IMG/VR virus record: IMGVR_UViG_2645727555_000025
Span: 1-4,454 of that record
Source of the DNA: a virus
Taxonomy: Duplodnaviria; Heunggongvirae; Uroviricota; Caudoviricetes
Direction: 5' to 3' (one strand)
Length of the DNA stretch: 4,454 nucleotides
Positions within the stretch are counted from its first letter, which is position 1; each line of letters starts with the position of its first letter. The notes beneath the pieces are model-generated. The model was not told where the DNA came from. It made no database searches and saw nothing but the letters and a program-made list of their open reading frames with translations. Of this stretch, positions 1 through 4,454 are shown piece after piece. A program made the translations under genes and the position numbers.

Positions 1-39
1 TTGACGGACTTCAGGGGAAAAACGAGTATTTTTAGTCAT
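1..39 (-). CDS. IS3-family transposase OrfA, N-terminal 13 codons only (partial, runs off window)
   Basis: ATG at complement 39..37 preceded by AAGAGGT; translation MTKNTRFSPEVRQ... matches the remembered N-terminus of IS629-type OrfA. Confidence 0.65.
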   Translation of the reverse strand, partial: MTKNTRFSPEVRQ

Positions 40-68
40 CCTGTTTACCTCTTTCTCAGGAAGTTTAG

Positions 69-93
69 TCTCCAGGATTCCCGGGGCGGTTCA
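69..93 (-). repeat. Terminal inverted repeat (IRL) of the IS3-family element
   Basis: Reverse complement of 69-93 is TGAACCGCCCCGGGAATCCTGGAGA, a 25-bp end beginning with the 5'-TG typical of IS3-family termini. Confidence 0.65.
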
Positions 94-124
94 AGCAGGT
101 GATTTCAGCTCCGCTTTAAATGAG

Positions 125-706
125 TTGGAGTTAGCTCATGAGCCTATAAACGTAATTAAGGCTGAAAGTGTTGAATCTGCCGAAAACGAGCCAGAACAAT
201 TGGGATTTATTGAGGTTGAAGAGTGTGTTGAGGTTAATGATGAATTAAAAGTTCAACAGTCAAATGATAGCAATACAAATAAAAAAGCTCGTACTGCAAG
301 AGGTCCTCGTTTTACTTTAAGTGATAAAGATGATTTGTTTTTCAATAAAGCAGGCTTAGAAAAAGATATTTTCTTAGACGCTTACGAAAACGCGCCTGTC
401 AAAGCAAAGGATAAGATATTAAACCTTCTTAATTGGTTTAGCGGAGGTCCAGATATTAGTGTTTACACGGTAATTTCCATGAGACACCTTCTCACAGAAA
501 AGAAGGCTACAAGTAATAGTATTAAGATTGCTTTAATGAGCAATCCAGAAAAACCGTATCCGCTTAACACTGCGTCAACTCAGGCTGGGCAAATGATGGC
601 TGTATTTCCAGCTACAGGAATTGCTGTTAGAGACGGTGGAAATCTAACATTGAACGAAGAATCACCGATCGTTAAGAAGTTTGTCGCGGAGTACACTATT
701 GGATGA
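125..706 (+). CDS. Hypothetical protein (193 codons from TTG), acidic N-terminal segment; probably the 3' portion of a gene interrupted by the IS insertion
   Basis: Frame is open from nt 5 to stop at 704-706 with no ATG/GTG before 479 and no convincing SD at TTG 125; the IS end lies at nt 93, so the native 5' end is likely displaced. No recognisable motif. Confidence 0.45.
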   Translation: MELAHEPINVIKAESVESAENEPEQLGFIEVEECVEVNDELKVQQSNDSNTNKKARTARGPRFTLSDKDDLFFNKAGLEKDIFLDAYENAPVKAKDKILNLLNWFSGGPDISVYTVISMRHLLTEKKATSNSIKIALMSNPEKPYPLNTASTQAGQMMAVFPATGIAVRDGGNLTLNEESPIVKKFVAEYTIG

Positions 707-746
707 CGTTCCCCTACTGAAAATAAAGCCCATAGAGAGCTTTATA

Positions 747-776
747 GTGCTGGGTAAGCTAACCCATACCCAGCAC
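747..776. other. Stem-loop (10-bp stem GTGCTGGGTA / TACCCAGCAC, 10-nt loop)
   Basis: Perfect inverted repeat 747-756 versus 767-776, read directly. Confidence 0.4.
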
Positions 777-780
777 CACA

Positions 781-828
781 AAAACGCGCCAGAGAGCTTC
801 TTGTTCGCATTTCTGGCGCGTTTTATTT
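781..828. terminator. Bidirectional rho-independent terminator
   Basis: 13-bp perfect stem AAAACGCGCCAGA (781-793) / TCTGGCGCGTTTT (812-824) with GC-rich core, A-tract on the 5' side and TTTTATTT on the 3' side; lies between the ORF at 125-706 and the methyltransferase gene. Confidence 0.6.
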
Positions 829-857
829 GATTGCCATACATAAAATCAAATGCAAAA

Positions 858-877
858 ATAGGTAATCACTTACCTAT
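858..877. promoter_or_regulatory. Inverted repeat ATAGGTAA-TCAC-TTACCTAT just upstream of the methyltransferase start; candidate operator or translation-initiation hairpin
   Basis: 8-bp arms at 858-865 and 870-877, 4-bp spacer, ending 11 nt before ATG 889 and adjacent to the purine-rich RBS region. Confidence 0.3.
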
Positions 878-888
878 CGAGAAAGAAG

Positions 889-1482
889 ATGATTGCAGCC
901 GAAAAAATCAAACAGCGAAAGCGCGACAACTCTCTTCGTGACCTCTGGAGAACACCTGATTGGCTGTTTTCTGCCATTCAACGTTATCTTGGAGTGACAT
1001 TTGATGTTGACGTTGCCTGCAACAAGGACAATGCAAAGCTGCCTATTTTCATAGGCGTTGAGCGCGATGCTTTGAAATCTGAATGGGGGCAGCCAGGTAC
1101 AATTGCCTTCCTCAATCCACCCTACTCCAAAATCTCCCCCTGGATTGATGCGGCTATACGTGAGCAGGCTCGCGGAGTTACAACAGTGATGCTAATTCCT
1201 CAATCCCTCGATACAAAGTGGTATGAGCGTGCAACAGAGTATGCGAATGAGACGATTATTCTGTCTGGTGGCCGCGTTGCGTTTGTCGAGCCTGACGTCA
1301 ATTTGGGTCAGGTAGAAGTAAACATCAACCCCGGTGGCAGTATGCTCGTTGTTTTTCGAGGGTTTTGTCAGGACGCTGGGCACTCTATAAGCAAGATCCC
1401 TTTGGACGTCATGAAAAGTCTGGGAGGGTATGATCCTGCGAATGTGATCAGGAAAAAAAGACCATCAAAGAAGGCTGCTTAG
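889..1482 (+). CDS. Phage-type DNA N6-adenine methyltransferase (Dam family, Pfam PF05869-like), orphan
   Basis: 197 aa; N-terminal WRTPDWLF motif and NPPYS catalytic motif (the D/N-P-P-Y/F motif IV of amino-methyltransferases); purine-rich stretch before ATG 889. Confidence 0.85.
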   Translation: MIAAEKIKQRKRDNSLRDLWRTPDWLFSAIQRYLGVTFDVDVACNKDNAKLPIFIGVERDALKSEWGQPGTIAFLNPPYSKISPWIDAAIREQARGVTTVMLIPQSLDTKWYERATEYANETIILSGGRVAFVEPDVNLGQVEVNINPGGSMLVVFRGFCQDAGHSISKIPLDVMKSLGGYDPANVIRKKRPSKKAA

Positions 1483-1503
1483 TTTGCTCTGGCGTCTGTA
1501 ATT

Positions 1504-1562
1504 AGCCTGCTTCTGTATATATAAATAACTACATATTAATTATTAATATACGGAAGCAGGCT
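1504..1562. repeat. GC-clamped inverted repeat (12-bp arms) enclosing a 35-nt AT-rich palindromic core; candidate terminator or operator/promoter element
   Basis: AGCCTGCTTCTG (1504-1515) pairs with CGGAAGCAGGCT (1551-1562), one G-U equivalent. Core contains the perfect 17-bp palindrome ATATTAAT-T-ATTAATAT (1533-1549). Lies 22 bp after the methyltransferase stop. Confidence 0.45.
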
Positions 1563-1668
1563 GTTTTGTATCAGAGACTCCCAGACCTGAACATCACTAC
1601 AGAATCCACTAGACCCCCTTCCCAGACGCTTTAAAATCGATTTTATGAACCACTTTAAGGAAACCAAC

Positions 1669-1899
1669 ATGTCATACCCGACTAATGTCGTTGCGCTCGT
1701 AGAGAGCGATTTTCTGGCCCAGGCTCGTGAAATGATGAAAGATCGTGAGCAGGCTTTCAACTTGTACGAGTGGGCAATTAAGTGCTTGCATCTTGGCGAG
1801 CATCGCGAACTTGTTGAACAGCTTTTAGGTGAGTTGATCAATGAGGTGTTTGCCTTGAATGTTCAACTACATGGTCGAGAAAATAATCAATCACAATGA
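1669..1899 (+). CDS. Hypothetical small protein (76 aa)
   Basis: ATG 1669 preceded by AAGGA (1657-1661) at 7-nt spacing, preferred over the ORF-track ATG at 1645 which has no SD. Acidic, helix-like composition; no recognised family. Confidence 0.55.
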   Translation: MSYPTNVVALVESDFLAQAREMMKDREQAFNLYEWAIKCLHLGEHRELVEQLLGELINEVFALNVQLHGRENNQSQ

Positions 1900-2319
1900 T
1901 AGATAAGTACAAACTATTCATAAAGTGAATTGTAAGTGCTAAGATCTGATAGTTTCCAGTCGTAGACTGGAGGCTCGACCTGATGGGTGGGGGTAAGCGT
2001 CACTGGCGTCAGGTTTAAAAAAGCTCACTACCAGCGTAGAACCGGTGCCGTATAGGTGTCGGGGAAGGGGGAACCAAAGTGAGCAGAGACAAGGGTCACT
2101 TTATGATTGTCGAGTCTGGGGTGTTTCGAGAGGTTGAATCCAGTACTCCCCTTCATAAAGTGTGGGAAGATCTCGGTTCTGGGGTGCTGTCATCCATAAC
2201 TTCCCAAGTCTAAGCTGGCAGTAGACTTAGACCATAGCTTTTCAGGTTATGAAACGACCAGGTTGGTGAGGAATTTTATACTCACCTCCCTGGGAGAGTA
2301 TTACCTGAAAAGACAACCT

Positions 2320-2357
2320 CTCACTTCGTTCGAGGTGAACTTCACTCACTTCGTTCG
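2320..2357. repeat. Two perfect 13-bp direct repeats CTCACTTCGTTCG (2320-2332 and 2345-2357) flanking the small palindrome GTGAAC-TTCAC
   Basis: Read directly; about 125 bp upstream of the RNase H start codon. Confidence 0.6.
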
Positions 2358-2418
2358 TTCAGTTCAGGTTTATAAAAACCTGTTCTGGGAAGTAATTTGT
2401 TTATTTTAATAATTATTA

Positions 2419-2443
2419 ACACGCACGCGTGTGCGCACGCGCG
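2419..2443. promoter_or_regulatory. 25-nt perfectly alternating purine-pyrimidine tract (ACACGCACGCGTGTGCGCACGCGCG) with nested palindromes, in the RNase H promoter/5' UTR
   Basis: Strict Pu/Py alternation across 2419-2443; palindromes CACGCGTG (2424-2431) and GTGCGCAC (2431-2438); preceded by an AT-rich stretch (2393-2418) and followed by SD AGGAG (2471-2475). Confidence 0.5.
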
Positions 2444-2480
2444 AGGAAAAATCGGCGCGGCGCTTGATTCAGGAGTTTAT

Positions 2481-3071
2481 ATGACGACGAAGACACCAGC
2501 CCGATCGCAAGCAAAAACTCGCAAAAAAGACAAAAACAAAAATTCTCCCCGCACCAATCCCACAACGCCTGTCGTAGAGTTCAATCCCCAGCTTAAAACC
2601 GTGAAAATCTTTAGTGATGGCTCTTGCCTTAAAAATCCGGGTGGCCCGGGCGGTTACGGTATCGTTCTCCAGTATCGTGGTGAGGAACGCGAGTTCTCAG
2701 ATGGTTTTCATAGCACCACCAATAACCGCATGGAGATGATGGGGGCACTTATCGGGCTGGAGCGTTTGAAATATCCATGCAACGTTATTTTGCACTCTGA
2801 TAGCCAGTATCTGAAAAACGGCATGACACAGTGGATGAAATGGTGGAAACGCAATGGATGGATGACTTCTGACAAAAAACCGGTAAAGAATGTTGATCTG
2901 TGGAAGCGTCTGGATGAGGCCGCAAGTCGACATAATGTTCGCTGGAAGTGGGTTAAAGGTCACGCCGGGCATCGTGAAAATGAAATATGTGATCGACTCG
3001 CGAAGATCGCAGCTTTTTCAGCAGCAGATATGCCTCACAAGAAAGATATTGGTTTTGTTTATAACAAATAG
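2481..3071 (+). CDS. Ribonuclease HI homolog (RNase H type 1 fold) with a ~40-aa basic, low-complexity N-terminal extension
   Basis: 196 aa. From residue ~40 it aligns with E. coli RNase HI as I remember it: catalytic D (IFSDGSC), E (NNRMEMM), D (HSDSQY), H (KGHAGH), D (ICDRLA) and the GYG motif are all present. N-terminal 40 residues rich in K/R/T/P. Strong SD AGGAG 5 nt before ATG 2481, preferred over the ORF-track TTG at 2397. Confidence 0.85.
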
Positions 3072-3168
3072 TAAGTAAGTGTTTACCTATCATTTTAAAT
3101 CATGTATCTTATCGGCGTCAGGATGACAATGTGTCGGTAAGACACAGTTCCAGGATGGAACGAGAAAG

Positions 3169-3190
3169 GCGGCTGGCAATCGCCAGCCGC
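3169..3190 (+). terminator. GC-rich hairpin (9-bp stem, 4-nt loop), possible terminator/attenuator after the RNase H gene
   Basis: GCGGCTGGC-AATC-GCCAGCCGC followed by AACTCTTTCT, a weak U-tract. Confidence 0.4.
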
Positions 3191-3219
3191 AACTCTTTCT
3201 GACACTGGATGGAGTCCAC

Positions 3220-3714
3220 ATGGCACGTCAAACCTATTTCACTTCTGTAACTAAACGTCCTCGTTCTTTACGTCAAATTTTGGCCGAATTATTTAGCGGT
3301 CGTGTTATGTCACGTCTTGATGAACTAGAGACTACCGTTCGGTTGCTGAATGAACGTTTAGATAATCAAGCGTCAGTTGTTGCGAACGTGGGGGCGATTG
3401 TTGCCTCTGGTTCTTCACGCGAAGCGAAAAATGCACGGCCTTTAGTGAAGGAGAAAAACAACAAGGACAGTTCGAATGGAAAATTTTCAAAGAAAGAGGC
3501 TGAAACCAATGGCCTACGTTCTCATTATAGTTTCACTGGCGACGGTAGCCGTTCCAGCCGGTCAGAGCCTTTTGATGCCGGATTCATCCATCACCACACC
3601 TTCGTCGACGACAATTACCACCACTCCAGTGGAGCGTCCTGTCACTCTGGATGGGATGGCGGTGGATGCGATACCTCAAGTTCATCCAGTTACTCAGGAT
3701 CATGCTGTGACTAA
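3220..3714 (+). CDS. Hypothetical protein, predicted coiled-coil N-terminal half; C-terminal third is low-complexity (His/Ser/Cys/Gly) and may not be translated as drawn
   Basis: ATG 3220 with GGAG (3211-3214) at 5-nt spacing; first ~85 codons look like genuine coding sequence (amphipathic LDELETTVRLLNERLDN). From ~3480 the +1 frame looks more gene-like than this frame. Confidence 0.4.
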   Translation: MARQTYFTSVTKRPRSLRQILAELFSGRVMSRLDELETTVRLLNERLDNQASVVANVGAIVASGSSREAKNARPLVKEKNNKDSSNGKFSKKEAETNGLRSHYSFTGDGSRSSRSEPFDAGFIHHHTFVDDNYHHSSGASCHSGWDGGGCDTSSSSSYSGSCCD

Positions 3715-3727
3715 GGCGGTTGTATGA
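3476..3727 (+). CDS. Small secreted or membrane-anchored Thr/Pro-rich protein (83 aa) with N-terminal signal-peptide-like segment
   Basis: ATG 3476 preceded by AAGGA (3463-3467); basic n-region MENFQRKRLKP, hydrophobic h-region MAYVLIIVSLATVAV, then PAGQS and a T/S/P-rich region; codon choice looks typical for enterobacterial genes; stop TGA overlaps the next ATG. Confidence 0.5.
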   Translation: MENFQRKRLKPMAYVLIIVSLATVAVPAGQSLLMPDSSITTPSSTTITTTPVERPVTLDGMAVDAIPQVHPVTQDHAVTKAVV

Positions 3728-3912
3728 ACTGGTTTTCAAATCACTTTGGAAAAATTTGGCTGGCAATTCTTGCCCTCATGGCCGCCGGTTGGGTATCGAA
3801 CATTATAAAACTTGTTTGCTCTGGCGATCTCCAGTTTCAGGCTGGCATGACCTTGGCTCGTGTAGTTGGGATTTTTATTTTTCCAGTCGGTTCGGTACTT
3901 GGTTATTTCTGA
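3724..3912 (+). CDS. Small membrane protein (62 aa, two predicted transmembrane helices)
   Basis: ATG 3724 overlaps the upstream stop (ATGA), SD-like AAGGCGG upstream; hydrophobic segments IWLAILALMAAGWV and LARVVGIFIFPVGSVLGYF. Preferred over the W/C-rich ORF at 3720-3950 in another frame. Confidence 0.5.
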   Translation: MNWFSNHFGKIWLAILALMAAGWVSNIIKLVCSGDLQFQAGMTLARVVGIFIFPVGSVLGYF

Positions 3913-3944
3913 CGGTTGTTAGTGCATATGCATTGACCGTCTTT
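3911..3944 (+). terminator. Hairpin (GACGGT / ACCGTC stem around the palindrome TGCATATGCA) followed by CTTT; possible terminator
   Basis: Arms 3911-3916 and 3936-3941; inner palindrome 3923-3932; short T-run 3942-3944. Confidence 0.35.
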
Positions 3945-4005
3945 GCGTAAGCAATTTATTTAACTAGAAAACAACTTGTTTTGACAAATAACAAAAGGAA
4001 AACAC

Positions 4006-4416
4006 ATGTTAGGTTTCTTCAAAAAGAAAACTCGTAAAGCAGTTATCGAAGTCAAAAAAATGGAGAACCGTGATGCGGTTGAGGCCACCGTGTGGGGCGC
4101 GTACATGATCTCCTATGCCGACGGCACATGTGACGCAAAAGAAATTGCCATTCTTGAGAAGACAATTGCAGCTCTGCCTGCGTTTTCTCCGTTTGCTGGT
4201 GAAATTGCCCAAATGAGCGCCAATATCCGTGCTCGTTACGAAGCGTCCCCTCGTTCTGCTAATGCACAGGCTATTCGTGAGCTGTCTGATATTGCTGGTA
4301 CTCCAGAGGCGGTCGATGTTCTGTGTCTGTGCCTTGATATTGCCGATCAGGATGGCATTGGTCGAGTAGGCAGCCTGACGGCTGCGGCTTGTCATGGTCT
4401 GCAATTACCGTTATAA
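4006..4416 (+). CDS. TerB-fold (tellurite-resistance TerB-like) protein, 136 aa
   Basis: SD AAGGA (3995-3999) 6 nt before ATG 4006. N-terminus M-x-x-FF-K and two A-D-G-containing helical segments (YADGTCDAKEIAILEKTI; DIADQDGIGRVGSL) resemble the paired ADG motifs of TerB as I remember them. Confidence 0.7.
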   Translation: MLGFFKKKTRKAVIEVKKMENRDAVEATVWGAYMISYADGTCDAKEIAILEKTIAALPAFSPFAGEIAQMSANIRARYEASPRSANAQAIRELSDIAGTPEAVDVLCLCLDIADQDGIGRVGSLTAAACHGLQLPL

Positions 4417-4454
4417 AAACAGGCAATGTCATTGTCTTTCAGGTGGTTATATGG

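Follow-up and report, generated by a model that had tools for sequence, protein, structure and literature searches.

An IS629 end truncates a phrog_5235 gene on an Escherichia coli contig of probable SSU5-like phage-plasmid origin

The stretch of DNA analyzed here (the window, 4454 bp) is the whole of contig DF970312.1 from the draft assembly GCA_001297725.1, as established by looking up two ORFs specific to its junctions as exact matches, which occur on no other contig of the collection. Its interior holds, from left to right, what is left of a phrog_5235 gene, a Dam-type methyltransferase gene, a small ORF, an RNase HI gene, two further small ORFs and the 5' part of a TerB-like gene, and this block is bounded on the left by the end of one insertion sequence and on the right by the end of another (Table 1).

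Table 1 Features of the window, with coordinates in nucleotides and the basis on which each was assigned
Feature	Position	Strand	Basis
IS629 left end (IS3 family)	1..93	-	93/93 identity to 1310-bp copies
IRL, 25-bp imperfect terminal inverted repeat, TGAACCGCCCCGGGAATCCTGGAGA	93 to 69	-	read from window
IS629 leader with AAGAGG	53-48	-	AAGAGG 8 nt before ATG at 39-37
orfA, first 13 codons, MTKNTRFSPEVRQ	39-1	-	translation
Predicted target-site duplication copy, AGC (3 bp) or AGCA (4 bp)	94-96/97	.	inferred from junction position and IS629 literature
3' remnant of interrupted gene, nt 198-810 of 810-nt CDS	94..706	+	gapless alignment to pAVS0225-A (L001)
Public gene call, TTG start, 193 aa	125..706	+	made on truncated gene
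Terminator-like hairpin and U-run downstream of interrupted gene	781..826	+	-26.6 kcal/mol, z = -5.1, 0/200 shuffles fold as well
TerB-like gene, 5' part (141 codons if intact)	4006..4361	+	Pfam TerB, phrog_632 (intact protein)
Left (terIS-side) end of IS91-family ISEc37-like element, orf121-like start codon at 4451	4362..4454	+	92-95/95, 236 records

The element at the left end of the window was identified by comparison with complete copies elsewhere. A first-pass annotation, made from the letters of the sequence, had read the minus strand of 1-93 as an IS629-like left end of the IS3 family, opening with TG and followed by a Shine-Dalgarno sequence and an ATG, and all of this is borne out: the 93 nucleotides agree at 93 of 93 positions with annotated IS629 copies, the reverse complement opens with TGAACCGCCCCGGG (at greater length TGAACCGCCCCGGGAATCCTGGAGACTAAACTTCCTGAGAAAGAGGTAAACAGGATGACTAAAAAT...), its first bases being TG, and AAGAGG lies 8 nt upstream of the ATG at 39-37. 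Among complete E. coli records, 5741 matched the 93-nt end (5710 with at least 80% query coverage), with best matches of 93/93 (E = 2e-40) and up to 50 sites per genome, a similarity to IS629 copies far beyond chance. One of these matches, at 2001-2093 of the extracted locus L002, opens a full 1310-bp copy (2001-3310) that runs from TGAACCGCCCCGGG to CCCGGGGCGGTTCA inside a gene of the ynf operon, with a 4-bp duplication, CACT, on both flanks. The left and right terminal repeats (IRL and IRR) of this copy agree at 23 of 25 positions. It is annotated as an IS3-family transposase that involves programmed frameshifting, and the protein encoded by its orfA has a match to Pfam HTH_Tnp_1. Because a 100%-identical 1310-bp copy in LC567824.1 is annotated as 'insertion sequence: IS3 family IS629', with IS629 OrfA and OrfB, the element at window 1-93 is IS629.

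With IS629 the window end has in common termini of the TG...CA type, imperfect inverted repeats of 25 bp and an orfA that begins MTKNTRFSPEVRQ, and the visible 93 nt show no differences from it; full copies further carry orfA and orfB with a programmed frameshift and are flanked by 3-4 bp duplications, whereas the window holds the first 93 nt only. IS629 produces its DDE transposase, OrfAB, by programmed -1 frameshifting, and members of the IS3 family move by a copy-out/paste-in route through a circular intermediate. Isoforms of IS629 include IS1203 and IS3411, its sub-types lie 4-5% apart, and its target duplication measures 3-4 bp (Rump et al., PMC3271280).

On the other side of the IS terminus the window continues inside a gene. 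The intact form of this gene is found at 4805-5614 of the extracted locus L001 from plasmid pAVS0225-A (NZ_CP124493.1), where it comprises 810 nt and 269 codons, encodes WP_021512352.1 ('hypothetical protein') and has the same frame as 125-706. The IS terminus stands after nucleotide 197 of the gene, cutting off the first 66 codons, and the 613-nt remnant (94-706) starts with the final base of codon 66 and runs through codons 67-269 to the stop, with gene nucleotides 1-197 absent. Where the intact site reads ...TTCAATGAAGAAAAAGCAGGTGATTTCAGC, the window reads ...GGCGGTTCA|AGCAGGTGATTTCAGC. Alignments to intact plasmids begin at 93 because the A at that position happens to agree with the target base; if the IS is taken to end at its canonical terminus, window 93, the target picks up again at 94, which is gene nucleotide 198. 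The retained 203 residues are identical to those of the intact protein, and in 204 complete E. coli records that span 93-900, with ~110-kb plasmids among those listed, the sequence carries on upstream without interruption. These uninterrupted records, together with the same-frame CDS of pAVS0225-A, support the earlier proposal that the 125-706 frame is a gene split by an insertion, and we regard it as close to certain that an IS629 end truncates a phrog_5235 gene in the window.

The intact protein matches phrog_5235 over the entire profile (positions 1-274 of 274), a family whose function PHROG gives as unknown, and a Pfam profile search found no domain in it. We collected 57 relatives of the retained 203 residues, of which the full-length ones measure 248-295 aa and lie mostly on 100-120 kb contigs from Escherichia, Salmonella, Enterobacter, Klebsiella, Cronobacter, Citrobacter and Buttiauxella. 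In their alignment, LDELTAMLQSLDEP and IDDLL-GLD are conserved family-wide in the N-terminal segment; the window copy is a truncated family member that has lost both. An AlphaFold2 model of a 96%-identical full-length member has helical segments near the N-terminus, modeled with low to moderate confidence, then an acidic linker at 84-132 that is disordered, and a confident C-terminal domain at ~135-269 (pLDDT >90). A Foldseek search of this model against the PDB returned nothing significant (best E = 0.15); the weak matches were mostly winged-helix DNA-binding proteins, offering a hint only that the modeled C-terminal domain may be weakly winged-helix-like.

How the remnant came to carry a public gene call can be read from its frame, which stays open between nucleotide 5 and its stop codon (704-706). 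The earliest in-frame ATG, GTG or TTG is the TTG at 125, and the first in-frame ATG comes only at nucleotide 480. The first-pass annotation had described an open frame immediately beyond the IS terminus with neither ATG nor GTG. No such codon indeed precedes 125, to which we add that TTG 125 serves as the formal start; the frame is open as described, but nucleotides 94-124 are already part of the interrupted gene and not a spacer ahead of it. We considered whether 125-706 might be a genuine shorter gene, independently expressed from TTG 125, given that the ORF is called in the public record and keeps whole the conserved, confidently folded C-terminal domain (~135-269). This is exceedingly improbable: all close full-length homologues have TTG 125 as an internal Leu codon, neither a suitably spaced Shine-Dalgarno-like sequence nor a promoter-like site precedes it, the members of phrog_5235 run to 248-295 aa with a conserved N-terminus, and transcription of the adjacent IS629 runs opposite to 125-706. 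We therefore reject the call as an artefact, TTG 125 being an internal Leu codon in intact homologues.

A consensus scan of 1-124 likewise found no sigma-70-like site on the + strand. Since promoter, ribosome binding site, start codon and conserved N-terminal segment have all been lost, 94-706 is probably a dead pseudogene fragment that is no longer expressed, and because the transposase genes of IS629 are directed to the left and away from it, no part of the IS drives the remnant. Downstream, the terminator-like hairpin at 781-826 marks the interrupted gene as the last of its transcription unit, and a promoter-like site follows at 831-859, ahead of the Dam-type methyltransferase gene. A polar effect on the methyltransferase gene is thus unlikely; it should be unaffected, as the interrupted gene has its own terminator. 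The same gene is also frameshifted on otherwise complete 108-112-kb E. coli plasmids (P0072, P0073, P0074 and P0084-P0086, the fusion included), and one homologue is fused to unrelated foreign sequence after residue 60. Its inactivation in these other E. coli phage-plasmids suggests that the phrog_5235 gene is dispensable for plasmid maintenance.

Apart from the two insertion-sequence ends, the window is collinear with a known group of replicons. Window 93-4362 corresponds to 5001-9270 of the pAVS0225-A locus at 99.906% identity (4 mismatches in 4270 nt, no gaps), and outside the IS ends identity is 97.5-98.3% with Escherichia phages CMS-2020a, Cyrano and PhiR41_1 and 78.5% with Salmonella phage SSU5. 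Judged by this similarity, the backbone is in all likelihood that of an SSU5-like phage-plasmid of E. coli. Relatives of the SSU5 / pHCM2 type (Cyrano, CMS-2020a, PhiR41_1, pAVS0225-A and pECOH89) are collinear with window 94-4361 at 97.5-99.9% and share with it the gene order given above, from the phrog_5235 gene to the TerB-like gene; the window differs from them in that two of these genes are interrupted by insertion sequences. Upstream of the corresponding region in pAVS0225-A (2476-2952 of the locus) lies a nucleotide-metabolism cluster, including thymidylate synthase and the trimethoprim-resistant DHFR DfrA51, which the interrupted gene closes; if the source plasmid is otherwise intact, this DfrA51/thymidylate synthase cluster would lie just past the IS629 copy.

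Plasmids of the SSU5 group are often distinguished by IS gain or loss alone (bioRxiv 10.1101/2025.09.12.675607), and the SSU5-like plasmid pRM9975-1 (NZ_CP028433.1) offers a direct comparison, with at least five IS629/IS1203 copies in its first 50 kb, some of them gene-interrupting. Clean 3-bp duplications (GTG, AAG and ATT) flank three of the five copies; at the other two, the flanks agree over 2 bp, with an ambiguous terminal T in addition. These copies belong to the IS1203 subtype, are 96.1% identical to the subtype in the window and occupy other positions; in the pRM9975-1 homologue of the gene interrupted here, the match runs straight across the breakpoint.

The right end of the window carries a second insertion, of a different family. 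Its 4362-4454 end was found in 236 matching E. coli records, mostly plasmids, with up to 8 sites per genome, and belongs to an element of ~1.83 kb with an orf121-like gene and an IS91-family transposase gene; the name ISEc37 is taken from the PGAP label 'IS91-like element ISEc37 family' on one copy. The terminus, TCGAGTAGG / TCGAGTAGGCAGCC, is the same in five independent contexts. At the other end, tallied from eight copies on one ETEC-type plasmid together with the copy in L016, what comes after ...TTCCTATCGA is TCAAG in three cases, TGAAC in three (L016 included), TGTAC in one and otherwise the next tandem copy, and no target duplication was found at these IS91-like copies. In the intact plasmid, the breakpoint reads GCATTGG|TGAACAAG (GCATTGG|TGAAC), placing the IS just 5' of GAAC; CAAG or GAAC would fall at a fixed position by chance in about 2/256 of cases. 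The 136-aa ORF at 4006-4416 is a fusion of the TerB-like gene that reads into the IS, and it is unique to DF970312.1.

IS91 is described as inserting without duplication, with a specific tetranucleotide, written 5'-CTTG/GTTC, abutting the oriIS end (PMC13181058). Read in the orf121-to-tnpA direction, the ISEc37-like copies are flanked by CAAG/GAAC, which is the complement of 5'-CTTG/GTTC as given in PMC13181058. We considered and rejected a breach of the 5'-CTTG/GTTC rule at this junction, as real copies read CAAG/GAAC and the junction is canonical. The window end thus resembles IS91 / ISEc37, elements with a rolling-circle HUH transposase, in its left terminus, its orf121-like start, its lack of a duplication and its seat 5' of GAAC; full ISEc37-like copies extend to ~1.83 kb, compared with the 93 nt present in the window, and the oriIS side falls outside it. 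Because the element is seated exactly 5' of the family's target tetranucleotide, the right junction is a primary, canonical insertion into the TerB-like gene of an intact plasmid rather than a scrambled remnant, and on the far side of the element we would expect ...TTCCTATCGA followed by TGAACAAGAAGAGCAGG. Separately, at L018 3867-9351 (NZ_JBYTPC010000003.1) we observed three IS91-like copies abutting head-to-tail (...CCTATCGA|TCGAGTAGG...), an arrangement that is expected when rolling-circle transposition fails to terminate; the ETEC-type plasmid of L018 has eight IS91-like copies in all, along with three IS629-like copies.

Both ends of the contig extend exactly 93 nt into a repeat (1-93 and 4362-4454), and this equal extension marks them as assembly breaks with the signature of a de Bruijn graph. 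Because both ends reach precisely this far into repeat sequence, IS629 and the IS91-like element are each implied to be multicopy in the source genome. The same feature bears on whether the left junction could be an assembly product, with the assembler having joined an IS629 end to the phage-plasmid, or with only a minority of copies carrying the insertion, and the gene intact in the cell. The assembly is a short-read draft, and where both ends stop, exactly 93 nt inside repeats, was dictated by the assembly graph. A fixed k-mer extension into the flanking repeat is, however, normal at a genuine boundary between unique and repeated sequence; a false join by k-mers would need more overlap than the one base at most (the A at 93) that IS and target share; the position of the break is exactly that of the canonical IS629 terminus; and the other contig end independently behaves likewise, with a family-specific target site. 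We accordingly consider an artefactual junction very improbable.

Taking the junction as real, we favor a simple insertion with a duplication of AGC or AGCA, to which we assign a probability of roughly 70%. The first-pass annotation had likewise expected a 3-4 bp duplication at the other junction, followed by the 5' part of the gene. An IS629 copy would have entered codon 66 of the 269-codon gene on an SSU5-like phage-plasmid in E. coli, presumably by copy-out/paste-in via a circular intermediate, as is general in the IS3 family. The opposite end of IS629 would then adjoin, on another contig of the same draft assembly, the gene's initial 200-201 nt, which would end in AGC or AGCA, so that ...GAAGAAAAAGC(A) would be joined to TGAACCGCCCCGGGTTTCC, and the predicted far junction would have TGAACCGCCCCGGGTTTCCTGGAGAG preceded by ...TTCAATGAAGAAAAAGC or ...AAAAAGCA, and the 3'-5' exonuclease, AAA-ATPase and DHFR genes would be expected in line beyond it. 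Several observations favor this reading: the breakpoint coincides with the IS terminus to the base, the 4.27-kb flank is collinear with intact plasmids and almost undiverged from them, the second IS junction is a primary insertion into an intact target, and all five IS629/IS1203 copies in the first 50 kb of pRM9975-1 look simple. With all 203 retained residues identical and just 4 mismatches in 4270 nt, the insertion is also recent.

The principal alternative, which we consider unlikely though far from negligible, is that the junction is real but that recombination between IS629 copies, an IS629-mediated adjacent deletion or an IS-excision-type event has since deleted the gene's 5' part or moved it elsewhere. 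In that case the 4.27-kb block may be what remains of a phage-plasmid between IS elements, possibly within another replicon such as an IS-rich virulence plasmid. Matching duplications were reported for 21 of 47 IS629 copies in four O157 genomes (PMC3271280), meaning that fewer than half of those copies keep them; in addition, two different IS ends bound the block, and the IS91-like element occurs mainly on IS-rich plasmids of the ETEC/EPEC type that also carry IS629-like copies. Against such a history, the 4.27 kb follow intact plasmids in perfect collinearity and have hardly diverged from them, the IS91-type junction bears the signature of a primary insertion into an intact target, and a complete plasmid of the same family (pRM9975-1) has simple IS629 insertions.

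A further point bearing on these two readings concerns the other side of the insertion, for which we predicted the protein products of the sister junction (16 sequences, spanning duplications of 0-5 bp and four N-terminal variants) and searched for them by exact look-up. The expected product is a 67-aa protein ending NEEKA for a 4-bp duplication, or a 79-aa protein ending ...AEPPRVSWRVFYL for a 3-bp one. None of the 16 was present in a collection of 15 billion proteins, except for a 66-aa partial ending '...NEEK', and this collection includes the gene calls of GCA_001297725.1, genes of 62 and 76 aa among them. Their absence from a collection that holds the assembly's own genes speaks for a rearrangement and counts against a simple insertion, but a predicted short protein missing from a database is weak evidence.

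Nucleotide searches returned the following. A megablast search with window 1-260 found no junction-spanning record among complete E. coli genomes and PLSDB, an exact pattern for the near junction was absent from GTDB representatives and IMG/VR, and neither IMG/VR nor JGI metagenomes yielded the sequence predicted at the far junction for a duplication of 3 or 4 bp, AATGAAGAAAAAGC(N)TGAACCGCCCCGGG. With the N-terminal 67 aa as query, a homology search recovered frameshift variants and one foreign fusion and no IS629-tailed homologue, and a literature search on GCA_001297725.1 found no mention of the assembly.

The 66-aa NEEK partial was considered as a trace of the insertion and rejected, since its sources are seven unrelated contigs, each of them ending at GAAGAAAAA(G)(C) with no IS bases. 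Its cluster holds other partials of 62-113 aa, and a search for 3' partials matching it found none. The seven contig ends, from independent isolates as well as metagenomes (L010-L014 among them), lie 198-200 nt into the gene, at the IS629 target site, and one of them (L011) ends at the predicted 3-bp duplication AGC. The likely cause of these stops is a polymorphic gene at which assemblies break; conceivably, the A5 run is instead a hot spot for insertion.

The nature of the right-hand element raises one further scenario. By one-ended rolling-circle transposition, elements of the IS91 type carry along the DNA next to their terIS end, and because the 4.27-kb block abuts a terIS end, it could have left its phage-plasmid and be DNA in transit to another replicon, for example an IS-rich virulence plasmid. 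That the block, with its Dam-type methyltransferase, RNase HI and small ORFs, is cargo caught between IS629 and the IS91-family element strikes us as distinctly improbable.

Returning to the simple insertion favored here, its components (IS629, the IS91-family element and SSU5-like phage-plasmids) are all well-described classes, and an event of this kind is already known and ordinary. This particular IS629 site was not found in the complete genomes, plasmids, phage records or metagenomes searched, a uniqueness that is trivial for a mobile element with a weak target preference. With the window there is one more case of E. coli phage-plasmids of the SSU5-like group being eroded by IS629 and IS91-type elements, which fits both published remarks on IS gain and loss among SSU5-group plasmids (bioRxiv 10.1101/2025.09.12.675607) and the use of IS629 positions as strain markers. 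For annotation, the calls at 125-706 and 4006-4416 deserve flags as pseudogene fragments or fusions, not as proteins, and for the uncharacterised phrog_5235 protein, its apparent dispensability and its possible weak winged-helix likeness together provide a hint for study.

Rfam, tRNA, repeat and fold checks gave nothing notable in the rest of the window. Between a 76-codon ORF and rnhA lies a gene-free region of ~580 nt (1900-2480), which is unannotated in the intact plasmid too; it has no Rfam or tRNA match, and its fold z is modest (-2.1 for 1930-2230). We also observed a GC-rich palindromic run, ACGCACGCGTGTGCGCACGCGCG, at about 2421-2443.

Follow-up and report, generated by a model that had tools for sequence, protein, structure and literature searches.

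The M.EcoVT2Dam enzyme of Stx phages methylates GATC (PMC6602927), and M.EcoT1Dam, the Dam methyltransferase of phage T1, makes G6mATC (PMC4996451). In the case of two further phage enzymes, the M.Phi93DAM of a Lactococcus 936-type phage and the M.Btr190III of a Bibersteinia prophage, the specificity has been assigned by cloning, SMRT or DpnI/DpnII digestion. M.Phi93DAM, in which NPPY is the sole recognisable motif, methylates GATC and protects DNA against DpnII (PMC4190342), while the cloned M.Btr190III methylates GATC with strong off-target activity (PMC4996451). The Dam homologues encoded by prophages of STEC and ST131 strains were silent or undetectable in lysogens (PMC6602927, PMC4659465). 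The gene described here encodes an orphan methyltransferase of the SSU5/pHCM2-type phage-plasmids; our search of the available literature revealed no biochemical or methylome study of this enzyme or of its close orthologues.

The DNA stretch under study (4,454 bp, referred to below as the window) represents the entire draft contig DF970312.1 of assembly GCA_001297725.1. Its positions 93-4362 are 99.9% identical to the relevant region of E. coli pECOH89 (NC_023916.1), a non-mobilizable phage-plasmid of the SSU5/pHCM2 type, 111.7 kb in size, which carries blaCTX-M-15; the two sequences differ by 3 SNPs, none of them in the methyltransferase gene. The identity of this 93-4362 segment to the Escherichia phages Cyrano, CMS-2020a, and PhiR41_1 is 97.5-98.3%, and that to Salmonella phage SSU5 and the Klebsiella SSU5-like phages is about 77-78%. 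At least 80% of the window is carried by 175 plasmid records and by about 206 of the 5,426 complete E. coli genomes. Sequence matches indicate that the window opens with the terminus of an IS3-family element (IS629-type; 1-92) and closes with that of an IS66-family element (4363-4454). The first gene (125-706) is truncated at the IS junction and lacks about 65 N-terminal codons, and at the opposite junction the TerB-like gene (4006-4416) has its final 23 codons replaced. Since the window is a whole draft contig, its ends are most simply explained as the breaks introduced by the assembler at repeats.

The methyltransferase ORF (ATG..TAG), which encodes 197 aa, occupies exactly positions 889..1482 of the + strand, stop codon included, and is a genuine gene rather than a chance reading frame. 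Based on the presence of WRTPDWLF and NPPYS, the earlier note had assigned its product to the phage family of Dam-type methyltransferases and had proposed an HMM search against Pfam PF05869 as a check; both motifs are there, and the search supports this assignment. The product matches PF05869 ('DNA N-6-adenine-methyltransferase (Dam)') with E=1.5e-37 and 129.3 bits, as compared to the gathering cutoff of 28.1 bits, and the match is nearly full-length (residues 13-173, profile positions 5-160 of 169). Its score against the NCBIfam equivalog model TIGR01712 (phage_N6A_met, 'phage N-6-adenine-methyltransferase'; positions 7-162 of 165) is 112.5 bits and exceeds the curated cutoff of 97.05 bits. 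The same protein matches PHROG 111 ('DNA methyltransferase') with E=1.7e-64, and its best matches in PADLOC are the 'orphan methyltransferase' models. Every feature examined computationally is that of a PF05869/TIGR01712 family member. A match to PF02086 (MethyltransfD12), the family of E. coli and T4 Dam, was not detected at E<=0.1, and at most the protein may be a functional analogue of host Dam, not its PF02086 relative. The gene is identical to HXG89_RS00560 of pECOH89 (WP_021512351.1), with 0 SNPs in the interval, and is annotated there, at matching coordinates, as 'phage N-6-adenine-methyltransferase'. The exact protein occurs under this name on about 350 public contigs, and its wider family comprises 6,762 clusters at 50% identity (E<=1e-3), with matches in 1,987 phage records. 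The gene, its family, and its name are already present in public databases for hundreds of genomes, and in this respect the identification made in the earlier note is correct but ordinary.

Two alignments, one with 28-29 homologues and another with the T1, Stx-phage, and F108 enzymes, indicate that the motifs of the protein are intact. Residues D41, A43, L62, W66, N76, P77, Y79, S80, and L102 are invariant in both alignments, while T22, P23, P78, the GVTTV strand, G128-R129..F132, and S151-M152..F156 are nearly invariant. The WRTPDWLF sequence (aa 20-27; 946..969, +), which contains T22 and P23, begins a motif-X-like 'TP' helix. The FDVDVAC sequence (aa 38-44; 1000..1020, +), including D41 and A43, coincides with the first beta-strand and the loop that follows it (strand E40-42 in the AlphaFold2 model). 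The order of motifs, namely the TP helix, the D-x-D-x-A strand, and NPPY, is gamma-like and suggests that FDVDVAC takes the position of AdoMet-binding motif I, although the canonical FxGxG is absent from the protein. The NPPYS sequence (aa 76-80; 1114..1128, +) follows the model strand E72-75 and represents catalytic motif IV; P78 is present in at least 90% of the 28-29 homologues, and all four NPPY residues are invariant in the comparison with the T1, Stx-phage, and F108 enzymes. Two further regions deserve mention. The first of them is the loop VEPDVNLGQVEVNINPGG (aa 133-150; 1285..1338, +), modelled with pLDDT of 65 and 60 in its two blocks, which is 3 residues longer than the corresponding loop of the T1, Stx-phage, and F108 enzymes and has a different composition; it is a candidate for the DNA-contact or specificity loop. 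The second one is the basic C-terminal tail RKKRPSKKAA (1447..1479, +), which is disordered in the model. A tail rich in Lys and Arg is conserved in the SSU5-type orthologues and may contribute to non-specific DNA affinity.

The AlphaFold2 model of the protein (pLDDT 82.5, pTM 0.81) consists of a Rossmann-type domain of alternating strands and helices, and its low-confidence stretches are limited to residues 1-10, 131-150, and 181-197. The predicted structure is that of a class I SAM-dependent methyltransferase with the catalytic loop after beta-4. As modelled, the 197-aa protein is limited to the catalytic Rossmann-type domain and is too small to accommodate a separate target-recognition domain. 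A sequence search of PDB revealed no chain at E<=10, and PF05869 is a family without a solved structure. A Foldseek search indicated similarity, with the probability of 1.00, to the catalytic domains of M.TaqI, CamA, M.BseCI, and the rRNA adenine methylase KsgA, but TM scores were in the range of 0.35-0.49. Higher scores, of up to 0.75, were obtained for viral models of predicted phage N6-adenine methyltransferases. Since the solved matches are only remote catalytic domains, the specificity of the enzyme is not readable from the structure.

The earlier note described the enzyme as an orphan, with no restriction endonuclease ORF in the window, and this description can be extended to the complete element. 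None of the window ORFs was recognised as a nuclease or restriction endonuclease with the use of Pfam, PHROG, NCBIfam, and PADLOC, and the sole match to a defence model was that to 'orphan MTase'. Likewise, none of the 119 listed features of pECOH89 is annotated as a restriction enzyme, although many of its genes are described as 'hypothetical'. A 561-aa DUF4942 protein encoded downstream in pECOH89 was considered as a hidden partner or a second methyltransferase, but its only match was to the DUF, and no sequence relative of it was found in PDB.

Orthologues of the methyltransferase, of 55-98% identity, are encoded by contigs of about 100-113 kb from Escherichia, Salmonella, Klebsiella, Cronobacter, Enterobacter, Xenorhabdus, Providencia, Kluyvera, and Morganella, which identifies its gene as a core gene of SSU5-type phage-plasmids. 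Beyond this clade, the identity falls sharply to about 40%. In pECOH89, the gene is located in a co-oriented block that comprises the genes for an SbcCD-like pair, nrdA, nrdB, and the genes for thymidylate synthase, DHFR, and a 3'-5' exonuclease, together with a hypothetical gene, the methyltransferase gene, a small ORF, and the gene of RNase HI. This block is a replication and nucleotide-metabolism module. The order of the hypothetical gene, the methyltransferase gene, the small ORF, and rnhA is the same in pECOH89, Cyrano, SSU5, and a Klebsiella phage.

Within this module, the methyltransferase gene forms a self-contained unit between two terminator hairpins, with a promoter-like site of its own. 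The rho-independent terminator of the upstream gene (781..827, +; -25.5 kcal/mol, z = -6.05) consists of a stem and UUUUAUUU; it is conserved in SSU5 and Klebsiella elements, with a compensatory change of G-C to A-T in the stem. It is followed by a candidate sigma-70-like promoter with an extended TG (TTGCCA-17-AAAAAT; 831..859, +), which was found by a consensus scan only and lies in a region conserved in SSU5 and Klebsiella. The putative ribosome-binding region GAGAAAGAAG (878..887, +) is purine-rich and was predicted from the sequence. Conservation in SSU5 and Klebsiella is a feature of the upstream elements of this gene in general. Downstream of the stop codon, an inverted repeat with 17-nt arms and an AT-rich loop, followed by UGUUUUGU, forms a long terminator-like hairpin (1503..1563, +; -33.7 kcal/mol, z = -6.2).

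A perfect 18-bp palindrome, TAGGTAA-TCAC-TTACCTA (859..876, +), is located 13 nt upstream of the ATG codon. The TAGGTAA-N4-TTACCTA sequence occurs in pECOH89 in 10 copies, as compared to about 0.5 expected. All of them are intergenic, and they are spread over early as well as late modules; a large part of them lies directly next to the stop codon of the upstream gene, and two have symmetric changes in the arms. The number of copies, their presence in early and late modules, the proximity of several of them to stop codons, and the symmetric arm changes speak against the role of the palindrome as an operator specific to the methyltransferase gene. These palindromes fit better a family of intergenic hairpin 'punctuation' elements.

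A separate observation concerns the 580-nt gap between the small ORF located 3' of the methyltransferase gene and rnhA. Conservation, covariation, and folding indicate the presence in this gap of a structured RNA candidate with a core of about 390 nt (approximately 1977-2363, +). The core is almost invariant in the elements of E. coli, Salmonella, Klebsiella, Kluyvera, Enterobacter, and Buttiauxella, whereas the genes that flank it are only about 77% identical. It is present at the identity of at least 89% in 687 plasmid records, and in none of 40 sampled ones is there an annotated feature in this place. RNAalifold predicted 125 base pairs, 14 of them with compensatory double changes; this number was not reached in any of 500 shuffles, and slid partners gave from 1 to 4. 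Numerous G-U pairs point to the + strand, whose fold has z = -2.8. In Cyrano, an ORF within the core, CYRAN_81, is expressed in lysogeny at the level 12-fold above background (PMC9928086). The 44-aa product annotated for CYRAN_81 was rejected as the functional one, as this ORF is disrupted by indels of 1-2 nt in the copies from Klebsiella, Buttiauxella, and Salmonella. A search of Rfam gave only noise and no family match, and no copies of the core were found in Xenorhabdus or Morganella elements or in phages other than those of the SSU5 type. The 1977-2363 region appears to encode a structured RNA of the SSU5-type phage-plasmids that has so far escaped description, and it is more interesting than the methyltransferase itself.

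Information on the expression of the methyltransferase gene comes from Cyrano, a 98%-identical phage-plasmid, in which its orthologue is CYRAN_79. In the LF82 transcriptomes, log2(FPKM+5) of CYRAN_79 in LB was 2.82 and 2.32, with 2.32 being the floor (PMC9928086 S1 Table), and its maximum in any condition, macrophages included, was 4.14 (PMC9928086). Its normalised count of 6.0 was the lowest in its neighbourhood and corresponds to about 0.6x the local background, as implied by the figures for CYRAN_81 (117, which is 12-fold above background; PMC9928086). These data represent one strain and non-induced conditions, namely lysogenic LB cultures and macrophages, and they show that the gene is silent when Cyrano persists as a plasmid prophage. 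Cyrano can be induced by ciprofloxacin (PMC9928086), and the location of the gene in the replication and nucleotide-metabolism module suggests that it is switched on in lytic growth.

The explanation preferred by us, to which we assign a probability of roughly 0.6, is that the gene encodes a minimal orphan N6-adenine methyltransferase that is silent in lysogeny and protects the phage DNA in the lytic phase, most probably by methylation of GATC. The SSU5/pHCM2-type phage-plasmids carry this 197-aa class-I SAM-dependent phage 'mini-Dam' as their standard methyltransferase, with no restriction enzyme as its partner. According to this explanation, its gene would stay silent as long as the element is maintained as a plasmid prophage, and would be turned on in lytic growth together with the surrounding genes of replication and nucleotide metabolism. 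The enzyme would flip target adenines into the NPPY pocket and methylate the newly made phage DNA, most probably at GATC, faster than the limited host Dam. Packaged genomes would be fully methylated when they enter the next host and could resist restriction at sites that are cleaved only when unmethylated. Since Dam is present in all known hosts, what a further GATC methylase would bring is argued here only by analogy to phages T1, P1, and Stx phages.

The earlier note stated that the target site cannot be read from the sequence. While this is strictly true, every documented characterised member of the family methylates GATC, which makes GATC the default. The 889-1482 protein is 25% identical to T1 Dam and 39% identical, over 145 aa, to gp39 of the Stx phage PA28, which we take to be of the M.EcoVT2Dam type. 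As field tools require at least 80% identity for a confident transfer of motifs, and the identity to characterised family members is only 25-39%, GATC is a best guess only, but, judging from the family relationship, it is the probable primary site of this enzyme. A relaxed or different specificity appears distinctly less probable, and there is only a slight chance that the enzyme is inactive. The frequency of GATC in pECOH89 was considered as a clue to the target and dropped: the observed/expected ratio of 0.82 is within the range of 0.74-0.97 of other 4-bp palindromes, of which only CTAG is strongly depleted.

Among the alternatives, the one that survives best, though it is rather doubtful, is that the enzymes of the SSU5 clade have a relaxed or non-GATC specificity and hyper-methylate adenines in many contexts, providing broad protection against restriction like Hia5/Hin1523 or M.EcoGII. 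This alternative is favoured by the lack of a target-recognition domain, by the aa 133-150 loop, which is unlike that of the GATC enzymes, and by the identity of only 25-39% to the characterised enzymes. Additionally, another strict GATC methylase would be of little use to a host with Dam of its own. Significant off-target methylation beyond GATC was observed for M.Btr190III, a cloned relative of T1 Dam (PMC4996451), and prophage and plasmid methyltransferases have been discussed as often promiscuous (PMC4659465). However, GATC is the primary site of every documented characterised PF05869-type enzyme, and the non-specific Hia5, Hin1523, and M.EcoGII may lie outside this family. A term search of the paper of Drozdz et al. 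gave no family-level link to the 889-1482 enzyme. A more specific variant of this proposal, in which the enzyme of the SSU5 clade departs from a strict GATC Dam and its new or relaxed specificity is set, with no recognition domain present, by the diverged aa 133-150 loop and the basic tail, is a tentative one and a little more doubtful still.

It is unlikely, but compatible with the lytic-phase self-protection preferred by us and not exclusive of it, that methylation serves the DNA transactions of the element itself, for instance by licensing the cleavage of the packaging site or by regulating lytic replication or gene expression. Dam methylation acts in this way at the pac site of phage P1, in packaging cleavage. 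The methyltransferase gene lies within the module of replication and nucleotide metabolism and is universal in SSU5-type phage-plasmids, including the distant ones of Xenorhabdus, Providencia, and Morganella, which suggests a core rather than an accessory function. On the other hand, no methylation-dependent site was identified, and the 16 GATC sites of the window show no notable clustering.

Of the two roles that the earlier note had attributed to orphan methyltransferases in general, anti-restriction and epigenetic, the former can be retained, in the form of the lytic-phase self-protection, which fits the data better. The latter finds little support here. The proposal that the enzyme methylates host or plasmid DNA in lysogeny and alters gene expression has generic precedents among the reviewed orphan methyltransferases, and the gene could be de-repressed if the contig were a stranded fragment devoid of the phage-plasmid repressor. 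Nevertheless, the expression of CYRAN_79 is at the detection floor in lysogenic cultures and stays very low in macrophages, lower than that of the neighbouring genes, and the prophage Dam homologues of STEC and ST131 lysogens are similarly silent or undetectable. The silence of CYRAN_79 in lysogeny therefore favours the lytic-phase self-protection over host epigenetics, which we regard as very improbable. The least probable proposal, that of an inactive relic on a decaying fragment cut by IS elements, suggested by the truncation of both contig-edge genes by IS ends, is hardly tenable in view of the full-length ORF, which shows 100% identity to its counterpart in intact phage-plasmids, the presence of all invariant residues, the intact promoter region and terminators, and the simpler explanation of the contig ends as assembly breaks at repeats.

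Phage-plasmids of the SSU5 type spread ESBL and carbapenemase genes (PMC9600943), and pECOH89 with its blaCTX-M-15 gene is one of those that carry a resistance determinant. The methyltransferase is the sole recognisable DNA-modification enzyme of these elements, and it probably affects the restriction barriers that they cross. Should its specificity be relaxed, the virion DNA would be hyper-methylated and broadly resistant to restriction, which would help to explain the wide host range of these carriers of resistance genes.

Among the known systems compared, E. coli Dam and T4 Dam share with the window enzyme the orphan status and, likely, the G6mATC product, but they belong to another Pfam family (PF02086, alpha class), have the alpha-class order of motifs, and contain an inserted recognition domain. 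The gamma-class M.TaqI (PDB 2adm/1g38) is the best match of solved structure and has in common with the predicted structure the Rossmann catalytic domain and the order of TP, acidic loop, and NPPY, although the TM score is only about 0.45 and the identity 15-17%. In contrast to the window enzyme, M.TaqI (421 aa) has a large C-terminal recognition domain, recognises TCGA, and is a part of a restriction-modification pair.

M.Phi93DAM and M.Btr190III, small phage orphans in which NPPY alone is recognisable, are GATC enzymes of the same family, although they are distant in sequence from the window enzyme; genes of related lactococcal phages encode proteins about 30% identical to it. The off-target activity of M.Btr190III is a warning that the specificity in this family can be loose. 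The Dam of HP1/HP2/F108-type P2-like phages of Pasteurellaceae represents the same family (about 33% identity) and is also an orphan encoded next to replication genes, but in a different host clade. GATC is the target of HP1 Dam according to the older literature. M.EcoT1Dam (T1 Dam, ST20, 237 aa), the founder of the family, shares with the window enzyme the motifs and the orphan status, and differs from it by an N-terminal extension of about 40 aa, by an insertion of 14 aa before the GR..F motif, and by the virulent nature of phage T1.

A further system is that of the M.EcoVT2Dam type in Stx phages (933W/VT2-Sa group; represented here by PA28 FDH52_gp39). The Stx-phage enzyme is shorter in the loop that corresponds to aa 133-150 and is devoid of the basic C-terminal tail, and its gene resides beside NinB in the lambdoid nin region and not in a phage-plasmid replication module. 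However, it matches the same Pfam family, has the same order of motifs and a similarly small size (175 aa), and, like the window enzyme, is a phage-borne orphan in a Dam+ host, with the catalytic motifs of the two proteins all aligned.

The region downstream of the methyltransferase gene contains a conserved non-coding block. This block of about 390 nt (window positions 1977-2363, + strand), located between a small ORF (1645-1899) and the RNase HI gene rnhA and directly preceded by a variable hairpin (1956-1970), retains 89-100% identity among 687 SSU5-type plasmids of at least seven genera, while the identity of the flanking genes is about 77%. None of the sampled plasmid records carries an annotated feature at this block, and the search of Rfam returned no match to it. 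The consensus structure of the block comprises 125 pairs, 14 of which show compensatory double changes; none of 500 shuffles (0/500) reached this, and slid controls gave 1-4. The block was assigned to the + strand because of G-U pairs. In Cyrano, an Escherichia phage-plasmid, it overlaps CYRAN_81, which is expressed in lysogeny at 12 times the background, and the 44-aa ORF of CYRAN_81 is broken by indels in other copies of the block. We regard this block as a candidate for a new structured RNA carried by phage-plasmids. Its 3' end contains a direct repeat, TCACTTCGTTCG, in two copies (2321-2332 and 2346-2357), invariant in all 10 aligned copies of the block and followed by a weak hairpin, CAGGTTT-ATAA-AAACCTG.

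The rnhA gene (2481-3071, + strand) encodes a phage-plasmid RNase HI (NF001236, 220 bits) whose N-terminus is extended by about 38 aa; this extension is basic and lies outside the coverage of the RNase H profile. The RNase H coding sequence annotated in Salmonella phage SSU5 (L008, positions 3465-4229) is longer (254 aa) and reaches back into the conserved RNA block; this long form probably represents a mis-called start. The rnhA start is preceded, at a distance of about 25 nt, by an alternating purine-pyrimidine tract, ACGCACGCGTGTGCGCACGCGCG (2433-2456), of a type prone to Z-DNA or cruciform formation. A similar tract is kept in the SSU5-like Klebsiella element, and the only Rfam match at this position was weak and judged spurious.

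Two copies of an 18-bp palindrome, TAGGTAA-N4-TTACCTA, are present in the window (859-876 and 3072-3089). In the 111.7-kb E. coli phage-plasmid pECOH89 (NC_023916.1), 10 copies were found vs. about 0.5 expected (record positions 32588, 37634, 60133, 63556, 68847, 90356, 94407, 96620, 106171, and 110855), all of them intergenic, with both the replication and the structural modules represented. The palindrome often starts directly at the stop codon of the upstream gene (TGA-TAGGTAAGT...), and TAG or TAA triplets occur within the palindromes in several frames and on both strands. In the palindromes of SSU5 and the Klebsiella element the arms are kept and the loop is variable. At two sites the arms have changed symmetrically. 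Probably the palindrome is not an operator but a hairpin "punctuation" element that acts in RNA stability or processing.

Both ends of the window are formed by insertion sequence termini, of the IS3 family (IS629-type) on the left (1-92) and of the IS66 family on the right (4363-4454). The phrog_5235 gene (125-706) is truncated by an IS terminus, and the TerB-like gene (4006-4416) has acquired a chimeric C-terminus in the same way. Since the window is the entire contig DF970312.1 of assembly GCA_001297725.1, the termini may come from two IS elements inserted into an intact phage-plasmid, or the contig may be a stranded fragment.

Among the remaining products, a 164-aa protein of unassigned function (phrog_10411; 3220-3714, + strand) has a helical N-terminal part and an unusual C-terminal tail rich in His, Ser, Cys, and Gly (...HHHTFVDDNYHHSSGASCHSGWDGGGCDTSSSSSYSGSCCD). 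The next gene (phrog_6006; 3724-3912) encodes a 62-aa peptide, a probable membrane peptide. Downstream of the part of pECOH89 that corresponds to the window, at a distance of about 4 kb (L001, positions 19683-21368), lies the gene for a 561-aa protein, considered as a possible further DNA-modification enzyme, whose only Pfam match is DUF4942 and for which a PDB sequence search returned no relative; this protein is common to pECOH89 and Cyrano (CYRAN_90).

Follow-up and report, generated by a model that had tools for sequence, protein, structure and literature searches.

A candidate structured RNA of about 450 nt in the DNA-metabolism region of SSU5/pHCM2-type phage-plasmids

Bacterial RNAs that are both large and highly structured but have no known function are rare, and the ones explained later often turned out to be mechanistically unusual. 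Large structured non-coding RNAs of unknown function include ROOL, GOLLD (phages/prophages), OLE, HEARO and raiA. The genes ardA, psiB and ssb have been described for leading regions. Within a stretch of 4,454 nt (the window, meaning the whole DNA that was analyzed), the initial annotation singled out positions 889-3071 as a candidate functional block of four co-oriented units, namely a methyltransferase, a small protein, an ORF-free repeat region and an N-terminally extended RNase H, and saw in it a resemblance to accessory cargo of a phage or plasmid. We put the probability at roughly 0.75 that this sequence belongs to the early DNA-metabolism region of an SSU5/pHCM2-type phage-plasmid, in which independently evolving units, among them a structured RNA of ~450 nt, lie side by side and do not make up a four-part module.

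The phage or plasmid origin was confirmed; positions 93-4362 are 99.9% identical to the Escherichia coli phage-plasmid pECOH89, which is non-mobilizable. Positions 1-94 are the end of an IS629/IS3-family element and 4363-4454 the end of another IS, and in the window the block is a fragment cut off by IS at both ends; the gene upstream of the block (phrog_5235 family) has its 5' end truncated by the IS. In pECOH89 the block is preceded by nrdAB, thyA, dhfr and the gene for a DnaQ-like 3'-5' exonuclease, and these, together with SbcCD-like genes, form a co-oriented array around it. The same locus is present in SSU5 and related phages, and its plasmid carriers are SSU5/pHCM2-type phage-plasmids, with replicon typing results of IncFIB or rep_cluster. 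The block had been likened to a plasmid leading region, a comparison that fails because 675 of 685 carriers are typed as non-mobilizable and the neighbors are phage DNA-metabolism genes; the annotation of the 33-kb region of pECOH89 lists none of ardA, psiB and ssb. A tRNA and tmRNA search of the window found none, and a reverse transcriptase, the mark of retron- and DRT-type non-coding RNAs, is absent from both the window and its 33-kb context. The features of the window are listed in Table 1.

Table 1. Features of the block and its borders (coordinates are positions in the window).
Feature	Position	Strand	Basis and remarks
Terminator-like hairpin, ends the upstream gene	781..828	+	-25.5 kcal/mol, z -5.5, then UUUUAUUU
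Sigma-70-like promoter match upstream of Dam, weak	831..859	+	TTGCCA, 17 nt, AAAAAT; TG before second hexamer (consensus scan)
Dam-family orphan phage-type N6-adenine DNA methyltransferase	889..1482	+	PF05869, phrog_111, PADLOC orphan methyltransferase model
Terminator-like hairpin after Dam, inside block	1503..1563	+	-27.8 kcal/mol, z -6.7, then GUUUUGU
76-aa acidic protein, predicted three-helix bundle	1669..1899	+	phrog_5343; annotated in pECOH89
Predicted extended -10 promoter element for the RNA, TGCTAAGAT	1937..1945	+	predicted start ~1951
Candidate structured non-coding RNA, ~450-460 nt	1951..2410	+	conservation, fold, covariation; ends predicted
5' hairpin of the RNA	1951-1975	+	predicted start of the RNA
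Covariation-supported helices of the RNA (1)	1977-1992/1998-2015, 2097-2106/2153-2162, 2112-2120/2139-2148	+	
Covariation-supported helices of the RNA (2)	2163-2169/2200-2206, 2208-2217/2222-2232, 2255-2270/2281-2296	+	
Invariant G-rich strand of the RNA	2058-2076	+	
A+T-rich, U-rich spacer, variable in length and sequence	2397..2418	+	alignments
G+C-rich alternating purine/pyrimidine stretch with hairpins	2419..2466	+	core CGCGCGAG(G)AAA kept in all lineages (alignments)
Shine-Dalgarno AGGAG of rnhA	2471-2475	+	
RNase HI with basic N-terminal tail	2481..3071	+	PF00075; tail residues 1-37 (2481-2591), catalytic domain 38-180
G+C hairpin downstream of rnhA	3169..3190	+	-23 kcal/mol; strong, terminator-like, U tract weak

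The gap between the small gene and rnhA (1900-2480) is free of ORFs, as the initial annotation had it, but it is not the repeat region described there, since Tandem Repeats Finder detected no tandem repeats and the sole notable direct repeat is a 13-mer that occurs twice (2320-2332 and 2345-2357). The gap holds an unannotated candidate structured RNA of ~450 nt on the + strand, with its transcription and ends predicted from sequence features. Among relatives whose flanking genes are 70-80% identical the RNA retains 92-99% identity, and in a comparison of 33 kb by 200-nt windows it supplied the top 8 of 338 by conservation. Its rate of change is below that of every protein gene in this comparison, ribonucleotide reductase included. 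Folding gave -170 kcal/mol (z -5.3) for the + strand versus -138 kcal/mol for the - strand, and the pairing of the + strand is rich in G-U. The share of paired cells in the RNA alignment is 96.9%. Double changes were found in 26 base pairs, compared with 6.0 ± 2.0 in shuffles (0 of 500 reached 26) and 2-6 in slid controls, where variation within the main clade is small and the compensatory changes, which include a paired one-base-pair deletion in lineage L120, come mostly from L120 and L176 and so represent few independent events. Positions 1951-2410 thereby show the covariation that marks a structured non-coding RNA. Long-range helices vary between RNAalifold runs and only the local helices are secure. 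The divergent copy in L176 keeps 96 of 122 pairs at 54% identity, while L122, a remnant that has decayed in a chromosome, keeps only 81 of 122 at 66% identity, a comparison biased by the structure-defining alignment having included L176 and excluded L122. A covariance model of the central domain scored 138 bits on an L176-type copy (L183) and 12 bits on the remnant.

Transcription of the RNA probably runs rightwards from the extended -10 element, the motif of which (TGnTAnnAT) keeps a constant spacing to the 5' hairpin across all lineages, although the surrounding sequence is only 54-68% identical. The transcript would begin at ~1951 with the stabilizing 5' hairpin and fold into a multi-helix structure, and it may end in the U-rich spacer, near a tract at ~2400-2410. 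No canonical intrinsic terminator was found at 2397-2418 or between the RNA and rnhA, so the RNA could belong to a longer transcript. The G+C-rich stretch that follows the spacer folds no better than shuffles (z -1.1). A hidden protein gene in the gap was considered and rejected, as the frames that are open change from lineage to lineage and the indel lengths are not divisible by three; no ORF in the RNA region is conserved across lineages. A search of Rfam 15 identified no family in the window; positions 1951-2410 gave no match at E ≤1, and the few at E 1-10 were microRNA-type chance matches far below gathering scores; the classes without a match include ROOL, GOLLD, OLE, HEARO, group I/II introns, RNA I, 6S, tmRNA and RNase P. 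A literature search on the RNA of SSU5 or pHCM2, which covered expression data and exact RNA sequence strings, returned nothing relevant.

In PLSDB the RNA was found in 687 plasmids, the 76-aa gene in 728 and the RNase H in 620, counting for the last only matches with a coverage of 80% or more of the extended query. Of 5426 complete E. coli genomes, 206 carry the block, and it also occurs, with the RNA, in many Klebsiella pneumoniae isolates and in Salmonella Typhi pHCM2, where the RNA would span ~16053-16518 of NZ_CP029867.1. RefSeq records of E. coli list no feature over the RNA. The annotations SSU5_090 and KPHS_p101180 stretch "RNase H" into it and that of phage Cyrano sets a hypothetical protein over it, and these existing records are corrected by the present analysis. 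Scans of the viral collection and of metagenomes with conserved DNA patterns recovered only SSU5-type contigs of ~105-120 kb (L178 was discarded, as it consists of bisulfite-converted reads), a further scan of the viral collection added one L176-type copy, and a scan of GTDB genomes produced ~40 chance matches and two true ones, both in Kluyvera. The RNA was thus found only in SSU5-type phage-plasmids, in Enterobacteriaceae. In the L125/L126 lineage the same slot holds a region of ~440 nt that folds equally well (z -5.2); neither nhmmer nor the central-domain covariance model links it to the RNA, it has no match in PLSDB, and the L125 region has none in Rfam.

The units of the block are not inherited together. 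The 76-aa gene lies directly upstream of the RNA in all 105 assessable RNA-bearing loci, and at such loci Dam is retained in 88 of 92 and rnhA in 91 of 105, being missing or disrupted in 14. Dam is absent from the L120/L121 lineage. Lineages L110 and L176 carry unrelated genes in place of rnhA, without informative Pfam, PHROG or PADLOC matches, L176 having the RNA and no rnhA, and a relative in Moellerella has kept Dam and the small protein, with neither the RNA nor rnhA. Where other cargo replaces rnhA, the junction falls just 3' of the G+C-rich stretch at 2419-2466. Since parts have been lost or swapped independently, the block is not a travelling module, and the four units once thought to be co-selected co-occur only as synteny within one phage-plasmid family. 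Nor is the block a single unit bounded by two terminators. The hairpin at its upstream border is strong and terminator-like, and the one downstream of rnhA is also strong but has a poor U tail; a third terminator-like hairpin, an inverted repeat with arms of 17 nt, lies inside the block. Of the expectation that the region holds an undescribed element, the structured RNA in the gap remains, whereas the four genes as a module are ordinary.

The three protein assignments of the initial annotation all held. The methyltransferase matches Pfam PF05869 over its full length at 129.3 bits (cut-off 28.1), which places it in the Dam family, and has an NPPY motif at residues 76-79 (1114-1125, read from sequence). 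It is annotated in pECOH89, and a partner endonuclease is absent next to it. GATC sites in the window are as frequent as chance predicts, without bias. Dam has a promoter-like site of its own, of a sigma-70-like type that is no more numerous in the window than in shuffles, as well as a terminator-like hairpin, and it may methylate the DNA of the element itself. The 76-aa protein belongs to a narrow family (29 clusters), and its AlphaFold2 model (pLDDT 80) gave no significant fold match in a comparison with the PDB. The RNase HI is placed in its family by a PF00075 match of 152.6 bits over residues 40-178 (cut-off 25.8), and the extension at its N-terminus is an additional basic tail. Residues Asp46, Glu85, Asp107, His161 and Asp171 align with the catalytic Asp10, Glu48, Asp70, His124 and Asp134 of the E. 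coli enzyme, matches to PDB chains of E. coli-type RNase HI have E values of 1e-62 or better, and identity to the chromosomal RNase HI of Kluyvera and Vibrio is ~61%. The two ends of the tail are conserved (MTTKTP..R and a 14-letter stretch) and its middle is variable; a search of the tail against Pfam found no hybrid-binding domain. The gene is probably a host-derived accessory in a swappable slot, and its product would remove RNA primers or R-loops when the element replicates.

Our best guess at the role of the RNA, drawn with low confidence from its evolutionary rate, is that it may act in trans as a free-standing, stable molecule whose invariant strands and loops bind a partner. The partner, a host machine or else a core function of the phage, would itself be highly conserved across Enterobacteriaceae, and binding to it would account for a rate of change lower than that of all the protein genes in the 33 kb. 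A possible but doubtful elaboration is that the 76-aa gene and the RNA form the conserved unit, followed by a swappable gene, and that the RNA itself is the effector of a new, RNA-centred function in host takeover or counter-defence, for example as a ribozyme, or as a scaffold or decoy that engages a conserved host machine. If true, this would add to the Enterobacteriaceae a large functional RNA of a new class. The genes found in the swappable position are RNase HI, unknown ORFs, or genes beside a Tad2-like one.

It is unlikely that the RNA is a pre-primer or an R-loop-forming origin transcript like ColE1 RNA II, processed by the adjacent RNase HI. Such a transcript would suit a promoter-driven, highly folded RNA of similar size to RNA II, with the RNase HI gene directly following it in ~85% of carriers, an A+T-rich tract downstream, a G-rich coding strand in the 5' half (GC skew 0.22-0.28 over 1801-2200) and a neighborhood of replication and nucleotide-metabolism genes, and the processing by RNase HI would start lytic or plasmid replication. 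The occurrence data speak against it, however, as rnhA is dispensable, being damaged or lost in a number of loci and absent from the L176 lineage, while the Moellerella relative does without the RNA and L125 has a non-homologous region instead. DnaA boxes are at chance frequency, with no origin signature, no antisense regulator is evident and scanning the RNA revealed no promoter on the antisense strand, and the carriers are of IncFIB or rep_cluster type with no rep gene annotated within 33 kb around the RNA. The near-invariance of almost every base also seems more than a primer precursor should require.

The interpretation first offered for the block, in which its four units are an anti-restriction or anti-defence module with Dam masking incoming DNA and RNase H destroying the RNA:DNA hybrids of defence systems, now appears quite improbable. 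PADLOC 2.0 matched only Dam, as an orphan or type II methyltransferase, and gave no match to a defence or anti-defence model for the 76-aa protein or the RNase H. Phage orphan methyltransferases can protect DNA and Dam fits the models for these, the rnhA slot varies between lineages, in one of which a weak Tad2-like match lies two genes downstream of it, and type I restriction-modification genes are found near the locus in pKPHS1 and in the Moellerella plasmid. Set against this are the independent loss and swapping of the parts, the chance frequency of GATC in the window, and a context of nucleotide and DNA metabolism that is not a conjugative leading region. Dam or RNase H alone might still have an anti-defence role, though no result obtained here speaks positively for one.

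There is very little probability that selection acts on the DNA itself, as a single-stranded structure, as an array bound by proteins or as a site for recombination or attachment, or that the sequence has spread recently by recombination without selection. Single-stranded DNA pairing could produce a similar signal, as the covariation of the hairpins also fits folded single-stranded DNA, and every junction with cargo that replaces rnhA falls immediately behind the G+C-rich element, a position that hints at a boundary prone to recombination. However, the pairing is G-U(T)-rich and strand-specific, with an asymmetry of 32 kcal/mol between strands, the architecture is many-branched, a promoter element is conserved at a fixed upstream distance, and the elements are not conjugative. 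The substitutions follow the lineages and are compensated, which argues for vertical descent under constraint and not for recent spread. Equally remote is the idea that the ORF-free stretch is no independent RNA and serves rnhA as a long 5' leader or a regulator in cis. A canonical terminator is absent between the RNA and rnhA, and G+C-rich hairpins lie just 5' of the Shine-Dalgarno sequence, but the conservation of the RNA far exceeds that of rnhA. The RNA also persists nearly unaltered at loci that have rnhA deleted or replaced, including those at which the genes that follow lie on the opposite strand (L110) or are unrelated (L176, L010).

A large unannotated RNA is unexpected in the best-studied bacterial family, all the more so one conserved beyond the ribonucleotide reductase of the same element. 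Phage-plasmids of the SSU5/pHCM2 type are common in clinical Enterobacteriaceae, and the RNA could be used as a sharp typing marker for them.

Anti-defence islands in the leading regions of conjugative plasmids similarly have small co-oriented genes, a methyltransferase and variable cargo nearby, whereas the carriers here are non-mobilizable phage-plasmids and the neighbors are nucleotide-metabolism genes. Dam resembles the orphan Dam-family methyltransferases of phages (PF05869, phrog_111) in its full-length match, its NPPY motif and the lack of an adjacent endonuclease, and differs in that the window has no GATC bias and the gene is missing from the otherwise intact L120. The RNase HI aligns end to end over residues 38-180 with that of E. 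coli (rnhA; PDB 2RN2, 1RNH), including all five catalytic residues, but the gene here adds a basic tail of 37 aa, is borne on a phage-plasmid and is often lost. Like ColE1 RNA II, the RNA is folded, several hundred nt long and promoter-driven (here by prediction), with RNase H functionally or physically near, yet the two have no sequence or Rfam relationship, nothing equivalent to the antisense RNA I is apparent, the gene for RNase H is dispensable here and no origin signature was found. Its counterparts in kind are ROOL, GOLLD, OLE, HEARO and raiA; the RNA matches none of these in Rfam 15 with the E limit raised to 10, and is likewise a large, many-helix RNA of mobile elements that is recognized by conservation and covariation.

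Comparison of the block (889-3071) with ten relatives from Salmonella, Klebsiella, Enterobacter, Cronobacter and Raoultella revealed that positions 2001-2400, within the ORF-free gap between the 76-aa gene and the RNase HI gene (rnhA), are mostly 92-99% identical, with dips to 81-89% in places in two Klebsiella-type copies, while coding sequence on either side shares about 70-80% identity with the same relatives. When pECOH89, an E. coli phage-plasmid, is aligned with pKPHS1 of K. pneumoniae (~17 kb), 200-nt windows have a median identity of 74.5%; this intergenic element accounts for the eight top-scoring ones (87.5-96.5%), with an nrdB window ranking ninth at 87%. No ORF over the element is conserved across lineages, no Rfam 15 family matches it, RefSeq E. 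coli records have no feature annotated over it, and a literature search found no paper describing it. The initial annotation had called the stretch a repeat region, which is not borne out by Tandem Repeats Finder: none is reported, and one 13-mer is present twice.

The predicted folding energy is -170 kcal/mol (z -5.3) for the + strand versus -138 kcal/mol for the - strand, and the consensus structures are rich in G-U pairs, which are A-C mismatches on the opposite strand. Upstream lies an extended -10 element, TGnTAnnAT, at a fixed distance in every lineage, in a stretch that is otherwise 54-68% identical, and the 5' hairpin that follows it differs wholly in sequence between lineages yet always keeps its pairing. 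In the RNA of the L120 lineage (71% identical), compensatory changes are both single and double, and one base pair has been lost through matching deletions on its two sides (GCUCACU/AGUGAGC to GCUACU/AGUAGC); that of L176, an Enterobacter-type lineage (54% identical), has entire helices rewritten yet still paired. In a nine-sequence alignment with 122 pairs, 96.9% of cells are paired, and 26 of the 122 pairs have changes on both sides, against 6.0 ± 2.0 in column shuffles (none of 500 reached 26) and 2-6 in a partner-sliding control. One further copy of the locus (L178, a contig of SRR8137545) was excluded because nearly all C are T in it, reflecting bisulfite-converted reads and not a real variant.

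A decayed remnant of the locus in an E. coli chromosome (L122; CP125919.1, 400262-410870) served as a natural control. Its Dam is shortened, its RNase H is without the first catalytic Asp, and its RNA has many uncompensated changes. The remnant, at 66% identity, retains 81 of 122 pairs versus 96 of 122 in L176, and a covariance model built on the central domain gives it 12 bits versus 138 bits for L183, an L176-type copy. The comparison is biased towards L176, whose sequence contributed to the structure. We conclude that a structured RNA, about 450 nt long and not described before, is predicted to be encoded in the gap; its local helices are secure, but not its long-range helices or either end.

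Some public records place coding sequences here. In two of the collected loci, L002 (2864-3628, SSU5_090) and L005 (2958-3626, KPHS_p101180), the 'RNase H' starts far upstream, within the RNA, and the record of phage Cyrano has a hypothetical protein over it. These calls are probably annotation errors caused by an unrecognised RNA gene.

The phage or plasmid origin proposed for the block was confirmed, as most of the window is 99.9% identical to pECOH89 (111.7 kb) and 98-99% identical to many further ~110-kb plasmids. These are typed as non-mobilizable and group with Salmonella phage SSU5 and the S. Typhi plasmid pHCM2, an established phage-plasmid group (PMC7969092). Since both window ends are insertion sequence (IS) ends, the phage-plasmid DNA is an IS-bounded fragment of ~4.27 kb; the two junctions together were found in no complete E. 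coli genome of the collection searched. In pECOH89 the block sits within a long co-oriented gene array, with SbcCD-like genes, nrdA, nrdB, thymidylate synthase, dihydrofolate reductase, an AAA ATPase and a DnaQ-like 3'-5' exonuclease upstream, and TerB-like, DUF3927, DUF4942 and HD-domain genes downstream.

Features of the window and their positions
Position	Feature	Remark
1-94	End of IS629/IS3-family element	100% identical in many plasmids
93-4362	Phage-plasmid DNA	Matches pECOH89
125-706	First gene	Truncated by IS element
781-828	Hairpin	Good, terminator-like
889-1482	Dam methyltransferase gene	
1503-1563	Third hairpin with U-tract	Inside block, directly 3' of Dam
1669-1899	76-aa gene	
1900-2480	ORF-free gap	
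~1951-2410	Candidate structured RNA	+ strand
2419-2466	Alternating purine/pyrimidine element	
2481-3071	RNase HI gene (rnhA)	
3116-3161, 3203-3212	Two hairpins with CAGGAUG loops and a third GGAUGGAG	
3169-3190	Strong hairpin	Poor U tract
3220-3714	164-aa gene	
3476-3727	83-aa ORF	Out of frame within 164-aa gene
4006-4416	TerB-like gene	Truncated by IS element
4363-4454	End of second IS	Transposase-bearing

All three protein genes of the block are real, as first proposed, and each product falls into a known family. Dam matches PF05869 (129 bits) and has the NPPY motif, the 76-aa protein belongs to phrog_5343 and its gene is annotated in pECOH89, and RNase HI matches PF00075 (153 bits). Residues 38-180 of the last align with E. 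coli RNase HI, including five of five catalytic residues, and the N-terminal extension noted earlier is an added basic tail (residues 1-37) with conserved ends and a variable middle. RNase HI takes RNA out of RNA:DNA hybrids, that is, primers and R-loops, and the host possesses one of its own. Read from knowledge of the family, the enzyme is suggested to support the element's own replication, because rnhA sits in a replication and nucleotide-metabolism array; it is often lost and is therefore an accessory gene. Dam is an orphan phage methyltransferase, and may plausibly serve self-methylation, for protection or timing.

The initial annotation had further proposed the block as a candidate four-part module between two terminators, possibly an anti-restriction or anti-defense locus such as those of plasmid leading regions. 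The upstream hairpin looks like a good terminator, the downstream one is strong but poor in its U tract, and the additional hairpin after Dam means that the block is not a single unit between two terminators. To examine co-occurrence, 114 full-length copies of the intergenic element with flanks (83 distinct) were collected from plasmid, phage, viral-contig, genome and metagenome collections. Among assessable RNA-bearing loci the 76-aa gene is present in 105/105, Dam in 88/92 and rnhA in 91/105, in agreement with PLSDB-wide counts of 728 plasmids for the 76-aa gene, 687 for the RNA and 620 for RNase H (matches spanning 80% or more of the extended query). Dam is missing from the L120/L121 lineage; the rnhA position is taken by two opposite-strand ORFs of unknown function in L110 and its relatives, and by betT cargo in L010. 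L176 is without rnhA, the RNA being followed by a 200-aa gene with no assigned function. A Moellerella plasmid keeps the exonuclease, a hypothetical gene, Dam and the small protein, followed by a plain terminator, with neither RNA nor rnhA. As parts are missing or swapped separately, their co-occurrence is synteny by descent inside one family, with independent loss and replacement, and the module is unsupported as a unit. Nor is the anti-defense mechanism supported: PADLOC matched Dam to orphan or type II methyltransferase models only, and the other block proteins to nothing. Genomic context and the non-mobilizable carriers rule out a conjugative leading region.

Several neighboring elements were also seen. 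Downstream of the RNA are 25 alternating purines and pyrimidines, G+C-rich (ACACGCACGCGTGTGCGCACGCGCG), after which come a run of A and another G+C hairpin. Every lineage retains the core CGCGCGAG(G)AAA, and cargo replacing rnhA always joins directly 3' of this element, which may be a boundary or recombination-prone site. In L125, a related lineage (3765-4476; also L126), a different region of ~440 nt lies between the small-protein gene and two tandem RNase H-like ORFs. It folds strongly (z -5.2), is followed by ~100 nt of A+T-rich DNA, and shows no similarity to the RNA by nhmmer or covariance model. Here the slot may be occupied by another RNA, unrelated to the first. In L176 (4829-5916), a 103-aa gene after the 200-aa gene has a weak Tad2-like Pfam match, Tad2 being known as an anti-Thoeris protein. 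Downstream of rnhA, CAGGAUG occurs in the loops of two small hairpins and the ribosome-binding site of the 164-aa gene coincides in part with a third GGAUGGAG; this looks like a putative CsrA-binding leader, the whole of the tool support being a weak CsrB-like Rfam match (E 0.12) and a stable fold. The 83-aa ORF, encoding a hydrophobic N-terminal segment and then a Pro/Thr-rich sequence, keeps a length of 81-83 aa in SSU5 and pHCM2, in an element from Kluyvera and in the L120 lineage, even though identity of the surrounding gene can fall to about 50% between lineages, and is probably a real overlapping gene.

Our best guess is that the RNA would be free-standing and act in trans by binding a partner conserved across Enterobacteriaceae. 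It persists almost unchanged whatever gene comes next, opposite-strand genes included, and no protein gene in the 33 kb compared evolves as slowly, as expected if the partner is nearly invariant across Enterobacteriaceae. A primer or R-loop RNA of the ColE1 kind, with the neighboring RNase H cutting it, would account for the adjacency of rnhA, the G-rich 5' half and the A+T-rich tract downstream, but is unlikely: rnhA is dispensable, a related lineage is without the RNA, the origin signatures looked for were not found, and typing assigns the carriers to IncFIB or rep_cluster replicons. A leader of rnhA is less probable still, being contradicted by RNA-bearing loci without that gene, and the folding asymmetry between strands, the conserved promoter element and the branched architecture make conservation of a DNA-level element similarly improbable. 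The RNA is the part of the block worth following up, being large, extremely conserved, undescribed, directly testable and widespread in clinical Enterobacteriaceae. By the tests applied it is neither a retron RNA nor an intron, and a ColE1 RNA II is unlikely. Its likeness to the small set of large, structured RNAs of unknown function in bacteria and phages is one of kind alone, as it matches none of them, and it would add a new large RNA of this kind, here on a mobile element.

What the first reader, a model, noticed from the sequence alone, without database searches (positions are those of the whole stretch)
1504..1562. GC-clamped inverted repeat enclosing a 35-nt AT-rich palindrome
12-bp GC-rich arms bracket a core that is itself a perfect 17-bp palindrome. 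As a terminator the loop is unusually long; as DNA it could extrude a cruciform or bind a dimeric protein. It may be both terminator for the methyltransferase and promoter/operator for the next gene.
Basis: seen in the sequence. Interest (0 to 1): 0.4.

Follow-up and report, generated by a model that had tools for sequence, protein, structure and literature searches.

The report
Repeated palindromic terminator of phage-plasmids
The hairpin behind the methyltransferase gene is one of three near-identical, AT-cored palindromes that SSU5-like phage-plasmids place at operon boundaries, where it most likely stops transcription: useful for annotating these elements, but an ordinary kind of signal in an unusual, repeated form.

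Summary
The inverted repeat is real: 17-nt arms (16 Watson-Crick pairs plus one T·G) at 1504-1520/1546-1562, and 0 of 300 shuffles reach that length. The "perfect 17-bp palindrome" (1533-1549) exists, but it is off-centre, overlaps the right arm and is not conserved.

The window is an SSU5-like phage-plasmid, 99.9% identical to pECOH89. The element starts 21 nt after the stop codon of a Dam-like methyltransferase and is followed by GTTTTGT on the sense strand only.

It is one of exactly three paralogous copies per genome. c1 is this one, c2 lies before terS, and c3 lies between the par operon and the helicase/primase genes. There is also one centre-deleted derivative.

A T-run follows c1 in 43/45 loci and c3 in 28/28 loci, but never c2. 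In the near-identical phage-plasmid Cyrano, published RNA-seq falls more than 100-fold across the gap that holds c3. In a sister lineage, ordinary hairpin-plus-T-run terminators replace the palindrome at the c1 and c3 sites.

Best reading: an intrinsic terminator. A separate conserved promoter-like block lies 50-75 nt downstream, not in the core.

Unexplained: the arms are conserved in sequence without covariation, and c2 and c4 have no T-run.

The parts
889..1482 (+). Dam-like phage N-6-adenine methyltransferase gene. Its transcription unit ends at the element.
   Evidence: ORF. Annotated as 'phage N-6-adenine-methyltransferase' in pECOH89 and its relatives. A promoter-like TTGCCA-17-AAAAAT with TG lies at 831-859.
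1488..1498 (+). Degenerate upstream half-site (TCTGG..GTCTG). It corresponds to the conserved GTCTGGGAG of the other copies and can pair with 1578-1587 in read-through RNA.
   Evidence: Alignment of c1 orthologues, consensus fold and fold of 1483-1585.
1504..1562 (+). GC-clamped, AT-cored near-palindrome (copy c1). Its 17-nt arms are 1504-1520 and 1546-1562. In RNA it forms an ~18-bp stem plus an AU-rich upper stem, with hairpin dG of -26 kcal/mol.
   Evidence: Covariance model R1 scores it 85 bits. It is conserved in 703 plasmid records.
1533..1549 (.). Perfect 8+1+8 palindrome ATATTAAT-T-ATTAATAT. It is off-centre, overlaps the right outer arm, and is specific to the E. coli lineage, so it is probably incidental.
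   Evidence: Read directly. Absent in SSU5 and Klebsiella orthologues.
1563..1571 (+). T-run (GTTTTGTAT) directly 3' of the stem, on the sense strand only. This is the U-tract of the proposed intrinsic terminator.
   Evidence: A T-run of at least 4 is retained in 43 of 45 c1 loci although the tail sequence differs between lineages. The minus strand has none (AATTACAGAC).
1578..1587 (+). CTCCCAGACC, invariant in all c1 lineages. It is the inverted partner of the upstream GTCTGGGAG and lies beyond the T-run, so in RNA it can pair only in read-through transcripts.
1610..1640 (+). Conserved promoter-like block for the next gene (TAGACC-16-TAAAAT). The core CCCAGACGCTnTAAAATCG is shared with copy c3.
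   Evidence: Promoter scan. The block is conserved in five lineages. The homologous block downstream of c3 scores as TTCCCA-17-TATGAT in a sister lineage. The motif CCAG[AT]CGCT occurs in intergenic DNA only at c1 and c3.
1669..1899 (+). Small gene (76 aa, phrog_5343, unknown function), the first gene after the cassette.
   Evidence: Annotated in pECOH89. PHROG match, no Pfam match.

Best explanation
The element is a factor-independent (intrinsic) transcription terminator that closes the methyltransferase transcription unit of an SSU5-like phage-plasmid. As RNA polymerase leaves the gene, the transcript folds into a long hairpin with a 10-12-bp GC-rich base and an AU-rich upper stem. This hairpin is followed directly by GUUUUGU, and the transcript is released there. 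About 50-75 nt further on, a separate conserved promoter-like block restarts transcription for the small gene at 1669.

The hairpin belongs to a family-specific cassette present three times per genome, always directly after a stop codon at a boundary between gene modules. c1 is this copy. c3 lies between the partition operon and the helicase/primase genes. c2 lies before the terminase genes and has no T-run.

Shown: the repeat itself, its three copies, the retention of the T-run, the drop in RNA level at c3, and the replacement by ordinary terminators in a sister lineage. Inferred: that c1 itself terminates, and that the downstream block is a promoter.
For: Position and polarity: the element starts 21 nt after the stop codon of a co-directional gene, and the T-run is on the sense strand only.

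Stability: RNA fold of -37 kcal/mol for 1483-1585, z -6.3. The hairpin alone is -26.2 kcal/mol.

Selection for the T-run: the tails differ in sequence between lineages (GTTTTGT, TTTTTAAG, TTTTAAAG, TTTTCC). A T-run of at least 4 is nevertheless kept in 43/45 c1 loci and 28/28 c3 loci, against 0/40 c2 loci.

In vivo data for a paralogue: Cyrano is 98% identical to the window. In its published RNA-seq, the par operon genes CYRAN_28-30 have log2(FPKM+5) of 5.2-6.7 in LB and 7.3-10.8 in the other four conditions (CYRAN_30, the gene next to the gap: 5.7-5.8 and 8.6-10.4). The next gene, CYRAN_31, has 2.3-4.2, where the floor is 2.32 (PMC9928086, S1 Table). The 193-nt gap between them contains c3 as its only strong hairpin with a T-run.

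Functional replacement: in K. oxytoca plasmid NZ_CP138770.1, the c1 site keeps only half of the palindrome, next to an ordinary hairpin with CTTTTGT (-18.2 kcal/mol, z -4.2). The c3 site has an ordinary hairpin with a T-run (-17.6 kcal/mol, z -6.9) next to a decayed relic that no longer folds (z -0.7).

A centre-deleted derivative with the same GC clamp (AGCCTGCTT...AAGCAGGCT followed by TTCTTTTAAAG) has the shape of an ordinary terminator behind the exonuclease gene.
Against: There are no transcript 3' ends for c1 itself, because the methyltransferase is silent in the lysogen.

The hairpin is atypical: 59 nt, only 0.44 kcal/mol per nt, and a tail score of 2.2-2.9. It fails a d'Aubenton-Carafa-type discriminant (d = -34 to -23, against +5.8 for the conventional terminator at 781-824), and the simple terminator scan does not list it.

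One c1 lineage (L051), all c2 copies and c4 have no T-run, yet they keep the palindrome.

The arms are conserved in primary sequence: 9 of 18 pairs never vary, and covariation is no better than in shuffles (132/500). There is no excess of sense-strand G·U over A·C mismatches (28 vs 23). A purely structural RNA signal would not need this conservation.

The RNA-seq evidence is per gene, not per nucleotide. It could also reflect Rho-dependent termination or rapid decay.
Confidence: 0.68

Rival explanations
1. A DNA-level site. The palindrome, possibly extruded as a cruciform from the supercoiled plasmid, is bound by a phage-plasmid-encoded or host dimeric protein. It would serve as an operator/silencer, a dispersed centromere or a lytic replication origin, and any terminator activity would be secondary.
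For: The arms CCTGCTTCYGTATA / TATACRGAAGCAGG are almost invariant across three paralogues and five or more lineages, while the flanks are unalignable. There is no significant covariation and no strand bias in wobble pairs.

Copies without a T-run (c2, c4) keep the palindrome. The core is inverted in some lineages, as expected for a symmetric site.

The copies are among the most AT-rich stretches of the replicon. The DNA hairpin has z -8.2. Conserved CTCCAG/CTGGAG half-sites flank the palindrome and the downstream promoter-like block.
Against: No candidate binding protein was identified. The neighbouring genes have no informative Pfam or PHROG match.

In the sister lineage the palindrome decays at two of the three sites and is replaced by ordinary terminators. 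That is not expected for an essential protein-binding site.

An iteron-like array elsewhere (SSU5 90.9-91.3 kb) and the RepA/RepB region are better candidates for an origin or centromere. From memory, the arms show no resemblance to parS, sopC or loxP beyond a short CTTC..GTATA stretch.
Confidence: 0.13
2. An RNA processing and stability element. The ~25-bp AU-rich helix would be an RNase III site. In read-through transcripts the helix is extended by pairing of GUCUGGGAG with CUCCCAGAC, and cleavage there would separate or destabilise cistrons, as in lambda sib/tI retroregulation. This could act instead of termination or on top of it.
For: The helix is long enough for RNase III. The outer complementary motifs are conserved, and the 3' one lies beyond the T-run, so the extended helix can form only after read-through. 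This reading would explain why c2 and c4 keep the hairpin without a T-run.
Against: There are no cleavage data. The outer pairing is conserved in sequence, not by covariation, and it is degenerate in the E. coli c1 copy and in c3. The ordinary terminators that replace the palindrome in the sister lineage are too short for RNase III.
Confidence: 0.1
3. A recombination 'linker', or a selfish palindromic repeat. The conserved 55-59-bp sequence would persist because it mediates module exchange or gene conversion between copies, as proposed for PeSL cassettes of T4-like phages, with no regulatory role of its own.
For: The left flank of c3 is a gene-replacement junction. pECOH89 has a DUF2971 gene there, and p504211_100 has an unrelated gene on the opposite strand, while the right flank is conserved.

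A fourth copy sits beside an inserted toxin-antitoxin module in E. albertii. One c3 variant carries exactly the c2 core. Cores are inverted in some lineages.
Against: This does not explain why the T-run is kept at c1 and c3 but not at c2. It also does not explain the placement directly after stop codons, or the replacement by ordinary terminators. No target-site duplications or transposon-like ends were seen.
Confidence: 0.06
4. A promoter or operator within the AT-rich core for the downstream gene, or a packaging (cos/pac) signal related to copy c2.
For: The core contains TATAAATA-like and -10-like strings. One minus-strand sigma-70-like match overlaps it. The linear SSU5 record begins and ends in the apex of copy c2.
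Against: The promoter-like count is not above the shuffles, and the matching -35 lies in non-conserved sequence. The core orientation flips between lineages. The conserved promoter-like block lies outside the element.

Three cos sites per genome would cut the genome. The break in the SSU5 record at a palindrome apex is what an assembly break would give. The Cyrano record appears to copy that start, and no termini were determined.
Confidence: 0.03

Closest known systems
Intrinsic (Rho-independent) terminators of bacteria and phages
   Same: A GC-rich stem base, a U-run directly 3' on the sense strand, and placement just after a stop codon. The same position carries an ordinary terminator in a sister lineage.
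   Different: The hairpin is 59 nt with a long AU-rich upper stem. It scores below classical thresholds. Its sequence, not only its structure, is conserved, and it is repeated three times per genome. One paralogue has no U-run.
PeSL (promoter-early stem-loop) composite terminator/promoter cassettes of T4-like phages (PMC2839356, PMC4122927)
   Same: A small stem-loop terminator with an adjacent promoter-like block, repeated with high sequence conservation within a genome. It is found at junctions of gene replacement or insertion (c3, c4).
   Different: The phage family is unrelated and the sequence is unrelated. There are only 3-4 copies per genome. The stem-loop is a long AT-cored palindrome, and the promoter block lies 50-95 nt away. 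Recombination at the cassettes is inferred from two junctions only.
Lambda tI/sib retroregulator (established knowledge, cited from memory)
   Same: A terminator hairpin whose helix can be extended by sequence lying beyond the U-run, so the longer helix exists only in read-through RNA.
   Different: There is no evidence of RNase III cleavage. The outer pairing is short (7-9 bp) and separated from the main helix by internal loops of 12-26 nt.
Dispersed palindromic centromere sites of phage-plasmid N15 (sopC-like inverted repeats; cited from memory)
   Same: Several copies of one palindrome scattered over a phage-plasmid genome next to phage promoters.
   Different: There is no sequence resemblance and no cognate binding protein identified. 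The copies here carry T-runs and are replaceable by ordinary terminators.

Membership tests
Intrinsic (Rho-independent) terminator | Stable RNA hairpin with a GC-rich stem on the transcribed (sense) strand | tested here: met
   Hairpin dG -26.2 kcal/mol. Ten of the twelve basal pairs are Watson-Crick with 7 G-C. z -6.3.
Intrinsic (Rho-independent) terminator | U-run immediately 3' of the stem | tested here: met
   GTTTTGTAT at 1563-1571. A T-run of at least 4 is present in 43/45 c1 loci and 28/28 c3 loci. None on the minus strand.
Intrinsic (Rho-independent) terminator | Compact hairpin and score above classical thresholds (short loop, high dG per nt, strong tail) | tested here: not met
   Not listed by the loop-3-8 scan. 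The d'Aubenton-Carafa-type discriminant is -34 to -23, against +5.8 for the terminator at 781-824. Modern energy parameters were used with the old formula, so the threshold is only indicative.
Intrinsic (Rho-independent) terminator | Transcript 3' ends, or loss of read-through, at the site in vivo | tested here: inconclusive
   c1: the upstream gene is silent in the available RNA-seq. Paralogue c3: a >100-fold drop between adjacent genes across the gap that contains it, from per-gene values only.
PeSL-like composite terminator/promoter cassette | Stem-loop terminator coupled to a promoter in one conserved intergenic unit | tested here: inconclusive
   The hairpin plus the conserved block CCAG[AT]CGCTnTAnnAT is shared by c1 and c3 only. 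The promoter is predicted, not shown.
PeSL-like composite terminator/promoter cassette | Several sequence-conserved copies within one genome | tested here: met
   Three full copies in pECOH89 and in SSU5, plus one derivative. 110 complete copies in IMG/VR loci, all in these contexts.
PeSL-like composite terminator/promoter cassette | Copies lie at boundaries of indels or gene replacements | tested here: inconclusive
   True for c3 (gene replacement on its left flank) and for c4 (inserted TA module). Not true for c1 or c2, whose flanks are syntenic in all relatives examined.
Lambda sib/tI-type retroregulator | Extra pairing between sequence 5' of the hairpin and sequence 3' of the U-run | tested here: met
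   UCUGGGA / UCCCAGA appears in the consensus fold of 8 copies, conserved without covariation.
Lambda sib/tI-type retroregulator | RNase III cleavage of the read-through form | not testable with these tools
   Needs rnc+/rnc- transcript mapping.
Centromere-like or operator palindrome (parS/sopC type) | Cognate DNA-binding protein and specific binding | not testable with these tools
   No candidate emerged from Pfam or PHROG scans of neighbouring genes.
MITE / REP-type mobile repeat | Terminal inverted repeats with target-site duplication, and presence/absence polymorphism at many sites | tested here: not met
   No duplications were seen next to the outer GTCTGGGAG/CTCCCAGAC motifs. The positions are fixed at three syntenic sites, with one extra site in one plasmid.
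Any curated RNA family (Rfam 15) | Match to a covariance model | tested here: not met
   No match at 1504-1562 even at E<=1.

The most novel reading that the evidence does not exclude
Beyond terminating, the palindrome would be a sequence-specific recognition site shared by three operon boundaries: partition | lytic replication, methyltransferase | small-gene/rnhA unit, and ParB-like operon | packaging genes. A phage-plasmid-encoded factor would read it, as RNA (conditional antitermination, or RNase III retroregulation of read-through transcripts) or as DNA (cruciform or dimer binding). That factor would switch all three boundaries together when the element passes from plasmid maintenance to lytic growth.

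This reading would account for the invariant arms without covariation, the conserved flanking GTCTGGGAG/CTCCCAGAC motifs, and the copies without a T-run.
Probability: 0.2. Interest if true: 0.6.

Novelty: new member of a known kind. Interest (0 to 1): 0.3.

Why it matters
SSU5-like phage-plasmids are common in clinical Enterobacteriaceae: the c1 locus alone matches 703 plasmid records, and some carry resistance genes such as CTX-M-15. Almost nothing is known about how they keep lytic genes silent while plasmid-maintenance genes are expressed.

The cassette marks three operon boundaries. At one of them (c3), expression drops more than 100-fold between the partition operon and the lytic replication genes. 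It is therefore a ready landmark for annotating transcription units, and a candidate insulator whose removal should derepress lytic functions. It is also a possible hot spot for module exchange.

As a mechanism it is ordinary. Only the sequence-level conservation and the copies without a T-run hint at something more.

Tried and rejected
Promoter in the core: a sigma-70 scan found nothing conserved, and the core is inverted in some lineages.

Rfam: no family at the element.

Covariation test for an RNA structure: not significant, because the pairs are simply invariant. Strand bias of wobble pairs: none.

cos/pac idea: it was raised because the linear SSU5 and Cyrano records start in the apex of c2. 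No termini were determined in the Cyrano paper or in the phage-plasmid induction paper. TerL is of the Terminase_6N/Terminase_3 type. Three copies would cut the genome, and an assembly break at a palindrome explains the record ends.

Lytic origin: cumulative GC skew follows gene orientation only, and an iteron-like array lies elsewhere.

Co-evolution with a trans factor: Klebsiella c1 and c3 share the change TTCYG>TTTCG on their arms, but Klebsiella c2 does not.

Genome-wide enrichment of CCCAGAC: none outside the cassettes.

Distant relative Pseudomonas phage nickie: the ParB-like...terS synteny is conserved, and a small hairpin with a T-run sits before terS, but there is no palindrome.

Neighbouring proteins: no informative Pfam or PHROG families.

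Literature: four full-text searches found nothing on this element.

LexA-box, loxP, SlmA and Fur resemblances: considered by eye from remembered consensus sequences and judged too weak. These were not tool tests.

Full report
WHAT THE WINDOW IS. Bases 93-4362 are 99.9% identical to the 111.7-kb E. coli plasmid pECOH89. They are 98% identical to phage-plasmid Cyrano (pLF82) and 77-78% identical to Salmonella phage SSU5 and to Klebsiella phage-plasmids. The genes all lie on the + strand. In order they are: a hypothetical gene, a Dam-like N6-adenine methyltransferase (889-1482), a 76-aa gene (1669-1899), a 580-nt gap, rnhA, two small genes and a TerB-like gene.

THE OBSERVATION. The inverted repeat has 17-nt arms, 1504-1520 and 1546-1562, with 16 Watson-Crick pairs plus one T·G and 25 nt between the arms. 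No dinucleotide-preserving shuffle of the window gave arms longer than 15 nt (0/300). Folding z-scores are -6.3 and -6.4 for RNA on the two strands and -8.2 for DNA. The perfect 17-nt palindrome at 1533-1549 is real, but it is off-centre, overlaps the right outer arm, and is missing from the SSU5 and Klebsiella orthologues. No Rfam family matches the element.

IT IS A REPEATED CASSETTE. A search of the complete pECOH89 and SSU5 sequences found three paralogous copies per genome. A covariance model built from 34 distinct copies confirmed exactly three full copies in each genome.
- c1 is the finding itself.
- c2 lies between an 88-aa gene and the small terminase subunit gene.
- c3 lies between the partition operon and the gene that precedes the DnaB-like helicase and primase.

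The consensus is CCTGCTTCYGTATATATAAATAmTAAGT-n-ACTTATTAAATATATACRGAAGCAGG. A pattern scan of IMG/VR gave 123 hits. Of these, 110 have the partner arm, and all of those sit in the c1, c2 or c3 context. The 13 hits without a partner arm are chance matches. A fourth copy (c4) lies next to an inserted RelE/ParE module in an E. albertii plasmid. The E. coli lineage also has a centre-deleted derivative with the same GC clamp behind the exonuclease gene, and it has the shape of an ordinary terminator.

EVIDENCE THAT c1 AND c3 TERMINATE TRANSCRIPTION.
(i) Each copy begins within about 0-25 nt of a stop codon of a co-directional gene.
(ii) The sequence after the stem differs between lineages, yet a T-run of at least 4 is kept in 43/45 c1 loci and 28/28 c3 loci, and is absent from 0/40... 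that is, present in none of the 40 c2 loci. The minus strand of c1 has no T-run.
(iii) The published per-gene RNA-seq of the Cyrano lysogen (PMC9928086, S1 Table) gives the par operon genes CYRAN_28-30 log2(FPKM+5) values of 5.2-6.7 in LB and 7.3-10.8 in the other four conditions; CYRAN_30, the gene next to the gap, has 5.7-5.8 and 8.6-10.4. The next gene, CYRAN_31, has 2.3-4.2, with the floor at 2.32. The 193-nt gap between them contains c3 (Cyrano 31157-31213) as its only strong hairpin with a T-run.
(iv) A sister lineage, K. oxytoca plasmid NZ_CP138770.1, has a c3-neighbour gene only 52% identical in protein. At its c3 site an ordinary hairpin with a T-run (-17.6 kcal/mol, z -6.9) sits beside a relic of the palindrome that no longer folds (z -0.7). 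At its c1 site only the right half of the palindrome remains, next to another ordinary hairpin followed by CTTTTGT (-18.2 kcal/mol, z -4.2).

Replacement by unrelated terminators at the same positions is the strongest argument that termination is the selected function there.

For c1 itself the RNA-seq says nothing, because the methyltransferase gene is at background level in the lysogen.

THE DOWNSTREAM PROMOTER-LIKE BLOCK. An alignment of five c1 lineages shows that the non-coding DNA is conserved in blocks:
- TCTGGG(AG) upstream;
- the palindrome;
- CTCCCAGACC (1578-1587);
- CTGGA..CCCC..TCCAGACGCTnTAGAATCG (1610-1640).

The T-run region between the palindrome and CTCCCAGACC is unalignable. 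The last block contains the sigma-70-like match TAGACC-16-TAAAAT found by the scan, about 30 nt before the ATG of the next gene. The same block follows c3, and in the sister lineage it scores as TTCCCA-17-TATGAT. CCAG[AT]CGCT occurs in intergenic DNA only at c1 and c3. So the 'terminator plus promoter' idea holds for the locus, but the promoter-like part is not in the AT-rich core.

WHAT TERMINATION DOES NOT EXPLAIN. The arms are conserved as sequence. Nine of 18 pairs never vary, covariation is no better than in shuffles (132/500), and 92.5% of cells are paired. Sense-strand G·U pairs (28) are not favoured over A·C (23). The c2 and c4 copies, and one c1 lineage, lack a T-run but keep the palindrome. 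The core is inverted relative to its flanks in pECOH89/Cyrano c3, in L092 c3 and in L051 c1. The outer motifs GTCTGGGAG and CTCCCAGAC can pair only in read-through RNA. By classical scoring the hairpin is a weak terminator.

These points leave room for three additions to the terminator reading. The first is a sequence-specific reader of the hairpin or duplex. The second is RNase III processing of read-through RNA, as at lambda sib/tI (cited from memory). The third is a role as a recombination linker like the PeSL cassettes of T4-like phages (PMC4122927). The third fits two observations: the gene replacement on the left flank of c3, and a c3 variant that carries exactly the c2 core.

REJECTED READINGS.
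- A packaging site was considered because the linear SSU5 and Cyrano records open in the apex of c2. No termini were determined, three such sites would fragment the genome, and an assembly break at a palindrome explains the coordinates.
- GC skew gives no origin signal, and an iteron-like array lies elsewhere.
- The Klebsiella arm variant TTTCG is shared by c1 and c3 but not by c2, so co-evolution with a trans factor is not shown.
- Pseudomonas phage nickie shares the ParB-like...terS synteny but has no palindrome.
- Full-text searches found no description of the element.

VERDICT. This is an intrinsic terminator in an unusual, family-specific palindromic form. It is one of three copies that punctuate the genome of SSU5-like phage-plasmids, and a separate promoter-like block follows it. 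The mechanism is ordinary, and the repeated, sequence-conserved design is a modest curiosity worth a term-seq experiment.

Noticed in passing
window 1-92: These bases do not belong to the phage-plasmid. They match thousands of places in E. coli genomes (5935 records) and Stx phages at 100% identity. The minus strand starts an ORF MTKNTRFSPEVRQ, which from memory looks like the left end and orfA start of an IS3-family element (IS629/IS1203-like). The insertion truncates the 270-aa hypothetical gene that is intact in pECOH89 (L001 11805-12614).
   Followed up: partly
window ~1900-2480 (notably 2079-2213): This 580-nt gap between the small gene and rnhA has no convincing ORF. In Cyrano the 135-nt 'CYRAN_81' annotated there is about 12x above background in the lysogen (117 against ~10 normalised counts) and reaches log2 10.3 in macrophages, while both neighbouring genes are silent. 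It is probably an independently transcribed small RNA or micro-gene expressed during lysogeny.
   Followed up: partly
window 741-824: Two tandem hairpins follow the first gene: 744-779, and AAAACGCGCCAGA...TCTGGCGCGTTTT at 781-824. The second is a conventional, apparently bidirectional terminator and the only one in the window that passes the classical discriminant. A promoter-like TTGCCA-17-AAAAAT follows at 831-859 for the methyltransferase gene.
   Followed up: partly
window 854-878 and 3067-3091; also downstream of c3 (Cyrano L135 ~2297-2320): A second recurring intergenic motif, TAAGTAAGTnnnTACCTAYC; at 858-876 it forms the hairpin ATAGGTAA-TCAC-TTACCTAT. In SSU5, TACCTAYC occurs 5 times in intergenic DNA and never in coding DNA. 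Function unknown; it could be a leader or RBS-proximal signal.
   Followed up: partly
window 2397-2445: An AT-rich run (TTTATTTTAATAATTATTAA) that is 88% complementary to part of the c1 core. It is followed by an alternating purine-pyrimidine near-palindrome, ACGCACGCGTGTGCGCACGCGCG, just upstream of rnhA. There is a weak, sub-threshold Rfam hit only.
   Followed up: no
window 3116-3190: Two CAGGATG-containing hairpins (a weak CsrB-like Rfam hit, far below threshold) and a GC-rich hairpin GCGGCTGGCAATCGCCAGCCGC, all ahead of the gene at 3220.
   Followed up: no
SSU5 (JQ965645) 90.9-91.3 kb; pECOH89 reverse-complement ~34.0-34.3 kb: An array of iteron-like repeats, GCCATTACyCmATACACGGAGAAGAAC, spaced about 100 bp apart in a long non-coding stretch. 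It is a candidate origin or centromere of the phage-plasmid.
   Followed up: no
SSU5 record ends (103261-103299 | 1-18); Cyrano record start: The linear GenBank records of SSU5 and Cyrano are opened exactly in the apex of palindrome copy c2. This is probably an assembly break at a hairpin, copied by the later record, rather than a physical genome end.
   Followed up: partly
L001 11645-11691 (pECOH89) and L133 1797-1843 (Cyrano), just upstream of the window's first gene: A centre-deleted derivative of the palindrome: AAAACAAAAGCCTGCTT-TAAAGAGAGTTTG-AAGCAGGCTTTCTTTTAAAG. It has the same GC clamp and now the shape of an ordinary bidirectional terminator. SSU5 and Klebsiella carry unrelated hairpins at this site.
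   Followed up: yes
L134 5159-5224 (Pseudomonas phage nickie): A perfect 13-bp inverted repeat with a 40-nt spacer (ACCCAGTTGGTCG...CGACCAACTGGGT) inside the ABC-ATPase gene of the ParB-like module. About 0.01 such repeats are expected by chance in 15 kb.
   Followed up: no

Follow-up and report, generated by a model that had tools for sequence, protein, structure and literature searches.

Within the window (the whole stretch of 4,454 nucleotides of a Caudoviricetes virus record that was analysed), the region 1900-2480 was found to lie between orf76 (1669-1899, + strand), encoding a 76-aa protein, and the RNase HI gene rnhA (2481-3071, + strand), which has a start codon of its own at 2481 and is followed by small unknown genes. 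The upstream neighbours were annotated as nrdB, thymidylate synthase, DHFR, an ATPase and a 3'-5' exonuclease, together with a Dam-type methylase (889-1482), and all annotated neighbours of the gap were found to share one strand. The orf76 protein belongs to a complete 76-aa family, matched end to end by phrog_5343; its structure model contained three helices (pLDDT 78.6) in an uninformative fold, and no significant similarity emerged from a PDB fold search, in which the best E was about 8. The idea that orf76 encodes an RNA-binding partner, Rop-like or otherwise, was considered and dropped, the three-helix model being generic and without a PDB match.

An earlier note on this DNA had described 1900-2480 as a long, repeat-containing region free of ORFs, with a GC content that is not low. 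No ORF of 60 aa or more was found there on either strand (the longest were 48, 44 and 42 aa), and the GC content was 0.43-0.55 over 1900-2300. The repeats were also recovered. The nonamer TCTGGGGTG was found to be present twice (2115-2123 and 2178-2186), with a chance expectation of 0.01 and two copies in 0 of 200 shuffles, and the 13-nt direct repeat CTCACTTCGTTCG was found at 2320-2332 and 2345-2357, again with two copies in 0 of 200 shuffles. Two AGATCT sites (1942-1947 and 2168-2173) and the TTCGAG-like motifs TTCGAGAGGTTGAA (2125-2138) and TTCGAGGTGAA (2329-2339) were present as described. The heptamer GTAGACT was found at 2221-2227, as had been noted, and at 1962-1968, one base off the position first given (1961-1967); some of the coordinates of the earlier note were found to contain slips of one or two bases. 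The extent was narrowed: a structured unit does lie inside 1900-2480, and the functional unit covers only about 1952-2400. The stretch 1900-1951 contains an operator-like motif and a promoter, and 2400-2480 contains an AT-rich spacer, an alternating tract and the ribosome-binding region of rnhA.

The 581-bp region was found without a single difference (100% identity) in pECOH89, a plasmid of E. coli H89, and was matched in 685-687 plasmids of PLSDB. The carriers were from Klebsiella, Escherichia, Enterobacter, Salmonella, Citrobacter and Cronobacter, were mostly of ~110 kb, and were typed as non-mobilizable in 675 of 685 cases. Twelve phage records also matched the region, including Salmonella phage SSU5 at 92%. 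Judged from these plasmid and phage matches, the window is assigned to an SSU5/pHCM2-type phage-plasmid. Clinical Escherichia, Klebsiella, Enterobacter and Salmonella commonly harbour elements of this type, which bear resistance genes such as CTX-M-15. The RNA element described below was present in about 690 of the 72,556 plasmids of PLSDB and, among 5,426 complete E. coli genomes, in roughly 230. The plasmid pECOH89 was found to encode its own primase, DnaB-like helicase, Pol III alpha, ligase and 5'-3' exonuclease; no lytic initiator is annotated in it, and its RepB initiator gene sits away from the RNA locus.

Fold energy, conservation and coding capacity

The + strand of 1940-2480 was found to fold at -200.5 kcal/mol, compared with -161.3 ± 6.1 in dinucleotide shuffles (z = -6.44), and the - strand at -167.1 kcal/mol (z = -6.02). 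Homologous loci were gathered by way of the RNase H gene, exact DNA patterns and the proteins of public collections. A scan of genome contigs with an 18-mer returned mostly chance matches and three real ones, two from Kluyvera and one from Buttiauxella. One apparent divergent homolog (L362) was left out as a C-to-T converted, bisulfite-like assembly.

In relatives in which the DNA identity of the methylase, orf76 and rnhA genes was only 74-81%, the core 1975-2395 retained an identity of 88.9-95.7%; neither the spacer 1900-1951 nor the 5' hairpin could be aligned between the window and those relatives. Many 20-nt blocks (20-60 nt) were found to be invariant in the main clade, and 2300-2360 was identical across all 45 distinct main-clade sequences. 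The substitution rate of the RNA region was ~4-5 times below that of coding DNA. Few stretches of the sampled region of these elements are as conserved as the RNA, and in the records examined its locus carried no annotation or, in a single record, that of a hypothetical protein.

The 44-aa ORF (2079-2213) was found to be disrupted in 28 of 83 distinct homologs by length changes of 1-2 nt, and the 48-aa ORF (2263-2409) in 74 of 83. The variable sites in the two ORFs were distributed over the codon positions as 11/6/6 and 17/12/14, with no third-position excess. Seven small-ORF peptides of the region gave no match in Pfam and PHROG searches. At the Buttiauxella locus L167 the 44-aa frame was found to be joined to a metallophosphoesterase gene, giving a product of 387 aa compared with the normal 361 aa, and the homologs end before the fused tail; this locus is a rearranged remnant that has lost the first 100 nt of the element. 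The region 1952-2400 is non-coding for protein.

Covariation and the parts of the RNA

An alignment of 14 representatives (A4) was folded with RNAalifold, giving a structure of 145 pairs in which 97.2% of cells were paired. Seventeen pairs were found to change on both sides, compared with 5.8 ± 1.7 in column shuffles (0 of 500 reached this number), and 2-7 such pairs were found in slid controls in which the partners were moved by 1-3 columns. When L359, about 68% identical and closely related to L363, was added (A5), 95.9% of cells were paired and 33 pairs changed on both sides, compared with 9.8 ± 2.2 in shuffles (0 of 500) and 4-11 in the slid controls. Eleven helices were found to contain at least one compensatory pair. 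The same pairs gave 97.2% standard pairs on the + strand and 86.6% on the - strand, because many conserved G-U pairs turn into A-C on the - strand. The diversity is modest, and three or four lineages supplied most of the compensatory events; a scan of all columns against each other for further pseudoknots was swamped by clade-specific substitutions.

The secondary structure, its strand and a strong purifying selection were established here, and 1952-2400 on the + strand is very probably the gene for a large structured non-coding RNA. This was the first of the three readings of the earlier note, and it was upheld by the covariation, the strand-specific G-U pairs, the conservation above that of the neighbour genes, the candidate promoter of its own and the 5' hairpin.

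The 5' end of the RNA was found to contain a terminal hairpin, P0 (1952-1974), with a stem of 9-10 bp and a GUA loop, in which 5 of 8 pairs change on both sides; its sequence differs in nearly every lineage and its stem is retained. It is followed by the long hairpin P1 (1977-2015), with a GNNAG-type loop and the G-rich 5' arm GGGUGGGGG. Of the 15 pairs of P1, 5 show double changes; pairing is kept in 98% of cells, and several of the G-U pairs never vary. Of the two hairpins of the earlier note, both are real and both show compensatory changes; the first spans 1953-1973 rather than 1956-1970, and the second (2208-2232) stands as it was given.

The P2 domain (2023-2084) was found to contain a closing helix (2023-2029/2078-2084) with 3 compensatory pairs and an inner hairpin (2042-2049/2055-2062) with 1, together with the G-rich strand GGGGAAGGGGGAACC (2061-2075), which is nearly invariant overall and invariant in the main clade. 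Domain 3 (2097-2162) contained the helices 2097-2106/2153-2162 and 2112-2120/2139-2148 and an apical loop with GAGAGGUUG (2128-2136). Three compensatory pairs were found in this domain, and L359 contains ACCAGAC/GUCUGGU in place of GUCUGGG/UCCAGUAC.

The next part (2163-2206) was found to contain the helix UGGGAAG/CUUCCCA (2163-2169/2200-2206) around a hairpin at 2182-2186/2191-2195; 100% of cells are paired, and L359 shows 3 double-change pairs (AGGAAGG/CCUUCCU). The hairpin GUCUAAGCUGG-CAGU-AGACUUAGAC (2208-2232) was also paired in 100% of cells, with 5 of 10 pairs changing on both sides. It is followed by a long three-part hairpin (2238-2312) of nested inverted repeats, made of 2238-2251/2299-2312, 2258-2262/2289-2293 and 2265-2270/2281-2286. 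Its inner part contained 2 compensatory pairs and its loop contained indels of 1-2 nt; no double changes were found in the 13 pairs of the outer stem (2238-2251/2299-2312).

The stretch CAACCUCUC (2314-2322) was found to be a 9-nt perfect complement of GAGAGGUUG and is the proposed partner of the loop 2128-2136. This candidate pairing was retained in 98.9% of cells, and in L228 a change of G2133 to U was accompanied by the matching change of C2317 to A. The loop and the strand probably form a pseudoknot, for which this is the single compensatory event. It is followed by two copies of CUCACUUCGUUCG flanking the small hairpin GAGG-UGAA-CUUC (2333-2344), and this part (2320-2357) was invariant in 45 of 45 main-clade sequences. 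In L359 and L363, YCGUUCG was kept twice around GAGG-GAAA-CCUC and part of the second repeat copy was lost. A larger RNAalifold hairpin around the 13-nt repeat had no covariation support.

The 3' hairpin (2359-2388), with a hypervariable apex, was found to contain 3 pairs that change on both sides, and its loop and stem sequence differ in every lineage. It is followed by GAAGUAA and by a U-rich and then AT-rich variable tail (2389-2419), in which the T-richness is kept and the sequence is not; in all lineages the sequence past GGGAAGUAA was U-rich, then AT-rich and variable.

Flanking elements and the downstream slot

The operator-like copy GATAGATAAGTACAAACTATTCATA (1899-1925) of a recurrent intergenic motif was found to include the stop codon of orf76 and to overlap the -35 hexamer of the candidate promoter. 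The motif, ATA(A/G)GTAAGTA-N3-4-TAC(C/T)TA(T/C)CATT, was found in at least 13 copies in short intergenic gaps of pECOH89, and the copy at this locus is a near-perfect palindrome in relatives, for example GGTAAGTACTTACC in L036. The candidate sigma-70 promoter (1917-1945, + strand) contained the -35 hexamer TTCATA (1917-1922), a 17-nt spacer and the extended -10 element TGcTAAGAT (1937-1945). In a spacer that is otherwise unalignable, 10 of 11 lineages were found to have an extended -10 of the form TGnTAnnnT on the upstream side of the invariant CTCGAC, at a distance of 26-29 nt; it was located with a purpose-written script, except in L228 and L230, in which the script ranked other sites top and the motif was read from the sequence. 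The eleventh lineage, L056, contained TTGTAGAAT, which lacks the one-base gap after TG. A hexamer TTCATA, TTTAAA or TTTACG was present 16-17 nt above the extended -10 in most lineages. The candidate promoter fell below the threshold of a generic promoter scan (8 of 12 hexamer matches). Transcription would start at about 1951-1953, where the P0 hairpin begins.

Downstream of the RNA, a 24-nt perfectly alternating pyrimidine-purine tract, CACGCACGCGTGTGCGCACGCGCG (2420-2443), was found, which is prone to form Z-DNA. Alternation over 21-27 nt was present in all lineages including L228, with varying sequence and length. It is followed by the GC-rich element AGGAAAAAUCGG-CGCGGCGC and the rnhA Shine-Dalgarno sequence CAGGAG (2444-2480, + strand), which were conserved across lineages. 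The search for a canonical intrinsic terminator between the RNA and rnhA gave none, and read-through into the downstream genes is therefore possible.

The gene next to the RNA was found to vary. In 8 of 80 distinct contexts, in which the RNA was full-length and orf76 complete, inserted DNA was found to interrupt rnhA or to take the place of most of it; the junction of such cargo insertions recurs at about 2455, just past GAGG(A)nUCG. In L359 and L363 the next gene encodes an unknown 200-aa protein that is not an RNase H, and in L359 a Tad2-like gene (31.6 bits, cut-off 25) was found two genes downstream of the RNA. The RNA is not merely the leader of rnhA, because it is kept where rnhA is disrupted, replaced or absent as the next gene, and a cis-regulatory leader specific to rnhA was rejected on this inconstant association.

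The constant partner was found upstream. An ORF-free gap of 520-710 nt followed the orf76 homolog in 11 of 11 fetched loci with downstream DNA. In L232 and L233, with orf76 70% and RNase H 63% identical, the gap was found to contain another well-folded element of 450 nt (type B, z = -6.07), followed in L232 by a long AT-rich stretch. The type B element of L232 had only a 13-nt word in common with the element of the window (type A), and nhmmer --max gave no match between them; L232 and L233 are identical in sequence and hence gave no covariation. No comparable gap was found at distant RNase H loci (38-49% identity), and RNase H proteins of 330 aa were in unrelated cellular contexts.

Interpretation and comparison with known RNAs

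The locus is read here, with somewhat better than even confidence, as encoding a stand-alone non-coding RNA of ~450 nt of SSU5/pHCM2-type phage-plasmids, which acts through its fold and probably binds protein or is tertiary-structured. Transcription of the RNA would run rightward from an extended -10 sigma-70 promoter of its own (1917-1945), which adjoins the operator-like palindrome that recurs across the element, and the transcript would open with a protective 5' hairpin. It would then fold into at least 11 helices and a probable loop-to-strand pseudoknot (2128-2136 with 2314-2322), and the folded RNA would be the functional product, probably acting in trans for the early or DNA-metabolism module of the element. 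Transcription, the RNA ends, the action in trans and any partner are what we infer. A stand-alone RNA is favoured by how large the RNA is and how many helices it contains, by the pseudoknot and the slow substitution, by invariant stretches for which no pairing is predicted, and by its retention despite a varying downstream gene. A tertiary-folded RNA fits the very slow evolution, the candidate pseudoknot and the invariant unpaired stretches better than a simple regulator does, and it is put forward tentatively, as a rather unlikely case, that the RNA represents a new large class with a biochemical activity of its own, either as a ribozyme, as the RNA core of a ribonucleoprotein or as an R-loop primer or licenser of replication.

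The strongest alternative, though itself unlikely, is a long cis-acting 5' leader of the downstream mRNA, whether this carries rnhA, cargo or the Tad2-like gene, which would regulate that mRNA or shield it, for instance by processive antitermination, 5' stabilisation or translational control. It is consistent with the lack of a canonical terminator before rnhA, with the co-orientation of all neighbours, and with a slot directly downstream that is variable, has a recurrent insertion point and in L359 holds the unknown 200-aa protein and then the Tad2-like gene; a promoter beside a recurrent operator-like motif would also suit the start of a regulated operon. However, an RNA of 450 nt with at least 11 helices that evolves ~4-5 times more slowly than coding sequence goes far beyond the needs of known bacterial leaders, the regulated gene is not conserved, so that gene-specific sensing is implausible, and a U-rich tract and a variable AT-rich spacer lie between the RNA and the next ribosome-binding site.

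An RNA-primed replication origin, perhaps lytic, is improbable. The G-rich, structured transcript would form a persistent R-loop at the AT-rich stretch 2396-2419 and RNase HI, of the element or of the host, would make the primer, for which ColE1 RNA II and the origins of T4 and T7 are precedents. The order of the parts would suit this model, with a promoter, an RNA of ~450 nt with invariant G-runs (GGGUGGGGG and GGGGAAGGGGGAACC), an AT-rich stretch, the Z-DNA-prone tract and rnhA, and so would the replication genes of the element, annotated without a lytic initiator; the unrelated structured element of 450 nt with its AT-rich stretch in the same slot of L232 resembles exchangeable origin cassettes. 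Like ColE1 RNA II, the present RNA is ORF-free, structured, driven by a candidate promoter and about 450-550 nt long, contains G-runs, and lies on a plasmid replicon with an AT-rich stretch adjoining and an RNase H at hand. Unlike RNA II, no antisense RNA I or its promoter was found here: no Rfam RNAI match was obtained, no antisense promoter was found within 1975-2400, and the nearest minus-strand site (1958 to 1929) points away. There is likewise no detectably Rop-like protein in orf76 and no sequence or Rfam similarity to RNA II, the RepB initiator lies elsewhere, the rnhA gene of the element is dispensable, and the G-runs are at the 5' end, distant from the AT-rich region. The cumulative GC skew was monotonic, with its sole turning point near the RepB gene and none at 95.1-95.5 kb, which is a weak test, the gene orientation being near-uniform and a lytic origin needing to leave no mark.

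It is very improbable that the region is an element at the DNA level only (protein-binding sites, a recombination site or iterons) with an incidental RNA structure. The invariant blocks of 20-60 nt in the main clade, including the 13-nt direct repeat, the operator-like palindrome and alternating tract on the flanks, and the fixed junction just downstream at which cargo enters would all be compatible with it; the compensatory double substitutions, however, preserve 33 pairs, far above both controls, and the G-U pairs fit the + strand better, and sites in double-stranded DNA would show neither feature. A decayed protein gene, to which the short 44- and 48-aa ORFs and the L167 fusion might point, and a Frpo-type (ssi) single-stranded-DNA promoter, the two other readings of the earlier note, are hardly credible, since the fused frame belongs to a remnant left by rearrangement, indels of 1-2 nt shift the reading frames of the ORFs in many relatives, with neither third-position bias nor family matches, the region is more conserved than its intact neighbour genes, the hosts are non-conjugative phage-plasmids (675 of 685 carriers being non-mobilizable), the neighbours are phage DNA-metabolism genes (nrd, thyA, dfr, Dam methylase, rnhA), unlike those of a conjugative leading region, and the fold has many branches in place of one long hairpin that would restore the -35 and -10 elements of a promoter.

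The search for a known family was negative. The scan against Rfam 15, which the earlier note had proposed, gave no family match, also with E values up to 10 admitted; in 1960-2420 the top hits were miRNA models of 12-17 bits (E 1.5-9). Nothing real was found with the whole window or with L228, L230 and L232, and a tRNA and tmRNA search found none. The longest complement to possible antisense targets within pECOH89 was 12-13 nt, at chance level, with none of 14 nt or more. Mimicry of rRNA, prompted by the anti-Shine-Dalgarno-like CUCACCUCC and GGGGAACC, was rejected, as alignment with an E. coli rrn operon scored 23-24 and shuffles scored 23.4 ± 2.4; the motif was found to be lost in L359 and L230. 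The likeness of UGCCGUAUAGG to a type I-F CRISPR repeat was present only in the variant of the window and was dropped. A group I intron was rejected, there being no Rfam Intron_gpI match, a complete orf76 and an rnhA with its own start codon. No description of this RNA was found in the searchable literature, and the available part of a large survey of viral csRNAs gives motifs of 29-151 nt only.

To our knowledge, large, complex and slowly evolving bacterial RNAs are rare, and those that have been solved are ribozymes, ribonucleoprotein cores or riboswitch-like devices. The present RNA is highly conserved in clinically widespread phage-plasmids and has so far been annotated as empty space or a hypothetical protein in the records examined. 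Its presence on a tractable E. coli phage-plasmid makes it open to direct testing, and it marks the edge of a variable gene slot, with cargo and in one lineage an anti-defence-like gene, which is useful for the annotation of these elements.

The P4 CI RNA, the P1/P7 c4 RNA and the HK022 put RNA are RNAs of 70-80 nt that act by short defined pairings or by direct binding to RNA polymerase. Like these, the present RNA is promoter-proximal, lies on a temperate plasmid-capable element with an adjoining operator-like site, and occurs in different versions in one slot (type A here and type B in L232). Unlike these, it is about six times larger, and no complementary target was found in the element.

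The RNA makes up a new family within a general kind already known, namely the large orphan structured RNAs of mobile elements. Like ROOL, GOLLD, HEARO, raiA and OLE, it is several hundred nucleotides long, multi-branched, supported by covariation and highly conserved in sequence, and it lies on a mobile or phage element in a gene context from which its function is not readable. Unlike them, it matches none of these families in Rfam, has been seen only in SSU5-like phage-plasmids of Enterobacteriaceae, and always follows orf76 (phrog_5343).

Replacement and insertion around the RNase HI gene

The slot of the candidate structured RNA was found to contain a second folded element of about 450 nt in locus L232 (1290-1745), with an identical copy in L233. 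The slot was the same as that of the window's RNA, with a homolog of orf76, the 76-aa upstream gene, on one side and two tandem RNase H-like genes on the other, and about 100 nt of AT-rich sequence came after the element. The L232 element was found to fold equally well as the window's RNA (z = -6.07), and the two sequences were unrelated; only AGGTGTCGGGGAA and the 5′ hairpin CUUCCAG.../...CUGGAAG were found in common.

The locus of rnhA, the RNase HI gene downstream of the RNA, is a hotspot of insertion and replacement, which were located at about 2455 in the window and in the homologous loci L147, L280, L283, L215, L251, L278 and L167. The junction ...GAGG(A)nTCGCCCATCGTAATGTCTTCAATGTGCC... 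was common to several lineages, with different DNA after it, and in other lineages an insertion of about 2 kb was found to interrupt rnhA. The perfectly alternating pyrimidine-purine tract of 24 nt (CACGCACGCGTGTGCGCACGCGCG) at window 2420-2443 is Z-DNA-prone; an alternation of 21-27 nt was kept in all lineages, with the sequence and length of the tract differing.

Divergent, rearranged and apparently degenerate copies

The copy of the RNA on the E. coli chromosome CP125919.1 (L230) looks degenerate, being about 73% identical with several helices broken. For part of the 466-nt L230-locus query, matches with an identity of 99% or more were found in over 1000 E. coli chromosomes, and the locus therefore abuts or contains common chromosomal sequence. 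In L167 of Buttiauxella gaviniae, the ORF of an SbcD-like metallophosphoesterase (5025-6188) was found to continue, without a change of frame, through the 3′ two-thirds of the RNA element, so that the protein has 387 aa against the normal 361 aa. The locus is a remnant that has undergone rearrangement, with LysR and MFS genes on its flanks. The sequence of L362 (Logan SRR8137545) was of the window type, with T in place of essentially every C; this contig was evidently assembled from bisulfite-converted reads. It mimics a divergent homolog and a truncated RNase H, and was excluded.

Two genes downstream of the divergent RNA copy in L359, a protein with a Tad2-like (Thoeris anti-defence 2) domain was found at 3605-3916 (Pfam 31.6 bits, cut-off 25).

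Other hairpins and a recurrent intergenic motif

Two small hairpins with AGGAUG loops (window 3116-3161) were found ahead of a perfect 9-bp GC-rich hairpin (3169-3190), in the leader of a gene whose start is at 3220. The similarity of the AGGAUG-loop hairpins to CsrB was weak (16.8 bits, E = 0.12), and the hairpins of this leader may be CsrA-binding sites. Just 3′ of the methylase gene, the inverted repeat GCCTGCTTC...GGAAGCAGGC (window 1505-1562), with a loop of about 36 nt that is extremely AT-rich, is a predicted hairpin or cruciform.

At least 13 copies of a motif of about 25 nt, ATA(A/G)GTAAGTA-N3-4-TAC(C/T)TA(T/C)CATT, were found on both strands of pECOH89. The copies were located at window 1899-1925 and 3066-3095, and at 7554, 11085, 23972, 32602, 50085, 56557/56572, 62052, 63570, 75895/75910, 90359, 94425 and 110858 of the pECOH89 record. 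They occupied nearly always short intergenic gaps, and the stop codon of the preceding gene was part of the motif. The motif resembles an operator or promoter specific to the phage, and is reminiscent of the 'stoperators' of mycobacteriophages.

Follow-up and report, generated by a model that had tools for sequence, protein, structure and literature searches.

The C4 RNAs of P1 and P7 and the CI RNA of P4 are immunity RNAs made in the lysogen by plasmid-type or satellite prophages, and their transcripts carry short direct repeats that are complementary to the segment between them. These RNAs are 70 to 80 nt long, tRNA-like and processed by RNase P, and they are located upstream of an antirepressor operon. 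RNA II of ColE1 is a pre-primer with RNase H processing. Iterons are three or more tandem repeats of about 17 to 22 bp, arranged in helical phase beside the cognate rep gene, with further copies often found elsewhere for copy-number control. Tandem repeats of about 28 to 37 nt beside a toxin gene characterize the ToxI-like RNAs of type III toxin-antitoxin systems, while a CRISPR mini-array has repeats of about 28 to 37 nt beside a cas gene, or spacers of about 32 nt. Furthermore, GOLLD, ROOL, OLE and raiA (all in Rfam) are RNAs of several hundred nucleotides that combine covarying helices with invariant unpaired stretches; they are borne by mobile elements or prophages, and their function cannot be deduced from context.

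Here, we analyzed a stretch of 4,454 nt of phage DNA (the window, to which all coordinates refer unless stated otherwise) around two perfect 13-bp direct repeats that had been pointed out in an earlier note. The block in which the repeats lie, at about 1952-2396 on the plus strand, appears to be a very strongly conserved, structured and previously undescribed non-coding RNA of about 440 nt. It resembles GOLLD, ROOL, OLE and raiA in all of the properties listed above; however, it is smaller than these RNAs, does not match their Rfam models, is confined to one phage-plasmid family of the Enterobacteriaceae and shows unusually high nucleotide conservation. The succession of repeat 1, spacer and repeat 2 echoes the layout of repeats and complementary segment in the C4 and CI RNAs, but this RNA is about six times larger, has no match to the Rfam C4 model and is not followed by an antirepressor gene within the window, and its complementary segment comprises only 6 to 8 nt inside a local hairpin. 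A ToxI-like RNA and a CRISPR mini-array were also considered and rejected on repeat size, spacer and neighbors, as the locus has two 13-nt repeats with a 12-nt spacer, next to a gene for a helical protein of 76 aa and to rnhA.

Nucleotide identities place the window in an SSU5-type phage-plasmid: over positions 93-4362, it shares 99.9% identity with the Escherichia coli plasmid pECOH89, 98% with the phages Cyrano and PhiR41_1, and about 77% with Salmonella phage SSU5 and Klebsiella phage-plasmids. The locus is surrounded by replication and nucleotide-metabolism genes, the phage encodes its own DnaE, helicase, primase and ligase, and the gene for a RepB-family initiator (pECOH89 101-1315) lies about 16 kb from the repeats, which themselves sit in the gap of 580 nt that separates the 76-aa gene from rnhA. 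The features of the window are as follows:

1-93: end of an IS3-family element
First listed gene of the window, plus strand: truncated phrog_5235 gene
889-1482, plus strand: Dam-type methylase gene
1669-1899, plus strand: gene for the 76-aa helical protein (phrog_5343), directly upstream of the RNA and linked to it
1917-1945, plus strand: putative sigma-70 promoter, with -35 TTCATA (1917-1922) and -10 TAAGAT (1940-1945)
1953-1973, plus strand: 5' terminal hairpin CCAGUC-GUA-GACUGG (helix 2, 2 pairs with double changes)
1973-2396, plus strand: conserved multi-helix core, recognized by identity, covariation and fold z-score
2079-2213, plus strand: spurious 44-aa ORF with internal indels, equivalent to CYRAN_81 of phage Cyrano (E. 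coli LF82)
2169-2184, plus strand: GAUCUCGGUUCUGGGG, a lineage-invariant stretch between helices 12 and 13 for which little pairing is predicted
2215-2220, plus strand: CUGGCA, invariant tip of a covarying hairpin (helix 14, 5 pairs with double changes)
2315-2334, plus strand: repeat-1 block AACCUCUCACUUCGUUCGAG (AACCUCUCACUYCGUUCGAG), containing repeat 1, from the cross-lineage alignment
2327-2357, plus strand: hairpin B, from folds of the window, in which CGUUCGAGGUGA (2327-2338) pairs with UCACUUCGUUCG (2346-2357)
2358-2395, plus strand: terminal hairpin CAGGUUU..AAACCUG (2365-2382) with an outer UUCAG/CUGGG extension and the end UUCUGGGAAGUAA, from covariation
2396-2418, plus strand: A+T/U-rich spacer, a possible weak terminator tail, variable in length and sequence among lineages
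2419-2451, no strand assigned: alternating purine-pyrimidine (CA/CG)n tract (2419-2443), AGG and an A-run (2447-2451), from sequence comparison
2481-3071, plus strand: rnhA (RNase HI; PF00075, E=1e-44), a neighbor in this lineage only
Listed after rnhA, plus strand: two small unknown genes, then a TerB-like gene

The conserved block was found in 687 of 72,556 PLSDB plasmids, with hosts that include Klebsiella, Escherichia, Enterobacter, Salmonella, Citrobacter, Cronobacter and others, as well as in 12 phage records and in 232 of 5426 complete E. coli genomes (4.3%), where it is almost always located on plasmids. In the complete E. coli genomes examined, its position carries no RefSeq annotation; it is annotated as a protein in two phage records. 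A search of E. coli chromosomes for partial homologues of the block found none, and neither did an nhmmer search for distant homologues beside distant RNase H genes (45-49% identity). Scanning 185,579 species genomes with a 17-mer gave 27 matches, mostly due to chance, with real copies in Kluyvera and Buttiauxella only, and a metagenome scan together with a three-block pattern scan returned the same family and nothing else.

The repeats themselves are as the earlier note had described them. Exact copies of CTCACTTCGTTCG occupy 2320-2332 and 2345-2357 on the plus strand, with 25 nt from start to start and a 12-nt spacer (AGGTGAACTTCA); the small palindrome is GTGAAcTTCAC at 2335-2345, and in this window the pair is indeed upstream of the RNase H gene, whose ATG at 2481 is 124 nt from repeat 2. 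An exact 13-mer direct repeat at a distance of 13 to 50 nt occurred in none of 1000 first-order Markov simulations of the window, whereas one at any distance occurred in 158 of 1000, and thus it is the closeness of the pair, not the repetition itself, that exceeds chance. Scanning the window for CTCACTTCGTTCG with 2 mismatches allowed found only the two copies (in 200 shuffles, the mean was 0.10 matches, and 1 shuffle reached 2), and a scan for repeats listed no larger family around the 13-mers. The further genome copies for which the earlier note had suggested searching did not turn up: the 111.7 kb of pECOH89 contain none at up to 1 mismatch, and allowing 2 mismatches yielded 1 match against 1.65 expected. 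A second, distant 13-mer pair in the window, at 1482 and 3814, corresponds to chance level.

Conservation extends far beyond the repeats. The core is 95.0% identical to that of SSU5, 90.3% to that of pJN2-26 and 89.0% to that of lineage L072, while in the same comparisons the flanking genes (76-aa gene, rnhA and dam) show 43-54% identity at third codon positions and 75-96% at the first two. These identities show the block to be under purifying selection as strong as that on codon positions 1 and 2, a conservation above the neutral expectation of the locus, as is required of a structured non-coding RNA. From 33 variants, RNAalifold predicted 127 pairs, almost none of which are broken and 9 of which carry compensatory double changes; among 90 distinct close variants, 99.8% of the alignment cells are paired, compared with 38-48% when the 3' partners are slid. 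The linked 76-aa protein led to more divergent homologues: L243-L245 and L247, in which this protein is 64% and 61% identical, L246 and, later, L318; L321 was left out as a low-quality contig. With these included, double changes were found in 35 of 107 predicted pairs, as opposed to 1-4 in slid controls, and 97.3% of the cells are paired as opposed to 32-47%. The covariation score was at most 0.093 for slid partners but reached 0.382 in the real alignment, a value attained by 0 of 500 shuffles, with the divergent lineages supplying few independent covariation events. Hence, the alignments show that the helices of the block covary. For instance, the helix UGGGAAG (2163-2169)/CUUCCCA (2200-2206) has become AGGAAGG/CCUUCCU in a divergent lineage through three double changes, and several other helices have been rebuilt similarly. 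An alternative helix proposed by alifold on the close variants, CUUCCCA (2200-2206)/UGGGAAG (2386-2392), was rejected, because the divergent lineage keeps the 5' partner with its three double changes and loses the 3' one.

The fold contains many invariant G-U pairs and AU-to-GU exchanges, which on the other strand would be A-C mismatches. These pairs fit the plus strand only; the predicted folding energies are -170.7 kcal/mol (z = -4.9) for the plus strand and -138.9 kcal/mol (z = -4.1) for the minus strand. GAUCUCGGUUCUGGGG, which is among the longest runs of invariant columns in the eight-lineage alignment, is flanked by the paired G2169 and by GGG 2182-2184, which open the next hairpin; in CUGGCA, positions 2215-2217 form the inner pairs and GCA lies in the loop. 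Searching Rfam (4227 models, E<=10) with the whole window and with a 541-nt region gave chance-level matches only, the best of which in the RNA region scored 15-21 bits against unrelated eukaryotic, viral or Streptococcus models, far below the gathering scores. Membership of any Rfam 15 family (C4, RNAI, Sok, 6S, tmRNA, RNase P, group I/II introns, GOLLD/ROOL/OLE) was accordingly rejected, no match coming near gathering level, and a tRNA/tmRNA scan of the window found none. Within the searchable literature library, no description of an RNA at this locus was found; one preprint on phage-plasmid copy number deals with a different family.

The putative promoter has a 17-nt spacer and an extended -10 TG (1937-1938), and transcription is predicted to start near 1952. 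TAnnAT occupies the same alignment column in 8 of 8 lineage representatives (TAAGAT, TAAAAT, TAGAAT, TAACAT), mostly with the extended TG. Moreover, a hairpin starts about 7 nt after the -10 hexamer in every lineage, and its sequence is wholly different in each, e.g., CCGGA..UCCGG in SSU5 and UUUCGA..UCGAAA in Klebsiella types. The only promoter-like site nearby on the minus strand (1958 to 1929) points away from the RNA. In RNA-seq of an LF82 lysogen, CYRAN_81, which is annotated as a hypothetical protein and is the counterpart of the window ORF at 2079-2213, is listed at 12x the local prophage background, a per-CDS value from the paper that covers only 135 nt of the block (Table 1 of PMC9928086). 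The same table lists a putative repressor at 10x background, and the neighboring genes CYRAN_80 and rnhA (CYRAN_82) are absent from this list of genes at least 5x above background (PMC9928086). The listing of CYRAN_81 without its neighbors fits a separate transcript made in the plasmid state, and the RNA is probably made in this (lysogenic) state. At the 3' end, no canonical terminator was called by a terminator scan after the core, and thus read-through into downstream genes is possible; CGCGCGAGRAAA is kept in all lineages, and the (CA/CG)n tract varies in length.

Within this RNA, the cross-lineage alignment shows repeat 1 and its 5' flank to be one of three lineage-invariant stretches: 18 of the 20 positions of the repeat-1 block are invariant in all lineages, including the divergent L243, L246, L247 and L318. 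The earlier note would have been contradicted by an absence of the repeats from homologous loci, and on this point the two copies behave differently. Both are invariant in 90 of 90 distinct main-lineage variants, the sole change seen being a C to T in repeat 2 of a truncated Buttiauxella relic. Repeat 1 has been retained throughout all lineages, whereas three of the divergent ones no longer have repeat 2 as a second copy. Repeat 2 has been replaced in L246 (…GAGAGCUUCGCUUCGCUCAGCUCUUC…), rearranged in L243 (CUCAC-A-UUCGUUCG, 21 nt downstream, plus a third CUCACUUC) and has diverged in L318 (CUCACAUCUGUUCG). For repeat 1, a search of the consensus structure for a conserved intramolecular partner found none; the sole pairing of the repeat-1 block in the consensus is spurious, as the partner is promoter sequence that is not transcribed.

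Repeat 2 pairs with the spacer at a probability of about 0.99 in the fold of the window. In the resulting hairpin B, the end of repeat 1 and the spacer (CGUUCGAGGUGA) form one strand and repeat 2 (UCACUUCGUUCG) the other, with the loop ACUUCAC; whether the window is folded locally or at full length, its pairs have probabilities of 0.94-0.99, and the hairpin alone has -11.6 kcal/mol. This helix is invariant throughout the main lineage, and covariation therefore says nothing for or against it there. Hairpin A, in which the spacer pairs with repeat 1 instead (-8.2 kcal/mol), excludes hairpin B. When the conformers were forced at full length, their energies were -164.1 versus -167.6 kcal/mol for the window (3.5 apart) and -162.4 versus -161.9 kcal/mol for SSU5 (0.5 apart), hairpin A being the minimum-energy choice in SSU5. 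A hairpin is located directly 3' of repeat 1 in every lineage, each with its own sequences and, in places, in an ambiguous register in the divergent lineages. Hairpin A was rejected as a conserved feature, since it is unable to form in L243; for the same reason, any switch between the two would not be family-wide. In general, the 3' domain is rich in complementarity of the CUCAC/GUGAG type, which allows several alternative pairings. Covariation is seen in the terminal stem, where 9 of 33 sequences have GC in place of UA; divergent lineages have a shorter or rearranged stem but retain AAAYCC..UUCUGGG. A search of pECOH89 for antisense targets of the RNA gave only chance matches of 11-12 nt. In substance, these results support the suggestion of the earlier note that the repeats could be processing or pairing sites in an RNA, as they lie in the 3' domain of an RNA that is supported by covariation.

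The genes on the two sides of the RNA differ in how closely they are tied to it. In a Kluyvera-type lineage without rnhA (8 distinct variants), homology stops just past the A-run at 2447-2451, and a conserved 35-nt linker, variable cargo and the next conserved gene follow. Depending on the variant, the cargo encodes HEC-06 (E=2e-215), HEC-08 (6e-146), an HNH protein of type IV restriction-like character (6e-22) or a lipoprotein, or it consists of two unknown genes in opposite orientation. In L243, the slot is occupied by two genes, the first DUF7557-like and the second a Tad2-like anti-Thoeris gene. Furthermore, a closely related rnhA (89% identity) is found in another phage without the RNA. 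These gene contents show the RNA to be independent of rnhA. The 76-aa gene, on the other hand, is followed by the RNA at a distance of 62-66 nt in 72 of the 72 IMG/VR loci encoding this protein, the family of which is narrow (29 clusters). An AF2 model of the protein consists of three helices (pLDDT 80), and comparing the model with the PDB revealed no fold match, Rop-like or other; the linkage makes the protein a possible, putative partner of the RNA. In addition, L319 encodes a 70%-identical 76-aa protein and carries an unrelated non-coding sequence of about 700 nt in the same slot.

In our view, the two 13-mers are likely RNA elements rather than DNA sites, located in the 3' domain of a promoter-bearing RNA of about 440 nt that is fixed in SSU5-type phage-plasmids. 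Another explanation, which we consider unlikely, is that the block is a long cis-acting leader (attenuator, antiterminator or stabilizer) for the gene in the downstream slot, in which repeats and spacer would form alternative switch hairpins. It would agree with the absence of a canonical terminator between the core and rnhA, with the similar energies of the mutually exclusive hairpins A and B, and with the orientation of the first cargo gene, which in the lineage lacking rnhA is the same as that of the RNA in 4 of 5 cargo types; moreover, defense genes need expression in the lysogen, where the promoter appears to be active. However, the adjacent cargo genes are on the opposite strand in L111, and there is no constant downstream gene, the slot being filled by rnhA, HEC-06, HEC-08, the type IV restriction-like gene, the unknown genes of opposite orientation, or the DUF7557-like and Tad2-like pair. 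Neither hairpin is followed by a U-run, and hence they do not constitute a terminator/antiterminator pair. An attenuator or riboswitch leader of rnhA was rejected on these two grounds. In addition, hairpin A is lost in the L243 lineage, rnhA is not among the genes at 5x background or more where the RNA region reaches 12x (PMC9928086), and about 300 nt of near-invariant sequence far exceeds the needs of known attenuators.

It is highly improbable that the repeats act as protein sites in duplex DNA, i.e., as iterons or operators of a lytic origin or of the rnhA promoter; an iteron-like protein-binding site controlling rnhA was the first of the two readings offered in the earlier note. Like iterons, they are perfect short direct repeats in a neighborhood of replication and nucleotide-metabolism genes; an A+T-rich stretch followed by a GC-rich tract begins about 40 nt past them, and neither copy varies in the main lineage. 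Yet, there are only two copies of 13 bp, which at a spacing of 25 bp (about 2.4 turns) are out of helical phase and on different faces of the helix, without other copies in the 111.7-kb genome and with the Rep initiator gene far away, and they lie inside a folded, transcribed RNA; iterons were rejected on copy number, size, phase and rep adjacency. Moreover, repeat 2 is dispensable in three lineages, and the repeats are not specially conserved, because the surrounding 300 nt or so are equally invariant. Compensatory changes and the asymmetry of the G-U pairs indicate a folded plus strand, and control of rnhA is not borne out, as rnhA is replaceable, with the element unchanged where other genes take its place, and also occurs without the element. 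We regard as extremely improbable a pre-primer like RNA II of ColE1, which would form an R-loop at the downstream junction of A+T-rich and GC-rich sequence and be cut by the phage RNase HI. A structured transcript of comparable length (about 450-530 nt) with G-runs, such as GGGGAAGGGGG at 2061-2071, is found here as well, together with the downstream A+T-rich stretch and A-run and, in the main lineage, the adjoining RNase HI gene. However, the RNA persists in lineages without adjacent rnhA, the plasmid has its RepB-family initiator elsewhere, a primase and a helicase are encoded by the phage itself, neither a Rop-like nor another known fold was recognized for the linked 76-aa protein, and there is no similarity to plasmid RNAs in Rfam; a ColE1-type origin was rejected as no antisense promoter of the RNA I type was found over the 5' end. 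There is next to no chance that the region encodes small proteins (the 44-aa ORF at 2079-2213 and a 48-aa ORF at 2263-2409), with the repeats as coding sequence. The ORFs exist, phage Cyrano has one of them annotated, and RNA-seq indicates transcription of the region, but indels of 1 and 2 nt between lineages shift both frames (those inside the 44-aa ORF fall in alignment columns 165-167) and break all candidate ORFs of the block, which rules out the annotated 44-aa ORF. Searching Pfam and PHROG with the candidate ORFs revealed no protein family, the substitutions are paired across helices without codon periodicity, and the two repeat copies are in different frames because of their 25-nt spacing. 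Together, the frameshifts and substitutions in the alignment show the block to be non-coding.

If the 13-mers are elements of a folded RNA, repeat 1 may serve as an exposed recognition motif for a partner acting in trans; this could be another nucleic acid or a protein, with the 76-aa protein as a possible candidate. Repeat 2, which is restricted to the dominant lineage, would then be the 3' strand of the hairpin adjoining repeat 1, pairing with the spacer and the last 6 nt of repeat 1. As repeat 2 copies repeat 1, the AGGUGA of the spacer is able to pair with either copy; together with conformers lying within 0.5-3.5 kcal/mol of each other, this makes a two-state switch possible in this lineage, and the duplication may thus alternately expose and sequester the repeat-1 motif. 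Going further, we tentatively put forward the possibility that the RNA represents a new class of large structured RNA of the lysogen. It would cooperate with the 76-aa protein by way of invariant single-stranded motifs, the repeat-1 block among them, and would have a role in conflict (between phage and host or between phages) or as a fixed platform for expression and recombination at the border of the defense/anti-defense slot, with the duplication as a switch in the dominant lineage.

SSU5-type phage-plasmids are common in clinical Enterobacteriaceae and spread resistance genes; pECOH89, for instance, carries CTX-M-15. The block is among the most constrained sequences of this part of their genome and lies at the edge of a slot in which defense and anti-defense genes are exchanged. 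In practical terms, the repeats would be a matter of RNA folding and of the partners of the RNA, not of DNA operators of rnhA. If the block is a functional RNA, it represents a new family of large RNAs whose structure and function can be studied, allows for a simple fix of the annotation, and likely provides a handle on the biology of phage-plasmid maintenance or conflict.

Public gene annotations overlap the conserved structured RNA (window about 1952-2396, + strand) in the records of both Cyrano and SSU5:
L086 (Cyrano) 2620-2754: CYRAN_81, a 44-aa 'hypothetical protein', inside the RNA
L002 (SSU5) 4965-5729: SSU5_090 'RNase H', 254 aa, with an annotated N-terminal extension reaching the 3' part of the element

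In a further locus, L319, whose copy of the 76-aa gene is 70% identical, a non-coding sequence of about 700 nt (1726-2438) that is unrelated to the RNA lies between this gene and an RNase H gene. Searches of this sequence with nhmmer and against Rfam returned zero matches, and its predicted fold has an energy of -226 kcal/mol; it could be an analogous, non-homologous counterpart of the RNA. Furthermore, a relic of the RNA lacking the 5' third was found on the chromosome of Buttiauxella gaviniae (L096, 4777-5170), where it forms an in-frame fusion with the end of a 387-aa gene. It carries the sole substitution seen in repeat 2, the second 13-mer of the RNA 3' domain (C to T), and looks like a decaying leftover of a recombination event.

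An 18-bp palindrome, TAGGTAAGTnnTTACCTA, is repeated among the intergenic regions, with a chance expectation of 0.01 matches:
window 859-876: downstream of the promoter-like site that precedes dam, ahead of the start codon
window 3072-3089: immediately 3' of rnhA
L002 (SSU5) 3470-3487, 4528-4545 and 5723-5740: three copies
One of the SSU5 copies adjoins the RNA promoter on its upstream side, and the counterpart of this copy in the window is degenerate (1902-1916). The palindrome looks like the operator of a dimeric regulator.

Two long inverted repeats are probably transcription terminators between units, and a terminator-like hairpin is located downstream of rnhA:
window 781-824: long inverted repeat 3' of the first ORF, perfect 13-nt arms, then TTTT
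window 1504-1562: long inverted repeat 3' of dam, 17-nt arms with 94% complementarity, A+T-rich loop
window 3169-3190: GC-rich terminator-like hairpin, after two GGA-loop hairpins
The two latter hairpins, GUCAGGAUGAC and GUUCCAGGAUGGAAC (both within 3116-3190), expose GGA in their loops, and the gene that follows likewise has GGA in its Shine-Dalgarno region. They may serve as sites for a CsrA-type protein or belong to a small RNA; the match of this region to CsrB is weak (E=0.12).

Within the 164-aa ORF of the 3220-3727 region, codon position 3 is conserved at 86% over nt 242-456, compared to 71-77% for positions 1 and 2. Since the third position is the more conserved one, this suggests that the frame under selection here is that of an overlapping 83-aa ORF (3476-3727), which starts with MENFQRKRLKPMAY… and has a hydrophobic N-terminus.

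Towards the window ends, the stretch 1-93 matches, at 100% identity, IS3-family (IS629-type) ends that occur in Stx phages, and it cuts off the phrog_5235 gene, of which ORF 125-706 covers only profile positions 78-274 of 274. At the other end, homology to the E. coli plasmid pECOH89 ceases near 4362, within a TerB-like gene (remainder about 4362-4454).

Downstream of the RNA, an alternating purine-pyrimidine (CA/CG)n tract followed by GAGG and an A-run (2419-2451) is kept in all lineages with variable length. Comparison of the window with loci L111, L150, L165, L166, L169 and L243 revealed that gene content changes immediately 3' of this tract, the alternatives being rnhA, HEC-06 and HEC-08 (both PADLOC candidates), a type IV restriction-like gene, unknown genes, and DUF7557 together with a Tad2-like gene. 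From these gene neighborhoods, the region following the tract looks like a slot for defence and anti-defence cargo, with a possible recombination boundary.

Follow-up and report, generated by a model that had tools for sequence, protein, structure and literature searches.

The closest described counterparts of the sequence considered here are the Z-forming (CG)n and (CA)n tracts that the Wells laboratory (1987) examined in plasmids of E. coli; these likewise consist of strictly alternating CG and CA/TG steps. The energetics of Peck & Wang and of Ho, Ellison and Rich are reviewed in PMC10783518, with 0.7 and 1.3 kcal per CG and CA dimer and 10 kcal for nucleation, and the same source finds that natural Z-susceptible sites are seldom longer than 6-7 dimers and are depleted in the 5' flanks of prokaryotic genes (PMC10783518). 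The tract described here has 12 dimers, likewise long enough for supercoiling to drive a B-Z transition at close to physiological stress, and its even-length indels match the behaviour of Wells-type tracts. It differs from them in being natural, of mixed sequence and conserved through a plasmid family, where theirs were engineered inserts, in being known from sequence alone, and in adjoining an all-A/T spacer that draws on the same superhelicity.

A second point of comparison is provided by the supercoiling- and ppGpp-sensitive promoters rrnB P1, tyrT and fis, which have GC-rich discriminators and initial transcribed regions. The present locus resembles them in passing abruptly from an AT-rich stretch to a GC-rich one, an arrangement in which supercoil-dependent opening would be possible without Z-DNA; however, no -35/-10 pair was detected in it, its GC block is three to four times the length of a discriminator and its AT spacer is not conserved in length or sequence.

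The tract and its surroundings

The window (the whole stretch of DNA analysed, 4,454 nt) is part of an SSU5/pHCM2-type phage-plasmid, and whole-plasmid comparisons used the complete pECOH89 (111,741 bp). The locus is carried by about 94-100% of enterobacterial SSU5-type plasmids. Comparison of relatives indicates that the tract is the distal edge of a conserved non-coding module and not a part of the RNase H gene. This module begins with an extended -10 promoter, followed by a structured RNA of ~440 nt, an almost pure-AT spacer of 25-45 bp, the purine-pyrimidine (R/Y) GC block of 14-29 bp, AGG-A5-10 and finally a swappable cargo gene, here rnhA. The features of the window are as follows.

1937-1945, + strand: extended -10 promoter of the structured RNA, TGcTAAGAT (alignment of 15 diverse relatives)
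1952-2392, + strand: structured non-coding RNA, ~440 nt, at least 16 helices (RNAalifold and covariation)
2317-2335, + strand: 'ori-type' hairpin CCTC-[TCACTTCGTTC]-GAGG, helix 15 of the RNA
2336-2366, + strand: second hairpin, TGAACT-[loop containing CTCACTTCGTTCG]-AGTTCA, helix 16, with 3 compensatory pairs
2393-2418, no strand: all-A/T spacer, sequence not conserved (alignment and duplex stability)
2419-2443, no strand: 25-nt strictly alternating, GC-rich purine-pyrimidine tract ACACGCACGCGTGTGCGCACGCGCG (direct reading and script)
2444-2454, + strand: AGG-A5-TCG, a run of purines including an A-tract that differs in length (comparison of relatives)
2455-2463, + strand: GC-rich leader segment GCGCGGCGC, in rnhA-type alleles only, paired in minimum-free-energy folds
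2471-3071, + strand: Shine-Dalgarno sequence (SD) AGGAG (2471-2475) and RNase HI gene (ATG 2481, stop 3069-3071; Pfam RNase_H)
3169-3190, + strand: GC hairpin GCGGCTGGC-AATC-GCCAGCCGC 3' of rnhA, a 9-bp perfect inverted repeat

An earlier, sequence-only reading had described 25 nt of perfect alternation made up mostly of CG and CA/TG steps and holding two overlapping palindromes, and on all of these points it was borne out. The run ends against A2418 on its 5' side and A2444 on its 3' side, contains 7 CG and 5 CA/TG steps counted as pyrimidine-purine dimers, and includes the 8-nt palindromes CACGCGTG (2424-2431) and GTGCGCAC (2431-2438) as well as a direct repeat of CGCACGCG (2422-2429 and 2434-2441). 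It is the longest alternating run in the window, the runner-up being 12 nt; none of 2000 dinucleotide-preserving shuffles of the window reached 25 nt (mean 11.7, maximum 22) and the analytic expectation for such a run is 4e-5. It is also the longest in pECOH89, where the runner-up has 14 nt and 0.003 runs of at least 25 nt are expected. The tract is real and lies far beyond chance.

The same reading had placed the tract between an AT-rich, promoter-like stretch and the SD of an RNase H gene. The placement stands, with 26 nt of pure A/T on one side and the SD and ATG of the RNase HI gene on the other, but 'promoter-like' does not, there being no sigma-70 match in the window or in SSU5. On its 3' side the tract is followed by AGG-A5-TCG, then the GC-rich segment and then the SD. 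Assignment of the gene to RNase HI is based on the Pfam RNase_H family (E = 1e-44) and the copies in relatives are annotated rnhA, with the start ATGACGAC and the SD kept among them. The A-run varies from 5 to 10 nt, even between near-identical genomes, and because this variation would shift the frame, both an ORF read through the tract from a TTG (2397-3071) and the longer RNase H starts annotated in SSU5 and one Klebsiella record were rejected. Homology between rnhA-type alleles and alleles with other cargo stops just past TCG; the alternatives found in the slot encode TIR-NLR, DUF262 and betT. An analogous GC-rich leader segment is present in rnhA-type relatives and missing from other-cargo alleles. 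The hairpin 3' of rnhA possibly ends the transcription unit; the T-run that follows it is poor. ARAGORN detected no tRNA or tmRNA.

Conservation and variation of the alternating tract

All SSU5-clade relatives examined (about 90, with 20 sequence variants among them) carry an alternating tract of 14-29 nt at the same place, with the AT spacer on one side and AGG on the other, and no member has lost it. In a divergent clade the alternation is down to 6-11 nt, with CGCGCG-AG(G/A) as the only part common to the two clades, and a third clade, which shares the gene order and encodes an RNase H, has no tract; the long tract is therefore dispensable for the locus. Searches were also widened to more divergent homologues. 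One pattern search of viral contigs, run with tight gap settings, recovered only the divergent clade; a scan of genome contigs with a loose pattern gave about 120 mostly chance matches, one of them a true relative, from Kluyvera; and a metagenome scan yielded 5 loci, 4 of which fit the RNA model, all belonging to the divergent clade or close to it.

Diversity within the tract was 0.117 (25 columns, without correction for phylogeny), compared with 0.29 for the spacer, 0.30 for the leader and 0.39 for third codon positions of rnhA. The tract is thus 2.5-3.4 times less diverse than these and resembles codon positions 1 and 2 of rnhA. Among relatives it is the alternation that is kept, while sequence, length and palindromes vary. 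Changes from variant to variant comprise 11 transitions against 1-2 transversions, together with internal indels of 2, 4, 6, 8 or 10 nt (including one hexamer duplication), and the alternation survives because the changes are mostly of these two kinds. The excess of transitions was considered as proof of selection for alternation and set aside, as it falls short of significance when compared with the RNA core, where transitions make up 65% (P = 0.04-0.12), and even-length indels are also the outcome expected of slippage in such sequence.

One explanation for these data is a largely neutral expansion of simple sequence, in which function is limited to the CGCGCG-AGG seed, the remainder having arisen by slippage of CG/CA dimers and CACACG hexamers and persisting by chance. 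The range of lengths, the indel sizes, the limited core common to the divergent clade, the non-significant transition excess and a third clade that lives without the tract would all fit this model. It has difficulty with the low diversity relative to spacer, leader and third codon positions, and with the tract's stability within clades. In the E. coli clade, where the flanks are 97-100% identical, the tract is identical in almost all genomes, and only the A-run next to it changes length, between A5 and A9 (partly perhaps through sequencing error); the tract is therefore not a hypermutable repeat, and a contingency locus or phase-variable simple repeat was rejected on the same constancy of length among near-identical genomes. 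Long alternating tracts of this type are prone to deletion in E. coli, which makes the lack of any loss in the SSU5 clade a further argument against chance persistence. Neutral expansion is in our judgement distinctly unlikely, and the comparative data indicate that the tract is kept under selection in SSU5/pHCM2-type phage-plasmids. Constraint at the level of the sequence could equally reflect a role in RNA or in protein binding.

The sequence-only reading had tied the tract to the RNase H gene, and this link was lost on comparison: the tract is retained where rnhA has been replaced by other cargo, and the third clade has its RNase H without the tract. The tract is not an rnhA-specific control device.

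Supercoiling, promoters and RNA folding at the tract

As had been claimed, the tract has the sequence that Z-DNA requires, with its 12 CG and CA/TG dimers uninterrupted and twice the minimum of six alternating dimers by which such tracts were classed. A two-state calculation for the tract alone with published energies puts the B-Z transition at a sigma of about -0.033 to -0.042, which transcription-driven stress could reach. Average values commonly given for unconstrained superhelicity in E. coli are about -0.025 to -0.03, and relative to these the estimate is borderline or more negative. The original proposal had negative supercoiling drive the tract into Z-DNA, and this flip would then tune an rnhA promoter located in the AT stretch. 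High Z potential, conservation of the alternation despite sequence variation and an AT stretch directly upstream, with -10-like hexamers readable by eye at a fixed offset in several lineages, are consistent with this. However, a sigma-70 promoter scan of the window and of SSU5 gave no match in spacer or tract and no -35, the loose TAnnnT-like hexamers of the spacer being readable only by eye. In relatives the spacer is always AT-rich but variable in sequence and length (25-45 nt), so a sigma-70 promoter with a GC-rich discriminator was rejected for want of a -35/-10 pair and of conservation. The only well-conserved promoter lies about 480 nt upstream of the tract and drives the structured RNA. 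The depletion of Z-susceptible sites in prokaryotic 5' flanks (PMC10783518) and the dissociation of tract and rnhA described above also tell against the proposal. A Z-DNA switch acting on RNase H is physically plausible, but the comparative evidence does not support it, and we regard it as quite improbable.

The reading that we favour, tentatively, is that the tract is a selectively maintained GC-rich R/Y block bordering the module and that it may serve, at the level of DNA, as the GC-rich, Z-prone edge of a melt-prone spacer. Among all 25-bp duplex windows in the 111.7-kb plasmid, the spacer ranks within the least stable 0.017%. We propose that the block would act as a stiff GC boundary and as a Z-prone sink beside it: gyrase and transcription of the RNA gene would provide negative superhelicity, the duplex would open within the spacer only, and a B-to-Z flip at a sigma of about -0.035 or below could absorb some of the stress. 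Weighing against this mechanism, the estimated sigma is more negative than the usual unconstrained values, the block lies downstream of the RNA promoter, where an advancing polymerase produces positive and not negative supercoils in front of it, and the divergent and third clades have little or no alternation. A constrained tract of 12 dimers is a good natural test of Z-DNA and GC-clamp effects in bacteria, because long natural Z-prone tracts are rare there, and it is spread over hundreds of clinically common phage-plasmids of Klebsiella, E. coli, Enterobacter and Salmonella (pHCM2).

With no terminator between the RNA gene and the block, transcription probably continues through the block, which would then form part of the cargo gene's leader. 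Scans for terminator-like sites found none on either strand between 1850 and 2550 of the window, and only weak minus-strand sites in SSU5. The tract itself was rejected as an intrinsic (Rho-independent) terminator, as any hairpin would be followed by AGGAAAAA in place of a U-run. In rnhA-type alleles, the 3' half of the transcribed tract could pair with the leader segment at 2455-2463 around an A-rich loop, and such pairing with a GC-rich leader segment is possible in every rnhA-type lineage. This raises the possibility of an RNA-level element, in which a GC-rich structure in the transcript, paired internally or with 2455-2463, marks a processing boundary at the AU-rich spacer and stabilises the downstream mRNA or tunes its translation. 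In addition to the lack of a terminator between RNA and tract and to constraint on the sequence, this is favoured by the Klebsiella L010 lineage, where an 8-bp outer stem, GCGUGCGC/GCGCACGC, folds with z = -3.45. The remaining five of six lineages did no better than dinucleotide shuffles (z = -0.87, +1.05, +0.12, -0.76 and -1.36), and the hairpins differ from lineage to lineage. The strong 5' UTR hairpin suggested from the sequence was thus not recovered as a conserved fold. One lineage (L039, L053, L093) is devoid of internal palindromes, non-palindromic variants such as ATACACGCACACGCACACGCACACGCGCG exist, and the SD is not sequestered in folds of the window. GC-rich alternating sequence is inherently self-complementary, so that pairing carries little weight, and the pairing with 2455-2463 is indistinguishable from chance expectation for such sequence. 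A conserved regulatory hairpin of the 5' UTR was rejected, its forms being lineage-specific and its partner missing in other-cargo alleles, which keep the tract all the same, and no partner for the tract within the upstream RNA was consistent across lineages. An RNA-level element is accordingly an unlikely, though not a negligible, alternative to a DNA-level edge.

The upstream RNA and its ori-type hairpins

The surroundings may outweigh the tract in interest: an uncatalogued RNA, a hairpin common to the origins of unrelated phages and a cargo slot in which RNase H alternates with defence and anti-defence genes. The promoter of the RNA is conserved as TG-n-TA-nn-AT in most of 15 diverse relatives and as the hexamer TAnnAT in all 15, while its surroundings vary. 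The SSU5 homologue was called by the promoter scan (TTTAAA-17-TAAAAT with TG), whereas the copy in the window scores 8/12 and falls under the threshold. Transcription likely starts at G1952. RNAalifold gave 101 pairs, of which 32 show compensatory double changes; in a test of 97 pairs, 99.1% of cells were paired, and 32 covarying pairs compare with 1-4 in slid controls and with 0 of 500 shuffles. Many G-U pairs fix the strand. Diversity of the RNA is 0.063, below that of rnhA codon positions 1 and 2.

Rfam 15 returned no hit at E <= 1 to the upstream RNA in four lineages, and no family was recognised in the window or in five related loci, the best matches (E = 0.12-0.8, far under gathering scores) being to the biologically irrelevant HCV stem-loop, a CsrB fragment and miRNAs. 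A literature search produced nothing that ties SSU5 or pHCM2 to a non-coding RNA, and the ~440-nt RNA is previously undescribed. In its length of several hundred nucleotides, its many covarying helices, its location on a mobile element and its greater conservation than that of neighbouring genes, it is comparable to RNAs of the GOLLD/ROOL/OLE class. Unlike these, it matches no Rfam 15 family, has two hairpins common to phage origins and, as far as searched, is found only in enterobacterial SSU5-type phage-plasmids.

Those two hairpins are at the 3' end of the RNA and share a 13-nt direct repeat of CTCACTTCGTTCG (2320-2332 and 2345-2357). The core of the first is identical in more than 40 unrelated phage contigs, in which the outer stems differ yet stay complementary. 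In five of these contigs the core is inside replication-initiator genes, following iterons and an A/T-rich stretch; other occurrences show no obvious connection with replication. The literature was searched for the hairpin sequence and no paper containing it was found, and BLAST of two lambdoid-type hairpin loci against an annotated phage collection gave no match.

ColE1 initiates from RNA II with processing by RNase H, and T4 oriF and oriG consist of a promoter and a downstream unwinding element. The present locus resembles both in having a long structured transcript upstream of an unwinding-prone stretch, a purine/A-run at a possible primer end and an RNase HI gene next door; it differs from ColE1 in that it shares neither sequence nor structural homology with RNA II, lacks a counterpart of the antisense RNA I and can do without RNase H at the locus. 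One could therefore picture a transcription-activated, RNA-primed (R-loop) lytic origin of SSU5/pHCM2-type phage-plasmids, in which the structured RNA would be the pre-primer, the AT spacer the unwinding element, the tract the GC anchor of the RNA-DNA hybrid and the purine/A-run the site of the RNA-to-DNA switch, cut by the adjacent RNase HI or by the host enzyme where rnhA has been swapped out. The layout and the melt-prone spacer fit this picture, as do the 19-nt core that the two hairpins have in common with five initiator genes of unrelated phages, both lambda O-like and of other families, where it lies on the coding strand, and the finding that nowhere else in the plasmid do the hairpin loops or the CGCGCGAGG seed occur. 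Against it, cumulative GC skew of the full plasmid is monotonic across the locus and reaches its extremes close to repB (about 110.7 kb and 6 kb), although skew here is dominated by uniform gene orientation and is weak evidence on origins; gene orientation shows no switch at the locus; and tblastn of the L033 initiator against pECOH89 found no homologue. With the hairpin also present in contexts not evidently tied to replication, rnhA dispensable and the order of elements unlike that of lambdoid origins, we consider an R-loop origin here rather improbable. If true, it would bring origin logic of the ColE1/T4 kind to a large temperate phage, and a module acting as a replication or expression control unit would explain how cargo is driven or how lytic replication starts. 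A 2026 preprint on phage-plasmid copy number deals with a different family.

Comparison with lambdoid origins themselves is similarly divided. The identity of the hairpin core with that in the iteron/AT-rich region of five initiator genes is shared, as is an AT-rich, unwinding-type stretch adjoining a GC-rich palindromic block. In contrast, the locus lacks an initiator gene and, apart from the two hairpin loops, any iterons, its elements come in another order, the region lies within an RNA that shows RNA-type covariation and GC skew gives no support; a lambdoid origin inside an initiator gene was rejected on the absence of iterons and initiator and of the L033 homologue. The idea that an R/Y tract regularly accompanies the ori-type hairpin was also rejected, since among the other contexts such a tract is confined to L033 (13 nt) and, weakly, L225 (9 nt). 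In L033, the 13-nt R/Y tract is a palindrome that begins 6 nt after the hairpin.

The alternating tract and its genomic setting

Positions 2419-2443, ACACGCACGCGTGTGCGCACGCGCG, read directly and by script, alternate strictly between purine and pyrimidine over 25 consecutive positions, as the sequence-only reading had stated, and are bounded by A2418 and A2444. The tract is made up of 7 CG and 5 CA/TG pyrimidine-purine dimers, contains the two overlapping palindromes that had been claimed for it (CACGCGTG, 2424-2431; GTGCGCAC, 2431-2438) and carries a direct repeat, CGCACGCG, with a spacing of 12 nt. Within the window the second-longest alternating run measures 12 nt. When the window was shuffled 2000 times with dinucleotides preserved, the longest run averaged 11.7 nt and never exceeded 22 nt, short of 25, and the analytic expectation for such a run in the window is 4e-5. 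It is also the longest alternating run of the whole 111,741-bp plasmid, the runner-up being 14. The tract is non-random, a statistically solid result, and is unusually long and conserved for its sequence type.

Over this region the sequence matches E. coli plasmid pECOH89 at 100% identity. Related to it are Salmonella phage SSU5, S. Typhi pHCM2 and, from Klebsiella, Escherichia, Enterobacter, Salmonella and Citrobacter, hundreds of non-mobilizable plasmids of ~110 kb; together they make up the SSU5-type phage-plasmids.

Features of the window
125-706, + strand, hypothetical gene
889-1482, + strand, Dam methylase
1669-1899, + strand, 76-aa hypothetical gene
between the 76-aa gene and the RNase HI gene, non-coding stretch of about 580 nt
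1937-1945, + strand, extended -10 (TG-n-TA-nn-AT) in most relatives; TAnnAT hexamer in all, surroundings variable
2317-2335, helix 15 at the 3' end of the structured RNA, repeated loop CTCACTTCGTTCG
2336-2366, helix 16 at the 3' end of the structured RNA, same repeated loop
2455-2984, cargo hotspot directly 3' of the tract; equivalent slot in related loci L011-L015, L075 and L087
2481-3071, + strand, RNase HI (rnhA; Pfam 1e-44)
3' of RNase HI, + strand, two hypothetical genes, then a TerB-like gene

Some database records give RNase H an overlong N-terminus (2397-3071 in the window; 1864-2628 and 1660-2328 in the related loci L002 and L008), so that the annotation crosses the tract or enters the RNA gene. 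We rejected these starts because the SD AGGAG (2471-2475) and the start ATGACGAC, with its ATG at 2481, are kept among relatives and the A-run that follows the tract shifts the frame. The number of A in this run (2447-2451, after AGG) differs, between 5 and 10, even in genomes that are nearly identical elsewhere, through either real slippage or homopolymer sequencing error, and its varying length excludes translation across the region.

The upstream RNA and its 3' hairpins

Comparative evidence marks 1952-2392 as a genuine structured RNA of ~440 nt, with 16 or more helices on the + strand. From ~1975 to 2392 diversity was 0.063, below that of the flanking genes, and identity was 90-95% where that of rnhA was 80-84%. 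The consensus structure derived from 15 diverse aligned sequences has 101 pairs, and compensatory double changes occur at 32 of these; a count on 97 pairs in 16 helices found 99.1% of cells paired. The 32 covarying pairs fell to 1-4 when partners were slid by 1-3 columns, and no shuffle attained the observed values. Many G-U pairs assign the RNA to the + strand, and the position of the extended -10 puts its start near G1952. The RNA was present in about 94-100% of enterobacterial SSU5-type plasmids. A scan with Rfam 15 matched no family in any lineage scanned, a tRNA search found none, and we found no published description of the RNA in the literature.

Helices 15 and 16 link this RNA to other phages. 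Their core, CCTC-TCACTNCGTTC-GAGG, occurs in >40 unrelated phage contigs of 40-60 kb (L033, L225, L230, L237, L258 and about 40 others), in which the outer stems differ yet stay complementary. In five of these contigs the hairpin lies on the coding strand in the middle of replication initiator genes, just 3' of iteron-like repeats and an A/T-rich stretch. The initiators belong to different families (lambda O-like; 'replication initiation protein'), and a DnaC-like loader gene comes after one of them. Lambdoid origins classically occupy such a position. Other occurrences are near reverse transcriptase, thymidylate synthase or unknown genes. We found no paper containing the core sequence. No other locus in pECOH89 carries the hairpin loops or the CGCGCGAGG seed, and the one phage initiator tested, that of L033, has no homologue in the plasmid. 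In L033 (6330-6350) a 13-nt alternating palindrome, ACGTGCGCGCACG, lies 6 nt 3' of the hairpin and is followed by a purine-rich run, all three within the initiator coding frame; this order echoes the layout of the window but is absent from the other phages compared. The tract could itself be part of an R-loop or RNA-primed origin, a reading we consider improbable. GC skew and gene orientation are unsupportive of an origin, though dominated by uniform gene direction.

Variation of the tract and the cargo slot

The comparison drew on 14 annotated loci, on 79 IMG/VR loci retrieved by their conserved 23-nt motif and, among the matches listed, on a few loci from metagenomes and genomes. Every SSU5-clade member examined had an alternating tract of 14-29 nt in the same place, with an AT-rich spacer on one side and AGG-A(5-10) on the other. 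Joining the 20 sequence variants in a minimum spanning tree took 11 transitions, 1-2 transversions and eleven internal indels (six of 2 nt, two of 4 nt, one of 8 nt and two of 10 nt), so that alternation outlives almost every change. This pattern alone is no proof of selection for alternation, because transitions make up 65% of the changes in the neighbouring RNA (giving the tract excess a binomial P of 0.04-0.12) and because slippage in such sequence yields even-length indels anyway. Neutral expansion from a CGCGCG seed would be an alternative, unlikely history of the tract. Constraint on the tract sequence is the clearer evidence. Among 60 distinct rnhA-type sequences, with diversity and substitution counts uncorrected for phylogeny, diversity was 0.117 in the tract, 0.29 in the spacer (2393-2418), 0.30 in the leader, and 0.129, 0.112 and 0.395 at rnhA codon positions 1, 2 and 3. 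Nor is the tract a hypermutable repeat, since in the E. coli clade it is invariant beside an A-run that varies from A5 to A9.

The gene that follows is not constant. In several plasmids and viral contigs the rnhA body is swapped for a TIR-NLR defence protein (PADLOC 8e-166), a DUF262 protein, betT or hypothetical genes. In these alleles the RNA and spacer are retained, along with AGG-poly(A)-TCG and an alternating tract of 14-22 nt; they diverge only beyond TCG, and regain homology to the window in the last ~90 nt of rnhA, left as a scar. In the divergent clade (Cronobacter and metagenomic relatives) rnhA is missing from the slot, where the first gene in Cronobacter is Tad2-like (Thoeris anti-defence), and alternation covers only 6-11 bases, with CGCGCG-AG(G/A) as the common core. 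Gene order, RNase H included, is the same in the third clade (K. oxytoca pCAV1099-111 and a K. pneumoniae plasmid), and neither plasmid has an alternating tract at the equivalent locus. Here RNase H is preceded by a different non-coding region of ~450 nt (L274 2726-3295; L275 2726-3375) ending in a canonical terminator, with compensatory hairpin changes between its two members. Neither similarity to the SSU5 RNA nor an Rfam match was detectable, and the region may represent a second RNA associated with RNase H or else a homologue of extreme divergence. By these comparisons the tract is not an rnhA device: it is kept without rnhA, and RNase H is kept without it. The comparative data do not support the proposed link to RNase H regulation.

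Physical properties and possible roles

The Z-DNA potential suggested from the sequence is real by our estimate. A two-state B-Z calculation took 0.7 kcal for each CG dimer, 1.3 kcal for each CA dimer and 10 kcal for nucleation, energies confirmed in a superhelicity review (PMC10783518). For the 12 dimers, and ignoring competition from spacer melting, the predicted transition lies at sigma -0.033 in a 112-kb domain and -0.042 in a 3-kb domain; by the same estimate shorter variants would need -0.04 to -0.05. The tract value is beyond the average unconstrained superhelicity usually quoted for E. coli, and would be within reach of transcription-driven stress. Adjoining this most Z-prone stretch, spacer positions 2393-2417 rank in the bottom 0.017% of the plasmid's 25-bp windows for duplex stability. 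The AT-rich stretch described as promoter-like does adjoin the tract, but no sigma-70 promoter, nor any intrinsic terminator, was detected between the RNA and the tract, so that read-through from the RNA into the tract and rnhA is plausible. A Z-DNA switch acting on an rnhA promoter is very doubtful.

Another possibility is that the tract acts in such a transcript, as a leader or processing element, which we consider unlikely. In five of six lineages spacer, tract and leader showed no gain over shuffles when folded as RNA, predicted hairpins varied from lineage to lineage, one lineage had only direct CACACG repeats without an internal palindrome, and no tract pairing with the upstream RNA was consistent across lineages. 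The 5' UTR hairpin offered as an alternative to Z-DNA is weak.

The comparisons show the tract as a constrained, clade-specific, GC-rich alternating block that forms the far border of a conserved module, ordered as promoter, structured RNA with origin-type hairpins, AT spacer, R/Y block, purine/A-run and swappable cargo. We tentatively propose a DNA-level role, in which the block would be a stiff, Z-prone boundary beside the melt-prone spacer, confining and buffering its supercoil-driven opening, and would secondarily be transcribed as part of the cargo leader. We favour this because alternation and GC content are what persists, hairpins are not retained, the partner gene is irrelevant and the block stands in extreme contrast to the adjacent spacer. 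Interest in the tract is raised by its context, which comprises a large RNA absent from catalogues, a hairpin common to phage origins and a slot for defence and anti-defence cargo.

Two further structures were observed in the window. An inverted repeat at 1504-1562, with 17-nt arms (AGCCTGCTTCTGTATAT and ATATACGGAAGCAGGCT), a 25-nt all-AT loop and a following GTTTTGT, includes the 25-bp segment with the lowest duplex stability in the window and is probably the terminator of the dam unit. At 3116-3161, 5' of an ORF at 3220, two small hairpins with CAGGAUG in their loops gave a weak CsrB-like Rfam match (E = 0.12) and may serve, in the leader of that gene, as binding sites for CsrA.

Follow-up and report, generated by a model that had tools for sequence, protein, structure and literature searches.

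The locus considered here raises two linked questions: whether a mobile element carries a working RNase HI of its own, and what role is played by the basic extension at the N-terminus of the encoded protein. The open reading frame (ORF) in question lies at positions 2481-3071 of the window, by which is meant the whole 4,454-nt stretch of viral DNA analyzed. Within it, positions 93-4362 are 99.9% identical to pECOH89, a 111.7-kb phage-like plasmid of E. coli, while identity falls to ~98% against phages Cyrano and PhiR41_1 and to ~77% against Salmonella phage SSU5 and Klebsiella phage-plasmids. Judged by these matches, the element that hosts rnhA is a phage-plasmid of the SSU5/pECOH89 type, and the near-identity with pECOH89 bears out the original prediction of a second RNase HI borne on a mobile element.

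The outer ends of the window have a different origin. Positions 1-96 belong to an insertion sequence (IS) and form an IS629-type end that includes the first part of orfA, on the - strand. Positions ~4356-4454 match a transposase region widespread among plasmids of Escherichia and Shigella. Because both ends match insertion sequences, the window is a phage-plasmid segment of 4.27 kb with an IS copy on either side, and it may be a remnant enclosed by ISs or, alternatively, a contig that broke off at those copies. The first ORF (125-706) is truncated by the IS, its pECOH89 counterpart having 269 aa, and the C-terminus of the TerB-like ORF (4006-4416) is likewise altered by IS. Between these ends, the gene order is the IS-truncated hypothetical gene, a Dam methylase, a small ORF (phrog_5343), a 580-nt gap, rnhA, and then a 164-aa ORF, a 62-aa ORF and the TerB-like gene. 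The Dam methylase (889-1482) also ends in a short basic C-terminal tail (...IRKKRPSKKAA), and basic termini may be a recurring trait of DNA-acting proteins in the element. In the interval between rnhA and the next ORF (3116-3190) there are two hairpins with GGA in their loops (CGUC-AGGAU-GACG and GUUCCA-GGAU-GGAAC), similar to CsrA sites (partial CsrB match, E=0.12) and separated by a covarying middle hairpin. A strongly conserved GC hairpin, GCGGCUGGC...GCCAGCCGC, follows them, and the arrangement is retained even in the distant L018 lineage.

The features of rnhA and its product on which the argument depends are as follows.

2471-2475, + strand: Shine-Dalgarno sequence AGGAG, 5 nt before the ATG, as read from the sequence
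2481-3071, + strand: rnhA-like coding sequence, 196 aa plus stop; PGAP places the pECOH89 start at the same codon
2481-2561, + strand: predicted disordered polycationic tail, aa 1-27 (pLDDT <50), with frame-preserving indels and a retained MTTKT
2562-2591, + strand: conserved junction, aa 28-37, predicted to be ordered (pLDDT 88 for the block 31-40), with the motif F[DN]PxLK
2592-3068, + strand: RNase HI catalytic domain, aa 38-196, containing the basic protrusion and a lineage-specific one-residue insertion (NPGGPGG)
2601-2603, + strand: internal GTG (V41), the alternative start of 157-aa annotations, without a Shine-Dalgarno sequence and rejected here
2616-2618, + strand: catalytic D46 (E. 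coli D10), an invariant alignment column
2733-2735, + strand: catalytic E85 (E. coli E48), a column invariant or nearly so
2799-2801, + strand: catalytic D107 (E. coli D70), an invariant alignment column
2961-2963, + strand: H161 (E. coli H124), a column invariant or nearly so
2991-2993, + strand: catalytic D171 (E. coli D134), an invariant alignment column

By every test available, whether profile, alignment or structural model, ORF 2481-3071 reads as a genuine RNase HI gene. The Pfam RNase_H profile (PF00075) matches aa 40-178 at E=1e-44 (152.6 bits against a cut-off of 25.8), and the protein scores 220.5 bits against the NCBIfam rnhA equivalog NF001236, for which the cut-off is 160, placing it within that family. 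In the PDB it is matched best by E. coli RNase HI and by a reconstructed ancestral enzyme (E ~1e-63 to 1e-66), with query aa 38-180/193 aligned onto chain residues 2-143/152, and identity to E. coli RnhA is ~60% over the whole domain. The AlphaFold2 model of the 196-aa protein has a mean pLDDT of 84.7, with values of ~90 or more in the domain, and Foldseek superimposes it on E. coli RNase HI at a TM-score of 0.92 (rmsd 1.4 Å). The predicted structure has the RNase H fold with its basic protrusion, the sequence of which is also kept. Thus, the profile HMMs and structure prediction that the original prediction had named as checks all return RNase HI, and its claim that every catalytic residue is present holds: the four DEDD carboxylates and the conserved histidine are intact in the alignments. 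Its estimate of ~155 residues for the domain needs a small correction, to ~159 (aa 38-196). Purifying selection on the domain is strong (omega 0.02-0.07), and the encoded RNase HI is almost certainly enzymatically active.

Whether the extension is translated at all is a prior question, and annotators have answered it variously: products of near-identical genes are listed as 157, 196/197, 214/215 or 224 aa, and that of SSU5 as 254 aa. Each of the 17 SSU5-group loci compared has the ATG of 2481 with (A)GGAG before it. Just 5′ of this start is an A-run that varies from 5 to 8 nt and so shifts the frame, from which it follows that the region upstream of the ATG is non-coding; the upstream starts implied by the 214-, 215- and 224-aa products and by the 254-aa product of SSU5 are rejected on account of this frameshifting run and of frames that differ between lineages. 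Inside the extension, length differences amount to whole codons (45, 46 or 49 residues precede the catalytic Asp), and both of its ends, MTTKT and TPVVEFNP, are retained through synonymous substitutions. There is no internal Met, so the possibility allowed for originally, that the true start is an internal Met, fails, and the extension is real. The sole internal candidate is the GTG codon of V41, which has no Shine-Dalgarno sequence and is GTA or GTC in most lineages (L009, L002, L011, L003 and L017), while six orthologous loci have no in-frame start whatsoever from the ATG to the catalytic Asp. On these comparisons the extension is translated, with its start at ATG 2481. The contrary view, that it is an annotation artefact and that translation from GTG V41 yields a canonical protein of ~156 aa, draws on the 157-aa products given by some annotators, and is already effectively refuted by the codon and start-site variation, the in-frame indels and the protein-level conservation through synonymous changes, so that its probability is close to nil.

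What, then, is the extension? In the alignment, nothing in chromosomal RNase HI corresponds to its 36-37 residues. Over aa 1-36 there are nine Lys and Arg against two Asp and Glu (net charge +7, pI 11.2). AlphaFold2 assigns a pLDDT below 50 to aa 1-27 and a block mean of 88 to aa 31-40, and the extension is therefore predicted to consist of ~27 disordered residues followed by a brief ordered stretch, the junction TPVVEFNP, packed onto the domain. The original description of a tail that is basic, largely disordered and absent from housekeeping enzymes is consistent with these results, with the exception that the ~40 residues taken to be unstructured include aa ~28-37, which are predicted to be ordered and are conserved. 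Among Pfam domains, only RNase_H matches the protein at E<=0.01, and a hybrid-binding domain (HBD) or other Pfam domain in the tail is accordingly rejected. The extension does not belong to the HBD class (PF01693-type) on structural grounds either: aa 1-27 are unstructured in the AlphaFold2 model, and the phage enzyme that does bear an HBD (L043) is quite different.

Selection on the extension differs from that on the domain, with omega values of 0.15-0.8 on few sites as compared with 0.02-0.07, and with indels only in multiples of three. Its evolution thus appears relaxed but frame-preserving, and constraint on most of the tail is probably weak because omega reaches 0.8 in some pairs, albeit on few sites. 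Beyond the SSU5 group, tails are found in the P0098 and P0101 lineages, where they are shorter and Lys-rich, and in a second Klebsiella phage-plasmid family (L018), which has a 30-residue tail and an RNase HI that is 51% identical. The tail sequences of these groups cannot be aligned with one another; composition is kept, with net charges of +4 to +8, pI values of 9.9-11.6 and few hydrophobic residues. The junction motif F[DN]PxLK, by contrast with the tail proper, is common to all tail-bearing lineages, including P0098, P0101 and L018. A phmmer search of aa 1-42 against 1.84 billion representative proteins retrieved, apart from pieces of this protein itself, a single low-complexity repeat protein, and the tail is not a portable module.

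The tail-bearing enzymes have in common a one-residue insertion, NPGG[PA]GG, as well as the junction motif and synteny, and because of these shared characters the data point to one ancestral acquisition of the tailed rnhA. A neighbor-joining tree agrees in topology with a single tail-bearing clade, for which bootstrap support is only 35%. As to whether the extension is conserved in homologs on mobile elements, a question raised originally, charge persists in three diverged lineages and the sequence of the tail does not. In the majority of other phage RNase HI genes, the Asp comes after the canonical 8-9 residues. Different appendages do occur, however, outside that canonical majority: two high-GC contigs (L022 and L024) have a C2H2-like zinc finger (CxxC...HxxxxH) N-terminal to a phage RNase HI, and the L043 phage enzyme has a classical hybrid-binding domain at its N-terminus. 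From such sequences, N-terminal appendages on phage RNase HI seem to be both recurrent and diverse. The rnhA gene is already annotated in hundreds of records; a literature search returned no paper on the tail, and the announcement of pECOH89 merely lists rnhA, so that, as far as we could find, a conserved, charge-maintained disordered tail has no prior description.

With regard to function, the best-supported reading is that the gene encodes a replication enzyme for primer or R-loop removal, because the element has a replisome of its own. pECOH89 encodes a RepB-family initiator, DnaE, a DnaB-like helicase, primase and DNA ligase, and also a FEN-type 5′-3′ exonuclease, a DnaQ-like 3′-5′ exonuclease, NrdAB, ThyA and DHFR; the last five of this list lie in the same block as rnhA. 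This replisome is self-sufficient, without Pol I, and the PHROGs category of the rnhA product is DNA, RNA and nucleotide metabolism. In the Cyrano lysogen, rnhA is expressed near the prophage background, with log2(FPKM+5) of 2.6-5.0 (PMC9928086, S1 Table). Such low expression is as expected if rnhA serves chiefly during the lytic or replicative program.

An ancestor of the SSU5-supergroup phage-plasmids would, in this reading, have taken rnhA from a gammaproteobacterial-type source and retained it in the nucleotide-metabolism and replication module of the element. There, RNase HI would remove Okazaki primers together with the FEN-type 5′-3′ exonuclease and ligase of the element, and/or clear R-loops. 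The ~27-residue tail could behave as a non-specific electrostatic tether that raises affinity for nucleic acid, or dwell time on it, in functional analogy with the hybrid-binding domain of other RNases H1 and without relation to that domain. We infer that tethering to nucleic acid is the most likely role of the tail, with tethering to an acidic partner as the alternative. Taken as a whole, the account of an active RnhA-like enzyme, captured, placed in a replication module and tethered by its tail is on balance probable. Several observations weigh against it. Change in the tail is rapid (omega as high as 0.8 in some pairs); host RnhA and the FEN of the element are already present, and rnhA could be redundant with them; the single tail-bearing clade has a bootstrap of 35%; and conservation of charge would suit nucleic-acid binding and an acidic protein partner equally well.

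That last ambiguity gives rise to the strongest alternative, namely that the tail is a protein-protein or localization signal rather than a nucleic-acid tether, for example one that docks on an acidic C-terminal tail of an SSB or helicase belonging to the phage-plasmid replisome, or that directs the enzyme into a complex or the virion. An acidic partner would suit the conserved positive charge, and E. coli RNase HI is stimulated by binding of the SSB C-terminal tail. In addition, MTTKTP at the N-terminus and TPVVEFNP at the junction resemble short linear motifs around a variable spacer. Distant lineages, however, keep composition and not motif in the tail proper. Furthermore, the tail occurs on no other protein among the 1.84 billion representatives, which argues against a shared targeting signal. 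Overall, a signal of this kind is unlikely.

A further alternative involves the 580-nt gap upstream of rnhA, which holds a structured RNA in its own right. This RNA, termed RNA-A, lies on the + strand at ~1952-2415 (core 1977-2393) and is ~420-450 nt in length. Positions ~1975-2385 are 88-96% identical across lineages, as against 77-80% for the flanking genes, whose synonymous sites are saturated. The region is non-coding, having no conserved ORF, 1-2-nt indels in hairpin loops and no 3-nt periodicity of substitution, and a protein-coding explanation is rejected for the same reasons. Its fold energy is -169 kcal/mol on the + strand (z = -4.2) and -139 on the - strand. RNAalifold predicts 126 pairs, of which 98.5% are canonical; many are G-U pairs, whose complements on the opposite strand would not pair. 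Two-sided changes are seen at nine pairs, as compared with 3.2 +/- 1.3 in shuffled alignments, none of 500 shuffles reaching nine, and sliding the pairing partners leaves only 0-1 two-sided changes. The 5′ hairpin (1952-1974) is fully compensated and lies ~7 nt after a conserved -10-like element, TA(A/G)(A/G)AT, and a U-rich tract comes after the closing helix at the 3′ end. Together, these features of the alignment imply a transcript of ~450 nt. RNA-A also has invariant G-runs and a positive GC skew. Known RNA classes were considered and rejected: positions 1880-2500 have no relevant match in Rfam 15 at E<=10, and no tRNA or tmRNA is present.

RNA-A is found in 687 plasmids of PLSDB and in 12 phage records, and in the SSU5-group loci examined rnhA lies 3′ of it, save where later insertions have destroyed rnhA or where truncated remnants are concerned. 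A literature search returned no paper on RNA-A. Part of it has nevertheless been annotated, since a 44-aa ORF inside it, CYRAN_81 (window 2079-2213), is listed as a hypothetical-protein "moron" (PMC9928086). In the RNA-seq data of that study, CYRAN_81 has log2 values of 6.8-10.35 in all ten samples, with a peak in macrophage-internal bacteria at 6 h, whereas the upstream ORF has values of 3.1-5.8 and rnhA of 2.6-5.0 (PMC9928086). The RNA-A signal, as read from CYRAN_81 in libraries that are perhaps not strand-specific, is thus ~8-45-fold above both flanking genes. The 44-aa annotation of CYRAN_81 is a mis-annotation of RNA-A. A replication origin at the RNA-A locus was also considered and rejected: cumulative GC skew in pECOH89 is monotonic over ~95 kb, with its extremes near RepB and no turn at the locus, this being a weak test in view of the near-uniform gene orientation.

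Between RNA-A and the start of rnhA, the 5′ leader at 2419-2463 contains a conserved alternating purine-pyrimidine GC tract, ACACGCACGCGTGYGCRCACGCGCGAGG, then the A-run (5-8) and TCGKCGCGGCGC. Two GC hairpins are possible there, and the tract, which is kept even in L086 and absent from L018, may be a regulatory element. In Buttiauxella and Kluyvera loci (L088 and L090), the same foreign sequence (...TGTAATGTCTTCAATGTGCCA...GCGGAC...) occurs just 3′ of RNA-A and the GC tract, starting in both at one same point where rnhA would be expected; in L090, only a C-terminal remnant of rnhA persists, ~1.9 kb away. Comparison of the two loci suggests that they share one insertion or that the GC tract is a hot spot for insertions.

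In the sister lineages, the position between the phrog_5343 ORF and the tailed rnhA is occupied by another RNA, RNA-B (L018 2420-2860; L094-L097; L098 3820-4254). The L018 family comprises 30 Klebsiella plasmids, in which the RNA-B region spans ~500 nt, with a z-score of -7.3, 150 predicted pairs and 16 compensatory changes among five sequences. RNA-B of L018 has no relevant Rfam match at E<=10, and nhmmer comparisons of RNA-A with RNA-B in both directions detected no sequence similarity. The P0101 lineage has a diverged RNA-B homolog (nhmmer 2e-20), with z = -5.8 on the + strand and -1.7 on the - strand. The P0098 and P0101 lineages also have a degenerate RNase H-like paralog of ~175 aa (L084 166-702; L098 4477-5004), in which the first catalytic Asp is replaced (IFSSGC or IFASGC instead of [ST]DGSC). 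It lies directly 5′ of the tailed rnhA with an overlap of a few nucleotides (4 nt in P0101, where the RNA-B homolog is upstream), and the pair looks, from its sequences, like a pseudo-enzyme followed by an enzyme.

Two members of the L018 family, L095 and L097, keep RNA-B and have no rnhA directly after it; in its place, within the 700-nt flank, is a 148-aa gene on the opposite strand. This arrangement counts against the replication and tether account to the extent that rnhA is dispensable at least at that position. It has a second consequence: because RNA-B occurs without rnhA in these two loci, and because of the expression of RNA-A, the evidence argues that RNA-A and RNA-B are independent genes rather than rnhA leaders, and the chance of an obligate partnership between RNA and RNase H is lowered accordingly.

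Such a partnership is the next alternative to be weighed. The tailed RNase HI might work with the structured RNA upstream of it, either through pre-primer or R-loop processing in the manner of ColE1 RNA II, or with the RNA as a tail-bound ribonucleoprotein or autoregulatory partner. The tail would then be an RNA- or hybrid-targeting arm, and SSU5-supergroup phage-plasmids would possess a dedicated RNA-plus-RNase H module, for example a device for replication or copy control that is RNA-primed or works through R-loops, or a ribonucleoprotein. Conceivably, this could explain why all three lineages have a large structured RNA immediately 5′ of the tailed rnhA and on its strand; the invariant G-runs and positive GC skew of RNA-A are also compatible with it, and basic disordered tails commonly serve as RNA-binding arms. 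Yet the ~8-45-fold excess of the RNA over rnhA mRNA in Cyrano lysogens indicates separate expression, RNA-B persists in L095 and L097 with no rnhA after it, there is no cumulative GC-skew turn at the locus, and RNA-A and RNA-B are without detectable sequence similarity. Each form of the partnership, and the module that would follow from it, is quite improbable.

The original prediction had offered replication or counter-defense as roles for the enzyme, and of these it is replication that gains from the self-encoded replisome and the PHROGs category; for counter-defense no evidence was found. An RNase HI that destroys RNA/DNA-hybrid intermediates, such as retron msDNA, DRT products or Argonaute/CRISPR R-loops, has general plausibility only, as an extra RNase H on a mobile element beside a Dam methylase and unknown genes, and is very improbable given that rnhA sits in a replication and nucleotide-metabolism block rather than in an anti-defense island, that its domain is under housekeeping-like purifying selection and that no anti-defense role for a phage RNase HI turned up in literature searches.

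The preferred reading, a captured replication enzyme with a tethering tail, concerns elements of some practical weight. Clinical E. coli, Klebsiella, Salmonella and Enterobacter commonly carry SSU5-type phage-plasmids, the replication biology of which has barely been studied; some of the 687 PLSDB plasmids with the rnhA/RNA-A locus bear ESBL genes such as CTX-M-15. An RNase HI supplied by the element could influence R-loop metabolism in the host and the replication of co-resident ColE1-type plasmids. The tailed enzyme is also a simple, testable case of a disordered polycation tuning a classical nucleic-acid enzyme. RNA-A is probably the more important lead of the window.

Comparison with known systems helps to place these elements. 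In ColE1, primer processing involves RNA II and RNase H; what the two systems have in common is a structured RNA of ~450-550 nt with G-runs beside an RNase H function, a likeness that bears only on the speculative coupling between RNase HI and the upstream RNA. At the RNA-A locus, in contrast, no origin signature was found, the RepB-family initiator being encoded elsewhere on the element; no sequence or Rfam relationship of RNA-A was found, and it is expressed far above rnhA in lysogens. A second parallel, drawn by analogy, is with the Okazaki-primer removal modules of large phages such as T4 and T7, in which virus-encoded enzymes remove RNA primers for a virus-encoded replisome. T4 rnh is a FEN-family nuclease and does not have the RNase H fold, and the primer-removal enzyme of T7 is the gene 6 exonuclease; unlike T4, the phage-plasmid has a true RNase HI in addition to a FEN-type 5′-3′ exonuclease, and a ligase too.

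RNases H1 of the HBD type, including human RNase H1, the Bacillus halodurans enzyme and that of phage L043, resemble the present protein in having an N-terminal appendage that plausibly raises affinity or processivity. Here the appendage is not an HBD but a disordered polycation with a short junction. The closest relative is E. coli RNase HI itself (RnhA; PDB 1RNH and 2RN2, among others), with which the phage-plasmid enzyme shares the DEDD+H active site, the basic protrusion and, as predicted, the fold. It differs in its extra N-terminal extension of 36-37 aa, in an NPG(G)PGG loop longer by one residue, in a domain pI of 9.6 as compared with 8.4, and in being encoded on a phage-plasmid. The tailed RNase HI is, in sum, a modest variant of a well-known enzyme.

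What the first reader, a model, noticed from the sequence alone, without database searches (positions are those of the whole stretch)
3220..3727. Two overlapping out-of-frame ORFs that both look protein-like
The frame-1 ORF (3220-3714) begins with good signals and a coiled-coil N-terminal half, but its last third is His/Ser/Cys/Gly low-complexity. In that same stretch the +1 frame encodes a convincing signal-peptide protein (3476-3727). Options are a frameshift (real, programmed, or a sequencing error) or a genuine embedded gene in a spanin-like overlapped layout.
Basis: seen in the sequence. Interest (0 to 1): 0.55.

Follow-up and report, generated by a model that had tools for sequence, protein, structure and literature searches.

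The report
Conserved overlapping gene pair in phage-plasmids
A stretch of an SSU5/pHCM2-type phage-plasmid encodes two different proteins in two reading frames, and the small membrane protein that annotators usually miss is the better conserved of the two; it is a new example of a known viral trick, with unknown function.

Summary
ORF1 (3220-3714, 164 aa) and a +1-frame ORF (3476-3727, 83 aa) share 239 nt. The window is 100% identical to E. coli phage-plasmid pECOH89 (SSU5/pHCM2 family), so this is not a sequencing error. Both frames stay open in at least ten diverged lineages. Their stop codons are always 10-13 nt apart, and the third frame carries 3-7 stops. In the 5' half of the overlap only the embedded frame shows purifying selection. 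ORF1's tail still avoids nonsense mutations (10.9 expected, 0 seen). It is open by chance in only 1-9% of synonymous shuffles per lineage. At the deepest divergence the unannotated embedded protein is still found by BLASTP (35% identity), while ORF1 is not. No conserved slippery site exists. The embedded ATG is conserved, as is a GGA(G) Shine-Dalgarno core within the SSU5 clade. Best reading: a genuine overlapping gene pair with independent internal initiation. ORF1 is a cytoplasmic coiled-coil protein with a disordered His/Ser/Gly/Cys tail. The embedded product is a single-pass membrane protein, usually coupled (ATGA or GTGA) to a 62-aa two-TM gene. The layout resembles overlapped spanins, but neither protein is a spanin. 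Function is unknown. Verdict: a new member of a known kind, of moderate interest.

The parts
3220..3714 (+). ORF1: 164-aa cytoplasmic protein with a long N-terminal helix (likely coiled coil) and a disordered His/Ser/Gly/Cys-rich tail ending in CCD. Matches phrog_10411.
   Evidence: ORF list. Annotated as hypothetical protein WP_021512350.1 and as SSU5_091. PHROG hit E=7e-79. AF2 model: helices 17-25 and 28-71, residues 68-164 pLDDT below 50. Normal coding signature in codons 2-85: changes per site 1.45/1.04/2.45 at codon positions 1/2/3.
3211..3214 (+). Shine-Dalgarno GGAG of ORF1, 5 nt upstream of the ATG.
   Evidence: Read from the sequence. A GGA core is kept in the SSU5-clade lineages.
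3476..3727 (+). Embedded (overlapped) +1-frame gene: 83-aa single-pass membrane protein with a basic N-terminus, a TM helix, a Thr/Pro-rich spacer and a conserved TL(D/E)GM.(L/V)D motif. Matches phrog_15659. Not annotated in any of the 16 annotated records examined.
   Evidence: ORF list. PHROG hit E=8e-47. tblastn matches in 679 plasmids. Embedded-frame coding signature and 1.89-fold enrichment of embedded-synonymous changes. Start codon conserved in every lineage examined. BLASTP E=5e-9 to the deep-clade homolog.
3463..3467 (+). Shine-Dalgarno-like AAGGA, 8 nt upstream of the embedded ATG.
   Evidence: A GGA(G) core ending 9-10 nt upstream of the start codon is conserved in the seven SSU5-clade lineages and in L087 and L089. 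It is not evident in deep-clade L091/L093.
3509..3565 (+). Transmembrane segment of the embedded protein (residues 12-30, MAYVLIIVSLATVAVPAGQ). The same DNA encodes ORF1's unconstrained linker.
   Evidence: Kyte-Doolittle maximum 2.53. AF2 helix 2-29. Rates in this region are 1.92/0.92/0.67 at ORF1 codon positions 1/2/3, which is the embedded-frame pattern.
3570..3573 (+). T4 run where loss of one T fuses the ORF1 N-terminus to the embedded C-terminus in rare database variants. Not a conserved slippery site.
   Evidence: P0028, P0030 and P0031 read ...SEP|LMPD.... The run is absent in 5 of 7 lineages.
3646..3658 (+). Dual-coded island TCT GGA TGG GAT G, read as SGWD in ORF1 and LDGM in the embedded frame. 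Every base is invariant across the SSU5 clade except one base in L011.
   Evidence: Nucleotide comparison of ten sequences. The synonymous sites of each frame are frozen here. In the deep clade the embedded TLEGM is kept while ORF1 SGWD becomes TGGY.
3712..3727 (+). Termination and re-initiation junction: ORF1 stop TAA (3712-3714), embedded stop TGA (3725-3727), and the ATG of the next gene (3724-3726), giving an ATGA overlap.
   Evidence: Read from the sequence. The 13-nt offset between the two stops is constant in the SSU5 clade and is 10-13 nt in the deep clade. Klebsiella has a GTGA overlap.
3724..3912 (+). Downstream 62-aa gene for a protein with two TM segments (phrog_6006). It is translationally coupled to the embedded ORF. 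It is present in most SSU5-clade lineages and absent in L011 and the deep clade.
   Evidence: two hydrophobic segments.
3131..3190 (+). Structured leader between rnhA and ORF1: three hairpins (3131-3145; 3147-3161 with an AGGAU loop; 3169-3190, terminator-like).
   Evidence: Terminator scan. RNAalifold on 8 lineages gives 26 pairs, 5 of them with compensatory double changes. Hairpin 3 is kept with a changed stem in the deep clade.

Best explanation
This is a genuine, ancient, out-of-frame overlapping gene pair, and both products are made from one mRNA by independent initiation. Ribosomes that start at 3220 make ORF1, a cytoplasmic protein with a long N-terminal helix (probably a coiled coil) and a roughly 95-residue disordered tail rich in His, Ser, Gly, Cys and Asp. 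Ribosomes that start at the internal SD and ATG (3463-3467 and 3476) read the +1 frame. They make an 83-aa protein with a basic cytoplasmic N-terminus, one TM helix, a Thr/Pro-rich periplasmic spacer of variable length and a conserved C-terminal TL(D/E)GM.(L/V)D motif. The stop of that ORF overlaps the start of a 62-aa two-TM gene (ATGA or GTGA), so the two small membrane proteins are probably made together and act together. The overlap is tolerable because it falls entirely within ORF1's disordered tail. Over the embedded TM segment ORF1 is free to vary (a 'segregated' pattern). Over the 3' half both products are loosely constrained, with short dual-coded islands. What is shown: both frames are maintained, the embedded frame is under amino-acid-level selection, start signals are conserved, and there is no frameshift signal. 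What is inferred: translation of both products, the N-in/C-out topology, coupling to the 62-aa gene, and any role. My best guess at function, held with low confidence, is an envelope-acting accessory module of the lysogenic phage-plasmid, for example superinfection exclusion or a Tci/TerB-associated function. That guess rests on the fixed position between rnhA and the TerB/DUF3927 genes.
For: Identity and provenance: 100% identical to pECOH89 and other complete plasmids, and present in 211 of 5426 complete E. coli genomes. It belongs to the SSU5 family.

Architecture: both frames are open, with stops 13 nt apart, in the 50 unique intact sequences (7 lineages) used for the tests. The same holds in Buttiauxella and Kluyvera, in L089 and in deep-clade L087, L088, L091, L093, L094, L095 and L097, with offsets of 10-13 nt. 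The third frame has 3-7 stops within the overlap.

Selection on the embedded frame: parsimony changes per site at ORF1 codon positions 1/2/3 are 1.45/1.04/2.45 outside the overlap and 1.92/0.92/0.67 in its 5' half (Wilcoxon p=0.003). Changes synonymous only in the embedded frame number 63 observed against 33 expected; those synonymous only in ORF1 number 16 against 33 (chi-square p=8e-9).

Frame maintenance: 10.9 nonsense events are expected in the ORF1 tail and 7.9 in the embedded frame, and none is observed (P=2e-5 and 4e-4). P(ORF1 open | embedded protein) is 0.010-0.087 in each of 9 lineages. In the 3' half the 'synonymous' positions of both frames are slower than the single-coding synonymous rate (p=0.002 and 0.03). 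TCT GGA TGG GAT G is an invariant island.

Deep conservation: the embedded protein gives BLASTP E=5e-9 at 35% identity, whereas ORF1 gives no alignment. Distant ORF1 relatives keep the tail's composition and the ...CD end.

Initiation: the ATG/GTG and a GGA(G) core are conserved. There is no slippery heptamer and the T4 run is not conserved.

Structure. No RNA-structure signal in the overlap: z=+0.68 and no Rfam match there. The general principle that disorder relieves overlap constraints is reviewed in PMC8227390.
Against: No expression data (Ribo-seq, proteomics) were available, so translation of either product is inferred. In the 3' half of the overlap, amino-acid-level selection cannot be assigned to either frame (chi-square p=0.15). 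Function of ORF1's tail therefore rests on frame maintenance, composition and a few islands. The embedded frame's openness alone is unremarkable (12-70% by chance). The SD is not evident upstream of the embedded ATG in deep-clade L091/L093. Exceptions exist. pCAV1752-111 has a TAG at embedded codon 3, although its sister plasmids are intact. Frame-fusion variants occur: L053, L079 and L092 and P0028, P0030, P0031, P0035, P0041, P0050 and P0053. One locus has an IS insertion (L009). The parsimony counts ignore recombination, which is evident in this family (mosaics P0025, P0010 and L068), so the expected nonsense numbers may be inflated. Halving them still gives P of about 0.004 and 0.02. No family, defence-system or structural match suggests a function.
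Confidence: 0.75

Rival explanations
1. Only the embedded gene is functional within the overlap. ORF1 is a real gene, but its last 80 or so codons are a functionless, tolerated extension. On this view ORF1 once ended near 3475 and read through into a pre-existing membrane-protein gene. The tail stays open for indirect reasons, such as delivering ribosomes to the downstream start or avoiding polarity.
For: No amino-acid-level constraint on ORF1 in the 5' half of the overlap: ORF1-synonymous changes are depleted, 16 observed against 33 expected. The whole tail is predicted disordered. At deep divergence the embedded motif TL(D/E)GM is kept while ORF1 SGWD is not, and ORF1 is undetectable by BLASTP. 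CAI of the embedded frame is at least that of the ORF1 tail in 7 of 7 lineages. ORF1's stop lies 9 nt upstream of the next gene's ATG.
Against: A functionless tail should have acquired stops: 10.9 are expected and none is observed, and chance openness is 1-9% per lineage in nine lineages. The tail ends at the same place (10-13 nt before the embedded stop) even where the 62-aa gene is absent, as in L011, L087 and L091, so coupling to that gene cannot be the reason. Tail composition (a His run, Ser/Gly/Cys/Asp, terminal C-D or F-D) persists in the most distant relatives. Embedded third positions are slowed in the 3' half (p=0.002).
Confidence: 0.17
2. Only ORF1 is a gene. The +1 ORF is a compositional by-product of a tail poor in hydrophobic residues, and its apparent conservation merely shadows ORF1's conservation.
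For: With the ORF1 protein fixed, the +1 frame is open in 12-70% of synonymous shuffles. None of the 16 annotated records examined calls the embedded ORF.
Against: Over the TM segment ORF1's own third positions are the slowest sites (0.67) and the embedded third positions the fastest (1.92), and embedded-synonymous changes are enriched 1.89-fold. That is the opposite of what ORF1-only coding predicts. The start codon is conserved in every lineage examined, with a conserved GGA(G) core in the SSU5 clade and L087. The embedded protein is more conserved than ORF1 at depth. Its stop overlaps the next gene's start as ATGA or GTGA. 7.9 nonsense events are expected and none is observed.
Confidence: 0.03
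3. A programmed ribosomal frameshift (or transcriptional slippage) joins the ORF1 N-terminus to the +1-frame C-terminus, so the functional product is a fusion protein rather than two separate proteins.
For: Natural variants that fuse the two frames exist and recur. Loss of one T at the T4 run 3570-3573 gives P0028 (6 members, 5 contigs), P0030 and P0031. Other junctions occur in L053 and L079, in L092 and in P0041, P0050 and P0053.
Against: No X_XXY_YYZ heptamer occurs in ORF1 in any lineage, and the T4 run is replaced by non-slippery sequence in 5 of 7 lineages. The fusion junctions differ from case to case, as expected of sporadic indels or homopolymer assembly errors. The +1 frame has its own conserved start codon and basic N-terminus, MENFQRKRL, which a fusion joining downstream of it would not include and would have no reason to conserve. 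No stable RNA structure is predicted in the overlap (z=+0.68).
Confidence: 0.03
4. The two-frame appearance is a sequencing or assembly indel in this window, and homologs have a single uninterrupted frame.
For: None found.
Against: Identical sequence in several independent complete assemblies. Neither frame is interrupted, so there is no broken frame to repair. Every lineage shows the same two frames.
Confidence: 0.01

Closest known systems
Two-component spanins in the 'overlapped' or 'embedded' gene arrangement (lambda Rz/Rz1, P2 lysB/lysC)
   Same: A small envelope-targeted protein is encoded in the +1 frame inside the 3' part of a larger gene with a coiled-coil region. As in the P2-type 'overlapped' class, the inner gene runs slightly past the outer gene's stop. 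The inner product has a hydrophobic N-terminal segment and a Pro/Thr-rich body. Both occur on a tailed phage genome. (The description of spanin features is from my own knowledge.)
   Different: The outer protein has no N-terminal TM domain and is predicted cytoplasmic. The inner protein has no lipobox and no conserved Cys. The locus lies between rnhA and TerB/DUF3927 genes, not in a holin-endolysin cassette. No sequence similarity to any spanin family was found.
Overprinted out-of-frame gene pairs of viruses in general (for example phiX174 D/E; reviewed in PMC8227390)
   Same: Two unrelated proteins come from one DNA stretch. The overlap lies in a disordered region of one partner, which relieves the constraint. 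Regions of asymmetric ('segregated') and symmetric evolution are mixed. Like phiX174 E, the inner product is a protein of about 90 aa with an N-terminal TM helix, encoded +1 within another gene (the E comparison is from my own knowledge).
   Different: This occurs in a roughly 110-kb genome with no obvious pressure for compaction. The inner gene appears to be the more conserved, possibly older, partner. There is no evidence of lysis activity, and the predicted topology and sequence are unrelated to E.
PHROG families phrog_10411, phrog_15659 and phrog_6006 (all of unknown function)
   Same: ORF1, the embedded ORF and the 62-aa gene match these profiles at E=7e-79, 8e-47 and 2e-25. Each frame has therefore been called as a CDS in at least some phage records.
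   Different: The phrog_15659 profile starts at the second Met (M12), whereas comparative data favour the first ATG: M12 is Ile in L011 and Leu in the deep clade. I found nothing in the searched literature that describes the two families as dual-coded from the same DNA.
Small prophage-encoded single-pass inner-membrane exclusion proteins (for example T4 Imm, HK97 gp15)
   Same: Small size, one N-terminal TM helix with a short periplasmic part, and a location among accessory genes of a temperate element. This comparison rests on my own knowledge and is a functional analogy only.
   Different: No sequence or profile similarity was detected, and no functional test was possible. Those proteins are not encoded inside another gene.

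Membership tests
Two-component spanin (i-spanin / o-spanin) | The outer gene product (i-spanin) has an N-terminal transmembrane domain followed by a periplasmic coiled coil. | tested here: not met
   ORF1's highest 15-residue Kyte-Doolittle window is 1.45, and no window exceeds 1.6. AF2 shows a soluble helix at 28-71.
Two-component spanin (i-spanin / o-spanin) | The inner gene product (o-spanin) is a lipoprotein: a signal peptide ending in a lipobox with an invariant Cys. | tested here: not met
   The window's embedded protein contains no Cys. There is no invariant Cys in the 9-lineage or 23-sequence alignments.
Two-component spanin (i-spanin / o-spanin) | The inner gene lies in the +1 frame, embedded in or overlapping the 3' end of the outer gene. 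| tested here: met
   (3476-3220) mod 3 = 1. The embedded ORF ends 13 nt after ORF1's stop.
Two-component spanin (i-spanin / o-spanin) | Located in a lysis cassette with holin and endolysin genes. | tested here: not met
   The neighbours in 8.8 kb are an exonuclease, Dam, rnhA, TerB-like, DUF3927 and DUF4942 genes. Only the flanks were examined, not the whole genome.
Functional out-of-frame overlapping (overprinted) gene pair | Both reading frames are kept open across diverged homologs beyond what chance predicts. | tested here: met
   Nonsense events expected 10.9 (ORF1 tail) and 7.9 (embedded), observed 0. ORF1 is open by chance in 1-9% of shuffles per lineage but is open in all lineages. 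The third frame has 3-7 stops. Openness of the embedded frame alone is not significant (12-70%).
Functional out-of-frame overlapping (overprinted) gene pair | A purifying-selection signature in the second (embedded) frame. | tested here: met
   Rates of 1.92/0.92/0.67 at ORF1 positions 1/2/3 in the 5' half. Embedded-synonymous changes are enriched 1.89-fold (chi-square p=8e-9).
Functional out-of-frame overlapping (overprinted) gene pair | A purifying-selection signature at the amino-acid level in the first frame (ORF1) within the overlap. | tested here: inconclusive
   5' half: none (ORF1-synonymous changes are depleted). 3' half: ORF1-synonymous ratio 1.22 against 0.89, p=0.15. Support comes only from frame maintenance, slowed embedded third positions (p=0.002) and retained composition.
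Functional out-of-frame overlapping (overprinted) gene pair | An independent translation start for the inner gene. | tested here: met
   An ATG (GTG in L087) is conserved in every lineage examined. A GGA(G) core ending 9-10 nt upstream is conserved in the SSU5 clade, L087 and L089. No clear SD is seen in L091/L093.
Functional out-of-frame overlapping (overprinted) gene pair | Both proteins are detected experimentally. | not testable with these tools
   No Ribo-seq or proteomic data were available. Literature searches found nothing on this locus.
Programmed ribosomal frameshift product (for example the tail-chaperone G/GT type) | A conserved slippery sequence at the frame junction, usually with a downstream stimulatory structure. 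| tested here: not met
   No X_XXY_YYZ heptamer in 7 lineages, and the T4 run is not conserved. The fold z-score of the overlap is +0.68.
PHROG phrog_10411 / phrog_15659 / phrog_6006 | A significant match to the family profile. | tested here: met
   E=7e-79, 8e-47 and 2e-25.

The most novel reading that the evidence does not exclude
The ORF1 / embedded-protein / 62-aa-protein trio is a previously unrecognised envelope-acting module of SSU5-type phage-plasmids. In it, dual coding enforces co-inheritance and fixed co-expression of three parts: a cytoplasmic coiled-coil protein with a metal- or partner-binding Cys/His tail, a membrane-anchored protein whose Thr/Pro stalk of variable length spans the periplasm, and a two-TM partner. 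It could be a new kind of superinfection-exclusion or trans-envelope device, architecturally convergent with spanins but unrelated to them. On this reading the embedded gene is the ancestral one and ORF1's tail was born by read-through overprinting.
Probability: 0.15. Interest if true: 0.65.

Novelty: new member of a known kind. Interest (0 to 1): 0.47.

Why it matters
SSU5/pHCM2-type phage-plasmids are common in clinical E. coli, Klebsiella, Salmonella Typhi, Enterobacter and Cronobacter. The pair was found on about 680 PLSDB plasmids, with a deep clade on 33 more, and in 211 of 5426 complete E. coli genomes. In every annotated record examined the better-conserved of the two genes is missing, and in several Klebsiella records neither gene is listed. 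That is a concrete, correctable annotation gap. The locus is also a clean natural example of long (about 240 nt) same-strand dual coding in a large dsDNA phage genome outside lysis cassettes. It shows a textbook split between a segment where one frame dominates and a segment where both are loosely constrained. Single-nucleotide mutations exist that silence one gene without touching the other, so the pair is directly testable. It does not overturn any concept, because overlapping genes in phages are well known.

Tried and rejected
1. Spanin identity: rejected. ORF1 has no TM domain, the embedded protein has no lipobox Cys, and the flanks hold no lysis genes.

2. Programmed frameshift: rejected. 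There is no conserved slippery site.

3. Sequencing error: rejected.

4. An RNA element as the cause of the nucleotide conservation: no Rfam match in the overlap and a fold z-score of +0.68.

5. Function by homology: Pfam, NCBIfam, PADLOC and PDB sequence searches gave nothing significant for ORF1, the embedded ORF or the 62-aa protein. The fold-library searches were not run, because both AF2 models are a single helix plus a low-confidence tail and matches would be meaningless.

6. A stand-alone (non-overlapping) homolog of the embedded gene, which would have fixed the direction of overprinting: the profile search found only relatives on similar elements. Of these only P0081 and P0099 were traced to their contigs. 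In each intact lineage examined at the DNA level, the embedded gene lies inside an ORF1 homolog.

7. DNA for the P0051 lineage was not found in viral or metagenome contigs.

8. The genome-contig scan with the ORF1 alignment failed for lack of a conserved block. The scan with the embedded alignment added only Buttiauxella and Kluyvera plus one spurious hit, L086.

9. Codon usage (CAI) as a test of which frame is ancestral gave only a small, consistent edge to the embedded frame, which I treat as weak.

10. One script timed out, and my first regular expression missed four loci, which I then inspected by hand.
Full report
WHAT THE WINDOW IS. The 851 bases around the finding are 100% identical to E. 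coli plasmid pECOH89 (NC_023916.1) and several other complete plasmids of about 110 kb. Matches occur in 211 of 5426 complete E. coli genomes, almost all on plasmids. They also occur in Escherichia phages CMS-2020a, PhiR41_1 and Cyrano. Protein-level matches reach Salmonella phage SSU5, pHCM2 of S. Typhi and many Klebsiella, Enterobacter, Citrobacter and Cronobacter plasmids. The window is therefore part of an SSU5/pHCM2-type phage-plasmid. The local gene order is Dam methylase, a small ORF, a 580-nt gap, rnhA, ORF1, a 62-aa gene, a TerB-like gene (TciA-like) and DUF3927.

CHECKING THE OBSERVATION. The ORF list gives ORF1 at 3220-3714 (164 aa) and a +1-frame ORF at 3476-3727 (83 aa), as stated. 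ORF1 has a GGAG 5 nt upstream of its ATG. The embedded ORF has AAGGA (3463-3467) 8 nt upstream of its ATG. The embedded stop (TGA, 3725-3727) overlaps the ATG (3724-3726) of the next gene, while ORF1 stops 9 nt before that ATG. AlphaFold models ORF1 as a long helix (28-71, pLDDT up to 90) followed by a tail with pLDDT below 50 (68-164), which contains the whole overlap. The embedded protein is a helix over residues 2-29 followed by an extended chain. It has one strongly hydrophobic segment; ORF1 has none and the 62-aa protein has two. All 16 annotated records I inspected list at most the ORF1 frame at this locus, and four of them list nothing there. PHROGs nonetheless has separate families for both frames: phrog_10411 and phrog_15659.

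IS IT A SEQUENCING ERROR OR A FRAMESHIFT? No. Neither frame is interrupted, and independent assemblies agree. Some database proteins do fuse the ORF1 N-terminus to the embedded C-terminus. P0028, P0030 and P0031 result from loss of one T in the T4 run at 3570-3573. P0041, P0050, P0053, L053, L079 and L092 have junctions elsewhere. These variants are rare, their junctions differ, and the T4 run is replaced by non-slippery sequence in five of seven lineages. No X_XXY_YYZ heptamer exists in ORF1 in any lineage. They look like sporadic indels or homopolymer assembly errors, not programmed frameshifting.

COMPARATIVE ANATOMY. I collected 99 loci from plasmids, phages, viral contigs, genomes and metagenome assemblies. 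Fifty unique intact sequences fall into seven lineages at 42-100% ORF1 identity: window type, pHCM2/SSU5 type, RHB17 type, Cronobacter, Klebsiella, S. Newport and L059. In all of them both frames are open and the two stops are exactly 13 nt apart. The same holds in Buttiauxella and Kluyvera and in L089. A profile search with ORF1 then found much more distant relatives (P0045, P0051, P0058). A profile search with the embedded protein found a deep clade on Klebsiella and Raoultella elements of about 110 kb. In deep-clade loci L087, L088, L091, L093, L094, L095 and L097 the same architecture recurs between rnhA and TerB. Each has a coiled-coil ORF1 with a His-run and a Ser/Gly/Cys/Asp tail ending in CD or FD, and a +1 ORF that starts (M/V)E(K/N)YQ(R/V)KRL, carries a TM segment and a Thr/Pro-rich spacer of variable length, and ends with TLEGMTLDAPIR. 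The stops are 10-13 nt apart. The third frame carries 3-7 stops within the overlap in every lineage. In no lineage examined does the embedded gene stand alone. The exceptions among the loci were an IS3 insertion (L009), a rearranged ORF1 5' end (L067), three frame fusions (L053, L079, L092) and one TAG at embedded codon 3 in pCAV1752-111. Two sister plasmids of the last lack that TAG.

WHICH FRAME IS UNDER SELECTION? On a neighbour-joining tree of the 50 sequences I counted Fitch parsimony changes per site. Outside the overlap, ORF1 shows the normal coding pattern: 1.45, 1.04 and 2.45 changes per site at codon positions 1, 2 and 3 (p3 against p2, p=2e-10). Inside the overlap ORF1's third positions drop to 1.32 (Mann-Whitney p=2e-7). 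In the 5' half, which encodes the embedded TM segment, the pattern is 1.92, 0.92 and 0.67. That is exactly the pattern of coding in the embedded frame, because ORF1 position 1 is embedded position 3. I also classified each inferred change in both frames against neutral expectation (kappa 2). In the 5' half, changes synonymous only in the embedded frame number 63 against 33 expected. Those synonymous only in ORF1 number 16 against 33, and those non-synonymous in both number 47 against 59 (chi-square p=8e-9). The embedded protein is thus under purifying selection (omega roughly 0.4), and ORF1 shows no amino-acid constraint there. In the 3' half the three classes do not differ significantly from expectation (p=0.15).

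IS ORF1'S TAIL MAINTAINED? Yes, by three lines of evidence. (i) If nonsense changes were tolerated like missense changes of the same class, 10.9 would be expected in the ORF1 frame within the overlap (7.7 of them in the 3' half) and 7.9 in the embedded frame. None is seen (Poisson P=2e-5 and 4e-4). Recombination may inflate these expectations, but halving them leaves P of about 0.004 and 0.02, and the deep-clade lineages were not even counted. (ii) With the embedded protein fixed and synonymous codons redrawn, ORF1's frame stays open in only 1.0-8.7% of trials in each of nine lineages. The converse, embedded open given ORF1, is 12-70%, so the embedded frame's openness alone proves nothing. (iii) In the 3' half the third positions of each frame are slower than the single-coding synonymous rate (1.68 and 1.90 against 2.45; p=0.002 and 0.03). 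The island TCT GGA TGG GAT G (3646-3658; SGWD in ORF1, LDGM in the embedded frame) is invariant at every base across the SSU5 clade except one base in L011. That includes the sites that are synonymous in either frame. Distant ORF1 relatives keep the tail's composition and its C-terminal CD.

WHICH PARTNER IS MORE CONSERVED? The unannotated one. Between the window and L087 the embedded proteins align by BLASTP at 35% identity (E=5e-9). The ORF1 proteins give no alignment at all. In the dual-coded island the embedded TL(D/E)GM..DA motif survives in the deep clade, while ORF1's SGWD becomes TGGY. The embedded frame's codon adaptation index equals or exceeds that of ORF1's tail in seven of seven lineages; both lie above the third frame and below neighbouring genes. 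This is weak evidence that ORF1's tail is the younger reading. The alignments favour the first ATG (3476) as the start, because the second Met (M12) is Ile in L011 and Leu in the deep clade. The PHROG profile begins at M12.

HOW IT MOST LIKELY WORKS. One mRNA and two initiation sites. ORF1 is a cytoplasmic helical (probably coiled-coil) protein with a disordered His/Ser/Gly/Cys/Asp tail. The embedded product has a basic N-terminus (RKRLKP), one TM helix, a Thr/Pro-rich stalk of variable length and a conserved C-terminal motif, so I infer N-in/C-out topology from the positive-inside rule. A cleaved signal peptide is possible, but the residues at the candidate -3/-1 positions are not consistently permissive across lineages: V or L often sits at -1. 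I therefore favour a signal anchor, and this is an inference. Its stop overlaps the start of the 62-aa two-TM gene as ATGA, or as GTGA in Klebsiella, where that gene is unannotated. That suggests translational coupling and joint action. The 62-aa gene is dispensable for the pair, since it is absent in L011 and the deep clade. Placing the overlap in a disordered tail fits the general rule that disorder relieves overlap constraints. The mix of a segment dominated by one frame and a segment shared loosely matches the 'segregated' and 'shared' models (PMC8227390). Function is unknown: Pfam, NCBIfam, PADLOC and PDB sequence searches gave nothing. Given the fixed position between rnhA and the TerB/DUF3927 genes of a temperate element, and the small single-pass membrane architecture, my low-confidence guess is an envelope-acting accessory function such as superinfection exclusion.

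COMPARISON WITH KNOWN SYSTEMS. The geometry is that of the 'overlapped' class of two-component spanin genes, but the membership test fails on three of four defining features: no TM domain in the outer protein, no lipobox in the inner one, and no lysis cassette in the flanks examined. It qualifies as a functional out-of-frame overlapping pair on frame maintenance, on selection in the embedded frame and on independent start signals. Amino-acid-level selection on ORF1's tail is inconclusive, and expression could not be tested. Both frames already have PHROG families of unknown function, so neither ORF is wholly new to databases. The literature searches found no description of the pair as dual-coded.

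VERDICT. This is a new member of a known kind. Interest is moderate (0.47). It is a well-supported, deeply conserved, roughly 240-nt dual-coding region in a clinically widespread phage-plasmid family, the better-conserved gene is missing from standard annotation, and clean single-nucleotide tests are available. It has no known function and poses no conceptual surprise.

Noticed in passing
window 3131-3190: The leader between rnhA and ORF1 holds three hairpins: 3131-3145; 3147-3161 with an AGGAU loop; and 3169-3190, which is GC-rich and terminator-like with a weak T tract. RNAalifold on 8 lineages gives 26 pairs, 5 of them with compensatory double changes, and hairpin 3 persists with an altered stem in the deep clade. 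GGA motifs in a hairpin loop and in the SD, together with a weak Rfam CsrB hit (3116-3161, E=0.12), hint at CsrA-type translational control or an attenuator.
   Followed up: partly
window 1900-2480: A gap of about 580 nt between the small ORF (1669-1899) and rnhA has no annotated gene in RefSeq. It contains long-range inverted repeats (for example 1918-1928 with 2096-2106), a direct repeat CTCACTTCGTTCG x2 (2320 and 2345) and the palindrome CGCGTGTGCGCACGCGCG (2426-2443). There is no Rfam or tRNA match. It could be a non-coding RNA or a regulatory or origin-like region.
   Followed up: partly
window 3570-3573, and proteins P0028, P0030, P0031, P0035, P0041, P0050, P0053: Database variants recur in which a 1-nt loss fuses the ORF1 N-terminus to the embedded-frame C-terminus. 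P0028 has 6 members on 5 contigs. They are either real pseudogenising or fusing mutations, or homopolymer assembly errors.
   Followed up: partly
L005 1476-1664 (Klebsiella pSQ154B): The 62-aa two-TM gene is present but unannotated in the Klebsiella lineage. It starts with a GTG that overlaps the embedded ORF's stop (GTGA).
   Followed up: yes
L093, L094, L096, L098, L099 (Klebsiella deep-clade plasmids): In these records neither ORF1 nor the embedded ORF appears in the gene table, which leaves a gap of 650-775 nt between rnhA and TerB. In a JGI contig (L091) the gene caller chose the embedded ORF instead of ORF1. The PLSDB gene tables are incomplete, so the original records may differ.
   Followed up: partly
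L096 907-909 (K. oxytoca pCAV1752-111): A single A-to-T change makes a TAG at codon 3 of the embedded ORF (and K to I in ORF1). Sister plasmids pCAV1099-111 and pCAV1335-118 have the intact codon.
   Followed up: yes
proteins P0025, P0029, P0033, P0010 and P0004, and locus L068: These are mosaic alleles. The N-terminal part of ORF1 (or of the embedded protein) comes from the RHB17/pHCM2 type and the C-terminal part from the window type, or the reverse. That shows recombination breakpoints inside the gene pair.
   Followed up: no
L067 1501-1917: In one viral contig the first 27 or so codons of ORF1 are replaced by unrelated sequence, with no obvious ATG, while the embedded ORF and the 62-aa gene remain intact.
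   Followed up: no
L006 952-1452 (Cronobacter lineage): The +1 frame is open along the entire length of ORF1 (166 codons) in most Cronobacter sequences, but not in L065 (119 codons), so this is probably chance.
   Followed up: no

What the first reader, a model, noticed from the sequence alone, without database searches (positions are those of the whole stretch)
3476..3912. Translationally coupled pair: small secreted T/P-rich protein plus 62-aa two-helix membrane protein
The 83-aa ORF has a signal-peptide-like N-terminus and a Thr/Ser/Pro-rich body, and its TGA overlaps the ATG of the membrane protein (ATGA). A small exported protein coupled to a tiny membrane protein is the layout of toxin/immunity pairs, small lysis or entry-exclusion modules and membrane-acting defence effectors. 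I cannot assign it to any of these from sequence.
Basis: inference. Interest (0 to 1): 0.5.

Follow-up and report, generated by a model that had tools for sequence, protein, structure and literature searches.

The report
Hidden overlapping gene in a phage-plasmid
The 83-codon reading frame is most likely a real gene for a small exported or membrane-anchored protein, but it lies out of frame inside a larger annotated gene of an SSU5-type phage-plasmid, so one stretch of DNA appears to encode two proteins; its function is still unknown.

Summary
An 83-aa ORF (3476..3727) has a basic and hydrophobic N-terminus and a Thr/Pro-rich body. Its stop overlaps the start (ATGA) of a 62-aa protein with two hydrophobic segments (3724..3912).

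Every annotated record I inspected calls the 164-aa ORF there instead. The window is an IS-bracketed fragment of an SSU5/pHCM2-like phage-plasmid.

- **Both frames persist.** They are open in all 54 unique relatives analysed and in two much deeper relatives. Simulations with selection on one frame never reproduced this at the estimated tree length.
- **The substitution pattern switches frame.** Upstream of the overlap it follows the long frame. Inside the overlap it follows the embedded frame.
- **Start signals are kept.** A Shine-Dalgarno-like motif and a start codon precede the embedded ORF in every lineage.

My best reading is genuine dual coding, with the embedded gene carrying most of the constraint.

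The 62-aa gene is real but optional: it is absent in 10 of 66 versions and stands alone in unrelated phages. That argues against an obligate toxin/immunity pair. The locus is not a spanin pair and not the lysis cassette. Function is unknown; an envelope-acting accessory role is a guess.

The parts
3220..3714 (+). Outer 164-aa ORF, the one public annotation calls (WP_021512350, phrog_10411). It encodes an N-terminal long helix or coiled coil (residues 17-70) followed by a disordered Ser/Gly/Asp/His/Cys-rich tail ending in CCD. It has no transmembrane segment.
   Evidence: AF2 gives a confident helix at 17-70 and pLDDT of about 40 for 68-164. The maximum 19-residue hydropathy is 0.79. The part at 3220-3462 shows a normal coding pattern in this frame, 0.38/0.26/0.57. 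The frame is open in all 54 unique relatives and in L093 and L097.
3463..3467 (+). Shine-Dalgarno-like AAGGA, 8 nt upstream of the embedded ORF's ATG and inside the outer ORF.
   Evidence: A purine-rich AGGA/GGAG/GGGA/GGAAGG motif is kept 6-9 nt upstream of the start in every lineage, although the sequence itself differs.
3476..3727 (+). Embedded 83-aa ORF in the +1 frame of the outer ORF (phrog_15659). It has a basic N-terminus, a 15-residue hydrophobic helix, a P-A-G-Q-S segment, a Thr/Pro-rich disordered body and a conserved LDGMxxDxIP motif. It is the frame under the stronger purifying selection.
   Evidence: The OLGenie-like dN/dS is 0.47 (0.25-0.86) for close pairs and 0.63 (0.50-0.80) for all pairs. 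Hydropathy is kept in 6 lineages. AF2 gives a helix at 3-24 and coil after it. The ORF is present in the deep relatives L093 and L097.
3476..3714 (+). Dual-coding stretch of 239 nt, read in two frames.
   Evidence: Substitution rates at long-frame codon positions 1/2/3 are 0.40/0.33/0.27 here. The maximum of 0.40 is well below the 0.57-0.64 seen at third positions in the flanking single-coding DNA.
3712..3716 (+). TAAGG. The stop codon of the outer ORF doubles as the start of the Shine-Dalgarno-like motif of the 62-aa gene, 7 nt upstream of its ATG.
   Evidence: It is T(A/G)AGG in all lineages that carry the 62-aa gene.
3724..3727 (+). ATGA. The start codon of the 62-aa gene overlaps the stop codon of the embedded ORF.
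   Evidence: It is ATGA or GTGA in the representative lineages that carry the 62-aa gene.
3724..3912 (+). 62-aa protein with two hydrophobic helices (phrog_6006; WP_014962274). It is an optional companion gene.
   Evidence: Coding pattern is 0.38/0.24/0.64. It is present in 56 of 66 unique versions. Stand-alone relatives occur in other phages.
3169..3190 (+). GC-rich hairpin (9 bp, 8 of them G-C) between rnhA and the outer ORF. It may be a terminator or attenuator, so the module may have its own transcriptional control.
   Evidence: consensus scan only; the T tail is weak.

Best explanation
Window 3220..3912 is a three-ORF module of an SSU5/pHCM2-type phage-plasmid in which 239 nt are read in two frames.

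Shown or directly implied:
- Ribosomes starting at ATG 3220 make a 164-aa cytoplasmic protein: a long N-terminal helix plus a disordered Ser/Gly/His/Cys-rich tail. There is no in-frame stop before 3712, so they must translate through the overlap.
- The +1 frame of the overlap carries a conserved ORF with a conserved start codon and Shine-Dalgarno-like motif. It has a coding-type substitution pattern and a conserved hydrophobic N-terminal helix.

Inferred:
- A second population of ribosomes starts at the internal AAGGA and ATG 3476. They make an 83-aa protein whose N-terminus is a Sec-type signal peptide or signal anchor.
- The Thr/Pro-rich body and the LDGMxxDxIP motif therefore end up on the periplasmic side of the inner membrane.
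- The embedded gene's stop overlaps the start of the 62-aa two-helix membrane protein, so the two are co-translated where both are present.

Guess: the module is a non-lytic, envelope-acting accessory function of the phage-plasmid, for example blocking entry of related phages or adjusting the envelope of the carrier cell. It is neither a toxin/immunity pair nor a lysis device.
For: **Context.** Positions 93-4362 are 99.9% identical to plasmid pECOH89 and 98% identical to phages Cyrano and CMS-2020a.

**Both frames are kept open.** They are open in all 54 unique relatives analysed and in the deep relatives L093 and L097. With synonymous codons reshuffled:
- P(long frame open | embedded protein) is 0.015-0.12 per lineage.
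- P(embedded frame open | long protein) is 0.024-0.72 per lineage.

Tree simulations with selection on one frame only left the other frame open in all tips in:
- 0 of 400 runs at the estimated tree length.
- 0 and 2 of 300 at half that length.
- 5 and 14 of 300 at a quarter of it.

**The substitution phase switches.** Long-frame codon position 1/2/3 rates are 0.38/0.26/0.57 upstream of the overlap and 0.40/0.33/0.27 inside it. The latter is the embedded frame's pos3 > pos1 > pos2 pattern, with P(long pos1 > pos3) = 0.99. A model with selection on the long frame only predicts a long pos3 rate of about 0.5, against 0.27 observed.

**dN/dS in the overlap.**
- Embedded frame: 0.47 (0.25-0.86) for close pairs and 0.63 (0.50-0.80) for all pairs.
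- Long frame: 0.63 (0.31-1.43) and 0.87 (0.67-1.15).

**There is weak extra constraint from the long frame.** The embedded third-position rate is 0.40 (CI 0.33-0.47). A model with selection on the embedded frame only predicts 0.50-0.53, and flanking third positions run at 0.57-0.64. The His cluster, the SGWD/SGWN motif and the terminal C-D recur in the deep homologues P0061 and P0068.

**Start signals are conserved.** The Shine-Dalgarno-like motif and an ATG or GTG start are kept in all lineages. The alternative start, M12, is not conserved.

**The proteins look as proposed.** The hydrophobic helix is kept through conservative replacements in 6 lineages. AF2 shows the overlap as the disordered tail of the long protein and as helix plus coil in the embedded protein.
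Against: - There is no expression evidence for either product: no Ribo-seq, no proteomics, and no paper found on this locus.
- The signal peptide and topology rest on hydropathy and the (-3,-1) rule applied by eye. SignalP and TMHMM were not available.
- Amino-acid-level constraint on the long-frame tail is not significant in the dN/dS test (CI includes 1). 'Two functional proteins' is therefore less secure than 'two translated frames'.
- The simulations use a crude NJ tree, one rate class and a uniform penalty for non-synonymous changes. They ignore recombination, which is frequent in these elements.
- The functional guess has no direct support. There are no hits in Pfam, NCBIfam, PADLOC or PDB.
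- This particular copy is an IS-bracketed remnant and may not be expressed at all.
Confidence: 0.6

Rival explanations
1. Only the embedded 83-aa gene, and the N-terminal helix of the long protein, matter. The long-frame tail encoded by 3476-3711 has no function of its own as a peptide. It stays open only because a premature stop would uncouple translation from downstream genes, or because the tail is harmless.
For: Long-frame dN/dS in the overlap is not distinguishable from 1: 0.63 (0.31-1.43) and 0.87 (0.67-1.15). The tail is predicted disordered. Replacements there are radical in the long frame but conservative in the embedded frame, for example W to G versus D to E in L093, and the region opposite the embedded hydrophobic helix. 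The long ORF's stop lies inside the Shine-Dalgarno-like motif of the next gene.
Against: The long frame is open in every lineage despite a 0.015-0.12 chance per lineage and 5-10 available mutations that are silent in the embedded frame but create a long-frame stop. Embedded third positions evolve more slowly than a model with selection on the embedded frame only predicts (0.40 against 0.50-0.53). The His cluster, the S/G/D-rich region and the C-terminal C-D persist in P0061 and P0068 at about 25-45% identity. In L093 and L097 there is no 62-aa gene to couple to, yet the frame is still open to the same end point.
Confidence: 0.25
2. The public annotation is right and sufficient. Only the 164-aa ORF is a gene. 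The 83-aa ORF is an accidental open frame favoured by the composition of the long protein's tail.
For: Every annotated record I inspected, RefSeq and GenBank alike, calls only the long ORF here. Given the long protein, the +1 frame is open by chance with probability 0.13-0.72 in most lineages.
Against: Inside the overlap the long frame's third position is the least variable (0.27). A model with selection on the long frame only predicts about 0.5. Embedded dN/dS is significantly below 1. The start codon and Shine-Dalgarno-like motif are conserved in about 10 lineages, including L097, where P(open) is 0.024. The hydrophobic helix is maintained by conservative changes. The embedded frame is more conserved than the long frame over the same bases in most pairs. 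In simulations the embedded frame stayed open in all tips in 0 of 400 runs.
Confidence: 0.05
3. One reading: the 83-aa exported protein and the 62-aa membrane protein form a two-gene functional pair (toxin/immunity, small lysis module, entry exclusion or defence effector).
For: The ATGA/GTGA junction is kept wherever both are present, and they are adjacent in 56 of 66 unique versions. Both are predicted envelope proteins. The region is an accessory one next to TerB-like tciA and tciB.
Against: The 62-aa gene has been lost in at least 4 lineages that keep the 83-aa ORF. Its relatives stand alone in unrelated phages, with no 83-aa-like neighbour annotated. There is no PADLOC hit. The lysis cassette is elsewhere. 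An immunity gene that can be lost while the toxin stays, or the reverse, is not expected. An entry-exclusion role for either protein on its own is not excluded.
Confidence: 0.15
4. A spanin-like (Rz/Rz1-type) pair: the outer gene is the inner-membrane subunit and the embedded gene is the outer-membrane subunit.
For: The geometry is the same. A small ORF with a signal sequence and a Pro-rich body lies in the +1 frame inside the 3' half of a gene for a coiled-coil protein.
Against: The E. coli, SSU5 and Cronobacter versions have no lipobox and no Cys at all in the embedded protein. The outer protein has no N-terminal transmembrane segment. Phage Cyrano has holin, endolysin, Rz and Rz1 annotated at 26.7-28.2 kb, about 52 kb away.
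Confidence: 0.02
5. Programmed +1 frameshifting joins the N-terminal part of the long protein to the C-terminal part of the embedded frame.
For: Database proteins P0011, P0013, P0014 and P0018 (168 aa) are exactly such fusions. All of them switch at the TTTT run at 3570-3573.
Against: Other fusion variants switch at scattered sites (P0022, P0024, P0026, L057, L084), as expected for sequencing errors or null alleles. The TTTT run is an ordinary homopolymer with no recognisable shift-prone context. It is not conserved as a motif in the SSU5, Klebsiella or Anatum lineages, where the long frame reads SV, VA or SS there instead of PF. The embedded ORF has its own conserved start and Shine-Dalgarno-like motif.
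Confidence: 0.03

Closest known systems
Lambda Rz/Rz1 (two-component spanin genes, embedded architecture)
   Same: A small ORF lies entirely in the +1 frame within the 3' half of a larger gene. The inner product has an N-terminal signal sequence and a proline-rich body, and the outer product is largely coiled coil. Both frames are conserved across relatives. (Rz/Rz1 architecture is from my own knowledge and PMC6139136.)
   Different: The embedded protein has no lipobox Cys. The outer protein has no transmembrane domain. The locus is not in the lysis cassette, and the phage has separate Rz and Rz1 genes. There is no sequence similarity.
phiX174 D/E and MS2 L (small membrane-targeted proteins overprinted on another gene)
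   Same: A short protein with an N-terminal hydrophobic helix arises in the +1 frame of a pre-existing gene. The product of the overlap is disordered or low in complexity. (From my own knowledge.)
   Different: Those are lysis proteins of tiny ssDNA and ssRNA phages that are under strong genome compression. This is a 110-kb dsDNA phage-plasmid with a separate lysis cassette, and no lysis role is indicated.
PHROG families phrog_15659 (embedded), phrog_10411 (outer) and phrog_6006 (62 aa)
   Same: The matches are direct: E = 8e-47, 7e-79 and 2e-25. All three families have unknown function.
   Different: PHROGs treats the two overlapping frames as unrelated families and does not record that they share DNA. 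phrog_15659 models only residues 12-83, starting at a Met that is not conserved.
Small phage-encoded envelope proteins used for superinfection exclusion (T4 Imm/Sp, HK97 gp15, P1 Sim, T5 Llp, Cor)
   Same: Size, predicted envelope location, position among accessory genes of a temperate element, and patchy distribution. (From my own knowledge.)
   Different: There is no sequence or fold similarity that I could test, and no phenotype is known. This is an analogy, not membership.

Membership tests
Same-strand overlapping (overprinted) protein-coding gene pair | Both reading frames stay open across diverged relatives more often than one-frame selection allows. | tested here: met
   54 of 54 unique relatives plus L093 and L097. 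One-frame simulations gave 0 of 400 runs, and 5 and 14 of 300 with the tree shortened fourfold. Reshuffle probabilities are 0.015-0.12 and 0.024-0.72.
Same-strand overlapping (overprinted) protein-coding gene pair | Purifying selection is detectable in the alternative (embedded) frame. | tested here: met
   The phase pattern switches to the embedded frame, with P = 0.99. dNN/dNS is 0.47 (0.25-0.86) and 0.63 (0.50-0.80).
Same-strand overlapping (overprinted) protein-coding gene pair | Purifying selection at the amino-acid level in the reference (long) frame within the overlap. | tested here: inconclusive
   dNN/dSN is 0.63 (0.31-1.43) and 0.87 (0.67-1.15). However, embedded third positions evolve more slowly than a model with selection on the embedded frame only predicts, and tail motifs persist in deep homologues.
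Same-strand overlapping (overprinted) protein-coding gene pair | An independent translation start (start codon plus ribosome-binding site) for the embedded gene. | tested here: met
   An ATG or GTG with AGGA/GGAG/GGGA/GGAAGG 6-9 nt upstream is present in all lineages.
Same-strand overlapping (overprinted) protein-coding gene pair | Both products are detected experimentally. | not testable with these tools
   I found no expression data in the papers searched.
Two-component spanin (Rz/Rz1) | The o-spanin has a lipoprotein signal with a lipobox Cys. | tested here: not met
   There is no Cys in the E. coli, SSU5, Cronobacter or L070 embedded proteins.
Two-component spanin (Rz/Rz1) | The i-spanin has an N-terminal transmembrane domain. 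| tested here: not met
   The outer protein's maximum 19-residue hydropathy is 0.79, and its N-terminus is basic and polar.
Two-component spanin (Rz/Rz1) | It is located in the lysis cassette with holin and endolysin. | tested here: not met
   Cyrano's lysis cassette is at 26.7-28.2 kb and this locus is at 79.8-80.5 kb.
Toxin/immunity or toxin-antitoxin two-gene module (83 aa + 62 aa) | The two genes are strictly co-conserved. | tested here: not met
   The 62-aa gene is absent in 10 of 66 unique versions from at least 4 lineages. Its family also occurs alone in other phages.
Known anti-phage defence systems (PADLOC-DB 2.0) | A match to a defence-protein model. | tested here: not met
   There were no hits at E <= 0.1 for any of the three proteins.
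Sec-type signal peptide or signal anchor (83-aa protein) | A basic n-region, a hydrophobic h-region of 7-20 residues, and small residues at -3 and -1 of a c-region. | tested here: inconclusive
   The n-region (RKRLK) and a 15-residue h-region are conserved. GQS, TQA or SQA after a Pro fit the (-3,-1) rule, but I only judged this by eye. No SignalP or DeepTMHMM was available, so I cannot separate a cleaved signal from an anchor.
phrog_6006 (62-aa protein) | A profile match over the full length. | tested here: met
   E = 2e-25, covering residues 7-62 of the protein and positions 1-58 of 58 in the profile.

The most novel reading that the evidence does not exclude
The outer and embedded genes form a previously unrecognised, family-wide two-protein system encoded by the same DNA. 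One product is a cytoplasmic coiled-coil protein with a His/Cys/Ser-rich tail. The other is an exported Thr/Pro-rich peptide. They would act together at the envelope of cells carrying SSU5-type phage-plasmids. This would be a non-lytic counterpart of the Rz/Rz1 architecture, with the 62-aa membrane protein as an optional third part.
Probability: 0.25. Interest if true: 0.65.

Novelty: new member of a known kind. Interest (0 to 1): 0.5.

Why it matters
SSU5/pHCM2-type phage-plasmids are common in clinical E. coli, Klebsiella, Salmonella and Cronobacter. This region matched in 680 plasmid records.

RefSeq's annotation hides one of two overlapping genes. Other pipelines call the embedded frame instead, so comparative tables treat one locus as two unrelated 'hypothetical proteins'.

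Recognising it as a conserved dual-coding locus does three things:
- It adds a dsDNA-phage example of overprinting outside lysis genes.
- It flags a small exported protein as a candidate for lysogenic conversion or exclusion phenotypes.
- It gives clean separation-of-function mutations to test it.

It is not a new kind of biology, and the function is still unknown.

Tried and rejected
- **Family scans.** Pfam, NCBIfam and PADLOC scans of the three proteins gave nothing significant.
- **PDB sequence searches.** They returned only weak coiled-coil hits for the long protein (SlyX, gp26; E >= 0.05). For the 62-aa protein they returned a repeat-summation artefact on designed armadillo proteins, with no single stretch passing. 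The embedded protein gave nothing.
- **Fold search.** I did not run it. Both AF2 models are one helix plus low-confidence coil (pLDDT 56 and 54), so any matches would be meaningless.
- **Word-indexed protein searches.** They returned only SSU5-family relatives. The exhaustive profile search was needed to reach P0061 and P0068.
- **Genome-contig scan.** It added only 3 loci.
- **Spanin hypothesis.** Rejected.
- **Programmed frameshift.** Rejected as the main explanation, because fusion variants switch at scattered sites.
- **Rfam scan of the window.** No hits.
- **Promoter scan.** No convincing sigma-70 promoter on the + strand for the module.
- **Literature.** I found no paper on this locus.
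Full report
**What the window is.** Positions 93-4362 are 99.9% identical to the 111.7-kb E. coli plasmid pECOH89 (NC_023916). They are 97.5-98.3% identical to Escherichia phages CMS-2020a, Cyrano and PhiR41_1, and about 77-78% identical to Salmonella phage SSU5 and related Klebsiella phages. These are SSU5/pHCM2-type phage-plasmids (PMC7969092). The gene order is a Dam-like methyltransferase, a 76-aa ORF, a ~480-nt ORF-poor gap, rnhA, the locus in question, then TerB-like tciA. The first 92 and last 92 bases match IS and transposase ends instead. The window is therefore a 4.27-kb phage-plasmid fragment bracketed by insertion sequences, and its tciA-like ORF is cut at 4362.

**The observation.** The 83-aa ORF (3476..3727) and the 62-aa ORF (3724..3912) exist, and they share ATGA at 3724-3727.
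- The 83-aa product starts with MENFQRKRLKP.
- A 15-residue hydrophobic stretch follows (Kyte-Doolittle 2.53).
- Then comes P-A-G-Q-S, then a body rich in V, T, P, A and S.
- The 62-aa product has two hydrophobic segments.

The 83-aa ORF lies entirely inside, and one base out of frame with, a 164-aa ORF (3220..3714). Every annotated record I inspected, RefSeq and GenBank alike, annotates the 164-aa ORF and the 62-aa ORF but not the 83-aa one. Other pipelines have deposited the 83-aa protein, or a 72-aa version starting at Met12, as 'hypothetical protein' on more than 1000 contigs. PHROGs holds separate families for each frame: phrog_10411, phrog_15659 and phrog_6006. The real question is therefore which frame is the gene.

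**Both frames persist.** I collected 85 related loci from plasmids, phages, IMG/VR and GTDB genomes. That gave 54 unique versions spanning E. coli, SSU5/pHCM2, Klebsiella, Cronobacter, S. Anatum and other lineages, at 40-55% amino-acid identity in the long frame. Both frames are open in all 54.

Two loci and several database proteins are frame-fusion variants. They switch at scattered places, most often at the TTTT run at 3570-3573. They look like sequencing errors or null alleles rather than programmed frameshifting.

An exhaustive profile search found two much deeper relatives of the long protein, P0061 and P0068. Their contigs are syntenic (rnhA, long ORF, tciA) and lack the 62-aa gene. Both carry the embedded +1 ORF, which has:
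- an ME(N/K)(F/Y)Q(R/Q)K(R/C)L(K/Q)P start;
- a hydrophobic helix;
- an L(D/E)GM motif;
- an AAGGA or GGAAGG motif 6-8 nt upstream of an ATG or GTG.

**Which frame is under selection.**
- *Substitution phase.* In the long ORF upstream of the overlap (3220-3462), pairwise differences between distant lineages at codon positions 1/2/3 are 0.38/0.26/0.57. That is a normal coding pattern. Inside the overlap (3479-3711) the same positions give 0.40/0.33/0.27. This is the pos3 > pos1 > pos2 pattern of the embedded frame, and the bootstrap P(long pos1 > pos3) is 0.99.
- *dN/dS.* An OLGenie-style count gives the embedded frame 0.47 (0.25-0.86) for close pairs and 0.63 (0.50-0.80) for all pairs. The long frame in the overlap gives 0.63 (0.31-1.43) and 0.87 (0.67-1.15), not distinguishable from 1.
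- *Conservation.* Over the same bases the embedded frame is the better conserved protein in most lineage pairs. Its hydrophobic helix is kept by V/A/I/L/T exchanges, while the long frame opposite it drifts radically.
- *Forward simulations on the tree.* A model with selection on the long frame only predicts a long pos3 rate of about 0.5, against 0.27 observed, so it fails. A model with selection on the embedded frame only predicts a long pos1 rate of 0.50-0.53, against 0.40 observed (CI 0.33-0.47), so it also misses. A dual model with weak long-frame and stronger embedded-frame constraint comes closest.

**Openness of the frames.**
- Given only the embedded protein and random synonymous codons, the long frame would be open with probability 0.015-0.12 per lineage.
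- Given only the long protein, the embedded frame would be open with probability 0.024-0.72.
- On the estimated tree (about 4.3 neutral substitutions per site), single-frame selection left the other frame open in all 54 tips in 0 of 400 runs.
- With the tree halved it was 0 and 2 of 300. With the tree quartered it was 5 and 14 of 300.

The highest substitution rate at any codon position in the overlap (0.40) is well below the third-position rates in the flanking single-coding DNA: 0.57 upstream and 0.64 in the 62-aa gene. That is what double constraint predicts.

The upstream part of the long ORF is clearly coding and there is no stop before 3712. Ribosomes that start at 3220 must therefore read through the overlap. 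If the internal start is used as well, the DNA is translated in two frames.

**Start signals.** AAGGA lies 8 nt upstream of ATG 3476. Other lineages have AGGGA, GGAG or GGAAGG at 6-9 nt, so the motif is preserved although the sequence differs. Met12 is not conserved (I, L or S in three lineages), so codon 1 is the start. The long ORF's stop, T(A/G)A, is the first part of the T(A/G)AGG motif 7 nt upstream of the 62-aa gene's start. The embedded ORF's stop overlaps that start.

**The proteins.**
- AF2 models the long protein as one confident helix (17-70, pLDDT up to 95) followed by a disordered tail (68-164, pLDDT about 40). The overlap therefore encodes only the tail. That tail is rich in S, G, D, H and C. 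It contains a His cluster and a C-x-S-G-W-(D/N) motif, and it ends in C-D. These features recur in P0061 and partly in P0068.
- The embedded protein is modelled as an N-terminal helix (3-24) followed by coil.
- The motif after the helix, [VI]P-x-x-Q-[SAG] followed by L, fits the small -3/-1 rule for signal peptidase I, but I could only judge that by eye.
- There are no Pfam, NCBIfam, PADLOC or meaningful PDB matches.

**The 62-aa gene.** It is a real gene (0.38/0.24/0.64) of family phrog_6006. It follows the embedded ORF in 56 of 66 unique versions. It is absent in at least four lineages that keep the overlapping pair. Distant relatives stand alone in Aeromonas, Vibrio, Acinetobacter and T1-like phages, in unrelated neighbourhoods. 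It is an optional companion, not half of an obligate pair.

**What it is not.**
- It is not a spanin pair. There is no lipobox Cys and no transmembrane domain in the outer protein, and phage Cyrano has holin, endolysin, Rz and Rz1 about 52 kb away.
- It is not a recognisable defence system.
- It is not an obligate toxin/immunity pair.
- It is unlikely to be a programmed frameshift.

**Best reading.** This is a conserved dual-coding locus. A small Sec-targeted or membrane-anchored Thr/Pro-rich protein is encoded in the +1 frame of the disordered tail of a cytoplasmic coiled-coil protein. It starts from its own ribosome-binding site and, where present, is translationally coupled to a two-helix membrane protein. 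The embedded gene carries most of the sequence constraint. The long frame is kept open and shows weak signs of constraint.

Function is unknown. Given its location among accessory genes next to tciA and tciB, and the predicted envelope targeting, I favour a non-lytic envelope role such as exclusion of incoming phage. That is a guess.

**Novelty.** Out-of-frame embedded genes are well known in phages (Rz/Rz1, phiX174 E). This is a new member of that kind, outside a lysis cassette and unrecognised in the annotated records I inspected.

**Limits.**
- There are no expression data.
- Topology rests on hydropathy only.
- The simulations use a crude tree, a uniform penalty for amino-acid changes and no recombination.
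- The copy in this window is an IS-bracketed remnant.

Noticed in passing
window 1920-2400 (+); alignment A5: The ~480-nt ORF-poor gap between the 76-aa ORF and rnhA folds far better than shuffles (-172.7 kcal/mol, z = -4.36, 0 of 100 shuffles as good) and has no Rfam hit. It is almost identical across E. coli, SSU5, pHCM2, Klebsiella, Cronobacter and S. Anatum versions, even though their flanking coding DNA is far more diverged. Its two 5' hairpins show AU<->GC and CG<->UA double changes. It may be a large structured RNA or a cis-acting DNA element.
   Followed up: partly
window 1-92 and 4363-4454: Both ends of the window are insertion-sequence or transposase ends: an IS629/IS3-like left end and a transposase-annotated right end. 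The phage-plasmid DNA is therefore a 4.27-kb remnant between IS elements. The 5' gene (phrog_5235) and the TerB-like tciA ORF (4006..4416) are truncated at the junctions. No record in the plasmid, phage or E. coli genome collections matched more than positions 93-4362.
   Followed up: partly
window 2421-2445: An alternating purine/pyrimidine, partly palindromic tract (ACGCACGCGTGTGCGCACGCGCG) lies just upstream of the rnhA start. It is conserved in the other lineages.
   Followed up: no
window 3570-3573 (TTTT): Four database protein clusters (P0011, P0013, P0014, P0018; 168 aa) are fusions that switch from the long frame to the embedded frame exactly at this homopolymer. They are probably sequencing errors or null alleles, but the recurrence is notable.
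   Followed up: partly
L011 1490..1990 (Cronobacter plasmid pCsaC757b) and relatives L059-L065: In the Cronobacter lineage the embedded frame is open for 166 codons. It runs back through the whole long ORF to an ATG 11 nt upstream of the long ORF's start.
   Followed up: no
L089 1399..1584, L090 2950..3156, L091 3019..3168, L092 2989..3168: Distant relatives of the 62-aa membrane protein are stand-alone genes in Aeromonas, Vibrio, T1-like Escherichia and Acinetobacter phages. They sit among early or accessory genes or between head genes, never in a lysis cassette.
   Followed up: partly
window 3169-3190: A 9-bp, GC-rich hairpin lies between rnhA and the long ORF, with only a weak T tail. It scores as terminator-like on both strands.
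   Followed up: no

Follow-up and report, generated by a model that had tools for sequence, protein, structure and literature searches.

An Escherichia coli phage-plasmid tciA gene of the TerB type, very probably interrupted by IS91

Introduction

Bacteriophage P1 carries a tciABC operon whose three genes, tciA, tciB and tciC, proved non-essential by CRISPRi (PMC10695390). The operon is a variable region in P1-like phage-plasmids, about half of P1 subgroup 1 being without it (PMC9603915). TerB domains, the family to which we assign TciA below, occur in the validated defense systems Bunzi, Shango and Dionysus; they are described as amphitropic, with no mechanism known even in validated systems (bioRxiv 10.1101/2025.09.30.679545). 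In DjlA, a TerB-like domain adjoins a membrane anchor (PMC11709261).

The second described system that bears on this locus is the insertion sequence IS91, prototype of a family of rolling-circle elements, the defining features of which were set out in a 2026 study (PMC13181058). It carries an ORF, orf121, upstream of tnpA, an arrangement unique to IS91 within its family, and the product of orf121 is a regulator of IS91 transposition. At its terIS end the element is cleaved at 5'-CTCG beside a subterminal palindrome, while at the other end the target, 5'-GTTC or 5'-CTTG, is adjacent to oriIS and is not duplicated. When termination fails, IS91 can co-mobilize DNA adjoining terIS.

Here we compare these systems with a stretch of 4,454 nucleotides (the window), in which a first-pass annotation had picked out a TerB-fold protein at 4006-4416. 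We conclude with high confidence that this ORF is tciA of a pECOH89/SSU5-like phage-plasmid from E. coli, and that a canonical IS91 insertion separates its codons 119 and 120. The gene family is already known, its annotation going back to the P1 genome record, and the window protein is already labeled by RefSeq.

Results

The Window Is a Phage-Plasmid Segment Bounded by Two Insertion Sequences

The window is the whole of draft contig DF970312.1 (4,454 bp; assembly GCA_001297725.1). One end of IS629 occupies positions 1-93, and one end of IS91 occupies 4362/4363-4454. Between these, positions 93/94-4362 are 99.9% identical to pECOH89/SSU5-type phage-plasmids of E. coli, which are ~110 kb in size. 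Alignment with pECOH89 itself revealed 3 mismatches in 4,268 bases (94-4361), at positions 205, 1678 and 2869, with none in tciA. Searches of phage, plasmid and complete-E. coli collections returned no record whose match to the window ran on past 93..4362, indicating that both window ends are foreign to the phage-plasmid. The features of the window are as follows.

1-93, minus strand: left end of IS629, a contig-breaking repeat, with IRL TGAACCGCCCCGGG... and the start of orfA, which has its ATG at 39 and runs out of the contig on the left

94-4362, plus strand: pECOH89/SSU5-like phage-plasmid segment, assigned by near-identity to pECOH89 and carrying a Dam methylase, an 84-aa ORF, RNase HI, small ORFs and tciA

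94-706, plus strand: 3' part of a hypothetical phage-plasmid gene (PHROG 5235), 5'-truncated by IS629

3724-3912, plus strand: small membrane-like ORF of 62 aa upstream of tciA (PHROG 6006), lineage-specific

4006-4362, plus strand: native part of tciA, a TerB-family gene, codons 1-119 of 141, assigned by identity to pECOH89 TciA

4362-4454, plus strand: left (terIS) end of IS91, the second contig-breaking repeat, 100% identical to IS91 ends elsewhere

4363-4416, plus strand: end of the chimeric ORF, contributed by IS91 and made up of 17 codons (RVGSLTAAACHGLQLPL) plus TAA, the same as IS91 left ends in unrelated plasmids

Positions 1-93 are 100% identical to IS629 copies that Stx phage records annotate as a mobile_element and that terminate at the base corresponding to position 93; an annotated copy has a target duplication of 3 bp. 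Homology to pECOH89 begins at window position 93/94. The PHROG 5235 gene has lost its start and ~66 codons and covers profile positions 78-274 of 274, its full length being 269 aa in pECOH89, Cyrano and cluster members. The TTG at 125, listed as the start of this ORF, is not the native one.

The genes of the phage-plasmid segment all share one strand. Neither an Rfam search (E ≤ 0.1) nor a tRNA scan gave a hit in the window, and a scan for promoters and terminators near tciA found nothing exceeding shuffled expectation. The short contig is the interval between two IS copies. The ORF at 4006-4416 had appeared as the final gene because the draft contig breaks in a repeat, and the ORF itself is a gene disrupted by IS91.

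The ORF at 4006-4416 Corresponds to tciA

The ORF is, as previously delimited, an exact ATG-to-TAA frame on the plus strand; it encodes 136 aa and has AAGGAA 7 nt 5' of its ATG. Residues 1-119 are identical to pECOH89 TciA and, by tblastn, 100% identical to phage CMS-2020a. Residues 1-118 match PHROG 632 with E = 1e-52, and the ORF shares 75-76% identity with P1 TciA. The Cyrano orthologue, CYRAN_85, is annotated as 'P1 TciA-like protein' and is followed by a 'P1 TciB-like protein'. In RefSeq, the window protein is the Escherichia coli entry WP_054192084.1, 'tellurite resistance TerB family protein', for which this contig is the only one on record.

We compared positions 4006-4362 with Klebsiella phage pJN2-26 (~77% DNA identity). 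Substitutions fell 8, 2 and 49 times at codon positions 1, 2 and 3, a distribution that indicates strong purifying selection in the tciA frame. The ORF is a real gene rather than a chance ORF.

In P1, Cyrano and pECOH89, as in almost every cluster member listed, intact TciA is 141 aa long. The closest counterpart, TciA of the pECOH89/SSU5-like phage-plasmids (WP_000900261.1), has the same upstream gene order as the window: Dam, RNase HI, a 164-aa ORF and the 62-aa ORF. The two differ at the 3' side: the pECOH89 and Cyrano orthologues comprise 141 aa and are accompanied by tciB, whereas the window copy is cut after codon 119 and continues into a 17-residue foreign tail. P1 TciA (AAQ14152.1, tciABC operon) is of the same length class and has the same domain, with tciB next to it in P1; tciC, the flanking tRNA genes and the upstream upl/plp genes on the opposite strand belong to P1, and none of these is in the window.

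The tciA Lineage Is Assigned to the TerB Family

The proposal of a TerB fold holds for the lineage. In the HMM search suggested along with it, the window copy taken by itself falls just short, and the refuting outcome (no HMM support) is only narrowly avoided. On the Pfam TerB model (PF05099; gathering threshold 24.4 bits), the window ORF scored 21.1 bits (E = 4e-4), just below the threshold, and its native residues 1-119 scored 16.9 bits. Intact orthologues pass: TciA of Cyrano reached 33.4 bits and that of P1 28.4 bits, and distant homologues reached 60.2 bits (lambdoid phage), 41.6 bits (N4-like phage), 39.5 bits (Pseudomonas phage) and 63.4 bits (Erwinia jumbo phage). The window ORF scores below the threshold because the copy is truncated.

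A profile built from nine diverse TciA/TerB phage proteins, including the intact parent (profile A5), matched the NMR structure 2JXU_A, 'TerB', in the PDB with E = 6.9e-10 and 42.3 bits; the alignment paired profile positions 13-135 with residues 19-144 and included both 'DG...E' repeats. The same profile matched 2OU3, 'Tellurite resistance protein of COG3793', weakly (E = 0.077). Against PDB sequences, phmmer with a single sequence and a shallow profile (A3; 73 sequences, ≥70% identical) returned nothing relevant. TciA is homologous over essentially the whole domain to KP-TerB, the Klebsiella pneumoniae protein of the terZABCDEF operon whose structure is 2JXU. In contrast to TerB of the ter operon, TciA is encoded by a solitary phage gene that is paired with DUF3927 and lacks the company of TerC, TerD and TerZ.

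The paired ADG motifs remarked on in the first-pass annotation were located at residues 37-40 (YADG, within the repeat YADGTCDAKE at 37-46) and 113-117 (ADQDG), both on family-invariant columns (D39, E46 and E51 for the first; A113, G117 and I118 for the second). In intact TciA the motifs extend over residues 37-51 and 113-130, again on invariant columns. The region of the first motif (residues 11-57) aligns to the second-repeat part of the PF05099 profile (positions 60-106), which points to an internal duplication. In the window copy the native part ends with the first half of the second repeat, ADQDGIG (113-119), and the E122, L126 and A130 of that unit are lost.

Predicted structures gave a compatible picture. 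The AlphaFold model of intact TciA (P0001) has six helices (pLDDT 89.8), and in Foldseek searches with this model the chains of 2H5N, an all-helical protein, were the sole credible matches (probability 0.97-1.00, TM 0.50-0.57, E 0.055-0.34), at 16-18% sequence identity; the model of the window ORF matched 2H5N with a probability of 0.93. We take 2H5N to have a TerB-like fold; a literature search found no paper tying 2H5N/PG1108 to TerB. NCBIfam holds no model for TciA, TciB or orf121. On the basis of these sequence comparisons, the tciA lineage belongs to the TerB family and the window copy is a fragment of a member.

The tciA Frame Is Joined to the terIS End of IS91

Homology to TciA ends at codon 119 (window position 4362) against every TciA. 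The sequence from 4362 to 4454 is present as 100% identical copies at many E. coli plasmid sites, and TCGAGTAGGCAGCC... is common to five independent contexts in which it follows unrelated flanks, marking a precise element terminus. The terminal (T)CGAG includes CGAG at 4363-4366, which on the opposite strand reads 5'-CTCG, the site of cleavage at terIS; a subterminal palindrome, GCAGCC/GGCTGC, lies at 4370-4375/4380-4385; and a GGTGG ribosome-binding site is followed by the ATG of IS91 orf121 at 4451. In complete IS91 copies the sequence leads on into an ORF of 121 aa (MARSAKPRKRK...), and the stop of this ORF shares 1 nt with the transposase start. The transposase of these copies scores 288 bits on the NCBIfam model NF033538, 'IS91 family transposase', and the copies are labeled by RefSeq as 'IS91-like element IS91 family transposase'.

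Compared with the IS91 prototype, the last 92-93 bases of the window share the CTCG tetranucleotide, the subterminal palindrome, the orf121 start and the GTTC target, and there are no inverted repeats. Compared with a complete IS91, the window holds only the first ~92 bases, and the oriIS junction lies outside. The terIS end, palindrome, orf121-tnpA arrangement, transposase and target were all found for 4362-4454, partly via complete copies elsewhere. An assignment of this right-hand repeat to an IS66-family element, based on the IS66 tnpB that follows it in p504239_101, was rejected via pCFSAN029787_01 and the complete IS91 copies; the p504239_101 copy is an IS91 end truncated after ~320 bases.

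The uninterrupted gene of pECOH89 provides the sequence of the insertion site. It reads GGC ATT GGT up to the junction and GAA CAA GAA GAG beyond it; the first four bases on the far side, GAAC, give the IS91 target 5'-GTTC when reverse-complemented. Three complete IS91 copies in the same orientation have the oriIS end ...CCTATCGAT followed by GAAC, GGAC and GAAC. If all bases are taken as equally frequent, the next four parent bases would form either canonical target, properly oriented, with a probability of ~2/256, which argues against both mis-assembly and a recombinant allele. From the target rule we infer a simple IS91 insertion in tciA, the far side of the element lying outside the window. 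Under a simple insertion, the rest of tciA, together with tciB, would resume beyond the IS91 oriIS end (GAACAAGAAGAGCAGGC... / GAACAAGAAGAGCAGGCACTGAAAAAGATCGCC). A later rearrangement or deletion on that far side, after IS91 had inserted, is possible.

A different history of the segment must also be weighed, although we consider it unlikely: the 4.27-kb piece may be a dead phage-plasmid remnant that lies between IS elements in another replicon, such as a virulence plasmid or the chromosome, maybe brought there by one-ended transposition of IS91. Consistent with this, the genes at both ends of the segment are IS-truncated, and the segment abuts terIS, the side on which IS91 could co-mobilize adjoining DNA (PMC13181058). 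The GAAC target at the junction, however, fits a fresh simple insertion into tciA, and the mere 3 differences from pECOH89 imply a recent common origin. The window is compatible with both a remnant and a simple insertion, and the conclusion about the ORF is identical for the two.

We attach very little probability to the idea that the junction is an assembly artefact, in which short reads were mis-joined at a repeat edge and tciA is intact in the strain. Such an error is conceivable in a 4,454-bp draft contig with both ends in multi-copy IS elements, but the join coincides precisely with the IS91 terminus and also with a GAAC (GTTC) target oriented as IS91 requires; a random mis-join would not be expected to obey both rules.

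The Conserved Partner of tciA Is the Downstream Gene tciB

A gene for a small DUF3927 membrane protein (PF13064), tciB, lies immediately 3' of tciA in P1 (106 bits), Cyrano/pECOH89 (46.7 bits), JLK-2012 (71.7 bits), FSL SP-076 (45.7 bits) and ZY21 (30.1 bits). The start of pECOH89 tciB overlaps the tciA stop by 1 base (TAATG), and its product is 52 aa long and largely hydrophobic. At least five phage lineages that are unrelated to one another (P1-like, SSU5-like, lambdoid, N4-like and Nickievirus) have kept the tciA-tciB module. In the window, tciA runs into IS91 sequence and tciB is absent from the contig; we expect tciB to have been displaced by IS91 and to lie beyond it. The pair is often found beside tRNA genes; purifying selection on it is strong, and lytic growth does not require it. 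One cluster member of 196 aa (P0095), in which TerB and DUF3927 occur together, was not counted as a domain fusion; it comes from a single contig and looks like the result of a frameshift where stop and start overlap in P1.

The genes upstream of tciA behave differently. They are not the same in P1, JLK-2012, FSL SP-076, ZY21 and Asesino, and the upstream small ORFs of the window showed no similarity to the neighbors of P1 tciA, the comparison of the 62-aa ORF with P1 Upl included; a reading of these ORFs as inverted homologues of P1 upl/plp was rejected on the same ground. Substitutions in the 62-aa ORF numbered 21, 18 and 43 at the three codon positions. These comparisons identify the upstream small ORFs as genes that are not conserved partners of tciA, and the downstream tciB as the partner that is.

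We also screened the locus for links to defense. PADLOC-DB v2 (E ≤ 0.1), a release without Dionysus (2025), matched neither the window ORF nor intact TciA, and neither TciB nor any of the upstream ORFs; the Dam methylase alone matched, to orphan methyltransferase models.

The first-pass annotation had read the ORF as a TerB gene that could belong to one module with the upstream membrane/secreted pair or open a new one, with a possible partner gene at 4451 and possible links to defense components; on this view the gene is intact and stands alone. This account is highly improbable. In its favor are a TerB-family relationship that does exist, the TerB domains of Bunzi, Shango and Dionysus (bioRxiv 10.1101/2025.09.30.679545) and the shared strand of the segment's genes. 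Against it, homology stops at codon 119 and 4363-4454 is IS91; the upstream pair is unrelated to the P1 neighbors, and upstream genes vary among lineages; and TciA, TciB and the upstream ORFs are without a PADLOC match. The apparent downstream partner, the ATG at 4451 after GGTGG, belongs to IS91, where it is the start of orf121.

The Product Is a Chimera That Lacks the Last Helix of TciA

As a consequence of the interruption by IS91, the 136-aa product joins 119 native residues to 17 that derive from the terIS end (RVGSLTAAACHGLQLPL). The tail replaces the native 22-residue C-terminal helix of TciA, and the cut falls mid-way through the second 'ADxDG-I--E---L--IA' repeat. In an alignment of 72 sequences, 13 of the 22 missing positions are ≥90% conserved, and E122, L126, A130 and L135 of the missing helix are invariant among homologues down to 40% identity. 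By accident the IS-derived tail ends in LQLPL, like P1 TciA, and this ending explains why tblastn reports full-length coverage against P1. Of the 17 residues in the tail, only L132, Q133, L134 and L136 agree with aligned TciAs.

A natural allelic or mosaic variant, with a C-terminus acquired by recombination with another phage lineage, would account for the tblastn alignment of residues 1-136 (100% query coverage) to P1 and some Klebsiella phages and for the P1-like LQLPL ending, but it is scarcely credible given that the DNA of the tail matches IS91 termini from unrelated plasmids at 100% identity and runs directly into orf121, that just 4 of 17 tail residues match, that every other cluster member has a native tail, and that the chimeric protein is confined to a single contig. 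Another 136-aa member of the cluster (P0129) was examined as a possible second instance of the junction and rejected; it is a partial sequence at a contig end and keeps the native tail.

The AlphaFold model of the window ORF (pLDDT 83.9) again contains six helices and draws a C-terminal helix for the IS-derived tail. This helix is not evidence of a restored fold, because the intact homologues in the alignment drive the AlphaFold result. Helical packing of the chimera could partly persist via the LQLPL ending. On balance the window copy of tciA is probably inactive, because the last helix, with its invariant second-repeat residues, and the coupling to tciB have been lost. It is conceivable, though improbable in our estimation, that the truncated chimera keeps or alters activity; its adjacency to terIS would allow one-ended co-mobilization by IS91.

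Discussion

The function of TciA is known by homology only, and what follows is correspondingly conditional. Intact TciA would be an all-helical TerB fold of ~141 aa, made of two repeated 'ADG...E...L' helix-loop-helix units, in which E46 and E122 may form an acidic pair that could bind metal. It may act at the inner membrane together with TciB, the two forming a dispensable accessory ('moron') module with a role perhaps in stress sensing or exclusion. We put forward this inner-membrane accessory mechanism tentatively, as a possibility that is rather more likely to be wrong than right; the membrane role is proposed because of the TerB and DjlA literature and the hydrophobic sequence of TciB. 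More speculative still, and in our estimation improbable, is that tciA-tciB might be an unrecognized membrane-acting device for superinfection exclusion, anti-defense or host takeover, and that the IS91-truncated chimera of the window might retain activity.

For users of sequence databases, the finding means that WP_054192084.1 (136 aa) is an IS91 read-through chimera and should be handled as a disrupted gene. ORFs at the edges of draft contigs can bear foreign tails that distort domain scores; here, the tail accompanied a Pfam score below threshold and a falsely complete tblastn coverage. For the biology of the family, the role that the conserved tciA-tciB module plays in phages would be better studied with an intact copy.

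Overlapping reading frames upstream of tciA

The interval upstream of tciA, the TerB-family gene of the window, holds two open reading frames that overlap in different frames:

3220-3714, annotated 164-aa ORF
3476-3727, 83-aa ORF with a signal-peptide/TM-like N-terminus

The end of the 83-aa ORF overlaps the ATG of the next gene (GTATGA). The two ORFs belong to separate PHROGs (10411 for the 164-aa and 15659 for the 83-aa product), and both frames are also open in Klebsiella phage pJN2-26. When substitutions relative to this phage were counted by codon position (positions 1/2/3), the third-position excess 5' of 3476 belonged to the 164-aa frame (31/26/49), and in the overlap region it moved to the 83-aa frame (24/22/32 vs 32/24/22); the signal is weak. 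From these sequence features, we suggest that the true layout at 3220-3727 may be a shortened first gene together with the 83-aa gene.

Between the RNase HI gene and the 164-aa ORF lies a perfect 9-bp GC-rich hairpin (3169-3190; GCGGCTGGC-aatc-GCCAGCCGC), which is terminator-like on both strands by scan score and may act as a terminator in both directions or as a regulatory stem. On the other side of RNase HI, approximately 580 bp without a convincing ORF (1900-2480) separate this gene from an 84-aa ORF. Searching this stretch against Rfam returned no family at E ≤ 0.1. The equivalent of 2079-2213 is annotated as a 44-aa ORF in phage Cyrano, with none annotated in pECOH89, the near-identical E. 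coli phage-plasmid parent, and near 2421-2445 there is an alternating CG/GC-rich palindromic run (ACGCACGCGTGTGCGCACGCGCG).

Insertion sequences

The left contig end is formed by an insertion sequence:

1-93, IS629 copy

A conserved hypothetical gene of the phage-plasmid, 269 aa in full length (PHROG 5235), has lost its start and about 66 codons to IS629 and remains at 94-706. Because this gene is 5'-truncated, the gene call beginning at TTG 125 has an artefactual start.

The same IS91 left end as in the window is carried by p504239_101, an ETEC-type plasmid, in which this end and codons 1-78 of orf121 (2501-2823 of the plasmid locus) are joined directly to an IS66-family tnpB. This fusion is an IS-into-IS rearrangement; assignment of the window's right-hand repeat to the IS66 family, to which the tnpB neighbour had pointed, was rejected. 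A complete IS91 copy is present in the E. coli cq9 plasmid, with GGAC (GTCC on the opposite strand) in place of GAAC after its oriIS side; IS1294b is reported to use GTCC as its target tetranucleotide. The left end of the cq9 copy sits within a DUF4942 gene, and a DUF4942-type gene also occurs downstream of tciB, the DUF3927 gene 3' of intact tciA, in pECOH89.

Neighborhood and delimitation of tciA homologues

In four unrelated phages, tRNA genes adjoin the tciA homologue; the window's pECOH89-type lineage is without tRNA.

tRNA genes beside tciA homologues
P1: Asn and Thr upstream of tciA, Ile 3' of tciC
JLK-2012: Asn, Thr and Gly upstream
ZY21: Arg downstream
Asesino: Trp and Cys upstream

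Some database TciA proteins (P0095, P0010, P0007 and P0099) are over-long through fusions: one (196 aa) is fused to TciB via a frameshift, those of 226 and 175 aa carry added sequence from an upstream ORF, and that of 188 aa has acquired an out-of-frame tail. These fusions are probably sequencing or gene-calling artefacts, and they show that the small tciA gene is frequently mis-delimited in public data.
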